From: Lama guanicoe
Lineage: Eukaryota
Assembly (NCBI GenBank): GCA_013239625.1
Contig: MU055744.1
Coordinates: forward strand, 526,355 to 590,354
DNA: 64,000 bases
Reading direction: 5' to 3'
The notes under the pieces are model-generated. The model made no database searches. It was not told where the DNA came from and saw nothing but the letters and a program-made list of their open reading frames with translations. Within the stretch, counting starts at the first letter, position 1. Every line of letters starts with the position of its first letter. This document shows positions 1-64,000 of this stretch, piece after piece. The translations under genes were made by a program, and so were the position numbers.

Positions 1-324
<324 letters not shown>

Positions 325-1739
325 TCAGGAGCCCCAGGGCTGGAAGGCAGTCACACAGGTAGAGCTCTTTAAAAATTGTTTTCTAATCCAAGGGAGTTTT
401 AAATTTAGGGGATGTTTGGAGTCTCGGCATCTGACCAAATTCACACGTTGGGTGGAAGGCAGGGTGACCAGAGGCTGCAGGCCGGCTGAGCAGCAAGCAG
501 GACAGCAGGCGGCTGGCTGACTCACAGCGGGCACGTAATTGGGAAATCAGACCTCCTCCCGTAAGTGGGGAGGGGTGCTGGCGCAGCCTCGCTTGGCTGC
601 TCCCTGACGCTGGAGATGAAGGGCCCGCGGTAAGAGCCCGGAGCCAGCAGCCTGTTAGCCCAGAGCTGCAGCGACCCCAAGCCTGGGCCACATTCCCGCT
701 GGCAGCCCGGCCGAGGCAGTCCCTGCCGGCGAGGATGCCGGGCTTCCAGCTCCACACAGGCTGCCACCCACGAGCCATTTGGAGGATGCCACCAAGTTGC
801 TGGTGACATGTTGTGCCGGGGTCACACCCAACCTCAGTGCCGAGGTGTGCCCAAGGACCATCACGAAGTCAGAGCTGATGTGGCTGGTGTCACCTTGCAG
901 CCCAGCTCAGGGGTCCCCACCGGCAGGGACGCGGGCAGGCACTACTGTCGGAAAACACTCCCCGAGCCCAGACCTGCAGCCTGCCCAGTCGCCTCAGGCC
1001 ACCTCCCTGCTATTTTTAGCGTGGGGCGGGGAGGAGAAGCTGGGCGGAGGGAATCCATAGTAGATGCATTTCATTTCATTCATTTCTAACCCCGAGCTCA
1101 GGACCCACAGGCAGGAACAAAGTCATCAGGAAGAAAACGCTGCATGCAGTTCCCGAAAGAGCAGGTGAGGTGGACGGATGACGGCTCCGAGGGGTCGCCA
1201 TGAGACCTCCTCCCGGGGCACCGCGCCCTTGACAGCCGAAAGGGAGCGGGAGAGGAGACGAGTGTCCTTCACCTCTCCTTTTGGCTTAGAAGGAGCGGGC
1301 CTGGGGCGCGCCCCTTCCTCCGCGCGCGCCGCCGCCGCCGCCGCCGGCCGCTCCGGGGTGGTTCCTCTGCCCCCGCTCCAGCCACCGCCGAAGTCAGCCC
1401 TGCCCGGAGGCGGTCTGGGCCGCCGGCCCCCTCCCCCAAGGCGCCGAGAAGGGAGGAGAGGCGTTTCAGCGGCAGGGTGGGAGGGGGGCGCGGAAGGCGA
1501 CGGGCAAGCCCAGCAGCTGTGGCCCCGGGGCCCCGCCCGGCCCCTCTGCACCCTCCGCCGGCGGGGGACCCACGGACCTCTGCACGGGGACGGGAGGCGA
1601 AAGGTGCCTCGGGACTCTGAGGGCAGGAGCCCCTCGGCTCCCCGCCCGGGCCCCACTCCGGCCGGTCCAGTCCGGCTTTTGCGAAGTAGGGCGCGCTCAG
1701 TCCCGAGCGCTGGCTGGACCCAGCCGGACTGGGGTCGGT

Positions 1740-1825
1740 CGCGTCTCCACCCCTCACTTGCGGAGTGACCTTGGACAAGTCCCCAAGACCCCTGCCTCAG
1801 TTTCCAAACCTTATCAACGGGGACT
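1740..1825 (+). mobile_element. MIR SINE fragment
   Basis: GTGACCTTGGACAAGT...TGCCTCAGTTTCC matches the MIR core. Confidence 0.7.
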
Positions 1826-1830
1826 CATCA

Positions 1831-2283
<453 letters not shown>

Positions 2284-2284
2284 G

Positions 2285-2450
2285 NNNNNNNNNNNNNNNN
2301 NNNNNNNNNNNNNNNNNNNNNNNNNNNNNNNNNNNNNNNNNNNNNNNNNNNNNNNNNNNNNNNNNNNNNNNNNNNNNNNNNNNNNNNNNNNNNNNNNNNN
2401 NNNNNNNNNNNNNNNNNNNNNNNNNNNNNNNNNNNNNNNNNNNNNNNNNN
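2285..2450. other. Assembly gap (166 N) in the 5' UTR of exon B
   Basis: Run of N starting 10 nt upstream of the exon B ATG. Confidence 0.99.
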
Positions 2451-4254
2451 GGGAAGGGCCGCCGGCTCCGGTTCCTGCTCTGGCTCTGAGCGCCGCGCGG
2501 GCTGAGCGCGGGGGCCGCGGCCGGGAGGCGGGGACACGGCCGGGCGGCGGCCGACGCAATCTGCCCAAGAAATGGGTGGATTTTTCCTCTCCACTCCGGC
2601 TCCCCGCCGCCCCCTGGCTGCTGGCAGCGAGGTCTGCAGAGCCCTGTCGCCCAGGAGTTGGGAGGGGGTGATCCCGGAGGAAAGAGACCGCTGCCCCCTT
2701 GCAAGTCATCGAAATCTGCCTGCCGCCCGGCCTTGGCACAGGGGCTGGCAGCTGCCCTCCCACCCTCCAGGCCTTCGGCGAGCAAGGCCCAGTCAGCCCT
2801 GAGACCCCCCAGGGCTCGCTCTGCCTCCCTGCAGGGGACTTGCTTTGTGGTGGCTCCAGGCTCCTGCCAGCCCCACAGACCCTGAAACCCAGCCCGGAGG
2901 GCGAGCTCCTGGCCCGCTCCCAAAGCAGCCTCTGGTGGGGGGGCCTCCATCCCCAGCGCTGGGGAGGGAGGGGCCTGGGCAAAGGGGAAGCCCTCTGGGT
3001 AGTGCTGGGTGGCTGGAGCCCCAAGGCTTTTGCTGGCAGCTCCCGGCGCCCAGTGGGCTCCTGGGTGCAGATGTGAGGGGTGCGTGCACGCAGGAGGGGT
3101 GCAGGACCGGGGGATTTGGGGCTCAGGCCTCCTGGCACTGTTGCTAAAGTGGCCCCACCCACGATGAGTGTGGTGCAGGAGGGGCCCTGGTTAGGGACCT
3201 GGGACCTGTGGCAGGGGTGGGTGTCCTCTCTGGCTCCCCCTGGGGCGGGGGTGGGCCTGGTGCCCTGGCAGCGGGGCAGAGGAGGCTGGCGCGAGCTCCC
3301 AGCCCTGGGCGGCATCGGCGCCAGAACACGTGTAAGGCCCCCTGGGAGCGCAGGCCTGACCGGGTCACACATCGTAACAGGGCTTCGCGCGGCTCCTAGT
3401 GGGGGACGAGAGCGCTTCCCCGGGCCTCCCATTCAGCTTCCCCGGCATCTGGGAAGCCCCCGCCCCGGCAGCACTCTGCCCTGCCTGGTGAGAATTAATC
3501 TCCCTTCCCAGGTGGGGACTGAAGGGGGACTTCGGGAGGAAGGGGCCGGCCTTCCTGGCACCCGCCTAAGATGGGCACCAGCTCCCCGGGTGCTCTCTGC
3601 CGCGTCCCCGTCCGCAGAGGGCTCAGCTACAGCCGGGCGCTCCAGGCCTGAGCGCTGGGTGCGAGGTCGCGGGCTGAGCGGCTCCTCTGGTTTGTTTTCC
3701 CGGTTAACGCGGGATCTGTGGCAGCGTCTGGGTTGGAAGCAGCGAATTCCAACTGCTGGGGACGGGCGCCACCTCCCAGTGCCAGCGGGAACTGCAGGCT
3801 CTGCCCAGCATCCATGCTGCTGGGGTCCTGCCCGCTGGGTCACCCATGCTCCGCCTCCTTTCTCTTTCAATAAATGTTTAACGGGGATTTAGGGCCGCAA
3901 GCTGTGCCCGCCCGAATCACTAACACCGGCTTCCCACCGCAGAAGGACACTGACCACTTATTTTGTTGGAGCAACTTCAAGTCCAGCACAACCCAATCTT
4001 CAAAACCCTCACGCCACCCCTCTCGGAAACCGCAGGTATTTGCTTACTGCCTACTAAGCGCAAGATGTGGTGGGCACAGCGCGCTGCAGACCCCAGACCC
4101 AGCCACGGCACGAGGCACAGCCTGCCGCAAGCCCCAGGACGAGAAGCAGCACCGAAAGACAGAGCAGATCCCCAGGCACCGTGTGTGAAGGGAAACGCCC
4201 CTGCCGCCGGCCGAGCACACGCAGGGGCATCTCAGGATGGTGGCTCCGTGTGCA

Positions 4255-4400
4255 GGCTCGGAGCCCTGGCTCTGCCACTGATGGGTTGGGAGACTCTGGC
4301 AGAGGTAATTAGCCCTCTGTGCCTCGATTTCCCCATCTGTAAAGTGGGTTTAATAATAGCACCTTTCTCTCTGGGGTGTGCGAGGATTCAGTGAATCCAT
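4255..4400 (+). mobile_element. MIR SINE
   Basis: GGCTCTGCCACT...CTCTGTGCCTCGATTTCCCCATCTGTAAAGTGGG...ATAATAGCACCT...GAGGATT matches MIR core and 3' part. Confidence 0.85.
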
Positions 4401-5794
4401 GCCACAATGGACGTGGCAGCCAAGGAAGGTGCCCGTCCTGGTCGTCCTGGCTTTGCAGAGGCTCAAAGGTGCTAGGAGGGGACCCTCAGCTGAGTGACCG
4501 CTGGCAGAGCTGGGATTCGATGCCCCTGGAGACCTCCATCACCTTTCCTAAGAGCTGCTGTTGGCCAAAGACCACGCACCAGAGGTGCTGTTGATACAGA
4601 CGGACAAACGCAGAGGAGGGACTGCTGGACCTGAAGGCAACTCCCAACACCAGGGCCGCGTTCTAGGAGGGTGAATTCCCAACAAGCAGAGAAACAAGAA
4701 ACAAAAGAGCCCTCCCCCCAAAAACCTTCTCCTGGTCTTGAAGAACTTCTGATACAGTTTCACGGCCGCAGTGTCCCACAGGGTTTACAGTCACTCTACA
4801 TTAGAACACTGCCACTGGCTGGGCTTCTCAGCAGAGGAGATGAAGCCCAGGTCATTTGCAAGCATGAAGCCAAAGCGGCTGCTGGAGGCCGGAGGACCCA
4901 AGGGCTGAGGGGCGCCTTCAGCCCCCAGCCCGGGACTCCCTCCCACCGTCCAGGGGACGGACAGTGAGGGCCAGCCTGGGGACTTGAAACCCCTGGTCAT
5001 GTTTCTCCTGGGCGTGCGGCTGTGCTGTGGAGCCAGCAGGGGTTTCTGGCTTCCCGTAAGGCACGGCTGGGAAGCCGTCTTGTAAAAATGTGGCTTTGGG
5101 CTACTTGCCCGGGGCCTGCCAGATGCGGGCTGCCCCTTGGACTGCCCACAGCCCTCGGGGAACTAAGCTGACCCCGCGGAGGTCAAAGCACTGAGCGGGG
5201 CGGGAGGAAGAGCTGCCTCGCACCCACCCGCTGCCTTTGAATCCTAGTCATCATCTCACGACCTGTCTGTTCTCGACAGAGAACTGAATAGAGGCGCTGT
5301 GCGCGCCCCTCCCTCCCGGGTGGAGTGTGTGGACATAGCGGTACAGCTGCTCCCCGCCCAGCTGGAAGCCTGCACCCCGGCCGCTCTAACCACTGGGAGG
5401 TTCAAGGTGGGTCACTTCCCACTCACCCAGTCCCAAACCAAGGTCCTCTCCAGCGTCTGCAACCTGTGATTTGGTAAGAAAGACTGGCTTTTAAAGAATT
5501 TGACAGGGCCGTCCGAGAGCCCTCCAGCAGGTGCAGTTTAATTTAGAAGCTGCAGTGTGTCTCCAAAAGCGAACTATGGATGGTGGAAGGACGAAGGCAT
5601 TTGGATGGAAGGCTCCATGGCGTTGGCCAACACCAGGTGTCCCTTAGAAGGAATGTAAGCCCCGACTTCCACACGCTCTCCTCGAAGCAAGGACTCACTC
5701 ACATTCACAGCTCTAAGCAACCGTCCTTACGCCCCAAGCAGGCCCTGCGCCCCAGGCGCCCTCCGGCTAAGCCGTGACTCACGTGACCTTACAG

Positions 5795-5905
5795 ACGCCC
5801 GCTCCCGCTTATGGAGGAGGCATTTGGGGCTTGGAAAGATGACAAGATCTGCCCAAGGTCATACAGTGAGCTAGCTGTTCCCAGGGCCGAGCCCGAAGAC
5901 AGGAT
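5795..5905 (-). mobile_element. MIR SINE fragment
   Basis: ATGGAGGAGGCATTTGGGGCTTGGAAAG...TGCCCAAGGTCATACAG is the reverse complement of the MIR core. Confidence 0.65.
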
Positions 5906-5929
5906 CCACCTTTGCCCTCCAGAAGTCAT

Positions 5930-6249
5930 GGTGTTTGGGTCCGTTTGAGACACCAACTGGGCAACTAGAGACCGCCTTTATGGTTCATGGTCCTGGAGGC
6001 CGGACATCCGCGATCAAGGCACAGGCGCGGCACGTCCTGGCGAGGCCCCCGCTCCTGGTTCAGTGGGGGCCTCCTGCCGTGTCCTACGTGGTGGAGGGGG
6101 CTCCCTGGACCCTCAGATGAGGGGCTGATCCCACTCGTGAGGGCAGTGCACCTCCCAAAGGCCCTCCTCCTCGTGCCGTCCTCTTTGGGGGTTAGGATTT
6201 CAACATATGAAACGCGGTAGGGGGGACAAAAACATTAAGACCATAGCAT
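5930..6249 (-). mobile_element. MaLR LTR, MLT1A-like solo LTR
   Basis: CACCTCCCAAAGGCCC...TTGGGGGTTAGGATTTCAACATATGAA...AACATTAAGACCATAGCA is the reverse complement of the MLT1A 5' end (TGCTATGG). Confidence 0.85.
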
Positions 6250-9244
6250 GAGCCACGGCGAAATCTCGCAAGTTGAGGGAGCAGTGTGATCTGTGTGGCC
6301 ACAGACATCCACCAGCTGCGTGATTCCACGGGGCACGGTGCCCCGAGCATTTCTGCCGGAGCATCCCTGGGTCCTGGTCAGCTAAGCCCCTGGGAGAGCG
6401 GCGAGGTCTTCCCTCCCCACCGTGGTCCCCAGCAGAGCCTGCAGGCTGCGTCACCTGTCGAGCTCCTTGTACCGGCCAGGGTTCTGTCCTCACACCAGCC
6501 CAAGCCAGCCTTGACCTTGGTGGGCTCTGTGCAGATTCACCAGCGCACGTGAAAACAAGAGCGCCGACTTCCTCAGCCGCCGGTTTCACGGCTCTGAAAA
6601 TGAGGACTGACGTTACATAAGCCTGCAGGCATCCTCCTGCCTACAGCCCTGTCGTTCTTCTAAGGGACGGCGCACGGGGGTGGGTGTGGTACCACACGAA
6701 GCCCGTCACTGCTGTGGGGCGAGCGAGGAGGCATGTCTGACTGTCTCTGATCCACGGACAAAACCTGAGGTCCACGGAGTGGGCACTTGCAGAGCAACAC
6801 CAGCCCTGCTGCTCCTTGGCAGAGACATCCCCAGAGGACAAAGTTCGACACCCCTTTGCTGTTTAAGACTATGCGCATGTCCCTCATGCTGTGCGCACAG
6901 AGCCTGGGGGTGGACAGCGAGGGGGGGACAAAGGAGGAGGCGGGAGAGAGACAGAAGAGCAGGGGGGCCCTCTGCTCCCTCCATCCCGCACAGGCCCTCC
7001 CTTCTAACTTCTTGCGGGAGGAAGGGTAGCCCTGGAGCAGGGGAGGACCTGGTCTCGGGCCGGGGAACCCTGGGGGCACCCACGGGGATCTGGAACCAGC
7101 AGCCACGGGGACCACCATGGCCGTCCTTCCTTCCTCACCCACTCGGGCGCACGGCCCCTCTGGCGCCTGGATGCATGGCCTCTAGTCAAACCCTAGGATG
7201 GGGGCCACCTCCCTGAGGGAGGGGCTCTGCCGACGCTGCGACTGCCCCAGGGCCAGCGCCCGTCCAAGTGCTCTGTCCGTCCAGAGTCCAAGGCCACCCC
7301 GCCTCCTCCCACACTCTCTGCTCTGGCTCCGGAAAGTTCCACACTCCTTTCCTGAATGCTGCTTCAGACTGCCACGTCCAGACCGGGGGAGCCACAGCCC
7401 CATCTTGTCCGGGCTGCCCCGACAGAAATGGGGTCCAATTCTGGGAGTGGCGGTTTGAAGAACAGAGACAGGAGAGTTCATCAGGCACCTGGCCCTCCGG
7501 GCTGAGCGCATGGTTTCGGGGCCCCACAAAAGTTACGTTCCCCACTCTCCATCTAAGGGAACTGATCACAGCTGTGAGGACAGGCTTGTTTTCGTTGAGT
7601 AAGTCATTGATCCTGACATGAATTAGAAGGCGGCGTCATTACAGAACATCGAAGGGCCCACTCCGGGGTCCAGCTGGAGATGCATGAGACACCCCAGAAT
7701 GGAACACGTGCCCAGAGCAGAGGTCTTGGAGCTGCCTGACTCTAGAGGCTCCCACGTGGGGCCACTCCAGGAGCACACACTCCACCCTCACACGTCACCA
7801 GCATCTCAAACCGACGAGGACCCCTGCCCACTGAGACCAGACTCGGCCGCAGAAACCTGGGCCCCTCCACCCAGGGCTGGGGCTGTCTCTGCAGAAACCC
7901 CGGGAGCTGTTCACGGAGTAGCTCGGCGGACGCCCTCTCCCCAGCTGCCACTCAGCCCTGGCCCCACCCACGCAGAGTCAAGGGCAGGATTCGTGGGCCG
8001 GGCCCTGCCTGGACGGGGCGGGGCACAGGCTCCCACTCACCGGAAGCGTTTCCAAACCTGAGCGCGCTTGTCTTCCAGTCCCGCTGTGCTGTCAGTTACA
8101 GCCAGCACCCTGGCGTGGCCAGCAGAGTGATTGATCACATTTATACATGTACCTCTGTCCTTTCTTTGACGCTTAGACACCCAAACTATCGCCTGAAGCG
8201 AACAGGAGTGACTTTCCAGTCAGAGATACTCGTAAGAGCCTCGTGCACAGCGGAGTCCTCTGTGCCGGGAGCTTTAAGCTCCTGGATGGCGTCTTCCGTG
8301 CTCAGTCAATTACTGCAGGGAACCGAGCTGCCTTAGGTGAGCGTCTGCAAGGTGAGAGCGTCCACCGTGGACAAAGCCTGGGGCTTCAGCATCCTCCCTC
8401 CCTTCTCTCCCCTGGACGCCTCAGTCCAGGCTCTTCACAGCCCCCTACCCTCTGACTGGCCGCCTGGTTTTAAATGTCCTTGAACCGAACATTGGGAGCC
8501 TCCGGGCCCAGTCCCCATTGCCGGCACCAGGGCAGGTCGATGAGGGAAGCCCACGTCTTCTGAACCCACTCGAGAGCAAGGAGGCCACTGTCACCCCCTG
8601 TCACCAGGCGCTGGTCACGGGACTCGACCTGGGTGCAGCAGAAGGGGGCGTGGTGTCTGCAAGGAGGAGCCCGCCCCCGTGCCTGCATGGTCTTCCCCTG
8701 AGTTATAGCCTACGCCAAATGCAACAGCGGTGTCACCAGAACTGCAGTGTTTGGGCGGTTCGGAGATTTAGAGGTCCCATCGGCTAAGAGCCCCCTTGCC
8801 CTATTTCTGACTTCCTGCATCCTGGGCGTCAAGCAGGTGCGGGGAGATTCGGGGGTGCCGGGCTCCCGGCATGAGCCCTGCTTTAGCCAAAGAGAACCGC
8901 GTGAGGGATGCGGGGCCCCCTCGTGGGCAGACGCCCTCCACCTCCCGGATGGAGGGGCTTTTCCAGCTCCCCGGCTTCAGAGGCAGGAAGCAAAGCGCCC
9001 CGCAGGGCCCCACGCCGGCCCAGGCGCCTCCCGCCCTGCTGTCCCTCTTTGAAAAGCCGAGCTCCAAGGTCGGAGCGGCCGAGCATTTGGCCGCACAGTT
9101 AGAGACACAGCCCTCAAGTCCTGCGCAGGCAGCGTGAGCGGGCCTGACGGCGCCTGGCGCCGCTTCCCCACCGGTCCTCGCGACGCCGAGCTGCTGTCTC
9201 TACTTCATATTTTTCCCTCTCCGACTTAAGAACATGAATTTGGG

Positions 9245-9445
9245 CGTCAGGCAGCCTTGGGGCTGCACCCAGGTTCTGTCACGTCCCTGCCTGGCCACTG
9301 GCCGGTTACTTTCCCCTCCACCCCTGCCCCCTAAGCCTCAGTTTCCTTGTTTCAGGAGCAAGGACAGCAGCACAGGGCTGCCGGGGCGGCTCCTGCACGA
9401 CCCAGATGCCGTTCCGGCGGGGAGCTGCGCACGTGCTGACACTCA
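9245..9445 (+). mobile_element. MIR SINE (degenerate)
   Basis: CTAAGCCTCAGTTTCCTTGTTT core with degenerate flanks. Confidence 0.55.
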
Positions 9446-11077
9446 GGAAGCACCGGCCTTCCTGCCCGGCTTTCTCCCTCGTGCTTTAAGCCCCTGGCGA
9501 GTTTCTTCCGTGTAATAATCTGAAACGCAAGGAGATGGGCATTTGCCCGCCCCACCTTCTCCCGGGTCACCGCAGCCACCGTGGGAGGGACCTCGTGGCC
9601 ACTGGCCTCTGGCGTGCGGCGCGTCTGCCTGGCACCTCTCGGAGCCAAAAGCTGGCTCCCGGCCCGTCAGCCCCGCGCACAGCTGCCATGCGTCCAATTC
9701 AGTTCAGATAGTAATCAGTTTTTTGTTACTTTCCACGGGGATGCGGACGCTGATTACAGGGCCTGGTAACTTCAGTAATAAATACAACCCATGGCAGAAT
9801 CACCTTTCTTCTTACGGGCGGCGGCTGAAGCCAGTGCAATGAGGAGCAAATTGCTTTTGGAGATGAAGCAGCTGCCTGATGCTGAGAATTCACAGCTACC
9901 CGCTCCCCACCGTGTCACAGAGCCTTTCTGCCCAGAAACCGGAGATCCTCTCTGTCTGTGTGTCCACAGACGGCCTCCCCCAGGCCCCGAGACAGGGCCA
10001 ACCGCAGTGTAAAGGCGGAGCAAATTCCACGCACTCTGAACTACCTGGTCCAGGGCAGGGCCTCGGTGTCCGAGCCCCCCAGCTCCCTCACCACTAACGC
10101 TCCAGCGTCCAGAGCAGATGTGGGCCTGAAAGGCGGGGAGACCAGGGGCTGGGCAAACGGACAGGAAGTCAGTGGGGTCATCGGGCCTGAGTTTAGACTC
10201 AAGCAGGTGACAGAATTCACGCTCCTATTGGGACGGACGGCTTCATTCTCGTTAAATTTGTTCAGGGGAGTGGGTTGGGGGTCTTCCACTCCAGAACTGG
10301 CTGAACTTGAGGAGGAGAGAACAGATTTGAAGAGATGGGGATTCTGAGGGGCTGAACCCCACGCCAGCCCCTCTGTGACACTGGCCTGACCTCGGCACTC
10401 ATCACACCTCCCCCGAGGGTCCTCTCATATCTCTTCCAGGCCCCCGAGCTCAGGGCCAGCACAGGGCCATGGCGCCAAAAGCCTGAAGTCACAGGACCAC
10501 CCCAGTAACAGCTGGTCCTCAAGGATGCCCTGTGCTCAGAGACACCTGGAACCACACACCCAAGGTGCCGGTGTTGGGGTTGTCAGGTCGTTAAGGAAGG
10601 CCACACCTGGGGCCAGTGGACTGACGAGCAGAGACCCACTTCACTCCTGAGATTACCCGAACCCCTCAACACGCCTTTGCTGAACCCCGGATACAGGGCT
10701 CCTCTCACGCTGTGGCCTGGGCGAGTGGCCTCTCTGCCCACCTGCTCCTCCCCCGCTCACCCAGCTGTGAGCTCGGGGCCCCACGGCACCTCTTCTCCCG
10801 CTGCCTCAGCTCCGGGGGAAGAGCCCCCCCACCGGCCCCACAGCCTGGGTTCAGGCAGCCCTCGAGCCTCTGAAACAGCTACGGCAGAGCCTCAGGCCGC
10901 GCTGCTCAGCACAGCGGCCTGGGAGCCGGGCAGCCAGGCTCGGACTCAGCCGCGCCAGCCCAGCTGACTGAGTTCCACCCGAGCAGCGGGCGTCCGAGAG
11001 CTGCGTGGGGCAGGACAGCTGGAGAGGGCGGAGCGGGGCTTTGAGGCGGGGAGACATCTTCAAGCAGCACCTGGCTT

Positions 11078-11205
11078 CATCCTCCTCGTTTTCAAAAGGT
11101 GGAAGCCGAGGCCGAAGCTAAGAGCTGTTCCCAAGGTCACCAGTCAGCGGCTGGTGAGCCTGGGGAGGGTAAGGGCTGTCGGGTCCAAGGTCGTTGCCCC
11201 AGAGC
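11078..11205 (-). mobile_element. MIR SINE fragment
   Basis: ATCCTCCTCGTTTTCAAAAGGTGGAAGCCGAGGC...CCCAAGGTCACC is the reverse MIR core. Confidence 0.6.
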
Positions 11206-12487
11206 TTCCCGCCCCTTTCACACCATTGCACACAGAGCTGCTTCTCTCTGAAGGGAGAGTGAGACGGGCTGGGGTGGGCGGGGCTCAGGCAGCCCCAGCA
11301 CCGCTCCCCCGCCCCCCACCCAAGACAGGGAGATAACCCCCTCCTGGTGCCCAGCTGGGAAGCTCCGGACCACGTTTCTCAAGGAGCTCGGAACACCAGC
11401 CTTTTATTGAAAATCACAGAACAAGACTCAGGAAAGCACCTTTCTGTCTGGGGACAGAGTTCATCTGGGCCCACGAGCCTGGCGCGTAGTAGGCCATCGA
11501 TCACTAGTTGGCATTTGACTGAGCAGCTCATCGTAAGCGAGCTGTCGGGAGAACAGATGGCCTGGCCATGTGCTGTCCCCCCGCTCCGTCTGCCTGAATC
11601 CTTCAAACAGCGCTTGTGAAGCGCAGGTAGAGCCCGCACGCTGCTGACTTGTTCCCATTTCCACGCGTGCTAATCCATAAACATGGTGGCCCTGCCCTGG
11701 ACCTTATGTCCACGTCCCGGGAGGGGCCCTAAGATGGAGGGCGTGGCTGTGGGAACAAGGAGCCTGAAGTGGTAGAGGAAGGCGTGAAGGGAGACGGCCC
11801 ACACGGCTCGGGCGTCTGCTCTTTTCCTGAAGCCCAGAGGTGGTTTGTTCCCTCGCACATGTGGGTAGCATTACTCCTGGCACCACGCCACATGGCTTCT
11901 CCCTTTGGGGTCAGGAAAGCAAGATTCTCGGGTAGGGCTGTCCCCAAGTGGCTCTCAGATCAGAGCAGCCCAGCCCAGCGCCCCCACACGCTCCCAGTCC
12001 CGGTCCCAGCCTCAGAGGTCACTGCTGAAGGAGGGAGGCACCTGGCCCAACCCCAGAGCAGCCCACGGGGGCCAGGGCAGCTGGGCTCCCTGAGGCTGGT
12101 GGCCGGGCCAGCCGCGCTCTGACTCCTTCACTGACTCGAAATGGTTGGGGAGGTTTTCACCAGTTGAGCCTTTGTTCTAAAATCCCACCACGATTAAGGG
12201 TCACAGGCCTCCAGCAGAGGATTCTGAAGGTATAGCCTCAGAGGCAGGCCCAGGGGGCGGGCTGTGCCTCCCGGCTGTGTGGAGGGAGGCACCCCCGAGA
12301 GCTCTCACAGCTCGCTTCAGAAAGAGGAGCCCTCCAAAGGCAGCAGCACCGTTTTCCTTCCTGCCCCCCCCACCCGCCGTGGGTTCTGGGCACTGACCAG
12401 GGTCCTGAAAAGGACGGCCGGGCTACAGATGCGCGTGCAGGGGCTGGCCACACTCACAGGGCCATCAGGGTGGCCAGGTGAACCCTC

Positions 12488-13084
12488 TCACCCTCGAGAC
12501 AAGGCTTTCAACAGAAGGTTCAACTTTTGAGCCAAAAGTTTCTTCCAAGAACAGGAGATCTTTAAAAAGATCGAGAGGAGAAGGTCTGGAGGGAAAGCAC
12601 CTTGTGGGCTGGGAACAGAGGCCCAGGGAGCCTGGTGGAGAGGAGGCCAGAAGGGCTTCTTGCCCAAGATGTCTAACAAGGCACACGCCACCTGGCTCCT
12701 CTCTGCCGTGTGCACCCGTGTCTGCGGGTGTGAGCATGTGGGAGGGTGTGTGTGAGTGTGTGCACATGCATGCGTACAACTGTCCATCCACAGGGCACAA
12801 GCCCACCCCTTGGCCCGGCCTTCCCCGCAGCCAAGAATGCTTCTCTCCTGAAGGCGGTGCAGAACCTCTCCAGGGGGCCTGGCTGACTGCGTGGTCCCAG
12901 GGCAGGGGTCTCTGAGGCAGGTGGGATGACAAACCCTCCAGGTGCCGGGGCTGGGGCTGCACTTCCCGGCAGAGCCAGGGAGCCCAAAGGGCTTCAAGGC
13001 AAAGCCAGGGAAGCTTATTCCAGAGCCTTCTCTCCTGTGAGCCACCTCACACCCTCTCTTCTCTCTTTTGTTTCCTGTTTTATT
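12488..13084 (-). other. OLFM1: Candidate alternative terminal exon downstream of exon A (homologue of the olfactomedin-domain-less human OLFM1 isoform exon)
   Basis: Acceptor CCTCTCTCCTTCTTAG| at 13086-13085, then NKTGNKREKRG... open to the stop at 12488. Blocks in other frames (GSLALP, LERFCTAFRREAFLA, MCTHSHTPSHM) resemble my recollection of the human short isoform. No transcript evidence available. Confidence 0.5.
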
Positions 13085-13919
13085 CTAAGAAGGAGAGAGG
13101 CAGGGACAGGGTAGGGGGACATGGAAAGAGGGTCGGGGCAGCTGGGACTTGAGGCCAAGATGCTGGCAGCCCATCCATCTCCTGGACTTGCAGTTGCTAA
13201 CAGCCAGCATCTCCCAGCTCAGACCGTGGCACAGTGGCACCCTGGAAAGGGCGTTTTAATGTCACTGAGCAGCCTGACTCCCAAAGCTGGCAGGCTCTTC
13301 TTCCCAGCACCCTGGTGCCAAAGCAACACCCCCAGCCCAGCGCTCCCAGGCAGCCCTTCTCCTCCCAGACCTGCCAGCTCTGAAATGCATTTTTAAAATG
13401 GAGAATACCAGCCGGAGACAGGCTCTCTATTGATACATTGCTCAGGGAAGGCAAGCCCACTTAAAATGCCCAGCGGCCCCCGCACACGCTTGCCACTCAC
13501 ACTTCACGCCGCGCATGTGGCCAAAACCCCCACCCTCCACACTGAGTCTACAATGCACCCAGCCCCAGATGTGCCTCCTGCCCTCCTGGTCTGGTCGCCA
13601 AGACACCGTGCCCACCTCCTGCCCGGGGAGCCCCAAGGGCAGCATTATGGCCAAAGGCAGGGGCTGAGGGAGCTCCAGAAACGGGTTGGGGTGGGAGTTA
13701 GGTCAGTCCCCCCGGCTCTGAAAACGCTGGGGGACCTGGATATCCTGCTCCACCTTCCCCCCAGATGACAATAGCAGCCAAATGCCCCTCCCCATGCTGC
13801 CCTTTGAACTTCTCAGCAGGGAGTGGGTAGCCAGGGAGTCTGGGAGGGAGGGGTCAGGGCTGAGGGTCCTGGGGCACCCGGCACCAGTCTGGGGTCAGCC
13901 TGCACCCCTTCCTCCACCC

Positions 13920-14745
13920 CAGGTACGCCGGCACTCAGGCCGTCTCCCCAATCGCCCCGCTGGGCGCCTGGCTGCGCGGAGCTGCTCCCCGACTTTGCCG
14001 GCTCCCCCAGGCCGGGCCGGGCGGGCGCCTCGCACGCAGGGAGGAAAATGGCGTTGGATGCACGTACTTGGGTGAGTTCAGTGCCCATCAGGATGAGGAA
14101 GAGGAGGCTGAGGAGCTTCCGGGCCGGTTGCATGTCTCACGGCCACCTCCAACGTCCTGGCGTGCAGGGAGCCCTGGGTGCTCGGCGGCCGGCGGCTGCG
14201 TGTACGCGGACGCGCTCCTGGCTCGGCTGGCTCCCCGGCGGCGCCTGGCCGTGTCCCCGCGCCTTCAGCACCCGGAGCAGGCGGCGCGTGGGGTCTGCTG
14301 CGCGGAGCCTCCGTTCTGCATCTCGAGCGCGTCGCGCGGCTCCGCGGTCGGCCGGGCTGGGCGGCGGGCGGGCGGGGCGGGCCGCCCTCGGCCCCTCCTC
14401 GGCCCCTCCTCCCAACGGCCCCGCGCCCGCAGAGCTCGGGCGCGCGGCCGGGCGGCCTGGGTGCCAAAAGTTTGCCGGCAAGGGGCGGGGGCGGGGTGGC
14501 GCGGAGGGACCCGCGCGCCACGCTCGCGCGCGGGAGTGGGGCGGCGGCGGCGGCGAAGGCGGGGAAGCAGGCCGGGACAGGATGTGACATCACAAAGGCG
14601 GGGGAAATTTAACTCTAGGAGAGTGAACTCCAGCCTGGCTGGCCGCAGCGGCAGCCGATTCGGGGTCCCCCGGGCGCAGCGAGAGGACTTAGAGCGGGGA
14701 GGGGGGCGGCAGCGGAGGGCGGCATCCTGGGTGCCGGCCGGGATG
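13920..14745 (-). promoter_or_regulatory. CpG island / TATA-less promoter of OLFM1 exon A
   Basis: Dense CpG, tandem GC boxes GGGGCGGGGGCGGGG at 14482-14496, (GGC)n at ~14541-14554 and a CRE-like TGACATCA at 14585-14592, all upstream of the exon A ATG. Confidence 0.85.
14068..14133 (-). CDS. OLFM1: OLFM1 alternative first coding exon A (AMY/AMZ isoforms), 22-codon signal peptide
   Basis: ATG at 14133 reads MQPARKLLSLLFLILMGTELTQ, the known noelin A signal peptide. Donor CAA|GTACGT at 14067, phase 0, in frame with the M exon (intron 160-14067). Confidence 0.96.
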
Positions 14746-15984
14746 CAGAGGCTTGGCTTGTTGGGGAAGTGTTCTTAGAGTCCACGCCTTAATGCGATAA
14801 ACCGAGGCCCGGACTGGGGAGGGATGGTTCCAGGAGTGGGCTGGGGGGATGGGTGCAGAGGTGCGAAGTGGGTCATCTGGCACCGTAGGCCTTTTTCCTG
14901 TCCTTCTGGGGTGACCAGCAAGGGGGTGAAGGGGGAGCAGCCATGGCGTGCTGGGGCCTCTGTCCCCATGCAGGGCGTGTGGGGGAGGGTCTGTCCTTGT
15001 GTGCGTGGTTCGTGGGCACCATGTGGGAGTGGGCACACACAGGCTTGTGGTCTGCACTGGGTTGTATGCACGTGTGTTCAGATGGAAAGAGAGACACGGC
15101 TCTGTCTACCCCAGATGTCCTCCCTGACCGAGGAGCCTGGGGCGGAGCTCACAAGCCGGGCGTGGGCTTCTGGGACCGCCCCCACCACCTGCAGTCCTCT
15201 TATCCCCAGGCCTGGAGACCACTCTCCAGCAGGTGAGGAGGTGTGCTCTGTCCCTTCCTCCCTCTCTGTGTCATGTACTCCCAGCCCAGATCCAAGTCTT
15301 GGACCCTGGAGAGCTTGTCCTCGGGGCCACATTTTCCATTTGCAGGGAGAAGTCCCCAGGCACCTCTGCTTTCTGGGAAGCTACGCTGGAACTAGGCATT
15401 TAGAAACACCTCTCTTACCTCTTCCCCAAAGTTTAGTATTTAGTCTTTGGAAAATAAACTCTATAAAGGAAAAAATCTACCAGCAAGAGGCTCCAGACCT
15501 GGTAATCACAGAACGCCGAGCAGCCAGGGGTGATGTGATGTGGTCCAGCCCCGTCACATCATGACAGGAAACTGGAGCCTGGGGGAGGGGTTACTCACAT
15601 GGCGTCCCCCCGCGAGTCCCGCCTTGTTGCCATCCTCCTTGCACTTGAGAAGGTTCTGCCTCGGAGGAACTCTGTCCTCTGAGCCCACATGGCTGAGCTC
15701 AACCAAGGCAGCCACAGAGGGCTGGGCATTCTGGTAAGGAGCGAGCTTCCCATCCCTGGAGGTGTTTGAGCAGTGAGAGTGGGATGCCCTCAGGCCAGGT
15801 GGGCCCTGAGGTTCTGAGATGGAATGGGAGGAAAGGAGGGGGGCAGCTGGGGGGGCTCTTTCCTCTCTTCTCCTCCTCTGTGTTCTCATTCTCTTCCAAT
15901 GAGGGAAAGCGGCTGGGAAGCCCCATGGCCTCTGGGCTCCTGGGGACCCCCGAGAGGGGCTGCGTTTGGAGCTGGAGGTGCTGT

Positions 15985-16110
15985 GCCTGGTCCTGGCCCC
16001 TCCTGGGAGTGGCTCTTTGAGCCTCAGTTTTCAATCCTGTAGATGCCGATACCGTGTGTCCCACAGGCTGCTAAGAAGACTGAGTGAGGGATGGGGCAAA
16101 GCATTTTATA
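15985..16110 (+). mobile_element. MIR SINE fragment
   Basis: CTCTTTGAGCCTCAGTTTTCAATCCTGTAGATG...ACAGGCTGCTAAGAAGACTGAGTGAG. Confidence 0.65.
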
Positions 16111-16394
16111 AACCTGAGAGAACAGCCAAAAAGGAGCTGAGAGAGCCTTGAGCCCCCACGGCCCCGGGGCACCTCCCAGCCTCTTCCTCAGCCCCCACGT
16201 CCCCGTGCCAGGGCTGCAGCAGCTGCTAGGGGCACGGATGCGGACGGAGGGCGGGGGACATGGTCATGGGGCTGGCCCAGTCTTTGGGGCTTTGTTTTAT
16301 GGGCGGGGGAGGAAGGCTGTGTGGACTTCCTCGGGTGGACTGAGAGCTAAGATCTAATCATAGCAAGAATTGCCTTTATTTAAAAAATCATATA

Positions 16395-16965
16395 AGTATA
16401 TGAACCAGTAACTGCCCTTCTGGGCACGGAGCCAAAGGAGTTGACGGCAGATTCTCAAACAGGTATCTGTACACCTGTGCTCATAGCTGCATCACCGACA
16501 GCAGCAAAAAATGGGAACCCAGTGTCCATTGGCAGATGAGCGAATCAACAAAATGTGGTGTGTTTGTGCAGAGGAATACCATTCAGCCCTAGCAAGGAAG
16601 GGAATTCTCACACAGGCTGCAGGGATGCACCCTGAGGACATTCTGCTGAGTAAAACGGGCCGGTCTCAAAAGGATGCGTGTTGCATGTTTCCACTTAGAG
16701 GAGGGACCTAGAAAAGGCAAATTGGCAGAAACTGAGAGTCGATTAGAAGTTACAAGGGACGGAAGGGAGGGTGGATGGGGCGCAGTTACCTGATGATACA
16801 GAATTTCTGTTTGGGGTGACGAAAAAGTTTTGGAAATAGTGGTGACAGTTGCACAAGATGGCAAATGTCATTAATGCCACTGAATTGGACACGTAAAATG
16901 GTCAGCATTTTACTGTATACATTTATATATTTTACTATGTACAATTTTTACCACAATTAAAAAGA
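16395..16965 (+). mobile_element. LINE-1 (L1MB-like) ORF2 end and 3' UTR
   Basis: AACCCAGTGTCCATTGGCAGATGAGCGAATCAACAAAATGTGGT...GGAATACCATTCAGCC...GAGGACATTCTGCTGAGTAAA...GAAAAAGTTTTGGAAATAGTGGTGACAGTTGCACAA...TTAATGCCACTGAATTG, ending in an A-rich tail. Confidence 0.9.
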
Positions 16966-19599
16966 ATCATATAATATACCAAAATCTTTGACTTGAACTG
17001 GTAGGTAAATTATATCCAATAAAGTTGTTTTTAAAGGTTACACAGACTCATTATTTCTTTGAAAAAATAAAATACAAAAAAGGAGGTGGCAACAGTGACA
17101 GCTGCCCCGTGTAACCGGGGTTGCCACCTGGTGGTCACGGTGCAGACATGGACATGCATGTGTGCAGAGGAGGGACGAAGAAGTGTCAGACGGTGTCCCC
17201 TGGAGCCAGGCCTGCCCCCGGCCGTGGGCTCCTCCCCGCCCCGTGCCCTCCCTTCTGTGGGAGGCGTGGCCGAGGCAGCCCCTGCGTGCCAGCCGCTTGC
17301 GGTGAGGACCAGCGGCCCTGGGGAAGGGCCCAGGACCGTGCCTGGGGCACAGACTCAGGGCTGGAGGCAGAGAGGACGGACAGGCCCGCGCGCGCGGATG
17401 GAGGGGAACGAAGCCACCCGTGTGTGCTTTGCTGCTTGGAAGTCCTAGCTTGTGCCTGGTCTTAGCAGAGGATGGGAAAACGAAGTCAAGCTGAAGAAAT
17501 TGCTAACTAAAAGCTCTTTTATCTTCACTGCACGAGCTGCAGTCTCCTGGGAGAACCCTCCGAAGCGGAAGGAGAAAGGTCTGCGTGGACGGTTCTGCAC
17601 CCGTCTGGAAGTGGAGTGTCCCACACCGCCGCCCCCAGCCTCCGTCCTGACCACGACAGCCACGTCCTGCTGTGGAAGATGAGGCGGTGGTCACGCCTCC
17701 CTCTGCCCTGGCGTCCCCTCGCCCATCTCTGCATTTTCAGCGCTGACATTCGCATTGTCAGGGTTTCTAACGTTCACGTTCACTCCTGCCACCCGAGCCG
17801 CCTCGTTGGTTGGTCGTCATTCTGGATCAGAGTCGGGGCAGAGCCCACCCAGGCCCCCAGCAGCCCTCCTGTGTTCCTAGCTCCCATCCAGCGCTGTGGG
17901 GTCGGCCGAAGTCAGGGTGCAAGGTGACCGCCGTGCCGGCCGCTGCCGCACCTCTCTGCTGACCAGCCTGGACTGCTGTCTGTCTTCTCACCTGCCGGCT
18001 CTCCCACCTGGGAGGCCGCAAAGCCCCGCAGAGCAGCGGCTCCAAGCAGAGGTGGGCTTGCGGCTCACGTCTGAGGGCCCGGGGGGCTGGGGCAGCCTCC
18101 TGTCCCTTGGTGCCCGCCCTGGGCCCCTTTGTACAGCAGGTCCTAGGCACCCCACCCCCTCCTGCTGTCCTGGTGGAACTCAAGCCAGAGCTCAGAAGGC
18201 GCCGAGTTCCCGCTGTGACTCCTCAGGAAGTCCGCCGAGTCGGTGGCTTCGTGCTCCTTTAAGATGAGCCTCCTTCCGCTCCGGCCTCATTACGATGTGA
18301 CACAGTGGTTGCCAAGGCAACGGCACTAACTCTTTCCTCTCTTCCCCGAAAATTTCCTAGCAAGTGGGGCTGAAGCCATGTGAGCTGGAGCTGCCCGGCC
18401 TCCTGCGCTCGGAGCCAGCGGGCTGCCCGCTGTCCCCGTTCCAGGCGCAGAGCCCATCCCCCCGCACCCCTCCCTCCAACTCCACCTCCACCCTCCCTTC
18501 TCAGCCTCCTTGGGTTGAACTGACCCTCAGGAAGGGCAAGTGTTGATGGAGACCCACTGTGTGACAGGCTGGGCCAGACAGAGGCTCCCTGGGGCTGTGG
18601 GCACCGGCTGGGCGCTGGCCACAAGCTTGTACCAGGACCCCGGCTGCCTTCCCTCGTCAGCCTAGGGTCTACGTAGCCGGGCAAGACTACTAACCTTCGG
18701 AAGTCACCTTCACCTGGGAAGGAGATGCGGTTGGTTCTGGACATGGTGCAGTGTCATTGAGGTGGCCGGTACAGCAGCAGGGACCAAACCGCCGCCAGCT
18801 TTCCCGGCCCCACTGTGTGCCGGGCCCGTGCTGGGGGCTGTGCATCGTCCCTCTGGAGGACCCCCGGCCTCGTGGGACGTGGTGTGTGGCGTCCTCCTGC
18901 AGGGTTCACCCAGGAGCCGACGGCCCCGAGACCCCGCACTGCCCTGGCCCCAGCCCGCCTTACCCCTCCCTGCAGCCTCCCCCCCGCCCCGTCCAGCTGG
19001 GCCTCCAGGAACCACCCTTGGCGCCTCCTGGCCGGCCTCACCCTCCCAGCTCTCCGAGGGCTGCCACGACCCCTCAGGCCACCCCACACGAACTCATGAC
19101 TTCCCGCCAAGGGGGCTTGGTGCGCCAGGAGTCCCGCCTCAGCCGCCCCAGCTCTGACGGTCCTAGCCTCGCAGATCTGCTCCCCTCCCCGCGCTGCGCT
19201 GCAGTCCTGGGGGCCGTGCGCCTCCCTCTGCCCCGGGGGGCTGTCCTCCCGTCAACCCCGCCCTCCCCCTCGCTCTGCTCCTCCCTGTGGGACTATTCCC
19301 ACCCGCCACCAACGGTGGTCTTACTCTCCTTGCTTAAGGAAAGGAAACCTCCTTACCCTTTCCCCCTAGACCATCGCCCCGCCTCTCTGCTCCCTGGTGC
19401 AGAGACACGGTCTCCACTCACTGTGTCTGTAGTTCCTCCTCCGGTTCTCTCCCGAGCCCCCTGCTCAGAACTGCTGTGGTCCCGCTTAGAAAACCAGCAG
19501 CGTCCCGGTGTGGTCAGTGCCCCTCCTGCCTGGAGCCCTCCCTTCCTCTGGACCCAGCAGGCCTCTCCCTGCGGCTCGCACCAGGCTCCTTGCTGGTCC

Positions 19600-20000
19600 C
19601 CACCATCTTCCTGTGTTCCTGAAGGTCTTTGCCAGGCGCCTCCTCCAGGCCACGACTCCAAGCACATCTCTGTGCTGCCCCCAGCTGCATGCGGTGCAGC
19701 CTTTTCCCTGGAGTGCAGACAGGTAGCCGTGCTCATCGGCTGGTGGCCACATCGCTCAGTCCTGGAGCCCAGCAGCTCCAAACTCTCCACTCCATCTTCA
19801 CATCCTTCTCCCCTGCGGCTCCTCTTGTAAGGACACTTGGGACGGCACGTGGGGCCACCTGGATTATCCAGAAAGATCTCCCCTCCAAGAGCCTTAACTC
19901 GATTCTGGTTGCACAGACACCTTTTCCGTCCGAGGCAACGTTCACAGGGACCAGGGACTGGGACGCGGGCATCTTTTGGAGAGTCGTTTTCCCCACAGCG
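19600..20000 (-). mobile_element. MaLR LTR (MLT1C/D-like)
   Basis: CTCTTGTAAGGACACTTG...GGGGCCACCTGGATTATCCAGAAAGATCTCCCCTCCAAGAGCCTTAACT...TTCACAGG matches MLT1 in reverse. Confidence 0.75.
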
Positions 20001-22285
20001 GGAATAGGAAGCAGGCAAGCAAGCAGATGCAACAGCTCGGAGCTGCTAACTGCGGTCGGTGCTGCGCCGCCGAAGAGTGGGGCGCCGGGACCCGGAGGGC
20101 GTTTGGGCCGGACCAACCCTCTGAGGAGCCCACGGGAAGGGAGAGAGTGTCCCACCGGAGGCTGGGGTGGGGTGAGATTTGGAGAATCTGGGGGGGCTGG
20201 GGAGAGAGAAGGCCAGCATGGCCAGGGTGGGCAGAGGGCACGGGGCTGGGAGGGGACCAGGGCCTGACCAGTCACAGAAAGGCCTTTAGATTCTGTTCTC
20301 ATGACAAGGCAGCCCTGGGGTTTAGGGAAGGGAGGTGGCAGGGTCTGATCTGCGATTTGAGAACTCTGCCTGACTGTGGAGGAGGGGTCGAGGGCGCCAA
20401 GGTGGTTGTCCTGGGGCAGCTGAAAGGGTCGCTCGAGTGATGACTGGGCTTGGCCTGGGGGTGCAGCCAGGCGAGAAGTTTCAGGGTGGATGGCGAATCT
20501 CATTCGGAGAGTGGGGACAGGACATGCTGATGGCTGGGGTGGGGCTGGAAAACCAAGGCTGGTCTAGAAGCTGGCTTGGGGCTTGGGTGGATAAGAGGCC
20601 TTCACTGCAGGGGGAGACACAGGGAGAAGCTGGGGGTGGGGGAGCCAGGGCCTCAGGGTGGGGTGTCCTGGGGGAGGAGCCTGGGAGAAGACGCTGGGTG
20701 TGGGGGGCCAAGTCAGAGGCTGGGGGCTCGCCATCCATTGCTGCTGTGGGGTTGGGTCCAGTGCAATGTCCCCTGCTTCTTGCCTGAGGGCCCAGCCCAG
20801 ACCCCCAGCCCCGGGCCTGGCGGGTTCCCAGGGAGGGGTTCCCATCCAGGTAGCCCACCCAGGGCCCGGCTTTCCTCCTGGTCGAGGGAGGGGAAGGAAG
20901 GTGCAATTGTTAAACTTGCTGTGCATCGTGGCGCTCGCGACGGCATGTGTGTGAAGTGCATTCTCACCACATCTGTATTTAAGCCATGTTGCTTCCACCT
21001 TTACAGAGTGAGGACCCCGGTCCTAAGCTGCTAAGCGCCCCACCCCAGGGGGTAGGAGAGCTGTGGGTCTGTGACTTCCGGCCTCCGGGTCTTCTCACTC
21101 TACCAGGTTGCCCTGCTGGGATTCCAGTCAGCTCCGCCCTTGCACCCCCTCCCAAGGCTGGAGCTCTCCTCCCCAGTTCCACCCTTGCAGCAGGGGACCA
21201 GGTAGACCAGACAGCTGAACAGTGGCCCTGGCCAGGCCAGGGCCAGGAGCCTTGCGTCTCTCAACTGCCGGTGCCTCATCTTGCATGCAGGGAGACTGGG
21301 GCAGGGACACAGGCTGCCTCGGGGCCGAGACCCTCAGGATCCACAGCCCTGCTCGCCCTTGTCCGGCTGCCCCTCCTCCGAACAGATCTCCGCTCAGCCC
21401 TGCATACACACCTGCCGAGACACACTCTCCCGGACTCGGCAGCTTTGCCTGCTGACTGTCTGGTTCCCCCGGTGCAATCTGAGAACAAAGATGTCAAGAA
21501 AAGCAAAGGCCATTAAATGCACCAGCGAAGGTCGGGGTTTAGGAAAAACAGCAAAAGGAAGTAAGACACGTCAATTTCCACGGGCTCTCCTGCTGGTGTC
21601 GGCCAGCAACAGTGACAAATTGGAGATAGGCTGAAATTCTGGACCCGCCCCACTATTGGGGGAAGATCCTTGCCGCCCTCTGGGCCGTCCGGATGCGGGG
21701 AGGTGGGGCGGGGAACTGCTTGGCCTCCAAGACCACTTCCCGAAGTCTTTGTTCTGGCTAAGAAACGCGAGGCTGAGACTGAACGGGGAGGTCGCTTGGG
21801 GCTCCGGAAGGATGGGACGGCCCTGCAGCAGAGCAGTCGGAGGCTTCCGAGGCTCGGAGGCTGGCTGATGACTCCTTTTCTGACTTGCGTGGTTTGCTGT
21901 CCTTCTGCAGAGAGACTAGAACCTCCAGGAGATACTGTCTAAGGGCCCGAGAGCGGGAGTCCTTGTTTTGCCCCTGGTCTCGAGGGGAAAGCCTTCTCCG
22001 CCACTGAGCGTGCTGCGAGCTTGGGTTTTACATTCCTACCCCGTGTAGCTCTGTTCTAGGTCCCCGAGAGTTCTGCTGTAGCTGGATCTTTAGTTTTGTC
22101 AGATGCATTTTCTTTCTGTGTCCTTGACAATAATCACAGAGCTTTCCCTCTTCAGTCTGTCATCATGGTAAATTATGTGGATGGATTTGTAAACGTTAAA
22201 CCATCCTTGCATTCTGAGACAACCCCTCCTGGGTCAAGATGCATCGTCCTTTTTCTGTGTTGCTAGATTTCCTGTACCGCTAATA

Positions 22286-22420
22286 TTTTTTAAACATTTT
22301 TTGTTGATTTATAGTCGTTTTACAATGTTGTGTCGAACTCCAGTGTAGAGCACAATTTTTCAGTTGTACATGAACATGTATATATTCACTGTCGCATTTT
22401 TTTCTCTGTGAGCTACCATA
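22286..22420 (-). mobile_element. Young 5'-truncated L1 3' end (camelid-type) nested in the old L1
   Basis: T-run then TTGATTTATAGTCGTTTTACAATGTTGTGTCGAACTCCAGTGTAGAGCACAATTTTTCAGTTGTACATGAACAT...GAGCTACCATA. Flanks GCTAATATTTT and GCCAGCATTTT may be a decayed target-site duplication. Confidence 0.75.
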
Positions 22421-24389
22421 TTGCCAGCATTTTGTTAAAGACCTTCTTGTCTGCAGTCATGAGGAGTATTGGTTCCTAGCTGTCTTTCTTCAGTGCTCTT
22501 GTCTCTTTTTGTGTCAGGATTATGCTGGCCTCATAAAGCAAGCTGAGGAATTCTCCCTACTCTTTTGTTGTCTGAAATGGTTCACGCAGCTTTGATGCAG
22601 TATCTTTTTGAATGTTTGATAAAATCACCAGTGAAACCGTCTGGACCTGGAACTTCCTTGGTGGGAAGGTTTGTTTCCCTTGTTTAAAAATTCATTTAAA
22701 AAAAAGGCTACAGAAATAGTCAGATCTTGTCTCTCACTTAGTGTGAATTTGGGGGTAAGTATTTTTTTTTTAAGGAATTTGTCCTTTTAGCTGCAGTTGT
22801 CAGCATGAGGTTATACATGATGTTCTCTTATTAAAGTTTTAATGTTACTGAATTTATCAGCAGAAAGTTACTCATACTACCTTTTTATTGTCCCCTGAAG
22901 ACCCGAAACAACAACCAGTCTTACATCCCTGGTACTGAAGATTTATGTTTTTCTCTCATGTTATTTTGGTCATGCTGGCTAGGATCTTGTCAACTGTTTG
23001 ATCTTTTCAAAGAATCAGCTTTTGGCTTTGTTAATTTTCTCTATGTTTTGTTGGCTTCCAATTTCTTTCCTTATTATTATTTTTTCTTCCTTCTATTCAC
23101 TCTGGGTTGATCTTGCTCTTCTGTCAGCCCTTGGTAGAGCCTCAGGTTGCTGATTGTAGAGCTCTGAATAGACACAGGCTATACTCTGACACAAGCTGTT
23201 CATTCCCCTCAGAGCACTGCTTTCACTGCACCCCACAGATTGTCATATGCTGTCTTTCCAAGGTCATTCAGTCTGAAGTATTTTCTGCTCTCCACGTGAC
23301 TTCTCTCCTGAGCATGGGTCATTAGCTGCTGCTGGTGCCCGTGTGTTTGGGGTTCCTAGGCATCTGGCTGTTCTTGGTTTCTGATTCAGTTCCATTGTGG
23401 TCAGGAAATGTGCTCTAACACTAAGTCTTTTAAATTTAGTTTACTTGCTGTGTGGCTCAGAAAATGGTCTGTCTTGGTGAGCAGACTATGTACACTTAGG
23501 AAAGGTGTGAATTTTTCATTGTTGGGGACGGCGTTTGGTACATGTCAACTCCGTCATGCTGACAGTGTTGCAGGTCCTCCGTGTTTTTACTGACTTTTTT
23601 TTTCATTCTGCTTTTCCATCAGTCGTTGGGAGAGGGGCATTAAAAGTGCTCTCCAGTGATTGAGGAATTGTAGTACTTTCTTCAGTTCTGTCAGTGTCTC
23701 TTCCATGTATTTAGAGGCTCTGTTATTAGGAGCACACACATCATGGGTGCTTTGTCTTCCTGATAACTTTGCCCTCTTATCCGTATGAAACGTCCATCTC
23801 CAGCTTTGGCAACATTCTTTGTCCTGGTGTCTATTACATCTAATATTAATAGAGCTACTGCAGCTTATTTACATTCTTTGCACAGTATATATGTTTTTAT
23901 CCATTTACTTTCAACCTGTTTTTGTCTTTATATTTAAAGTGCTCCTCCTGTAGACAGTATAGAGTTGGGTCTTGCTTTTTTTTTTTTTAAATTAATTCAT
24001 CCTGATAACCTCTGCCTTTTAATTGGAGTACTTATTCTATTAAAATTCAAGTGTATTTTTATATTTTTTTTCACTTTCTCTTCTGTTTTTTGTTTGTTTT
24101 TGTTTTTCTTTACTACTTTCTTACTTTATTTGATTTACTATTTAAAAAATAACTCCATTATAACTTACCTCTTGAATTTTAAGTTATGCATCTTTGCATT
24201 GTGATTTTAGTGGTTATCCAGTGATTGCACCTGTGCTCCATAATTTTTCACAGTCACCTGGGTTAACACTGTGCCACTTCATAAGCATGTAAATCCATTC
24301 ACACCCTCATCCTTTATGTTATTGTCAAATGTATTACTTCACATACATTATAAACCCTGAAGACAGTACTTCTTGCTTTAACCAGTCAT

Positions 24390-24754
24390 TTTTTTTAGGG
24401 TTAATAGTTTTTTTGTATATATATGTTTTATTGAAGTATGGTCAGTTCACAATCTTGGGTCAGTTTCTGTGTACAGCATGATGCTTTGGTCGGACATGAA
24501 CACACATATATTTATTGTTGTATTCTTTTCCACCATAAGTTACTGCAAGATATTGAATACAGCTCCGTGTGCTCTACAGCATAAACTTGTTGTTTATCAG
24601 GTTTTGTGAGAATCCTCCTGTATTACGAAGTGAGAAACACTCTGCCAGAGCTCAGTAGGTATTCTGCACGATTCAGTGGATCTGTAGATGTAATTCTTGG
24701 TGCATTTGTGGGAGAGGGCGAGCTGTGGGTCCCCACTCTGCCATCTTGGTCAGC
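24390..24754 (-). mobile_element. Short L1 derivative: 5' UTR start fused to 3' UTR and poly(A) tail (internally deleted or spliced L1)
   Basis: Minus strand begins CCAAGATGGCAGAGTGGGGACCCACAGCTCGCCCTCTCCCACAAATGCACCAAGAATTACATCTACA (YY1 motif 24740-24748), joins at 24598/24597 to ATAAACAACAAGTTTATGCTGTAGAGCACA...ACTTCAATAAAA (AATAAA 24427-24432) and an A-rich tail. Confidence 0.75.
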
Positions 24755-27700
24755 TAATAGTCATACAGGTTTTAAAGAAATTAAGGGGAAAGTCGTCACT
24801 TTCTATCGACCTAGGTACTTGCCACTTCTGATGTAATGCATTCATTTCTGAAGGGCCACGTTTCCACCTGACATCGCTGCCTTCTGCCGAGGAAGACCCT
24901 CTAGCATTCCCGGTACTGCAGGCTCCTGGAGAAGGGTGTTCTCTGTCGCCCTGTAACTGAAAATGTCTTTATTCTTCATTGTTGAAGCTACTGTAATTGG
25001 CCGCAGACGTCTTGGTTGAGAGGGTTTTCTTCAAGGATGTTCTCTAAGACGCTAGTCCTTCTCTTAGCAGTTTCGCCCCTTCTTCACGTCAGGTGATTTC
25101 TATCATTCCCTCTTCAAGTTCACGGATTCCTTCATCTGTCATCTGTAACCTGCTAATTAAGCCCATCCGGTAAATTTCAGAACTTAAGACGTTTTGTTTT
25201 TCAGTTCTAAATTCTCCATTTGGATATCTTTACATTTTCTGTTTCTCTGCTTGGTGTTCTCTCTCTCCGTCCATTGTGAGGGCATTTTCCTTCCTTTGTT
25301 GACGTAGTTTAAAACGGCTCTCCTTGTCCACCTAGTCCACATCGGGTCCATCTCTGGGTCCTTCCCCTTGTGAATGTGTCATATTTTCCTGACTCTTCAC
25401 TTGTTGAATACATTTGGAAAGTATTATTGCTTCGTTCTGAGACTTTGGGTTCTGCCGAATGGCTCCAAAGTGTTGGTCTTTCTAAGGCAGTTTGCTTGGT
25501 TAGACCCACACTATGATCTCTGTCACACCTGTGGATGACTGAGCCCAAGCCCCAGTTCACCCGCTCCTTGCACGTGCTTGAGGGTCCAGCCGGAAGCCCA
25601 GGCGGAGCTTTTGTATGGAATGCAGGCTTCCTTTCTCGGCTCTCTCCTTTTCTGGGCTCCTCTCACCGCCCAGCAGCCCTGCTCACCTGGGCTCCCTCCT
25701 GGGGCTCCTTCCCTCCAGAAGGACAGCAGGTTTTCCCACTGGGGTGCCACCTGCTTGGCACTGCCCTTGTGACCACGGCTGCCTTGTGGTCACAGCTGCA
25801 GAAACCTGAGATTCACTCCACCCACCCCAGCCTCCACGTTCTCATTTCCATCCCACACCTGCCTTTATGTCCACTGCCCAGAGCCTGCAGCTAACGGTTG
25901 TTTTGCACTTTGTCCAGCGTTTATAGCTGTTTTCTCGCAAGAGGATTAGTTTGTTAGGAGCTTATCTCTCCTGGAAATGAAACCTTGGAGGCCACTCCTT
26001 ACTTTTAGAATCGTTTTCCAGCTGGAGGACCAAGGAAGGAGGAGCCGCTTTGTTTTCAAAGGTGGCCGGTCCTGGTCCCCTGCAGCTACAGGGGCAAACT
26101 TTAACTTCTCTCTCTCCTCCGGCGTTTTGTCCCGGGCTCCCAGAAGCAGCCAGGTGGTGCCTTGAATATTCTACCTGGAAACTCCTTAGGTCACTCACTG
26201 AGTTCATTAAGTTTATTTCTGATTTTCCACAAAAGCGCAGGCAATGACAGAAGCAGGCATGTCCTCCCGCCTCCCAGCCTGCCCGTCCCCATGACATCCC
26301 CGTGACATCCCGTGACCGAGACCGGGGCGTGGCCCCCGTCACGGTCACTTGTGGTGAACCACCACAGCGCACTGTGGTCCCTTCTGCCCCACCCCCAGTT
26401 GCACCTGCATGAATCCACCCCATCACTCTGTGTAGCCCTGAAAGTGGTCCCCCACACCAGTTCACGTCTCGCTCTTCCCATCAGAACCCTGCATTGTTCG
26501 TGGTGTCCACAAGATGAGGGGCAACCTCCACACCTGGAACCTGACCCCTGACCCTCCCTTCTTGGAATGAGTGGTGGGGGCTGCCTTCCTCTGCAAGGAC
26601 TTGGCCTGGGGCCTGCCGACCACCGCCCCCTCAGGCAGACCATGGCTGGCCACGCCACCAGCGGCACGGCTGCTGCGCCCTGGGGAGGGCTTCCTGCCCA
26701 CTGGTCACAGAGGGCTCTCACTCAGGTTTCTCACCCTTGCCTATAAACCAGTAATAGAGGCGTGGATGGTGGGGTGGCGTGGGGGCCTGCGGTCAGGCTG
26801 GGCAATGACCACCGCAGACCACCACGTCCCGTGAAGATTCTTTTCCAGCCAGTCTGTTATGGACAAGTTCTGGAGGAGAAGTTTCTGCACAGCACTATGG
26901 ACATTATTCCTGGAAATGAGAATGGAGCTAGCATGAAATCCCCCACACATCCTCCCAAGCCTGAGCTGAGCTGAGATGGGATGGAGGTGAGGGCGACGGC
27001 AGGGCTACTAAGGCTGGGGTTAGGGGTGGAGTGGGGTGCAGCTGGGGGTGTGGGTGCAGGTGGGGGTGCAGGTGGCCAAGTCTCCCTGGTGCCGACAGTG
27101 CTGCCTGACCGGCTTTCAGATGAGCATCCCCCCAGGACCCGGTTTCCAAGGCCGCGTTCAGGGAGCGACGGTGGGTCGTGTAATACACTGTGTTTTGTCA
27201 CAGAGGAAGGTTATTGATCAAACAGCTCAATTCTCTTAGCAGGTGCAGGGCCTTCCGTCCCCATTTGCTGCAACACAGAGTGGTTACTCTTTAAACAGCC
27301 GGCGATCTGCGTGGCCCCTGACCATGGTCGGCGGAGCTGCTGTAGGAAGGCGGGCATCTTGCATTTTGAGGTCAGCGGGCTTTCTTGTCCTTTTCCTGGG
27401 CACCTGTCCGTCCCTATTGTCATGTCACTTGGTCTTCCTGCATATGGAGCTGCTGATGGCTGGTGGCTTCTGGAAGCACTGCCTTCCTGGGCTCGGAGGC
27501 CGTTACTTTTCTCTGTCTCTTTCTCCCTGGGAGAGGGGCACGTCCTGTCCTTCCCTCCCATTCTGAGTGTTTTGAGTGTCTCTCCCCGGGGCCCCGCCTT
27601 GTCTGCAGGCTGTGGGTCGTGAGCACTCTTGCGCTCTCCTCCCGGCACCTCGGCCCAGCTCCCCTCCTGCCCCAGCTGTCCTGGCAGCCCTACTTGGACC

Positions 27701-28309
27701 CTCAGCTGTTCAGGCCCAGATGGTGGCCTTGTTCCCGATGCTTCTCTTCCTACATCCGACCTGCGAGCAGATCCCGGGGCTCCACCCGTGGTCCACGGCT
27801 TCGCGGCACCCGGCTCGCAGCGCCAGGGGCCCTGCGCTCTGCCTGCTGCTCTGCTGCTGGAGTTTGGAGGGTCTGCATGGGTTTTGAGGGGCCCTCCCTG
27901 CGTTCACTCTGCCCTGGACCCCACAAGCGAGGTAGCCCGTCCCATGAGCCTCCTCCTTCGAGAACCATTGGGGGCCTCCCAGGTGCTCCCGCTGCCTGGC
28001 CCTGTGCCCTCCAGTCCCGATGCAGCCGTCAGAGAGGTCACTAAAAGCCCGTATCTTACTGGCCCCTGTCTGCCCAGCTGTGTCACTGAGGGAAAAAGCC
28101 AGATCCCTGCTGTGGCTGACGCGGCCCCCTCTTCCCCCCACTCTGCCTCTTTCCCATCCTCAGGTGTGCTGTGCAGCCCCGTCCCCAGCCCTGCCCGCAC
28201 CCCCCACCTGTGCTCAAAGCAAACTCACCTCATCAGCGAAGCGCAGTTAACGGCAACGACCTCCTCCGCCTCCGATGCCTCGTGTCCAGAGCACCTGTGA
28301 CAATCTGGG

Positions 28310-28716
28310 GCGTCGGGCGGGAAAACGGGCCCCAGTCCACCCGCGTCCTAGTCCTGGGGCCGGTGACCGCCGCCTTCTATGGCCCAGGGGCTCTGCGGAT
28401 GTGGTTGCGGGTCTCGAGGTGGGAGACTGTCCTGCTGCAACCACAACGGTCCTCCTAAGACGAGTCGGCTGATGTGACCAAGTGACAGAGTCTGGAAGGA
28501 TGGGCTTTGGCGACGGAGGGGCCACCAGATTCTGAAAAGGCACGAGTAAACCTCCTGGGAGCCACCGCAAGCACCAGCCCTGCCCACACCTGGACTTCAG
28601 CCCACGAGGTGGACGGCAGACTCCTGACGCCCAGGACTGTGAGAGGATAAACTCGGGCTGATAGAGGCCACGGGCTGGGTGGCGCTCGTTACAGCCGCAA
28701 CAGGGACCTGGCATAC
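28310..28716 (+). mobile_element. MaLR LTR (MLT1D-like), CpG-enriched
   Basis: GCCCTGCCCACACCTGGACTTCAGCCCACGAG...CCAGGACTGTGAGAGGATAAACT...GTTACAGCCGCAACAGGGACCTGGCATAC matches the MLT1 3' half. Confidence 0.75.
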
Positions 28717-28865
28717 CGTGTGTGTAATTTATTTATCATCTTTCCTCCCCAGGCGAAAGCAAGCTTATTGAAGACAGGAGTTCGGGTCAGTCTTGCTCAC
28801 GGTTAGATGCCTGGGGAACAGCAGTCCCGGCTCGTGGTGAGCACTTAATAAAATCTTTTTGTTGC
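28717..28865 (+). mobile_element. L2 LINE 3' end
   Basis: AAGCTTATTGAAGACAGG...GTCTTGCTCAC...AACAGCAGTCCCGGCTCGTGGTGAGCACTTAATAAAATCTTTTTGTTG. Confidence 0.7.
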
Positions 28866-28869
28866 TCAA

Positions 28870-30230
28870 AGAAAAGTGAAAGGGAGCTGTCCCTTAAACA
28901 GATCAGGAGATGCCCAACCACATTCATCACATTAGAGGCGCAAATTGAAACGACACGGAGACGCCATCTCTCAGTGGCCAGACTGAAAAATTCTGGGTGT
29001 GTGACGCCTGCTCTGCGGTGAGACTGGGAGGAACCGGCGCGCTCGTCGTTTGTTGCAGGAATGTGTTTGGGGTTGAACTGTGTCCCCCCAAAGATATGCT
29101 GCCGCCCCAACTCCTGGTACCTGTGGCTGTGGCCCTGTTTGGGGAGAGGCCTTTGCGGGTGTGGTCAGGTCAAGACGAGACCATCAGGGCGGTGCAATCC
29201 CACAGGACTGGGGTCCCGGTAAGAAGAGGGGAGAGCGCCCAGGGGGAAGATGCTGCGTGACAGTGGAGGTGGGGATGGGAGCGGTGCGCGGCCTAGCCCA
29301 GGAGCGCCACGTTCTCTGGCAACACCAGAAGCAAAGGCAAAGTCTCCCCCACGGGTTTCAGAGGGAGCGGGGCTCTGCTGACCCTTGGTTTTGTACTTCT
29401 GTCCTCCAGAACCGAAAGAGAAGACGTTTCTGTTGTCTCGAGCTGCCCAGTTTGCGGTCCCGTTTTCCGGCTGCCCTGGGAAATTAACACAGAATGCAAA
29501 ATAACATAACCCGGCGGCCTGTAGCCGAAGTCCGCTGGCAGCAGCACGGCGGGCTGCAGACCCCAGACTGCCGGCGAGGGACAGGGGGGTGAGGTGCAGA
29601 GCGGCCCCGGCGGTTCTGCGCAGCTGCGAAAACAACAGCGTCATCCTCCATCCTGGCCCACAGGACCACGGGGCATGTCGGAAGCGAAAGTGTGCGGAGG
29701 CCACAGTTAACTGAAGAAAGGGGCTGTGACTTCGGATAATCCGTGCAAAGACACACACTGTTCCTCCATTACGCTGTGAAACGTGGCAGGGAAAATTAAA
29801 CCCCCGGTGAGGATGTGGTCTCTGGTGGGTGGGGACAGGGAGGGGCTCCGGCCGCCTCTGCGTGTGCCGCCTTGTGAGCTATTTCAGGAACCTTCAAACA
29901 CAGTGAGCACCGAGCGAGCTCTGCCCTGTGCATCCTCCCGCTGAGAAGAGGCGAAGCCACCGAACTATTCCCGGCGTCTTTGTTGTCAGCGAGAGCAGGG
30001 ATGCTGTTACGCTGAACATACCGTGTGTGCGCGTCCGGGGCGCACACACTCCCCGGGGGCCCAGCAAGCAGGGTTAAGACGCTGGAGGCAAGAGGAAAGA
30101 AACACAGTCACCTGGTGGAATAAATTGTATTAAAAGCCAGGAATCCGATGTTTGACTTGGAAAAAGCACTGAATTGGGATGTGTCTTCTCCTGAACGTGT
30201 GTGTGAGAAAAGGCCTAGAAGCACTGACCG
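28870..30230 (+). mobile_element. Old L1 (L1M) ORF2 end/3' UTR remnant interrupted by an MLT1C LTR
   Basis: AGATGCCCAACCACATTCATCACATTAGAGGCGCAAATTGAAACGACACGGAGACGCCATCTC...TTGTTGCAGGAATG, resuming after the LTR as GAATGCAAAATAACATAACC. Confidence 0.6.
29064..29491 (+). mobile_element. MaLR solo LTR (MLT1C-like) with intact 5-bp target-site duplication
   Basis: Starts TGTTTGGGGTTGAACTGTGTCCCCCAAAGATATG, ends GCCCTGGGAAATTAACACA (TG...CA), flanked by GAATG at 29059-29063 and 29492-29496. Confidence 0.9.
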
Positions 30231-33200
30231 CCCCTCGCACCCACATTGCGATCGTGGCGCAGCGTTTTCCCACTAAGAGGATCCAGGGGTCTTCGGAGGA
30301 AGCGCTGGTCCAGTTTGGGGTTGAGAACTAAACAGGGTGACCCTGGGGCATCTTTATCAGGCCAAAGCAAGGGGTGTGTCAGGACACTGGGTTTCTGCCC
30401 AGAGGCCACGGGGCCCCTCTCTCCACGCCTTCGTGAGCAGCGCGCCCCCTCCCGCCCCCTCCGCCCTCCTCTGAACCCGTCGCACTGCCTTGGGTCACAC
30501 AGAGAAAAGGAACATTTTAACGTGCCGCTGCCCTTTCTTTATAAGCCCTCTCTGTGAAGCACGTTGGCCCCCCGCCCCTCACCGATGGGCCGCCTCGACC
30601 TTGAGAAGGAAGCAGAGTGCGTGCGTCAGGGAAGTTGCCTGGGAGAGAGACGCTCGCCCACAGGGAGAGGCGGTCAGTGCGATTCTCCTGCGCGCTGGGC
30701 AGGGCCAGCTCAGCCTAGGAGAGCTGGCCTGGAGCCTGGCGGCTGGGAAGAGGTGGGGCCCAGCAGCCAGCAGCACCAGCCGCGGGCTTCCGTCTCTGCC
30801 TCACATCGGGGTACAGATTGTAAATAAGCTCTTTCAACTTGTGGTACCCGGGCTGGGAGAAAGGGTCTGCACGTGCAGGCGGGTTTTTCTTGAAGGAATT
30901 CGTTATGAATAATTAATGTCGACTTTTCCAGTTTTGTGCAGTGAAAGTATTTTTTGCTCTGTCCTCTTTTGCAGTCTTGTTTGCTGGCTGAGGCTGCAGA
31001 GTTTAAGATGTATATGTGTGGCTCGTTCCCTTTTCGACAATTTTTTTATACCCTTAAGATGAAATTCTGTGCTACAAAGGAAAGGAAATAACTTCCAACA
31101 CTTTCCATCTTTAAAGAAAGGGATGCTCAGCCCGCATGGTGCGCACACGCCTTTCCCGCTCATGAGCCAGTGAGCGTGGCTCCCGCATGCCTCCACCACA
31201 GAACAGGCATCGAGTGAAACCCGGGTGATTGTTAGACAGGCACGTAAGCGGCGAAGCCCACCCCGGACCCTGGGACCTGGCCTAGCCTGGTGAGCTGCCG
31301 GCCTTGTTTCCACTGGATTTCAATGGAAATGCAATCAAAGGAGAGGGCAGTGGGCTGGGCAGAGATACGATCTCGTCTTTCTAAATTCAGGCTCAGCCTG
31401 GGGTCCAGGTACCTTCAGAACTGGCTCCCCAAGGAGAGGACTCCAGGCCCAAAGCGCACGGGGCGGCCCCGGGAACTCGACGGCATTCCCCCCTCTCGGG
31501 GCTCGCTGGGCCCCCCCATGAGCTGCGCGCTCTGCTTCCGTCTCAGGCCCCTCGCCTCCGTGGAGGCGGGGCCTTCCGGGGCGTCTCCTTGCCCTGCACG
31601 CTTTCAGTCCTGCTGGAGGAAGCAGTCGGGAGACCCGGGCTCTGGGCGACCAGGAGAGCTGGCGGGAAGGTGAAGGCCGCGGGGCCGGGGGCTGGGACCC
31701 CGCCAGGGTGATTTTGCCCGAGCTGAGCGCGCGCTGCGGGCTGGGCCAGCCGCGGCCAGCGGCCCCCGCACGTCGTCCAGTGACCCAGGGCGCGGCAGGC
31801 GTGGGCATGTCCAGAGCCCACCTCCGCCGCCCCAGGACCTTGAGACACCCGCCCCCCACTCCGTGTGTCCTGGATTCCCGGGTGCCTCTCTGGCTGCTCC
31901 CCGGGGAGGCGGAGCAGGAGCGACAGCAAAACGCAAGGGCCTTTCTGGAACCTTCTGACAGCAGCTCTGGGATGTCTCTGGGGAACTCAAGCCTGCAGGT
32001 GGGACATTCCCGGACTGCGGCCTTTCCATGACTTTGTGGGCTCCGCTCGACTGGCACTCACCGTGTGTCCCCTCTGCTGCCCCAGGATCCCAGGAGAGGG
32101 TGGGCCTCTAAGACCTTTCCTGAGAAAACGACAAACACTACGGTTTGACCGCAGTCCCCTCGGGGAGGCCTGTGGTCTGTCCACAGAGACGCGCAGGAGG
32201 GCGGAGATGGCCGGGTCACACCCCAAAACACTCCCTGTGGAGCTGAGAAGACAGCGTTTCTTGTTCTGATGATCAAACCCTAGGACAAAATTGTAAAAAA
32301 AAAAAATAAAAATGCCTGTGTATATCCATGTAAGTCATTCACGTAAGACCTGAGGTAATTCTAACCACTCGGCCTGGACGGGAGTGGAGAGGGCCCGGCC
32401 CAGGCGCCCCAGCCCGGGCCGCATCCTCTCCTTGCATGTTTCCCAGAGGCCGCATCCCCGGTGCCACAGAGCTGTTCCTGGAGAGCCTGGGTTGATCGGC
32501 TCAGCCCTTGAGGACATGGTGCGGAGGCCACAGGAGAAGGAGGACCAAGCGGCAGAGACGTTCGGAGGGACGCAGTGTCCACGGGTCAGATGGAGGGCGC
32601 ATGGGAATTGGGACCCTGGGGTCCCTGTCGGAGACTGGCTTTGTACAAACTGCAAACTGACTCATAAAAGATGGAAAAAAGTTTTTCTTTTTAAAGCAAA
32701 GAGTTTTCAAGAGGACACAGCTTGCAGCCACTCCCGGTAAGTCGACGATGGACAGTCTGTGTGTACAAGTAGCAGCTGTAGTGGACCGAAACACACCACG
32801 AAGGTGGAAATCGGTAAGCTCAGCCCCAGGCTACGGAGAGCCCCCCTGGGGGCTGGGAGGGCTCAGCGCCGCCTCCTCCCTCTGGAAGCCAGAGAACCCC
32901 AGGGGTGGTCAGGCACCCTCTGTCCCTCCCCTCGGAGGCCGCTCAGCGGCAAGTTCCCCTTGTCAGGACCCTCCAGTTCAGGAGCACGGGGCGGGGGCGA
33001 GGGCAGCCCCGGCGCAAAGCCAGTGAAGCAGCAGACGGACAGGCGGCCAGCAGCTTCCGGAGGCTGTGCCAGAGCAGACGAGGGACAGCCAGGCATCACG
33101 CGGGCCCCCCTCAGCCCATGCAGCGCGGTGGGAAGCGCCCGCCCCGGGAGTGGCCGTGTGTTGGTGGCTGCGGTTGCCACACCGGGTCACAGGTACACGC

Positions 33201-34112
33201 AGGTACAGCAAACCATGTCTACTTGACACATTGGAAAACTTCCACAATGGAAGTCTTTCTGGTTGAAGTTTAAAATGAATGAATACAAGTATTGAATGGA
33301 TGAATTGGTCAGTTGCTCACATGCTTTCATCTTCTGGCCTGGCCCTGGGCGGGCGCCTCTCTCCCCCTCCCCCATCTCCCCAGCCCCCCTGCCCTGGATG
33401 GGTCCCCACCTCGCGGAGAGCTGGCCACCTGGAGGACGGCCCTCCCTGCCCCCCACCCCCAGCCGGCAGACAGCCCGGCCCTGCGCTCTCCCCAGCTCTG
33501 ACTCAGGGGGGCTGGGCTCGGATCCTAACCTCTGACCTCGAGCCAGGATGCCCCCGAGGGTCAGCTCCTCATCACTCAGGGCTGCTTGGTGACTTAAGGC
33601 TCACGGAGCACCTGGAACAGTGCTGGGCGCAGAGTCGGCGCTCGCCGACCCTGCAGAGACCACGTGTGCACGTGTGCGTCTAGCCCTGGTTGCCACCCTC
33701 CCCGGTCTCCTCGGCCTCCCAGGCCTGCTGGCCTCGGGCAGGCTCCATCTGCCCCGTATGGCCTGGGCTGGGCTGGGATCTTGGAGATTTATGCTGAGGG
33801 GCCTGAGGTCCATGTTTAGGTCAGAATCTCAGAATTCTGAGGGCAGGCTGGGCTCCTGGGGCCGCTAGGCCCCTCCTCTGCCCACTGGCCAGAGTCCCCT
33901 CTGCGGAGTCCGGGGCCTTCCCGCTCTGCAGGAGCCCAGCAGTGCTCGGCCCTGGGGTCCACAGTAGGACCAATGTGGGGACATGACACAGGGGTCATTG
34001 TTCGAGGCCGCAGCCAAGGTCAGGGCCTCCAAAGACTGGCCGGCTCGAAGGGCATGGGAGCCTCACCCCGAGCGATGTGAGAAGACCACACAGGCGGTAG
34101 GGCTGCAGCCAG

Positions 34113-34278
34113 AGTGTGCGTGCTGTGGGTGCACGCGTGTGTGAGTGTGTGGTGCAGGACACAGCTGCGCACGGGAAGCACGTGTGTCACATGCATGTGT
34201 GTGTCTGGGAGCGCATGTGTGTGTCTGGGAGCGCATGTGTGTGTCTGGGCGCGCATGTGTGCGTGGATGTGTGCGCGT
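34113..34278. repeat. (TG/CG)-rich tract containing a 20-bp tandem repeat GCATGTGTGTGTCTGGGAGC, ~3.4 copies (34193-34260)
   Basis: Directly visible 20-nt period within an alternating purine-pyrimidine region. Confidence 0.9.
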
Positions 34279-35259
34279 CCCTGGGGAGAAGGGAGGGTGC
34301 AGGATGGCCCCGCCCCGGGTCCTCGCCTCCTGGGCCCCCCGCTGGGTCAGCTGGGGGGTCCTCCGGCCCTGCTCATCGCATCCTCTCCCTGCAGTCAGTG
34401 GGCCAGGCTCCAGCGGGAGACGGATACCCCGAGCTCCCAGCTACAGAGGGGCCCCGAGAACCCCGCTGGCAGCTGCTGCCGGACGAGGAGCCCCGTGACG
34501 GCCCTCAGGCCGAGGGCTGGGTGCCCAAGTCATGGGCCCGTGCACTTCCCAGAGCTAGACTCCCCTCAACACGGCGGTGGTGTGTCCGGAGCTTTGGGGT
34601 GCAACCCGCTCCAGAGACAGGTAACATCCCACCTGCACTCACAGCGGCGTCTCCCTCCGTCCACTGGCCCCGGGCAGGGCCAGGCGGGCCAGCAGGCTGG
34701 TTAACTCCAGGCCCTGCCGTGTCGCTGGCTCAGGGACGCCGGGCAAACGGAGGCAGAGTGGTTTGCAAGTCAGGCATTGAACTCACTCACTGCTCAAAGG
34801 GCTGCCTCTTACTTCCTTCCCCATCAGAGAGCCTTCTCTTCCCTCGGCCTAAATAGTCAGCCGAGGGTCTCCGGGAAACATGGACCCCACCATGCCAGCT
34901 GCCCTCGCCGCCTGGGGCTGGCTCCCCTGGCCTCCGCCCCTGGCCATGTCGTGGCTCCGGCTGTCCCAGCCCCAGAGGTGCATTTGCTCCCCTTTTCTGC
35001 AAAATGGAGCTTCTGCTCCCTCCACAGCCCTCCTTTCAGGGCTCCACACCTGCGGGTCCTCCCTGGACCCCCACAGCTGGCTGTCCCCTTCTGTCACCTG
35101 AGGGTGCCCCTCCCAGGAGCCAGCAGCCACTCCCCAAGGTGAGCCCTGACTCACTTAGTCCCACACACGTACTGCTGCTCATTCACTCATCACTGACTCA
35201 TCCGTTCACTCCCGAAGGTGCTCATTTGACAAGTCGGGACTGAGGGTGTCCTTGAAGAG

Positions 35260-35450
35260 TCCCCACTGGACCACCTGGGGCCTGCCGGCTCCTCACCAGC
35301 CGCGTGACGCACAGCACACAGCTCAGCCCTGACCCGCGCCTCCTCGTCCTTAAACGGGCATTACTGCAAAATGAGAGGTTGTTGCTCTCCCATCTCAGGG
35401 AATAAAAGAGTCAATGAGATAATGCTGATGCAGACGTCTGGGTATCTTAT
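35260..35450 (+). mobile_element. MIR SINE
   Basis: CCAGCCGCGTGAC...CCTCCTCGTCCTTAAACGGGCAT...ATCTCAGGGAATAAAAGAGTCAATGAGATAATG; degenerate MIR. Confidence 0.5.
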
Positions 35451-35451
35451 T

Positions 35452-36107
35452 ATCCACAGAAAGCGGCAAACAAGTGTTGGTGAGGCTGTGGAGAAATGAG
35501 ATCCCGCGTGTCCCGCGCAGCTGCCTCCGCGCAGCTGCCGGGGGACGGCTCGGGGCTGCCTTGGAGAACGCGAGCTTAAACTACCTGCGGGCGTCCTGCA
35601 ACCCCATGCTGCGCGCGCCCCGAAGGACGGGGCGGGGGTCCTGCCGGACACTTGCACACCCACGTCCACCGCAGTGCCATCACAGCTGCGGAAGGCGGGA
35701 GCAGCCGGATGCCCCTCAGGTGAGGGGGATGAGCAAGACGCGGCGCACCCACCCTCTGGGGGCCACCCAGCGTAAAAGGGAGGAGGTCCTGGCACGGGCC
35801 GCAGCGAGGATGAGCCCAGAGGACACGGCGCTGAGTGAAACAGGTCAGCCTGGAAAAGACAAGGGTGATGCTACGCACCCAGAAGAGGCAAATCCACTGA
35901 GATGGGAAGTAGGCAGCGGGGCCGGGCCAGGGAGGGCTGGGGATGGGGCGTCTACTGGGCCCAGAGGGTCAGTGTGGGGAGAGGAGAACGCCCTGGAGAC
36001 GGACGAGGCGGTGTCTGCAGGGCAGCGCGCGGGCGCTCAGGGCTGCTGAGCCGAGTGCGCCACGCGGTCGAGCACTGGGTTTCACGTGATGTGCGATTCA
36101 CGGCAAA
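35452..36107 (+). mobile_element. LINE-1 (L1MB-like) ORF2 end and 3' UTR, heavily GC-substituted
   Basis: AACAAGTGTTGGTGAGGCTGTGGAGAAAT, ACACTTGCACACCCACGTCCACCGCAG, GAGGACACGGCGCTGAGTGAAACAGGTCAG and AGGCAAATCCACTGAGA are collinear with the copy at 16395-16965. Confidence 0.85.
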
Positions 36108-39100
36108 GTGCCGGCCGAGCCGCGCAGGGCGAGTCTCGTGGGCGGTGGTCCGCACCTGTCCACAAGCGAGGCTGGGGCTCAGGCCTGCCAGGTGCGTCCG
36201 GAGGGACCCCCGGAAGCCGCGAAGGGCAACGCTGGGAGCGCGCAGAGGAGGGCCGAGGAGGGGCCAGGCAGCACTCCCTGCGTCCCTGGACCTCGACTCC
36301 CTGGTCTGCACAACGGGATGGCTAGGGTGCCCAGCGAGCCCCTGTGAGGCTCGGTGAGCCATCCGCGTGAGGACGGAGCCGTCTTCCCTCCCAGCAGCGG
36401 CGAGGGGGACGCGGGGCACCTCTGCCGGGAGGCTGGGAGGCCGCCGCGCGGCAGCAGCGCGAGCAGGTGTGGGGGGGGCGGCCACCGTGGGGACAGCGCC
36501 TCGTGTTCCTGCCAAAGCCACCGAAGGACCCGGTTCCCACGTCGCCTGTCCCTTTTTTTAATTTGCAAGGATCTTGCTCCCTCTTGGCCAGATTTCTCCC
36601 CAAGAAATGGTTCCTGCCACCCTCGTCTTCAGCGTTACTTCGCTCAGCAAACACAGCCTGCCTGCTGCGTGCTGGGCCCGCCCAGGCGGCCGGAGGGCTG
36701 CTCCGGGCAGGCTGACTTGCCATCACCCTCTGGGCCCCGAGAGGCCTGCTCCCGCCTGTGGACGTCTGTGCCTGCCGTCGGGGCTGTGGGTCCTGCCCTC
36801 CCCCCGCGAACCGCGACGGCCCTTCTGCGGCCAGTTTCCAAAGCACCGTTACCTTCATGGTCCTTCTAAGAGTCCCGGGGGATGCCCCGCGCCCTCATCC
36901 ATAAACATCCGTACAAGGGGACGAGTGGCTTGTGCTCAGCCGGCTCCCGGGCCGTGGGGGATGAGGAACAGCAGGAAAGAGGCTGCCCCCCGACATGGAG
37001 GGGCTGCGGGCCCTGCTCGGCGAGAGAATCTCCCCCGATGGAGATGACCCTGCCCGCAGGCTGGTGGGAGAGGCCGACCTGCCCAGACTTACAGCTGCGA
37101 TCCCGTCCCCACAAGTGGCAAGACACTGTACGTGGTTGGGGGGAGCCACCTGGAGGCCTGACCCTGCCGGGCAGGGCAGGAATGGCTCCCACTGGGACAG
37201 GAAGTGTCCCTTGAGCGGGTGGTGGGAAGAGCGGCTTCTTGAGGTGGGGGCGGAACCTGCCTGGGAGCCGGGGGACAGTGCACCCCGCAGCCTATGGGCC
37301 TGCCTGGGAGGGACGCCCGAGGTGGGGTGGGGACAGGACGCCCGCATCTGTCTGTGCTCCCCGCACACGCTGACCGCTGTGAATGGGTCTGCTCGTCCCA
37401 GAGACAGAGAATTCCTTCTGTTGCCGACTGGCCGAGGCATTGGTTGTCTCTGAGCTGGGGGTCCATTCCTGGCAGGAGCACTTTGCAGAAGGGAATCAGG
37501 GAACCAGCACCACGTCTTCTAGAAGCTTCTGGCAGAGAAGTTCAAGGTGGTGAGAGCTGGGCCCGGCTCCCTGCATGGAGAGGCAAACTGGCTCCAGGGG
37601 CCACACCAAGGGTGACGGGCACAGGGCTTTGGAGCAAAGGCACCGCGAAGTAGGGGAGCAGGGCGCGGCACACAGGGCCCCGGGGCGTGCCTGCCTGCAC
37701 CCTGGGGTCTGGGGCCGCGGCTGGGTCCGCGTCCTGTCCCTGGAGGGTCCTGGGGGAAGTCGGACCGGGTGAGGGTGCTCACCTGCAGGGGTCGGACTTG
37801 GCAGAGGCAGTGCACACGCTGCCCACGTGCAGGGTCACACACGTGTGCGCACGCACTCACACACGCACAGGCCCCCCGGCGGGAGCAGGGTGAGGCCGAG
37901 GGTTTCCTAAAGATCTGAGGTCGGAAGCAGTGGAGCCAAGTCTGGGGGAGTCTGGGGGTGCAGCAGCCTCAGGGCCCAGGGCCCCCCACCCTCCCCAGAT
38001 CAGGTGGGCGGCAGGAGCCCAGGCCCCGGGCAGGGAGGGGAGAATGGGCTCCAGGACCAGCCCCCGCCCCGCTCGGAGCCGTGCAGCCTGGGTGGCCCTC
38101 TTGGGGCTGAAGCCAGCGCTGGCTTGTGTCCGCACATCCTTGGGAGCCCAGGGGTGTGCATGAGGGGGAGGGGCCCCCAGGGGCTCAGAGCCCACGCCGC
38201 GTTGTCCAGCCCCTCACTTTGGGGGATTTAGGCCATTTCTACCTTTCTCATTGCAGCGTGGACGCCTTGAGGGGCTGCCACGTGCCAGGCGGCGGGCATG
38301 TCCACTGTCACCTGCTGGGCCGGAGGCAGGCCGCGGGGCTGGCACTGAGCGTCTCCCCCAGGTCCCTTTCTGCGGGAGAAGGGCGCCCAGGCAGGGAATT
38401 CTCTTTTCCCCTCCTGAGACGGTCCCCAGAGGGCGGGCGGTGGCCTGGAAGAGGGGCTGCGGGCCTGTGTCACCCGCACTCCCCCCGGCCGGGCCTGGGA
38501 CCTGGCTTCCCGCCCTCCCGCCACCCCCGCGGCCGAGCAGCTCCCTGCTCCGGAGAGCTGCGGAGGCCACCGAGACGGCCCACCTGCATATTCATGAGGA
38601 CAGTGTGGTTCGTTCTGGTTGTCATATTTCATACTTGTTTGCAGCATAAAGTCGGCTGCAGACTGCAGGGCACCGTGTGGAGAAGCGGGAGCAATGAGGG
38701 CATCTGGGGGCATCTTCCAAACGCAGCAGGAAGTTTCTGCTCCGGCAAGGGCATGGGCGCTCGGCGTGGGGAGCACGACGCAGCTCGGCACGGTGGGCCG
38801 CCCCCCAGAGCCCACCCCGTCCGCCTCTCCACTCCCCCTGCCTGTATTAAGTGACTGTCTCAGAGGACGCGCCTCCCACCACGTCCAGCCTTGAGCTCAG
38901 CCCCGGGAGCAGAGGTGGCCGTCTCCTGGGAGAGGGGCCAGGGGTCAGGAGGAGGGCTCACTGGGGGCGGGCACAACGGTCGCATTTCCCGGGTGAAGCT
39001 GATGGGTGCCAACGTGCAGGGGGCAGTCCCGGGGAGGAGGGAGCAGGACGGCTGCAGGGCGCGTTGGGTCTGGGGGTGTGGGCACTGAGAAGTCGGGTGG

Positions 39101-39428
39101 GGGCAGTCCCAGGCAGAGAGATCGAGTTCCCGCAGGAAAGGCATCCGTGGGCAAAGACAGCCTCCCACCTCCGGGCTGACGTGTGGGACTTGCCTGCAGA
39201 ACCTTCTGGAGACAACGTTTGTGCCCAAATGTGGTTTAACGGCACTGCAGTGGGGGCAGTGCTCAGAGATTTGGGTCTTTGAAGACCATGTGACGCTTTT
39301 CCAAGCAAAGCCCATCCCACCTCTGAGTCCTATGTGTCGTGGGCCAAGCAGCCCCTGTGACCTTTTCCCAGAGACACACGTGGGAAACGGCTTGTTTCGG
39401 CTGCCTCGGGAGCTGCGGCACAGAAGAC

Positions 39429-39737
39429 GGAGGAGGGAGGAGGGAGGATGGGGGAGGATGGGGGAGGAAGGGGAGGGAGGAGGGAGGATGGAGGAGGGAG
39501 GACAGGGGAGGGAGGAAGGAGGATGGAAGAGCGAGGAGAGAGGGAGGAGGAGGGAGGAGGGAGGATGGAGGAGCAGGGAGGGAGGACCGCGGAAGGAGAA
39601 TGGAGGAGCGAGGAGGGAGGAGGGAGGAGGGAGGATGGAGGAGGGAGGACAGGGGAGGGAGGAGGGAGGAGCGAGGGGGAGGAATGAGGAGGGAGGATAG
39701 AGGAAGAGGACGGAGGAGGGAGGATGGAGAAGGGAGG
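39429..39737. repeat. Polypurine minisatellite built on a GGAGGAN heptamer
   Basis: ~310 nt almost entirely G/A on the + strand, with repeats of GGAGGAG/GGAGGAT/GGAGGAC. Confidence 0.93.
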
Positions 39738-40299
39738 CTCTTTATGGCCACGTGGCAGGTGACCGAAGGACTGGGGCACTGTGACTGGCCAGAGAAGGAC
39801 ACATGGGCCCAGCCCAGACACCCACCAGGAAGCCCATGAGCTCCTGAGGTCCTCATGGAGTCATCCAAATCAGGGCTGCTGGCAGATCGGCACCTGGACC
39901 CCAGGACGGGGACCAGAGCTTGGCCAAGACCACTTTGGACCGCAGGTGCTGCCCCAGGGCTCAGTGGGCCGGAACCCAGCTTCCCCTGGGGTTTCGGTGC
40001 TGCCAAATCTTCTCTGGGTCTTACCTGAGGAGCCAGCTAACTCAGGCGTGCCGAGAGCCATCGCATCACGTGACACAGAGGCGACCCCCCCCCCCGAGGC
40101 CTCACCGTCCCAAGGAAGTGGGCCTGACGGAGGACACGGGAGGCGACACGAACCCCAGGCCAGCCAGGCCAGGTGAGGGCCGGCCCTGCGAGGACGCGGG
40201 GTGCCCGGCCTGGGCCCAGGGCCACCGTCTCCATCAGCGGTCCATGTCTGTTAGACGGGAGAGACCACGACCCAGGCCCCAGCAGGCTTCTCCCTCCGG

Positions 40300-40720
40300 G
40301 CAGTGTGCTGGCTGCGCCTACAAAGAACCGCAAGCCGGGGGGCCGACAACAGCAGAAATGAGTCCTCTCCCAGGTCTGGGGGCTGGAGTCCAAAACCAAG
40401 GTGTCCCAGGGCCCTGCTCCCTCTGGAGTCTCCAGGGGAGGGTCCTGCCTGCCCCTTCCGGCTCCTCGTGGCCCCAGGAGTCTCTGGGCTTGTGGCCGCG
40501 TCGCCCCAGTCCCTGCCTCCACCTTCATGTGGCTTCTCTTCTGTGTCCGACGTCCCCCTGCCCTCCTTTGATGAGGACCTTCGCCGTAAGGCCGGGCCCA
40601 CCCGGACCGCCCAGGGCTCCAACCCCCTGCACACCCTCAGTCACACACGCACAGACCCTGATCCCATGGGGCCTAACGTGCACAGGCTCCAGGCACTGGA
40701 GCCTGACCGCTTTGGGGCCA
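40300..40720 (-). mobile_element. MaLR LTR (MLT1C-like)
   Basis: CAACAGCAGAAATGAGTCCTCTCCCAGGTCTGGGGGCTGGAGTCCAAAACCAAGGTGTC...CTCCAGGGGAGGGTCCTGCCTGCCCCTTCCGGCT...CTTGTGGCCGCGTCGCCCCAGTCCCTGCCTCCACCTTCATGTGGC. Confidence 0.82.
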
Positions 40721-43289
40721 CAGGCAGACCGAGCAGAGCCGGGCACAGCCCCACAGGTGTGAAAGCGCAGGGCCCAGCGCTAGCGGCTTCGCAGACTCCC
40801 AGCGTACAATCTTCTGCAGCCGTTTTTCAGTTTAATTGGTCTGAAATGGGCTTGGCTGGGAGGGACATCCCGGGTAATAAATCGGTTTAATAACACCTCC
40901 AGCGCACAGAGCATCGCGGGCTCAGAGCCGGCCCACACCCGCACTTACGCTGTCTCCTCAGCTCTGCAGGCCCCCGGGGTGGGGGGCTGGGCACGGCTCC
41001 ATCCCACCTGACATCCGAGACCCCGAGCACGGTGGTTAGCGCCAGCGGGCGAGGCTTCACAGGTCCCGTGAGCGGCAGTCTCCCCGGGACCGGCCGCCTG
41101 CCCCAAGGCCAGGGCGCTTCCCGCGAATCCGCCTTCCTCCCTGTGTGTGTGGTTTAGACTTTGTGTGTGGTTTAGACTCTGGCTTCTGGTGGAGAACTCC
41201 TGGGCCTCTGTGACGGTGACGCTGCTTGTCAACGCAGTGCCCTAGCTGAGGGGCCGCCCCCCGAGCTCTGGGCCGGGAGTCCAGCTCATGAGCCCGCCCG
41301 TGAACGCCCGTCTCCCACCCAGACCACAGGTGGCTCGGGACCTGAAGCTACAAGGCCCTCGGCAAACGCCCTCTTGAGCGTCCTTCTTAGAGGAGCAGAG
41401 GGCGCCGGCCGGTGGCGCTGGCGTCCCAGCCCGCGGAGGCCCCCTGCTCAGGCCCCGCGTCCAGGTGGGGCGGGGGGTGGGCACCTCTGGTCAGAGATGC
41501 TGGGCTCTGCCCCAGCCCCGGCAGGTGGGCGCTGCCCGCGGGTCCTCATGTGCCCAGACAGCCCGCATTGGCCGAGGGGCATGCCTGTCCCCGGCTGGCC
41601 TCAGGCAGCGGAGAGGCCGCAGGGGTCTGACGGGGGTCGCGGCTGCTGAGCGCTCGCTCCGAGGGCCTGTGGTTTCGTCACTAGGGGCTGGACGGGCCTC
41701 CCCAGGAGAGGGTCTGAAGCACCTCCACCCCATCTTCTGCCCCCGAGAGGGCAGCCTGGCCCCAGGGGAGGGGGCTGGGCAGAGAGACCAGGCAGCCCCG
41801 GGCCCCGGCCCGCCCTCACTCACTGCGGGGCGGCAGTGACACCAGGCCTGGGCCCAGGGCCCTCTGGGCCATGTAAGTTTCCGCGGCTCAGGGAGAGGCT
41901 GCAGGTGGGTCTGGAAATGCTTTCTGGGCGATGCATTTAGCAGGTGGGACCCTTTGGCCAATCTCTTCGGTGGCCTCAAGTGTTCATCTGATGGCGACTC
42001 AGCAAATTGAAGGGCCTGGCCCAGAGCCAGCTGTAAGCCCTGGTACAGAGCGGGGCTCCGTCGGCGCTGATGGCGGTGGTGGCCCTGCCGCTGGCCGAGT
42101 CTTGTCCTGGTAAGTGCGGGGCTGCTGAGGGGTGGGAAACACGTGTAGCTGTTTTTAAGTCACCTGTCACCAGATCGCGCCACGTCACTAGCGTCCCGCC
42201 GGAGCGAGGCACTTGGCTGGGGCCCGGGCTCTGCCACCAGTAAGGACGCACTCCAGGAAGCAGCTTCTCTCCCCGGACCCCCGTTGCCTCGTGTTGGCTC
42301 AGCCGCCCAGAGGAGGCGGAGGGAGCCTGCTGCTGGCCGTCCTTGTCCTCAGTCCCTGGTGGTCAGTCGGGGAGCTCCAGGGTCAGCCTGCCCCGTGAAC
42401 CCGGCTGTGAGGCCGTCAGCGGTGGGACATCACAGAGCCATCCCACGCCAGGGCGGGGCCAGGCCCCACCCAGCCCAGGGGCCTTTCCTGGGTGGAGTTT
42501 CTGCAAACGCGCAGGAAGGATGTCGCTGTCAGCAGAGCAGCCTGCTCCCTCCCCTAATGGATGCTTTTTAGAGAAGCCGCTTTCATGGAGGTCAGGCAGC
42601 CCTTCCTGAAAGCTCTCTCTTCCCTTTAACTGCGGATCACTTGTGCTGCTGGGCCTCGGAGGCCCCAGGGGCCAGGACGAGGAGGCAGCTCCACTGCTGC
42701 GGCCACACCTGCTGCCCGACTGGAGGGCCCCGTAGCTCGCCGTGCACCCTGCCTGGCCTCCCGGCTCCGAGCACCATCAGCCTTGCAGGGTCCGGAGTCC
42801 ACCTCTGGCCCTGGGAGGCCGAGGTGGGTGGGTCCCAGCGCCTGCTCCCGTGGTCACAGACACCTGCATCCCCACCGACACCTGTAGGCAGGCTCGGGGC
42901 CTCGCTTGGCCCGCATCTCGGACTCCTTTACTCTGTAGGGTCTGTGGGGAGCAGGACCAGTCACCCCGCCCTGAGCCACAGCCCCCAGCAGGTGTCGAGC
43001 CGAATTGCCTGCAGCCCGTGACCCGACTGCCCTTGGCTGTGCCGGCCACGGGCTGGGGCGGGACCCGCTCTAGCTGACTGCGCGGTGAGGCTGGTGTGAT
43101 CGCACCCACGCTCAGGGTGGAGGTCACGTCCGCAGCCCCCCCGGGCCCCAGCTTCCCGCTTCCCTGGAGTCTGACTGGGGTTCAGCGGGATGGAGCACCT
43201 GAGACACGAGCCGGATACAGAGCCCAGGGCGAAAACCCAGTGAGCAGCAGCCAGTGTGAGCCGCCCTCCTGAGTGTCCCGTGGGTGGTG

Positions 43290-43325
43290 ACTTATTATTG
43301 TTATTAATTATTATTATTGTTACTA
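43290..43325. repeat. (TTA)n-type low-complexity tract
   Basis: TTATTATTGTTATTAATTATTATTATTGTTACTAC. Confidence 0.75.
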
Positions 43326-43714
43326 CGGCCATTGTTGCTGTGGCTGTGATCACTGGCCCGTCCGGTCAAGGAAGGAGCCGCTTCCCGGCGCCTGGAGAGC
43401 AGGACGCGTCCACCGTGTGGCGCTCCGGCAGCCTCGGCGGGGCCCCCGGGCGGCTGGATTTAGCAGATAAGCCCTGTTCATTTCTACGCCTGCTACACGT
43501 GAATTTTAGACGCAGCACCAATATGATCACATGGATGTGTTCACACTGGCATTTTTTGTTTATCTGAAATCTCGCGTTTTCCAGGACGACGACCCCATTC
43601 GGAGGACACAGCTGTGAGCAGAGCGTCCCGCGTGCTGGGTGCGCTGGTGGGCGTGCTGCGAGGGCGTCCAGCCTGCCTGTCCTCAAACAGCTGGACTGGG
43701 ACGTGTCCCGCCCC

Positions 43715-44740
43715 GCACCGCGCACCCACGTGAAGGGTACAACTCGTGGGCTGTACCCCGGAGACTGACGCATTGCAACTGACTGTACTTCAATTAAAAA
43801 AATAAAGTGTGCAGTTCGATGGTGTGTAGTGTACTTGCAGATGAACACAGCCACCACCAGAGTCCCGTGCTGGGGATATTTTTATCACCTCAAGGAGGAC
43901 CCGCTCCCGCTGCTGGCGCGCTCCCCGTGGCCCGCGGTCCCGGGCAGCCGTCAGTCTGCTCCACGTCCCCGGAGATTTCCGTCTCCTACTCACCTCGTCT
44001 GGGGCCTAGAACACCACGTGGGCTTCTGTGTCGGCTCCCCTCCCTTCCCAAGCGTCCGAGGTTCCTCCACGCCGCAGTGGGTCCCAGGGCCTCACTGCTT
44101 CTCATGCTGAATAGAACCCCTTGTGCGGCTGGACCACGCCTGCGTGTCCGCGCATCACTGGTGACGCACGGCCGTCTCCTCCACGGGCTCCTCTGAGCCT
44201 CCCCGGAGCCCGGTCTGCTGCCTGCCGGGTAGACCAAGCCAGGTGCCACTAAGAACTCTGCTAACAGCCGGTGTTTCGAGAACCCCCACAGCGAGGGCCC
44301 CTGACCCAGCTCCTCGGCCCCCACCCTTGGTGCCAGTGTCCTTGGCTGGCGTTAGCAGGCCTCCTGCTGGGCCAGAGTCCCCCACTTGCTACCCAGTCAG
44401 GTTCCTCTTGTGACCTCTGTCCACTGACAGGCCCTCCTTGGCTGTCAGTCCCCGGCCGCCTCGCTGTGTTTGGAGTTGAGCTCGTTTCCACGCCGGAGTC
44501 GCTCTCACCTACCGCGGCGACTTGGAGACAGCCTGCGCAGCTGTTTTTAACCCGGGCCTGGTGCAAGGGCTTACTTTTCCAGCAGGCACCTGGCTGCTCC
44601 CACCGTTAGGCGCTGAGCCCACCTGCTGCTCTCCGCGCTCGTAGGCGGGATTCTGTGTGGACGTGTGTTTCTGTTTGTCTTGGGTGGACGTGGGAGTGCG
44701 ATTTCTAGGTCACACGGCTGAAATTTGCATTTTGCAGGAC
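43715..44740 (-). mobile_element. L1MB-like 3' end (antisense, GC-substituted), fragmented, with a small young L1 tail inserted
   Basis: AAGTGTGCAGTTCGATGGTGTGTAGTGTACTTGCAGA...ATATTTTTATCACCTCAAGGAGGACCC...CTTCTCATGCTGAATAGAACCCCTTGTGCGGCTGGACCAC, resuming ~44630 (TGTGTGGACGTGTGTTTCTGTTTGTCTTGGGTGGA). Confidence 0.72.
43750..43804 (+). mobile_element. 55-bp young L1 3' terminus (camelid-type) with A-tail
   Basis: GCTGTACCCCGGAGACTGACGCATTGCAACTGACTGTACTTCAATTAAAAAAATA is homologous to the reverse complement of the 3' end at 24425-24478, and is flanked by a diverged ~17-18 bp duplication. Confidence 0.75.
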
Positions 44741-44914
44741 ACCTGGTGTTCATCTGGCACCGCCAGGCCCCTCCGCTGAGACGTCTCCGGCCGCGCTGAG
44801 CAGACACAGCGGTGCGGGGACCCCCGCCTGGTCGGGAAGAGGGCTGTGTCTTCTGTCGCCAGGGGGGTGCTAGTCACCGACCCCCGGGAAGGGACCGCCG
44901 TCAAACTGCCCAGA

Positions 44915-45328
44915 GAGACCGACGCTGTGACAGTGAACACAAGCTGGGGCTTAAAACAGCAAAACCTACCCTCTCGCGTCCTGGAGGCCTGAAGGCCAGG
45001 TGTCGGTCAGGCCGGTGCCCCTGGAGGCTCGAGGGAGGTCTGGCCCCTGCCTTTCCCAGCTTCTGGCTGGTGGACGCAGCTCCCAATGCACGCCTTCGCC
45101 GTCACGTGGCCAGCTTCCCTCTGCGTATCTGTCATCTTCCCAAGACCTCCTCTTATGAGGACACCCGTCACCTTGGATTAGGGCCCGCCGGCTCCGGAGT
45201 CACAGCTCCAGAGTGACCTCATTTTAACTGATTACATCTGCCATGACCCCATTTCCAAATGAGATCTGCTCTGAGGTGCGGGGGTCAGGACACCAGCACG
45301 TGAACTTGGAGGGGGTCAACCCTACACG
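44915..45328 (-). mobile_element. MaLR LTR (MLT1B-like)
   Basis: GGCTTAAAACAGCAAAA...CTCTTATGAGGACACCCGTCACCTTGGATTAGGGCCC...TGACCTCATTTTAACTGATTACATCTGCCATGACCCCATTTCCAAATGAG. Confidence 0.85.
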
Positions 45329-47892
45329 GCGCTGGTGGGAACCAGGTTGGAGTCCCCTGCCTGCTGGAGCCTCCCCGGCAGTTTGTCAGAGATAATTCAT
45401 CTCTTGTCTTCTCTCCACCTGGCAGCTCAGCAAGGGCTGATTTGAATTCCCTTTGTTCAAGGCTCAGTTCTCTGGTTCTTGTTCGCCTTCAGGTGGGGTG
45501 GGGAGTGTGGCCGTGGGGGGCCTGTCCTTGTTCCCTGGTTGGGCATCTTGACCCCTCAGCCTCCCGGAACCCACCCAGTTCCACTGCACGGACCCTGTCC
45601 CTGCATGAGCCCTCCCGGCCTGACACAGCCAGTCACGGCCACGAGGCCCAGTCCCAGTGCTCAGCGGAGGGTATTTTCAGCGTCAAGAAAAATATCTCTG
45701 TGAAAAGGAATTTTTAAGATCCCCAAGAAAAATAATAATTGCATACCGCATCTGTTATTAAGTCTATTTTTGGAGAATTTTTCTGGTGCTGTTCAGCCCA
45801 CCTTAACTATCGGTTATAGAAAGTGACACATCCGTGCACCTGCAGAGCTGACGCCCTAGCGAGACTCGGGTTCGATTCATCTATTCAGGGCAAGCGGGTC
45901 TCCAATGTCAGGCGCACTAGCCATCACCTCCATCTCAGCAGAGGAGGACCATTAGGTCCCGGAAGCAAAGAGTGGAGTGAACCCCACGCTGTGGCAGGCA
46001 TCTGCCGTCACGCTAAGTGCTGAGGACAGCCGAGGGCGAGCGCGGCTGTCAGGCTGGGATGGGGCATCGTGGGGACTGACCCCGGCAGTGGCCTGCATCC
46101 TGAGCTTGCATGGCCTGGAGGGAGGGTCACCTTGGTGGGTGAGACCGTGGCCAAGGGGAGGCCCAGGGCCTCGCCAGGAGACACACGGCACATACCGTTC
46201 CTCAGCGAGCCTGGGGGGGAAGGGCTGGGCTGTCTGTGCGGCTGTGGGTCATGTGCGGTTGTGCCTCGGCGGCCCACCTACGCCCCCTCCCTGGCTTCGC
46301 GCTGGAACTCCCTGGGGCTCTGAGCTCGGAGAGGCTCAGAGCCCCAGGTGGCGCCAGCACGCCCAGGCTGAAAGTCCGCGTGGGGAGCAGGGCGGCGTCC
46401 GCCGCTCTCAGGATGTCCCGCCGGCGTCCCAGACCCACCGAATCCAGAATATTCCCCCTGAGTGCTGCCCGCCTCAGACGCCTGCAACCCCGGGCGTGGG
46501 TCCCTCCCGCAGGGTCCCCAGGACAGAAGTCAGGGTTCCATTTCTCACTCCCGCCCTCTGCGCCCCCAGCACCCGCACAGGCCGGAGCCCGCCTCTCCGC
46601 TCTGTGAGCTTCCTCCAGGCCCCCCACGCGCTGGGCCCGCTGCTGCCCTGACCCCCTACACCCCATTCCCACCACTGCCCCCACCCGGACGGTTCTCAGG
46701 ACTCAACTGAGAAGCCAGCTCCTGGGGAAAGCCCGCCAGGGGCAGGTGTTTCCCAGCGCCTAGCTCGGGAGGGGCAATAGCAGAGCCCCCTGGATGGACA
46801 AGAGATGGGTGGCATCTGGCAGAGCTTTGATGCCAGAATCTAGAGGCCGCCCCGGGGTTGCGGGGTCGCGGGGTCGCGAGGTCTCAGGTGCGGTGAGCCA
46901 CAGGGGAGGCTCGGGCAGGAGGGTTATTCTGTCCTCTGCTCCTGCTGGGACAGCCTCACCGCGTCCCTCCTACGGGCCCCGCCCATGTCCTTAGGCAGCC
47001 TTCTCTGCTAAACTTAGGCTGCTTTCCCACACAGCCCGCCTTCCCGCTGGAACTCTCTGCGGGGGTGGGGAGGTGTGTGTGCACCGGTGTCTCCAGACCC
47101 TTCATTGCTGGTTTCCCAGGACGGATGACAATTCACAAACACAAATTTGCAGTGGCTTCTGCTTTGTAGTTAATCACTTTCTCTGTCATCTCAAAGCAGA
47201 GCTGGGGCTGCAGGGAAAGGGGCCTGGAGTTGTCCTCAAAAGACCCAAAGGGAGGGCCTGACAGTGACAGGGACCTTGAAACAGGGCAGCGCAGGACGCG
47301 GCGGGCTGGAGCGCAGCGTTCTCTGCCCACGGGGAGCAGAGGGAGGCCGGCCCCGCCCGGCACTGGCCTCCGGGGCCCCGCCCGTGCTGTCTGGGCCCGG
47401 GGCGTACATGGCGTAGCAGCCTCCCGAGACCTGGGGTCACCACGAGGGGCCCGACGTTCATTCCTGCCAGTAGTGCTCAGCCTCCACGTCAGAAACTCAC
47501 ACACACGTGAAGGAGAAGGGCACAGACTCTCCCGCCCAGGCAGCCTCACCAGACTGAGCAAGTGGAAACACAAGATGCAGTTGGATTTGAATCAGATAAA
47601 CAACAATTTTTAATATAAGTATGTCCCCTTAACATTTAAGATACACTTACACTAAAAAATTAAGGTTAGCTGCAAAAAAAATCAAATTTAACTGGGAGTC
47701 TTGTATTTCACCTGGCAGCCCTTCCCCCAGGCCGCCAGCACGTCCCTGGGACAGCCCCAGGGTCACCGCGGCAGAGCTTGCAGGAGAGAGAGCCCTGCCC
47801 TCTGCGGACCGACCGTTCAGTTCCACAGAGTCTACAGGCTTCCGCTGGCCTCCTGACCTACCTGCTGCTCGTCCGGTCATTTGTCCGCGAGG

Positions 47893-48062
47893 CATCCACC
47901 CATCCAACCCCCTCCCATCCACCATACACCCTTCCTTCCATCCGCCCAACCACCATCCATCCAGCCATCTATCCACCCACCTCATTTATGCACCATCCAT
48001 CTTTGCTTCCATTTGCTGACCCATCTATCCACTCATCCACCATCCATCCATCCAGCCAGCCA
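47893..48062. repeat. Degenerate (CATC)n/(TCCA)n simple repeat adjoining an antisense L2 3' end (~48060-48160)
   Basis: CATCCACCCATCCA...CCATCCATCCATCCAGCCAGCCAGC followed by AAACGTTTATT. Confidence 0.85.
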
Positions 48063-48392
48063 GCAAACGTTTATTCAGAACAGACTAGACTCTGGGCCTG
48101 GGGAAGCTTCTGGGGAAGCAGAAATGACAAGATGGAGTTGGTGTCCCCAGGGGGCGCCGTGAGCCATGGGGGAAGCGGACTCCCATCTAACTAGCCAGTG
48201 TCCTGGGACTGGCACTCTGGCGAGCCGGGAGCCCTGTGTAGAGTCCCTGAGGGTGGTCCTGGGGCTGTGTCTTAAAGGGGACGTTTGCTAAGAGGGAGGG
48301 CCGTGGGGGAGGTCCTCCGAGCAGTAGACACGAGCTGAGCGCCGGGCTCCCTTCCTGAAACGCGGACCGCCCTTGCCGCAGCGCGGGGGACC

Positions 48393-48560
48393 GAGTTCCT
48401 CCCCCTCAGCACTGCTGACGGTTTGGAACATGCTAATTCTTTGTTGAGCTGCAGCCTTGGACCCCACCAGATGCCAGCAAAGTTGTGACGACCAAAAACA
48501 CCTCCGGGCATCGCCAAATGTCTCAACTGGGGCCAAGTCGTCCCCAGCTGAGAACCCCCG
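48393..48560 (-). mobile_element. MER20 (hAT-Charlie DNA transposon relic)
   Basis: CAGCACTGCTGACGGTTTGG...TAATTCTTTGTTG...CACCAGATGCCAGC...GTTGTGACGACCAAAAACACCTCCGGGCATCGCCAAATGTC...CCCCAGCTGAGAACC. Confidence 0.85.
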
Positions 48561-49679
48561 TGTCAGAGGCTAGAACAGCAAAGAGGAACACAGGGGCCTC
48601 TTTTCCAGGCAGCCTGCGGTCCTCCCAGGAGCTCAGTGGCACAGAGGGGGTTGGGGGGGATGAAAAGAAGACCTGTTACCACAAACCCTCGAGTGCCACG
48701 GCATCGGAAATTCTCCCGACCACGAGCCAACGCCCGGAAAGCGTCAAACTACTCACAAAGGGCCAACAACGTGGAGCAGATCACTACTCTGCTGCTCTTA
48801 AATATGCATCAATAATGTGTACGTGCGCGTGCACGGACAGTCAATAGCAGACTGAATTTTTCGCGCTGTTTGTCTAGCGTAATTTGCAGTTGGGCTGTAT
48901 TTGATTGAATACCATCGTATTTTATGTACGAGTTACACAAGTAAATAGAAAAATCATTTATGGTCCAACTCCCCATGAAAAATTAACCCCAGGTCTGTCC
49001 GTGCGCACGCGCTGAAGCGAGGACGCGTGGCTGAGGAATGCGGGAGGGGAGGGGCGTCGTCCGAGGTGCCCAGCGAACTCCATCTCTCCGTTTTCACCAG
49101 TTGGAAGCTTCGGGAATTTTCCTCGAATGTGTGGATTCAAAACTAGAGTTGATGGTTTTTAATCAAATAAATCTGGCAGACGTTTCAAAGTAACAAGTTG
49201 CACAGCACACTGCTAGACGGCGAGCCTCTCGCGGGAAATCACTTCCTTAGTTCCAGCGTTGCCAGCGTTTGAGAGCAGATCGTCCGCGCTGATGGCCGGC
49301 CCGGCCCCAGGGGCTCCAGTTTCACACACGGGAGGGCTGCTCTGGTTTTCGTCTCTGGGAGGAGGGGGGGGTGCCTGCTTCCCTCTGAGCCTGGGCCAGA
49401 AGCACCCTCTGCCCCCTGGGCCGCCCAGCTCCCCCTACGCCTGGTGGTGAGCCCCAGACCCCGCCCCCCACCCATGCAGCGGAGCCTCTGCCGGGAGCCC
49501 CACGGGCCAGGCAGGGGTGAACACAGAGGGAATCAAGCTTGCCTTCTTTCCAGGAGCTTTGACAAGTCTGTGGACGTTGGGAAGGTGCCCCCACTGCCTC
49601 CTGCATCACTTCCTGAGCGCTCGCCCTGGGGAGGTTACCTCCGCACCGTGCTCCCCGCGCCCCCTGCCTCCTGACCCGG

Positions 49680-50098
49680 TAGGAGCAGCCTGTGGCTGCT
49701 GTAACAAACGACCACAAACCGGGTGACTTATAGCAACGGAAATGTATTCTCTCCCAGCCCTGGAGGCCAGAAGTCCCAGATCAAGGCGTTGCAGGGCTGC
49801 GCTGCCTCCAGAAGCTCTAGGGGAGGGCCTTCCTTGTCTGTCCCAGCTCCTGGGGGCCCCATGTAGCCTTGGCTTGTGGCTGCATCTCCCCAGCCTCTGC
49901 TCCACGTGTCTTTCCTCACTGCCTCTTACGAGGACACTCACCATTGGCTTTAGGGGCCACCTGGGTAATCCTGGAAGATTTCATCTTGGGACCCTTAACT
50001 TAGTTACATCTATAAATGCTTTCTCTCCCCCCGAACAGGTTTCACTCACAGGTCCCAGACGGACATACCTACTGGAGGGCACTGTCCAACCTGCTCCA
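49680..50098 (-). mobile_element. MaLR LTR (MLT1C-like), near full length
   Basis: GGCTGCTGTAACAAACGACCACAAACCGGGTGACTTA...GAAATGTATTCTCTCCCAGCCCTGGAGGCCAGAAGTCC...GGACACTCACCATTGGCTTTAGGGGCCACC...CCTTAACTTAGTTACATCT. Confidence 0.88.
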
Positions 50099-50774
50099 CC
50101 AGGAGTCCTCCTCCCGAGCACAGTGCCCACGCCTTGCTCCAGGCTCCAGGCTCTGCTGGGGTCTGTGCTTCCTTGGTTCTCAGGGCCTCATATGCTGTCC
50201 CTGGTGCCCTGCTGGACAGTCAGCCCCTTTCCCTCCCACGTCTTCTCCACACATGGGTCCTCCGGACGCCCCAGGGGCATCACTGAACTTCAGACAGATT
50301 CCCCTCTACCCCCTGGCTCGCTACCCGGCACTGTCTCCCCGCCTCTGTGCTTTGGGAGCGGCCACAGGATCGGACACTCGTGGTGGTGATGAGGTTTTCC
50401 TCGTAGGACCATACAGTTCTCCCAGTCAGACCCCCCTGACTTTATCTCTTCCCAGTAGCCTCTCCCCAGTTCACGCTCCGTGTCAGCATCTTTGTCCAGC
50501 ACGTTGACTTTGGAAGCCATGGTTAAAGGTGACAGAAGCACGGGAGGGAGAGCCTGGGTGCCGCTGGGTCACCACCCTGAGAAGCCTGCCTGCCAACAGC
50601 AAGCCGAGTTCTTAACGACACGGGAGTGGAGAATAAACCCATGGTGTCTGGGATGTCGCACTGTCACTAGCACCCTCATCGGGTCCCAAGCCAGCCACGA
50701 GCTCCTACTAGGAGTTGCTCAAGCTTCTGGGGTTGGGTGCAGAATGCCAGAGTTTTCACATGGGTAGTTTGGAC

Positions 50775-51293
50775 GGTTAACCTAAAACAGTAAAAAGCCA
50801 GTTATTTTACCAGCAAGGCGGGTTTATTCAGGACCCACAATTTGGGACATTCAGCCTGGGGCGAACTGCATGCAAATTTAGCAAAGCAGAGGACAGGAAA
50901 GCCTTCACGGAGGAAAAGGCGGAGCTGTGAGGGGCCGTTCCAAACAAAGGGGCCATTGGAGGAACCCGGGAGCTGGACATGCAGGGGCTTTTCACTGGCC
51001 GGGCCGTGCTGGTCTCTCATTGGCCAGGCTGTGCTGGTCTCTCATTGGCCAGGCTGTGCTGGTCCCTCATTGGCCGGGCTGTGCTGGCGTCTCATTGGCC
51101 GAGCTGTTGCTGGTCTCTCGTTGGCCGAGCTGTTGCCGGACAGGGAGAAAATCTTCCCTCCTGGTGCTGGGGAGTTAGTAACAAGTGTCTTCTCGCTGGG
51201 GATTTGAGGGTAGTCTCTGCTTGTGGGATATGGAGAGCTTCCTGTTCTTCCCTCCCATCTCCATTTTAGTGAGGGTTCCATTGATTATTCACA
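50775..51293 (-). mobile_element. ERV-type solo LTR (family not identified)
   Basis: Minus strand starts TGTGAATAATC, contains tandem CCAAT boxes, then AATAAA (50823-50828) about 50 nt before the end (TTTTAGGTTAAC). This is U3-R-U5 order over ~520 bp. Confidence 0.65.
50992..51136. repeat. 25-bp tandem repeat, ~5.8 copies, consensus TCATTGGCCRGGCTGTGCTGGTCTC
   Basis: Units start at 50992, 51017, 51042, 51067, 51092 (26 bp) and 51118 (partial); no spacers. Confidence 0.95.
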
Positions 51294-51521
51294 GATCATG
51301 CTTTTCCTTTCCTTTAAAAATTTGACAGTGATGAGAAACCATTGCAAATAACGCTAATAACGTGGAAGAAATATCCTTGCAAAAGTTTAGGGGAAGAGAC
51401 AGGTTATCAAGTTGTCCAGGCTTAACCACGTATAAAAGGGCTCTGTGAGGACCGGAGACCAGGCGGAGGGTAAACCGTGGCCCGGAGATTCCCCCGTCTC
51501 TCCTCTCTGCGTGCTGCTGCT

Positions 51522-51765
51522 TGGGTCAATTTCCTGTTGCTGCTACGGCAAATCCTCACAAACGCAGTGGCTCAAGCTGACAGCTTTATTCTCTCAGCAT
51601 CCGAGGTCGGTGTCCAAAGTCCCGGCGTCAGCAGGGCTGGTTCCTTCTGGAGGCTCCAGGGGAGGATCTGTTTCCTTTCTTTTTCCAGCTTTTACCATGG
51701 AAGGGGGAGCCCCACGTTCTGGGCCTTAGGACACAGCCATCTTTGGGGGCATTATTCAGCCCACC
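51522..51765 (-). mobile_element. MaLR LTR (MLT1D-like), internally deleted
   Basis: TTTCCTGTTGCTGCT...CAGTGGCTCAAG...TTTATTCTCTCAG...GCAGGGCTGGTTCCTTCTGGAGGCTCCAGGGGAGGATCTGTTTCC and ATCTTTGGGGGCATTATTCAGCCCACCA. Confidence 0.78.
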
Positions 51766-54700
51766 AGAGTATTTTCCAGTTTTCCCGTAAGGAATTCCTA
51801 TTATTGTATAATGAATGAGAAGAGTTAATGCACTCTGTACAGCAGATCAGCAGTGTTGGGTGTTTCATGTACAGTTAGACGCCCTTAGCGAGGTGTCTGA
51901 GGTCCTCCGTGACCCAGCTCCCTCTTCCACTTCATCTCCAAGGACTCTCGTCCTTCCCGTCTCTCCAGAGCCTTCCCTGCTTTGCTCTGCCCTCTGCCCT
52001 CCCCTGTCCTTGACCTAGAAAATGACCACAGACTCTGAGCCTCTGCAGACACCACCTCCTCTGGGAAGCCCTCCCAGTCTCTAACAGATAGAATTTCCCT
52101 CCCTCATCCTCACTTCACAGCTCCTCCCTCTGTGCACCTGGGTCTGGGGCTCCAGGACTCTCAGACACTGGCCCAGAGTAGCCCAGGCAGTGCAGAGCAT
52201 GGCCAGGCAAGCACCAGGGTCCAGGCAGACCCTGCCGGCTGGGGGGCTCACGCCTGTCTTAAGTGTGTGGTTCAGATTCACTGATGGCTGCAGCTGGGGT
52301 TCCGTCTCCTCCTCTTCCGTCCACAAGGACCTTGACAAGTAGCCCGTGACCACCCTGTTGCCAGGTCTCTGCCCGGCTTTTCTGGGTCACCTCCTTCCTG
52401 GAGCAGGCTCCTGGTTTTGTTCTCACCTCATCGCCTCTACGTGGTGGTGCCCAGGCCCCCGGCTTCTCCCTGCCTCTTCCCTCTCTGCCGTCTGGCCCCA
52501 GGTGGCTGCGTGCAGCCTCAAGCTTCTAGACGCCATCTGTAGGCCAGTGGCTCCATGTGGGTCTCTGATCCTGACCTGGCACGGAGCTCCGGCTCAGCTG
52601 TTCACCCGCCTCCCCAACGCGGCCCCTGGGCTCCCCAGTAGGCAGCTCAGTGCAGCACGCTGGCGCCCCGCTCCTGGCTTAACCCCTGCTGCTGTCCTCT
52701 GAGCCGTCCGCTTCGCACCGCCGGCCCCGCCTCGCCCCGCCGGAACCCCGAGTCACCTCTCCCCCCTCCGCCCATGTCACCGCGTCTCCCAGTCTGCCAG
52801 CCGGCCCCCGGGACACACCCTGCGTTTACCCTCCTCTCCCCGCCCCGCTGGCTCTCTCGCCTGCACGCCCAGGGCAGCTGTGCCCTCCTGCCCGGCCCCC
52901 AGCCCCACAGAAGCGCAGACGGAGCCGTGAAAGCCAGGCCCAGATCGGCCCTCGGCGCTGCCCACCCCGGCCCTGCCCGCACTCTTCCCGGACTGGTGCA
53001 GAGCCCCCCACTCCTGCTGCCTCTTCCGGGGGTCCCACCATCCAAAGTCGCCCCCACTCAGCTAGTCATTTTCACGTCCACCTGACAGATGGTCTCCTTG
53101 GTTCCTAACCCCCGGGAAGGCACCTCCTGTATCCGCTTCCTGACTTGTTTCTGTCTCCTTCTCCTCCCACCATTCCGGTCTGCCCACCCTCCCCTTCCAC
53201 CCGCAGCCCCCAGAGCAGCCCGTTCATTAGCCCAGGCGCTCTGCCTGCACTCAGCAGGGACCCAGTCAATACTCGGTACGCCGCGGGGTCAGTCAGGGAG
53301 GGACAAAACTGGAAGGCAAAGTGCTGACACGTCCCAGGACGAGGCTCCCCGGAGACCCCGAGGACCCAGGCCCGGGTGTGCTCGCAGACGGGCCCCAGCC
53401 CCGCAGGGAAGACACCAGGGCACGCTCACCTGCTCCCCCGAGCTGCGGAGGAAAGGGACCGGCGCTGAGTTGCTGAAAACTGATTGATTCGACTGAGTTC
53501 CTAGCAGCATGAGTCATTTTAATTAGCACTGTCTAACACAGTTTGAGATGAATCTTGCAAATGTCAGCAGCTCCATTTCTTCCTCTCCAAAGTCACTGCG
53601 GTGACGGTATGGAGGCCACTCAGCCAGAACCCCCGACTGACCCCTGGGAAAGCCAGGTCGGCTGCGTGCCCTCGGCGACTTTTACGGGCCCTGACTGCAC
53701 TAAGAGGAGGGAGGGGCCTTGCGGGAAGGGGTGGACCCCCTCCGACAGACAGCCAGCTTCTGGGGGTGTGGCTGGCACCACACTGACAGCAGCTCAGGAC
53801 ACCCGACCTGGCCACCCAGGTCCACTCCGCGTCTTCAGGTGCCTCCCAGGCCTGGTACCACTGCGGGTCCTCTGGGCGTGGGCCTCACGCAGAGCGCACA
53901 GCAGCGCCCCCTGACCTGTGGGCTGGGGAGGAGGGTGGGGGTCCCGTTCACACCGCCGGTGAGTGGCCAGGCCGGGTGCCCGCCTCCTCCGGGTGGCTGC
54001 CGGGACTAAGGGCACCCATCGTCCTTCATGAGGAGACAGGACCACGCTCCTTCTAAGCCGACGCAGGCTGGGACCGGGCCCGACGACTCAGCTCTCCAAG
54101 AGGCCATCAGGCAAAGCCTTCCTGGCCATCAGCGGCATGCTGGAAGCTCTCGCACATCGGTTCTCTCTTTGAAAATAAAAACCACTGTTTGTGGGCACCC
54201 GGTATGCATCCCACTGCGGAGCAGAGCCCGCAGGGAAAGCCATGCCTCTTCTAGCTGCGCCGTCGGCCTGGGAGGGAGGCCTCACCCCTGCGATTTTGCC
54301 CACGATGGAGGCTGAGGTCCAGAGAGGGCCCCGCTCTCGGAAGGCCTGGCAGACGCCCACGTTCAGAGCACAAAGCCCACCTGGGGAGACCCTGTAAAAG
54401 GGCTCCTTTCCAGCCTCCACCCACCCCCTCCCTGGCCTCCTTGGGGAAGGCCCTTCAGGAGGCCCGTGGTGGGGGGCAGCTCACGGCCACACGGGAGGGC
54501 CTCGCTTCCTGCCTCGGCAGCTGGGCCCTCCCAGTGCCCAGTGCCGGCCTGGAGGGAAGGACCAAGGAAATGGGGCCGCTCCTTCTCGGGGGCCTGAGAT
54601 CTCACCTGGGGATCAGCAGGCGACAGTTCAAGATGGTGTCCAAGGTGAGGCTGGGCCCCGAGAGCGACGCTCAGCCCCAGGCCGTGCGAGGTGGGTGACC

Positions 54701-57700
54701 AGAGCCTGGGCCGGCAGGTGCGCTGGGAAGCGGGGCTGGGCGTTGGGTGGGGGGAAGGGGCCCGTATGCGGCGCCTGGTCCAGTCAGGTGGTGGGTGCGG
54801 CGACCACCCCTTGTCCCTCTTCCCTGGCCCCAGGCTCTGCAGAGGGCGATTTGGAGCCAGGAGTGGGTGGGAAGGCGCCAAGGGCGTGGGCTTCCGCGTT
54901 CGTGTCCACATCCCCAGGGCCTGTGTCCTGCCACGCCGCAGAGGGTAAGTGCCCAGAAATGGGGGCACAGATGGAAAAACAAGCAGCGGGTGGGTCCTCA
55001 CGGCAGAGAACATTCTAGGCCCTTTGAGAGTCGTCTTGGGCAGTGGGAGGACCACACTCACTGGAGACCCCTTCAGATGTGCTCTGTATCCAGTGCAGAG
55101 GGACAAAGCGTTCACGTCACTGGGGGATAAAGTCTTGCCGAGGACGCCAGCATCCAGCCGCCCCCGCTGCCCACGGCCCGGCTGCGATGCCCTTCCTGGA
55201 GGTCCCAGGGCAGGGTCACCCGCCAAGGGTCCGTCAGGCCCAGCAGGTCTCTGTCCCCCAGGTGGCTACAGCTGCTGCGCGAAGCACAGCCCTCGGCTCC
55301 CATCCCAGCGGCAGGCGCGGGAGGAGAAGGCGCGGAGGGGAGAGCTCACCGGCCCGCCTGGGGCCCCGCCTGCCCGGAGCTCCCCCCGCAGGGCGGAGGC
55401 TGGCTCCGTCCTCTGTGCCGCGGCTTCTCCAGCTCCTGGCTCGCGGGGCCTTGGGTTTCTCCCAAGCACGCACGGGAAACCCCTTGAAACACTAGATCTT
55501 TTGTTTCCCACCCTCAGGCAGGTGTTTCAAACGTTAAGAGGTCTGGGCCCCTGTGTTAGGGAAAGGAGGGCCCCCGGGACCCGGGCCAGCGACGGGCTTG
55601 CTGCTCTGCGTGGTCTCTCGTCACCCGCTCGACGGGCGGGAATCCTCTGTGACATTCACGGCTGGTTCTAGGCTGAGTATAAAAGTGCACTGCAGGGCTT
55701 AGTAAGTCTATTTAATTAAGCATTAAGCCTTAAAATTAAATTACGACAAAATCCATAAACCCCTTTAGAACAAATGTGAGTGGGGACGGCAGCTGAGTCA
55801 GGTGGTTGGTGGGAGGCACCCCCGTCTCCTCCAGCTCCTCTCAGGGGTCGGCCTGGTACCGCCAGCTCCCGGCGCCACCCCTAGCTCGGAGCCACAGTCA
55901 GGGAAGCCCCCGTTTCTGCAGCGGAGGCGGAGAAGTGAGGGAATCGGTGAGAGGGACCCCCGGGCTCCGTCACGAGCTGCACACGACGTGGTGGGCAGGT
56001 CCTCTCAGCCCCTGAACACGTGAGAAAGCCGGGCTCGGGGCTGAGCCCAGACCCAGTCCGGGCCTGGCGACGCTCAGTCTGCCCCTGAAGCTGCGCTGAG
56101 ATGCCTGCACTGCGCTGACGTGCTCGGGAACGTCAAGGCTCTGGTCCCGGGGGCCGGGTCTGCTCTGCCAGATCAAAGCGCTACGGGAAGGGAGAGGGAG
56201 CGACTGTTTATCTCCCCCAGGTCTGCCAGGCGTCTAACCTCCCGCCTGGTTAGTTCTAAGAGCGCGGCCCTCCCGCCCAGCTCCCTGTCGCTGGTGGCTC
56301 GGTGGTGGGTGCTTGCAGGCTGGGGAGACGCCCGCAGAGCCTCTGTGAAGCTGGAACTCGGGATGGGAAAAGCGGAGGGTGCCGGGGCCCTGAGCCCGGG
56401 CCCCAGGCAAGCGGGCACCCACGCTCCAGGGGAAGGAGGCAGCCACACCGCTCCTGCTTCCTGGCGTGGATGGAAGAGGGCCTGCCTGGGTCCCAGGTGG
56501 TCTGCGGGGGGTCGGCCCAGCTCCCGGATGCTGGGGCCCTGGGGCTCTCGCCCCCCTGCTGGGGAGCAGGAGGCCAGCAGTCCCACCCCAGGGGGTCAGG
56601 GCTCAACCATCTCAGCCAGCTCGTGACTCCGTGGGGCTGAAACCAGATTGGGGCCAAATCACAGAAAACCCACGTTTCCGTGCTGAGACGCTGTGGCTTT
56701 ATTTCGTGTGCAGTTGGCCTGGACTCTGTGAGGCCGACAGGGAGCCTCACTGCCCATCCCCGTCGACTGTCAGTATTCCGGGCTTGGGCGGGGGCCGGGG
56801 GGTGGATGGTGGACAGAGCCCGAGGGTGGCACCCACAGCAGCTCACGGGCACTTGCAGGGAAGGGCAAGGTTCCTGCTGCCCAGGCCGCCCAGAGCTGCC
56901 CGGGCGGCGACGGAGGGAGAGACAGATGCGTGACAGCCTCCCTGCCCGCTGGCCCGCGTGCACCTCAACCCCTTCCCCGCCTCCCATCTCCGCTCGCCTG
57001 CGACTTCGCAGGTCAGGGGCTGACGCCTCTCCCCCAGCAGAGAAAGCTGGGACCCTCCAGAGACTCGCCTGCTCTAAGGCCTCTGCCTGAGGTCGTCTCG
57101 TTCTTTTCCTGGGAGCCTTACTCTGTCATTTCTTTCCTAACATTTTGCAATTGCTCTGCCAGCAAGGGCTGTTTTCACTGAAGCTCTCCCGGCATAATTT
57201 GATTAAGATGTTGAAACGCCATTGTGGAAGCAAAGTCCCAGAATAATTGGTATTGACAGCAGGAGGAATATGAGCCGGGGCCCCGCACGCCAAGGAAGCT
57301 AGAAGCAGAACACAAGGGACCGCCTGCTTCCCACGGCACGGTCCGATTCCTTCCACGCTGACCTCACGTGCAAAGGCCCTGTGGTGAGTGCAGGTCACCA
57401 CTGAGGATGGTGACCCCTGAATTCCTATAACAAAAGCTATGCAGCCCTTTCCCCTCGTGCCTGCGATCTCTGTGTCAGTCGGAAGGAAGACGAGTGAGAG
57501 CGAGCCGTTCCTGCCTGAGTTCCCGCTCGGCGTAAATCCCCAGCCCGAGATTACTCGCAGCCTGGTTGTTAGGAGGCAGAGGGGTGCAGAGAGAGGGGGA
57601 CGCGTGGGGGCCGTCTCAGGACCTCCTGGGAGAGGCGGCTTCCCGCCGGGCTTTGAATCAGCCCCGTTTAACTTGCTCGCGGCTCTGTGACTCCGCCGCC

Positions 57701-58889
57701 TGGCCTGGCCTCACCTGGGCGGCGCACGCAGCTCAGACATCTGGCAGTTGATGGTGCCGGATGTTTCCAGCCGGCCTCACCCATACGCCAGCCGGTTGGG
57801 ACGGGCCAGCCCCTGGACCTTCCTCCCCTCCGCGTCCAGGCTCCTTTATGTGGAAGAGTTGTGTTTCTCTGTGCAAGCAATTTAACACCCTTGGGAAAAC
57901 CTCAGTGTTACAAACTATTGGCATCAGATGGGACCTTCCTGAGACTCTGACCTCACCATGTGGTCGGGGAACTGAAGACGCTCGGCACCTGTGCTTTGGC
58001 GGGGTAAGCCACCGGCCAGCAGGGCTCAGAAAGGAAAATTCCTGGTCCCCACGTGGCAGTCCCAGGAGAGCACTTTGGCCCCAGATGGCGGCGGGAATCA
58101 CGTCCCACGTGGCAGTGGTTGGTGCCAAAGGGCACGAGCGATCCCCAGGGTTACCTTGAAGAGCAGAGCTGTCTAGGCTGTGACGCGGCGTGGAGGGGAC
58201 TTCACGCCTACCAGCGCCCAGCAGGACGTTTGCAGAGTAAATGAACGGAAGAGAGAAGTGAAGCGAGGTCTTGCTGGCGCTTACACAAGCGTCCACTGTG
58301 GTGGACACTTCATGCACACGGTCTCGCTGAACCATCACAACAGCCTGCAGTGCAGCGACCGTCTTCTTGTGGAATGTCCAGTTCGGGGCTCCTTTCCCAA
58401 CCTGTGACATCCCAGTGGGTAACCCGTCTTGCACACGCGCCCACTGAGCACACGGCCTTCAGGGGTCTAGGACCCGAGCAGATCTGGGTGGGCTCACGCT
58501 TCAAAACCCAGCACACCGAGAGCTGGAAGCAGGCGTCAGCACGCAGCAGGGAAGCCCAGCCTTCCTGCTCCCTCACCCCGTCTCGCCCTGGCTCAACCCC
58601 AGGACGAACGGCCAGAGGCCCTCTGTCCCCAGTCAAGGCGAATTCAAAGAACCCCGCGGCCCAGTGCTGGACCCGGAGGTGCGCCCCTCGGACGCCCTTC
58701 CGGACGGCCCGGCTGTCCAGCTTCGGGGGCCCGTCAGCACCCGGCCTCCAGCCACCTGCTCCCTCCAGCTCCACCAGCCTCCGCTTGTGTTTTGGAACCT
58801 TTGCCATCAGGGGCAGAATAACACTCCGCTCTGCATCAGCTCCATTGTTTCACGGAGGGCCTGGCACCCCCTCCGTCTTCTTGCGCGTA

Positions 58890-60200
58890 GCGTGCCCTTC
58901 TTGCGCTGACTGCCTGTAAGACGTTCTCTGGGTCACAGGCGTGAGGAACCGGGTCGCTTTCAGCCTCGGCGTCGTCGTGCTTGCGGTTTCCTGTGCTTGA
59001 AACCCACCGAGGGCCTTGGAGCTGTGGATTCGCGGTTTCTATCAAATTTAGAAAATGTTTGTTTTTATGTCTTCCCATATTTCTCCCTGAGCGTCCTCTC
59101 CCTCCGTTAGGGACTCCAGTTCCATGTTTGTCAGGGTGCTTGAAGCGGCCCCACCGTTCTCTCATGCCCTCACTTATTTTTCCGGCCTTTTTCCTTTTCT
59201 GTGGTTTATTTTGTGAAGTTTCTGTCTCTCTGTCTTAGGTTTCAGCAAACTTTTATTCTTCAGCGTCAGCCTTGCTGTCAGTTCTGTCCGTGTGTGTTTC
59301 GTCTCAGACGTCGTGGCTCCACGTCCGGAAGTTTGATTTGGCTCCTCCTGTATCCTCCGTGTCTCTACTTGCTGCGTTTATTCTTCCTGCAACATCTTGA
59401 ATCTACGGCGATCAATTAGCCTGCTCAGTCCTCATCCACCCACTCTGTCGTCTGTGCCATTTGTGGCTCGCTCTCAGTCGCTCGATCTCCCTCCTCAGCG
59501 CGGGCTGCACCTTCTCGCCCTCTGGGCGCCGGGGAGTTTGGTTAGAGGCGGGATGTCACGCGCTTTGCCTTGCTAACACTCGGGACTGTGGGTAACCCCG
59601 TCCGTACCCGCGAGCTTTCTCCGGGAACGCCTGTCCTCTTGGGTAGCTTCCTCGGGTGGGAGCTGAGCGGCGTCTGGGCTGCGGCTCCTGCTCGGCGCTC
59701 TTTCGAGGACGCCACTGGGCGCCGATGACGTGGGGCGGCGTACACTCTGGCTGTGGGAACAGGCGCCGTGAGTCCCCAGGACTGTTCCCTGGAACCCTTT
59801 TGGGCGGACCTGCCCCGGCCTCAGTGTGATGGTTGGCCGAAGACGTGTGGCCCCTCTGCTGACTTCTGGGCTCTCCGCAGCTCTCTCCGGCAAGCTCCGG
59901 CTGCCGCAGCCCCCCGAGCGCCAGCTCCACTTCCTCCACTCGGACATCCCTTTGCGTCGGGGCCTCCTGGGCTCCGTCCCGACTACAACCTGGCCGCTCT
60001 CCGGGGGCGCGCGCTGGAACAGCCCGGGCTCTCCTCCTTTGCCCCACGCCTTTCGGGGTGCGTTCTTATCTTGTCTGACGCCTGAACTCTTAGGAATCGT
60101 TGCTTGGTGTATTTTGTCCAATGTTCTCGTTTTTTGTTTTTCTTTCAGCTGTTTCAGGAGGGGGAGGGGTCTGGCCCGTTGCTCCGTCTGGGCTGGTCGC
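58890..60200 (-). mobile_element. Ancient L1 (L1M) 5' end/ORF1-region remnant
   Basis: TTTCTATCAAATTTAGAAAAT...GGGACTCCAGTTCCATGTTTGTCAG...GGAAGTTTGATTTGGCTC; the terminal segment (TATTTTGTCCAATGTTCT...GTTTCAGGAGGGGAGGG) resembles 25890-25950. Confidence 0.7.
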
Positions 60201-60234
60201 ATCGCTCCTGCCGAGAGGAGGTTGTGCTAGAGGC

Positions 60235-60480
60235 ACACACTCAGCGAGTGTTTATTCACTGAGAGTAAGTCTGCCAGGCGGTGGCCGGACAAGGAGGGCG
60301 GAGCAGTGACCGGACAGACAGGCGGCTGCCCTCGGGGCGAGACAGACATTACGTGAACCCCACCATCAGCTATTTGCTTTCAGTTGTGACCCCTAGGGTT
60401 ATAGGAGCTGACGGCGTCCAAGCAGACGTGATCGAGTCAACGGGATACTCATGACATGTGCGTTTTTAGAGCGTGAGTTA
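60235..60480 (-). mobile_element. L2 LINE 3' fragment
   Basis: ACACTCAGCGAGTGTTTATTCACTGAG...CTGCCAGGC...GGACAGACAGGCGGCTGCCCTCGGGG. Confidence 0.5.
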
Positions 60481-62710
60481 CAAGCAGTTCACCTGCAGAC
60501 TCAGGCAGAGAGAAGAGCGCTGGGTTCAAGCGGCCGCCGGATTCACCCGGTGGGAAGCGAGGAGCGGCCCGGCCAGAGGGCGGGGGCAGGGGAGGAGGTG
60601 GGGCACCAGGGCACCCCCACCCCACCAGCCCTGGTGCCCCGGGTGGGGAGGGGCTGCTCCCGCGGCCTGGACCTGCAGCCCCTTCGCTCCCACCGTCAAC
60701 AGTGGCAGAACTGACTCAGCTGGTGCGCGCCGCCGAGCCCCTGCCGGGGGCTCAGGCGTAAGAACAACGAGACGAGCGGAATCCTCCCGTGGGGGAGGGG
60801 AAGCACGCGCGTGAGAATCAGGGAGACACCAGGTGATGGGAGTCTGGGACGCGGTGGAGGGTGTGCTGGGCTCACACGCACGGTCGCATCATACTGCACA
60901 GCCGGTGGTGGTGGCGGCTATGGGGGGAGACGGACAGACGGCGGAGGGGGCGCTCCGGCCATGGGGGCAGGAAGGTGGGGGCAACGCGGGGGTTAGAGAG
61001 GGTAGCGCCTGACCGGGGAGGGGCTGAGAGCCGGGCTCGGGTTAGCCCGGGGCCCCCGAGCCTGCCTTCACGTGGCAACTCAAACAAATGCCCACCGAAG
61101 ACCCATGTGTGCGGGGAACCACGTGAGGGTCTCGGCTGAGTGGGACGCGGGCCTGGGGCACGGGGCTGGACAGATGAAGCTGGGGTTGGATGCGCGAAAC
61201 CCTCTCGCTTCTCCAGGTCATCTCTCAGACCTGGGGCGCAGCTGGAGAAGCCATTCAGCAGGCCACGTGGGTGCCCTCTGGCCAGGAGGGTCCTGCGAAG
61301 GGTCTGGTCCCCGAAGCGTTCACAGAGCCCTCCAGCCCTGGGCGTCACCCGCCCCAGCCCCGGAAGCTCACAGCCGGATGAGGAGGTCAGTGGGTGCGCC
61401 TCCTTACGTGCTGGGGGCTGATGCGTATAAGGAGCGCGGGGGCTGGGGTGGGAGGAGCCCCTCGGTGCCCCCACCGCACGGAGCAGGATGCAGGCGCGAG
61501 ACTGCCGCTCAGTGGAAAGTGATGCTGCGCCGCTGGCTGGACTTTGCACACCTGCTCCCCTTACGTCTCAGCAGGACGAACAGAGCAGAGAAGAAACCCT
61601 GAGATTTCAGGGACTCCAAGACAATCACAGCCATCGGGGTGCCTGTCCCCTGGCCATGCCCCTGAGTTGACCAAGATCAGGAAAGTGTCCCAGGACAGCC
61701 CTCCCTCCCAAGGAGCATAAAACGGGCCTCTGGACGCCCCCCAGGGCCCGCCAGGCCCACCCTTTGCTCTGGAGCTGAGCTTTATCCCCAGGGGGGCCCA
61801 GGACCTTTGCACGGGGAGGACTGACTCTGCCTGGGGCGGGGCTGCTGGTGTCCAGGGAGAATGCCGTCCTTTCCTCCCTCCTGCGGAGCCCAGGTGGGGG
61901 GCTCGGGCCGGGGGGGCTGCACGGGGAGGAAAGATGCAGCTGGAACCCGACACCCAAGCCCACCGATGTCCAGCCCCTGTGCCTCCCCGCCTCGCCCAGG
62001 TGGCCGCACGTTCCTGAGGCTGGACGTCTGTCTGGGGGGCGTTAGCCCCTTGCGACGACGCGGGGCTGGGCGGGCAGGCCCTGGCACGGCTCACGGGCCC
62101 CTCCTCCCCGGCCCGAGCTGTGCTGTTCCTGTCCCACCGACACGCGGCCCTGGGGGGACCACCGCCATGTATTACTCATACCAAGAAGGTTTTAGGAGAG
62201 CCTGGGCGCTCATCGACTGGGAAGCACAATTATGGTTTCATCAAAGATGGATTACACATGCGGCTGGTCATTTAAATAACGGCTCTGCTGACACTGTTAA
62301 TTGGGTGATAAATGGTCGCACCCCTGTGCCCGGGTCGGCATCAGAGCTGCTCGGAGAGTCGCGGCTGGCCCGTGTCCCCCCCGAAGATCCGGAGGGCGTC
62401 GGGGAAGGGCAGGCAGTGCTCAGGCTACAAACTGAGGGTCAAAGGCACCGGACTGGACCTCTCGGCCTAGCCCAGTGTCCACGGCCCTGCAGCTGCCAAG
62501 AACTCAGTCGACCTTAAACGTCTCCGTGAGCAACTTAATTTCAATTTAATGAGGCAGAGACTGGGTGTAGTTCAATGTCACTTTATCATTAAAAGCAGAT
62601 TGATGGAGGCTGAAGGTCTGAGACAGCCCTACCAGGTGCCTCGAGGTCTTCCTTCCAGAACCGAATGAGCGCTCCAGGCTGCGGGAGCCCAAGGCGGGCG
62701 GCCACGGAGG

Positions 62711-62745
62711 CGTCCGTCCGTCCGTCCGTCCGTCCGTTCATTCAC
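62711..62745. repeat. (CCGT)n microsatellite running into TTCATTCA
   Basis: CGTCCGTCCGTCCGTCCGTCCGTCCGTTCATTCAC. Confidence 0.9.
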
Positions 62746-64000
62746 ATGTGATCAGTGGATGAACATGGGAACGGATCAGACCCAGCCTGCACCCTCCCAG
62801 GCTCCCGGTCAAGTGGCTAAGGAGGACCAGGAATGGAGAGCAGGCGCGGGAGCCCCGGCTCCTGCAGGAGACGCCCAGGCGCCCTGAGCACAGGGAGGAC
62901 CAGGTCCTGCACGGGACACTGGTGGCAGCAGGAGAAGCAGGCACCACAGGAGGCAGGGCAGCCCCCGCCCTCCCCTCTCCACCCCCGCCTCCCTCCAGGG
63001 CCAGAGTCTCCGGGCAGCAGAGCCTAAGCAGGAAGCAGGCAGAGAGACAGTCCGAAGTCCTGGGGTTGCAACTCACAGGTGTGGGGAGGCCCCCAGGAGA
63101 GCGAAAGAAGGCTGGTGGGGAGGCCAGCACGCAGGGAGTCCGGGCAGGCTCCTGGGAGAAGGTGGCCTTTGGGCGGGCAAGCCAGGCGTCCAAACCCCCT
63201 GCCTGGCCCTCCCAGCCTCCCTGCCTGGCCCGGCTTTGCCTCAGGCCCGTCCCAGGCTGACACCCCGCCTGCACCCCTCTGTCCTTACCAGAGAGCAGAG
63301 CTGCGGGTGGCAGTGGCCACGCCTACACCCAGGAGAGCCGTGCTGGAGTTGGGCTACGCTCAGAATCAGGAGGATTTAGAATGTGTCAGCCGCACTGGCT
63401 CACCGAGCATCTCCACGTCCACATTTCACCCCGCGCTGGCAGCCACCAGCTCCCCTCTGACAGATGCAGAAACTCTGGGAGGCGACTGAAAGTCAGCCAT
63501 CAGCAGAGGCGCCGAGGCCTGACGTTTCACACGACGGAGCCCTCCGGGTCCTGCAGACGAGGCGGGAGTCAGAGGACTCTGTCCCGGGTCCCACGTGTGC
63601 CTTTAGTCTCTGCATCCGGACCCAGAGGGTCCTGAGATGTACTGGGAAGAGCGGGACGGGGGCCTGGCAGCGGGCCTCCCCTCAACTGCACAGCTGCTGT
63701 GTGACCTCTAGGAGATCGCCTTACCTCTCTGGGCCGCGCTGGGCAACGTCAGCGAGACACTGAGTCCCAGGGGCTCTGAGACGATCATTTCCCACTGCCT
63801 TCCCAGACTGGGTCCCAACTCACGTGCCCTCCTCATCAGACACGGTCCAGGCCCAGGAGGCCCCCAGAGGCCCGGAGTGCCCTCTGGCGTGGCTGGAGGC
63901 TTGGCTTCCCACAGCTCACCTCCACGTGGCCCTCATGTCCCTCTAGGACAGACGGCAAGCGTCTGATTTGGCACAATTATCAAGTGAAAGCCGGTGGGTG

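Follow-up and report, generated by a model that had tools for sequence, protein, structure and literature searches.

A multi-copy L1 derivative without either open reading frame, whose internal joint was very likely made by splicing

How did a unit of only 365 nt come to carry what appear to be the two extreme ends of an L1 element with no coding region between them, and is it a solitary accident or one member of a family? The unit (called mini-L1 here) lies on the minus strand of the window, by which we mean the whole 64,000-nt stretch of DNA that was analyzed, and its features and immediate surroundings are as follows (all positions are those of the window):

21950..25500 (limits approximate), minus strand: host L1, old and decayed and oriented like the element, recognized by an AT-rich tract and an ORF2p match
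24755..24773, minus strand: 5' copy of a candidate target-site duplication (at most 19 nt), proposed from the sequence
24390..24754, minus strand: the whole mini-L1 element, 365 nt, from the sequence
24598..24754, minus strand: 5' part, the start of an L1 5' UTR and putative first exon, 157 nt, 50% GC
24740..24748, minus strand: YY1-like motif CAAGATGGC close to the 5' terminus, from the sequence
24597..24598, minus strand: joint at which the 5' part meets the 3' part, the putative splice junction, with one G common to both sides
24427..24597, minus strand: 3' part, the end of an L1 3' UTR up to the AATAAA and putative second exon, 36% GC
24432-24427, minus strand: AATAAA, from the sequence
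24390..24426, minus strand: A- or AT-rich tail, interrupted and decayed, from the sequence
24379..24408, minus strand: region in which the 3' copy of that duplication may lie, as a 6-nt or 7-nt match

The initial annotation of this locus described an L1 5' end fused to an L1 3' UTR at 24598/24597, and both the sequence and the depth of matching contigs (below) bear this out. It gave the sizes as ~155 and ~205 nt; we find 157 nt for the 5' part and, on the other side of the joint, ~190 nt from the very end of an L1 3' UTR. The position of the joint stands, with the refinement that the G at 24598 could belong to the 5' or the 3' part (a 1-nt overlap). Judged by contig depth, the 3' part is the end of a high-copy repeat and the 5' part the end of a lower-copy repeat, and contigs from other loci match the 5' part as far as 24749-24750. 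It is likely that the 5' part is itself of L1 origin, given the unjoined contigs that diverge from it (below), its YY1-like motif and its join to an L1 3' end; we take CAAGATGGC at 24748-24740 (minus strand) to be a YY1-type motif, to which binding is predicted only. Three-frame translation of the 365-nt unit gave short frames only, with no room for ORF1 or ORF2, two frames of the element's head had no Pfam match, and a search of the window for another copy of the 5' part found none. A 23-codon ATG frame (24745-24674, minus strand) begins within the YY1-like motif in the window copy. The predicted folding of the element is of unremarkable stability (z -1.09), and an Rfam scan of 21500-26000 returned nothing at gathering score and two weak matches, neither of them to tRNA, 7SL or 5S. 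An Rfam match to mir-9235 at 24688-24755 (plus strand, antisense to the head) reaches 24.3 bits (E 0.09), where the gathering score is 95, and is probably due to chance.

The element sits in an AT-rich tract of ~3.5 kb, and the window around this tract is GC-rich. One frame of the tract (22099-22233) resembles residues 570-603 of human L1 ORF2p (E 4.7e-5), from which we conclude that the host is an old L1 in the same orientation as the element; the tract and the frame match together uphold the earlier proposal that the element is nested in an older L1. Two other frames of the tract had no PDB match, none of 19 of its frames scored above the Pfam cut-off, and a Pfam scan of 85 of the 174 long frames of the window gave no matches. 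The host L1 contains a second short insert at 22285-22415 (minus strand, ~125 nt, with an A-rich end) that resembles the element's 3' part (71% over 109 nt); by its size it could be an ALPINE1 or an L1 cut short at its 5' end. Elsewhere in the window, 43750-43804 has a weak likeness (E 0.02) to the end of an L1 3' UTR in the orientation opposite to the element, 29359-29458 and 40327-40425 form an inverted 100-nt repeat pair that is 75% alike, and 2285-2450 is an assembly gap of 166 N.

Candidate marks of L1 insertion on the element are its AATAAA, its A-rich tail and a 5'-TTTT/A-3' endonuclease-type site on the plus strand at 24770-24774, 19 nt from the element's 5' end; its flanking duplication is no better than chance. 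Both of the duplications that had been claimed are indeed present, one of 7 nt (24755-24761 and 24402-24408) and one of 6 nt (24759-24764 and 24384-24389), but their significance is lost on shuffling: when the 25-nt flank was shuffled 5000 times, 952 of the shuffled versions scored as well as the observed duplication, and the duplications therefore prove nothing alone. The TTTT/A site fits a cut by the L1 endonuclease (for the consensus of its sites see PMC5860796) and would be compatible with a 19-nt duplication that has since decayed. The same 5' end joined to the same flank was found in run X17 with 4 of 153 letters different (1 in X1 and 1 in X6), so the insertion predates the divergence of that more distant relative. 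In 16 of the 24 listed runs, at least half of the words sampled from 23900-25400 are present.

Does the same joint occur elsewhere? Contigs of four public runs were aligned to 24310-24850 at 80% likeness, and 32 pieces were listed from more than 10,000. Five of the 32 come from the window locus, none of which spans the joint, and 27 come from other loci. Among these 27 listed pieces, 10 cross the joint (such pieces were found in all four runs), so the junction is not unique; a unique junction with only microhomology was among the outcomes that the initial annotation had named as speaking against it. A further 8 stop at 24594-24603 and continue with at least 40 unaligned letters, as expected of unjoined L1 5' UTRs, 8 end too close to the contig end to judge, and 1 lies only in the 3' part. 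The crossing pieces can be assigned to other loci because 13.4-18.9% of their letters differ from the window copy. Three of the 10 listed crossing pieces (X1 r2, X6 r26 and X19 r18) satisfy a 31-letter minimum on either side of the joint, and the remaining ones have 14-30 letters on its 3' side, mostly since the contig ends there. At least four different crossing contigs are from X17 alone, and in two X1/X6 pairs the listed pieces seem to represent one locus each, sampled from two organisms. Loose ends were also seen at 24675-24681 and 24724-24731, where other 5' UTR types have part of the head in common and then diverge; several L1 subfamilies thus feed the pile of 5' ends. Crossing contigs are present in RNA-type data as well, 2 in X19 (a recorded RNA-Seq run) and 4 in X17 (which we guess to be RNA), though contigs reveal neither the strand nor the level of an RNA and DNA may be present in both runs; the share of the 5'-end pile that reaches 24599 is 0.98 in X17 and ~0.37 in X19, which is inconsistent.

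The number of joined copies can be approached through the depth at 24599. At 24601 the commoner letter in the contigs is not that of the window copy (89% of X1 depth), and at 24599 the disagreement is partial (43% of X1 depth). A G at 24599 is carried by 35 and 37 contigs in the two DNA runs and by 23 and 14 in the other two; contigs with this G plus the 24601 mismatch are aligned at this position chiefly if the element's 3' part comes next. With +2/-3 or +1/-1 scoring, the count at 24599 could include some unjoined copies. In two DNA runs the depth at 24599 is 102 and 106 times that of the unique flank when only G is counted and 241 and 246 times when all letters are counted, which suggests about 100-250 joined copies, or one to a few hundred, in the genome as an order of magnitude, contig depth not being copy number and copies less than 80% alike being missed. 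In the two DNA runs the joined copies account for 0.47 and 0.53 of the 5'-end pile, about half, but their depth equals 0.4-1.1% of the maximum reached within the 3' part, where depth rises as high as 246,487 in X1 against 10 on the unique flank; this disparity would be expected because a short RNA is usually copied whole. The multi-copy family of ORF-less L1 derivatives is both old and real, and its origin by splicing is very likely.

The acceptor side of the joint can be read in L1 copies that lack it. Loose ends behind 24598 are present in 121, 122, 103 and 44 3' UTR contigs without the joint, with an agreement of 0.60-0.68, and on the minus strand they consist, in all four runs, of TACTAAC, then 17 letters ending in AAAATAG, and then the window's 3' part. 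The AAAATAG with its AG acceptor, which the first account had given for the L1 consensus, has thereby been found in unjoined copies, and the TACTAAC branch-site motif is an addition to the first account. TACTAAC places its branch A at -19, and no other AG intervenes between that motif and the AG at the joint; branch points generally lie ~18-40 nt upstream. Given the base composition of the host tract, and calculated post hoc, the chance of an exact TACTAAC in the 23-nt slot is ~0.002, that of a loose CTRAY is 0.08 and that of an AG at the edge is 0.089, so a branch motif together with an AG at the joint has a chance of the order of 1e-4 to 1e-2, depending on how strictly the branch motif is defined. 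The AG and the upstream branch-site motif, as sequence features, support splicing. Counting against it are the pyrimidine content between the branch motif and the AG (only 7 of 15 letters) and the G at 24598, whose fit to both sides permits a 1-nt microhomology reading. On the donor side, a GT would presumably have followed directly after position 157 of the 5' part. One listed locus (X1 r4 = X6 r28) aligns to 24594 and diverges after it, which would fit a donor-like GTAA. Searches with the end of the 5' part returned 4 loci from a viral contig collection, none of them element-like past the motif, 41 loci from a metagenome contig collection, none of them L1-like, and 30 loci from a genome contig collection, all of them titled as microbial records. 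Overall we consider it highly probable that the joint was made by splicing, with the GT donor the presumed part of that picture.

The explanation that we favor, with a probability of roughly 0.6, is that L1 RNA from which both ORFs had been spliced was copied back repeatedly in trans, and that the copies are mostly dead ends. The spliceosome would remove both L1 genes from a full-length L1 RNA as one long intron, leaving a polyadenylated RNA of ~350 nt from which no L1 protein could be made and for which ORF2p, and probably ORF1p, would have to be supplied in trans. Since the short RNA codes for no L1 protein, it most likely used the proteins of other L1s, whose enzymes would have copied it into the genome many separate times, and most of the resulting copies, with their shortened promoter, would be dead ends. 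Repeated splicing and dead-end copying account for the same data as a single founding splice and fit what is known of human SpIREs (below). Divergence from the window copy is 16.8% for crossing and 16.3% for non-crossing records (n = 8 and 6, p = 0.85); these 14 records are a selection by length out of more than 10,000, the comparison has little power, and their equal divergence is a weak argument for recurrent splicing over one master copy. The first reading of this locus had one splice give rise to an element mobilized in trans: its single-unit structure, its recurring joint and its AG have held up, while the founding of a self-propagating element by that one splice is conjecture.

It could nevertheless be that the promoter left in one spliced copy, or in a few, was sufficient for them to serve as source genes, which would make the family a self-propagating, non-autonomous L1 SIDE. 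The 5'-end share of the joined copies, about half where the human value is ~2%, points in this direction, as do the 157 nt retained, with the 5' terminus and the YY1-like motif, versus the 97 nt upstream of the human donor, and the fact that the copies are whole and have one joint in common. However, crossing records are no nearer to the window copy than non-crossing ones (a weak test), the shortness of the element alone explains its 5'-end share, given how little it contributes to 3'-end depth, and the promoters of human SpIREs are reported to be much weakened (PMC5860796). We regard source genes of this kind as a serious but unlikely possibility, and the idea of a splicing-born, protein-free Pol II parasite of mammalian L1, composed of a promoter head and a 3' tail in 350 nt, as correspondingly tentative; if it were true, an L1 SIDE would have overcome cis preference and matched its parent among complete 5' ends.

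Other routes to the same structure fare worse. A template jump or a DNA deletion at the 1-nt overlap, whose single product was then multiplied, would need no splicing, would make use of the G that fits both sides and would be at ease with a donor that is only presumed and with a poor pyrimidine tract, and R2 SIDEs have been proposed to arise by template jumps or recombination (PMC3414825). Yet the element breaks precisely where the first AG past a TACTAAC at -19 ends, and the low chance of that coincidence (1e-4 to 1e-2) makes such an origin improbable. Splicing normally precedes the export and translation of an RNA, and for that reason we think it very improbable that an L1 RNA was translated, retained ORF2p on its poly(A) tail, was spliced later in the nucleus and had its short form copied in cis, even if this course might square many copies with the cis preference of L1. 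Recruitment of ORF2p via the poly(A) tail, which that course would use, has been described (PMC5860796). Finally, a one-off deletion, two unrelated L1 fragments that happen to adjoin or an assembly error would agree with the weak duplication and with the listed window-locus contigs, none of which goes across the joint; the recurrence of the same joint in 10 listed records from other loci and in 4 of 4 runs has largely refuted these explanations, and we find them scarcely credible.

The suggestion that this is an undescribed family holds for the literature searched, which contains no report of a mini-L1 family or of any L1 SIDE; Repbase and Dfam, which could still list the family, are outside the scope of that search. 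The accessible portions of two camel repeat surveys (PMC8605555 and PMC6675863) do not mention it, and those of PMC3183009 and 10.1101/2025.02.02.635956 hold nothing on it. Repbase is reported to list alpaca L1 families and ALPINE1 (PMC6726744). A 2012 paper stated that an L1 offshoot of the ORF-less, two-ends kind had not been observed, and L1 has been thought to spawn no ORF-less offshoots since its own proteins favor its own RNA (PMC3414825). A family of some 100-250 copies that lack both ORFs shows that frequent copying of such an L1 RNA is possible. Should the copies owe their origin to splicing, they are the record of an L1 RNA-processing route that deletes the whole coding region and is a possible brake on L1. 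Counts of full-length L1 that rely on 5' ends of this type would be inflated about twofold in this lineage.

Among known short repeats, ALPINE1 is, like mini-L1, a short camelid repeat; it is classed as SINE2 in Repbase (PMC6726744), is about one-third of the length of mini-L1 and matches up to position 127, in a comparison by name, class and coordinates only. Mini-L1 itself was rejected as a SINE because Rfam found no Pol III small-RNA head and because its head is common to longer unjoined repeats. HAL1 and mini-L1 are both non-autonomous derivatives of the L1 clade, but HAL1 retains an ORF1-like gene (PMC5786205) and mini-L1 has short frames only; identity with HAL1 was rejected on the ground that mini-L1 is without such a gene. 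Processed pseudogenes and the TINEs of tarsiers resemble it in being polyadenylated Pol II RNAs copied in trans by L1 enzymes, with the difference that TINEs, of which there are ~29,000, are derived from LTRs (PMC5059674), whereas the source RNA of mini-L1 would be that of L1 itself. ORF-less, bipartite relatives of LINEs have been described as the R2 SIDE (PMC3414825), by Kojima 2018 (PMC5786205) and as the CR1-derived Persaeus (PMC6740152). Like SIDEs, mini-L1 is a parent LINE reduced to its two ends, without an ORF, dispersed in many copies and with a Pol II-type head; it differs in that deletion or a template jump has been proposed for the origin of SIDEs where splicing is proposed here, and self-propagation of mini-L1 is hypothetical.

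The closest parallel is with human SpIREs, in which spliced L1 RNA has been retrotransposed to leave exact internal joints (Larson et al. 2018, PMC5860796). The same source describes 116 copies of SpIRE97/622, all with one joint and spread across L1PA1-L1PA6 via repeated splicing, low-level mobility of 5'UTR/ORF1 SpIREs in trans, and a promoter activity that drops from 267-fold to 7-fold in SpIREs. Mini-L1 resembles SpIREs in having an exact internal joint that starts from a site near the start of the 5' UTR, more than 100 copies, and splicing before retrotransposition as its explanation, and its joint likewise recurs in separate insertions with an AG acceptor at the 3' edge. In the described SpIREs, however, the splice stays inside the 5' UTR or leads into ORF1, and the spliced copies of L1 known so far are rare and retain ORF2 (PMC5860796); the acceptor of mini-L1 is in the 3' UTR, its putative intron is far larger, and no ORF is left. 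SpIREs account for ~2% of human L1 5' ends (131 of 6,609; PMC5860796), and mini-L1 for about half of those in its pile.
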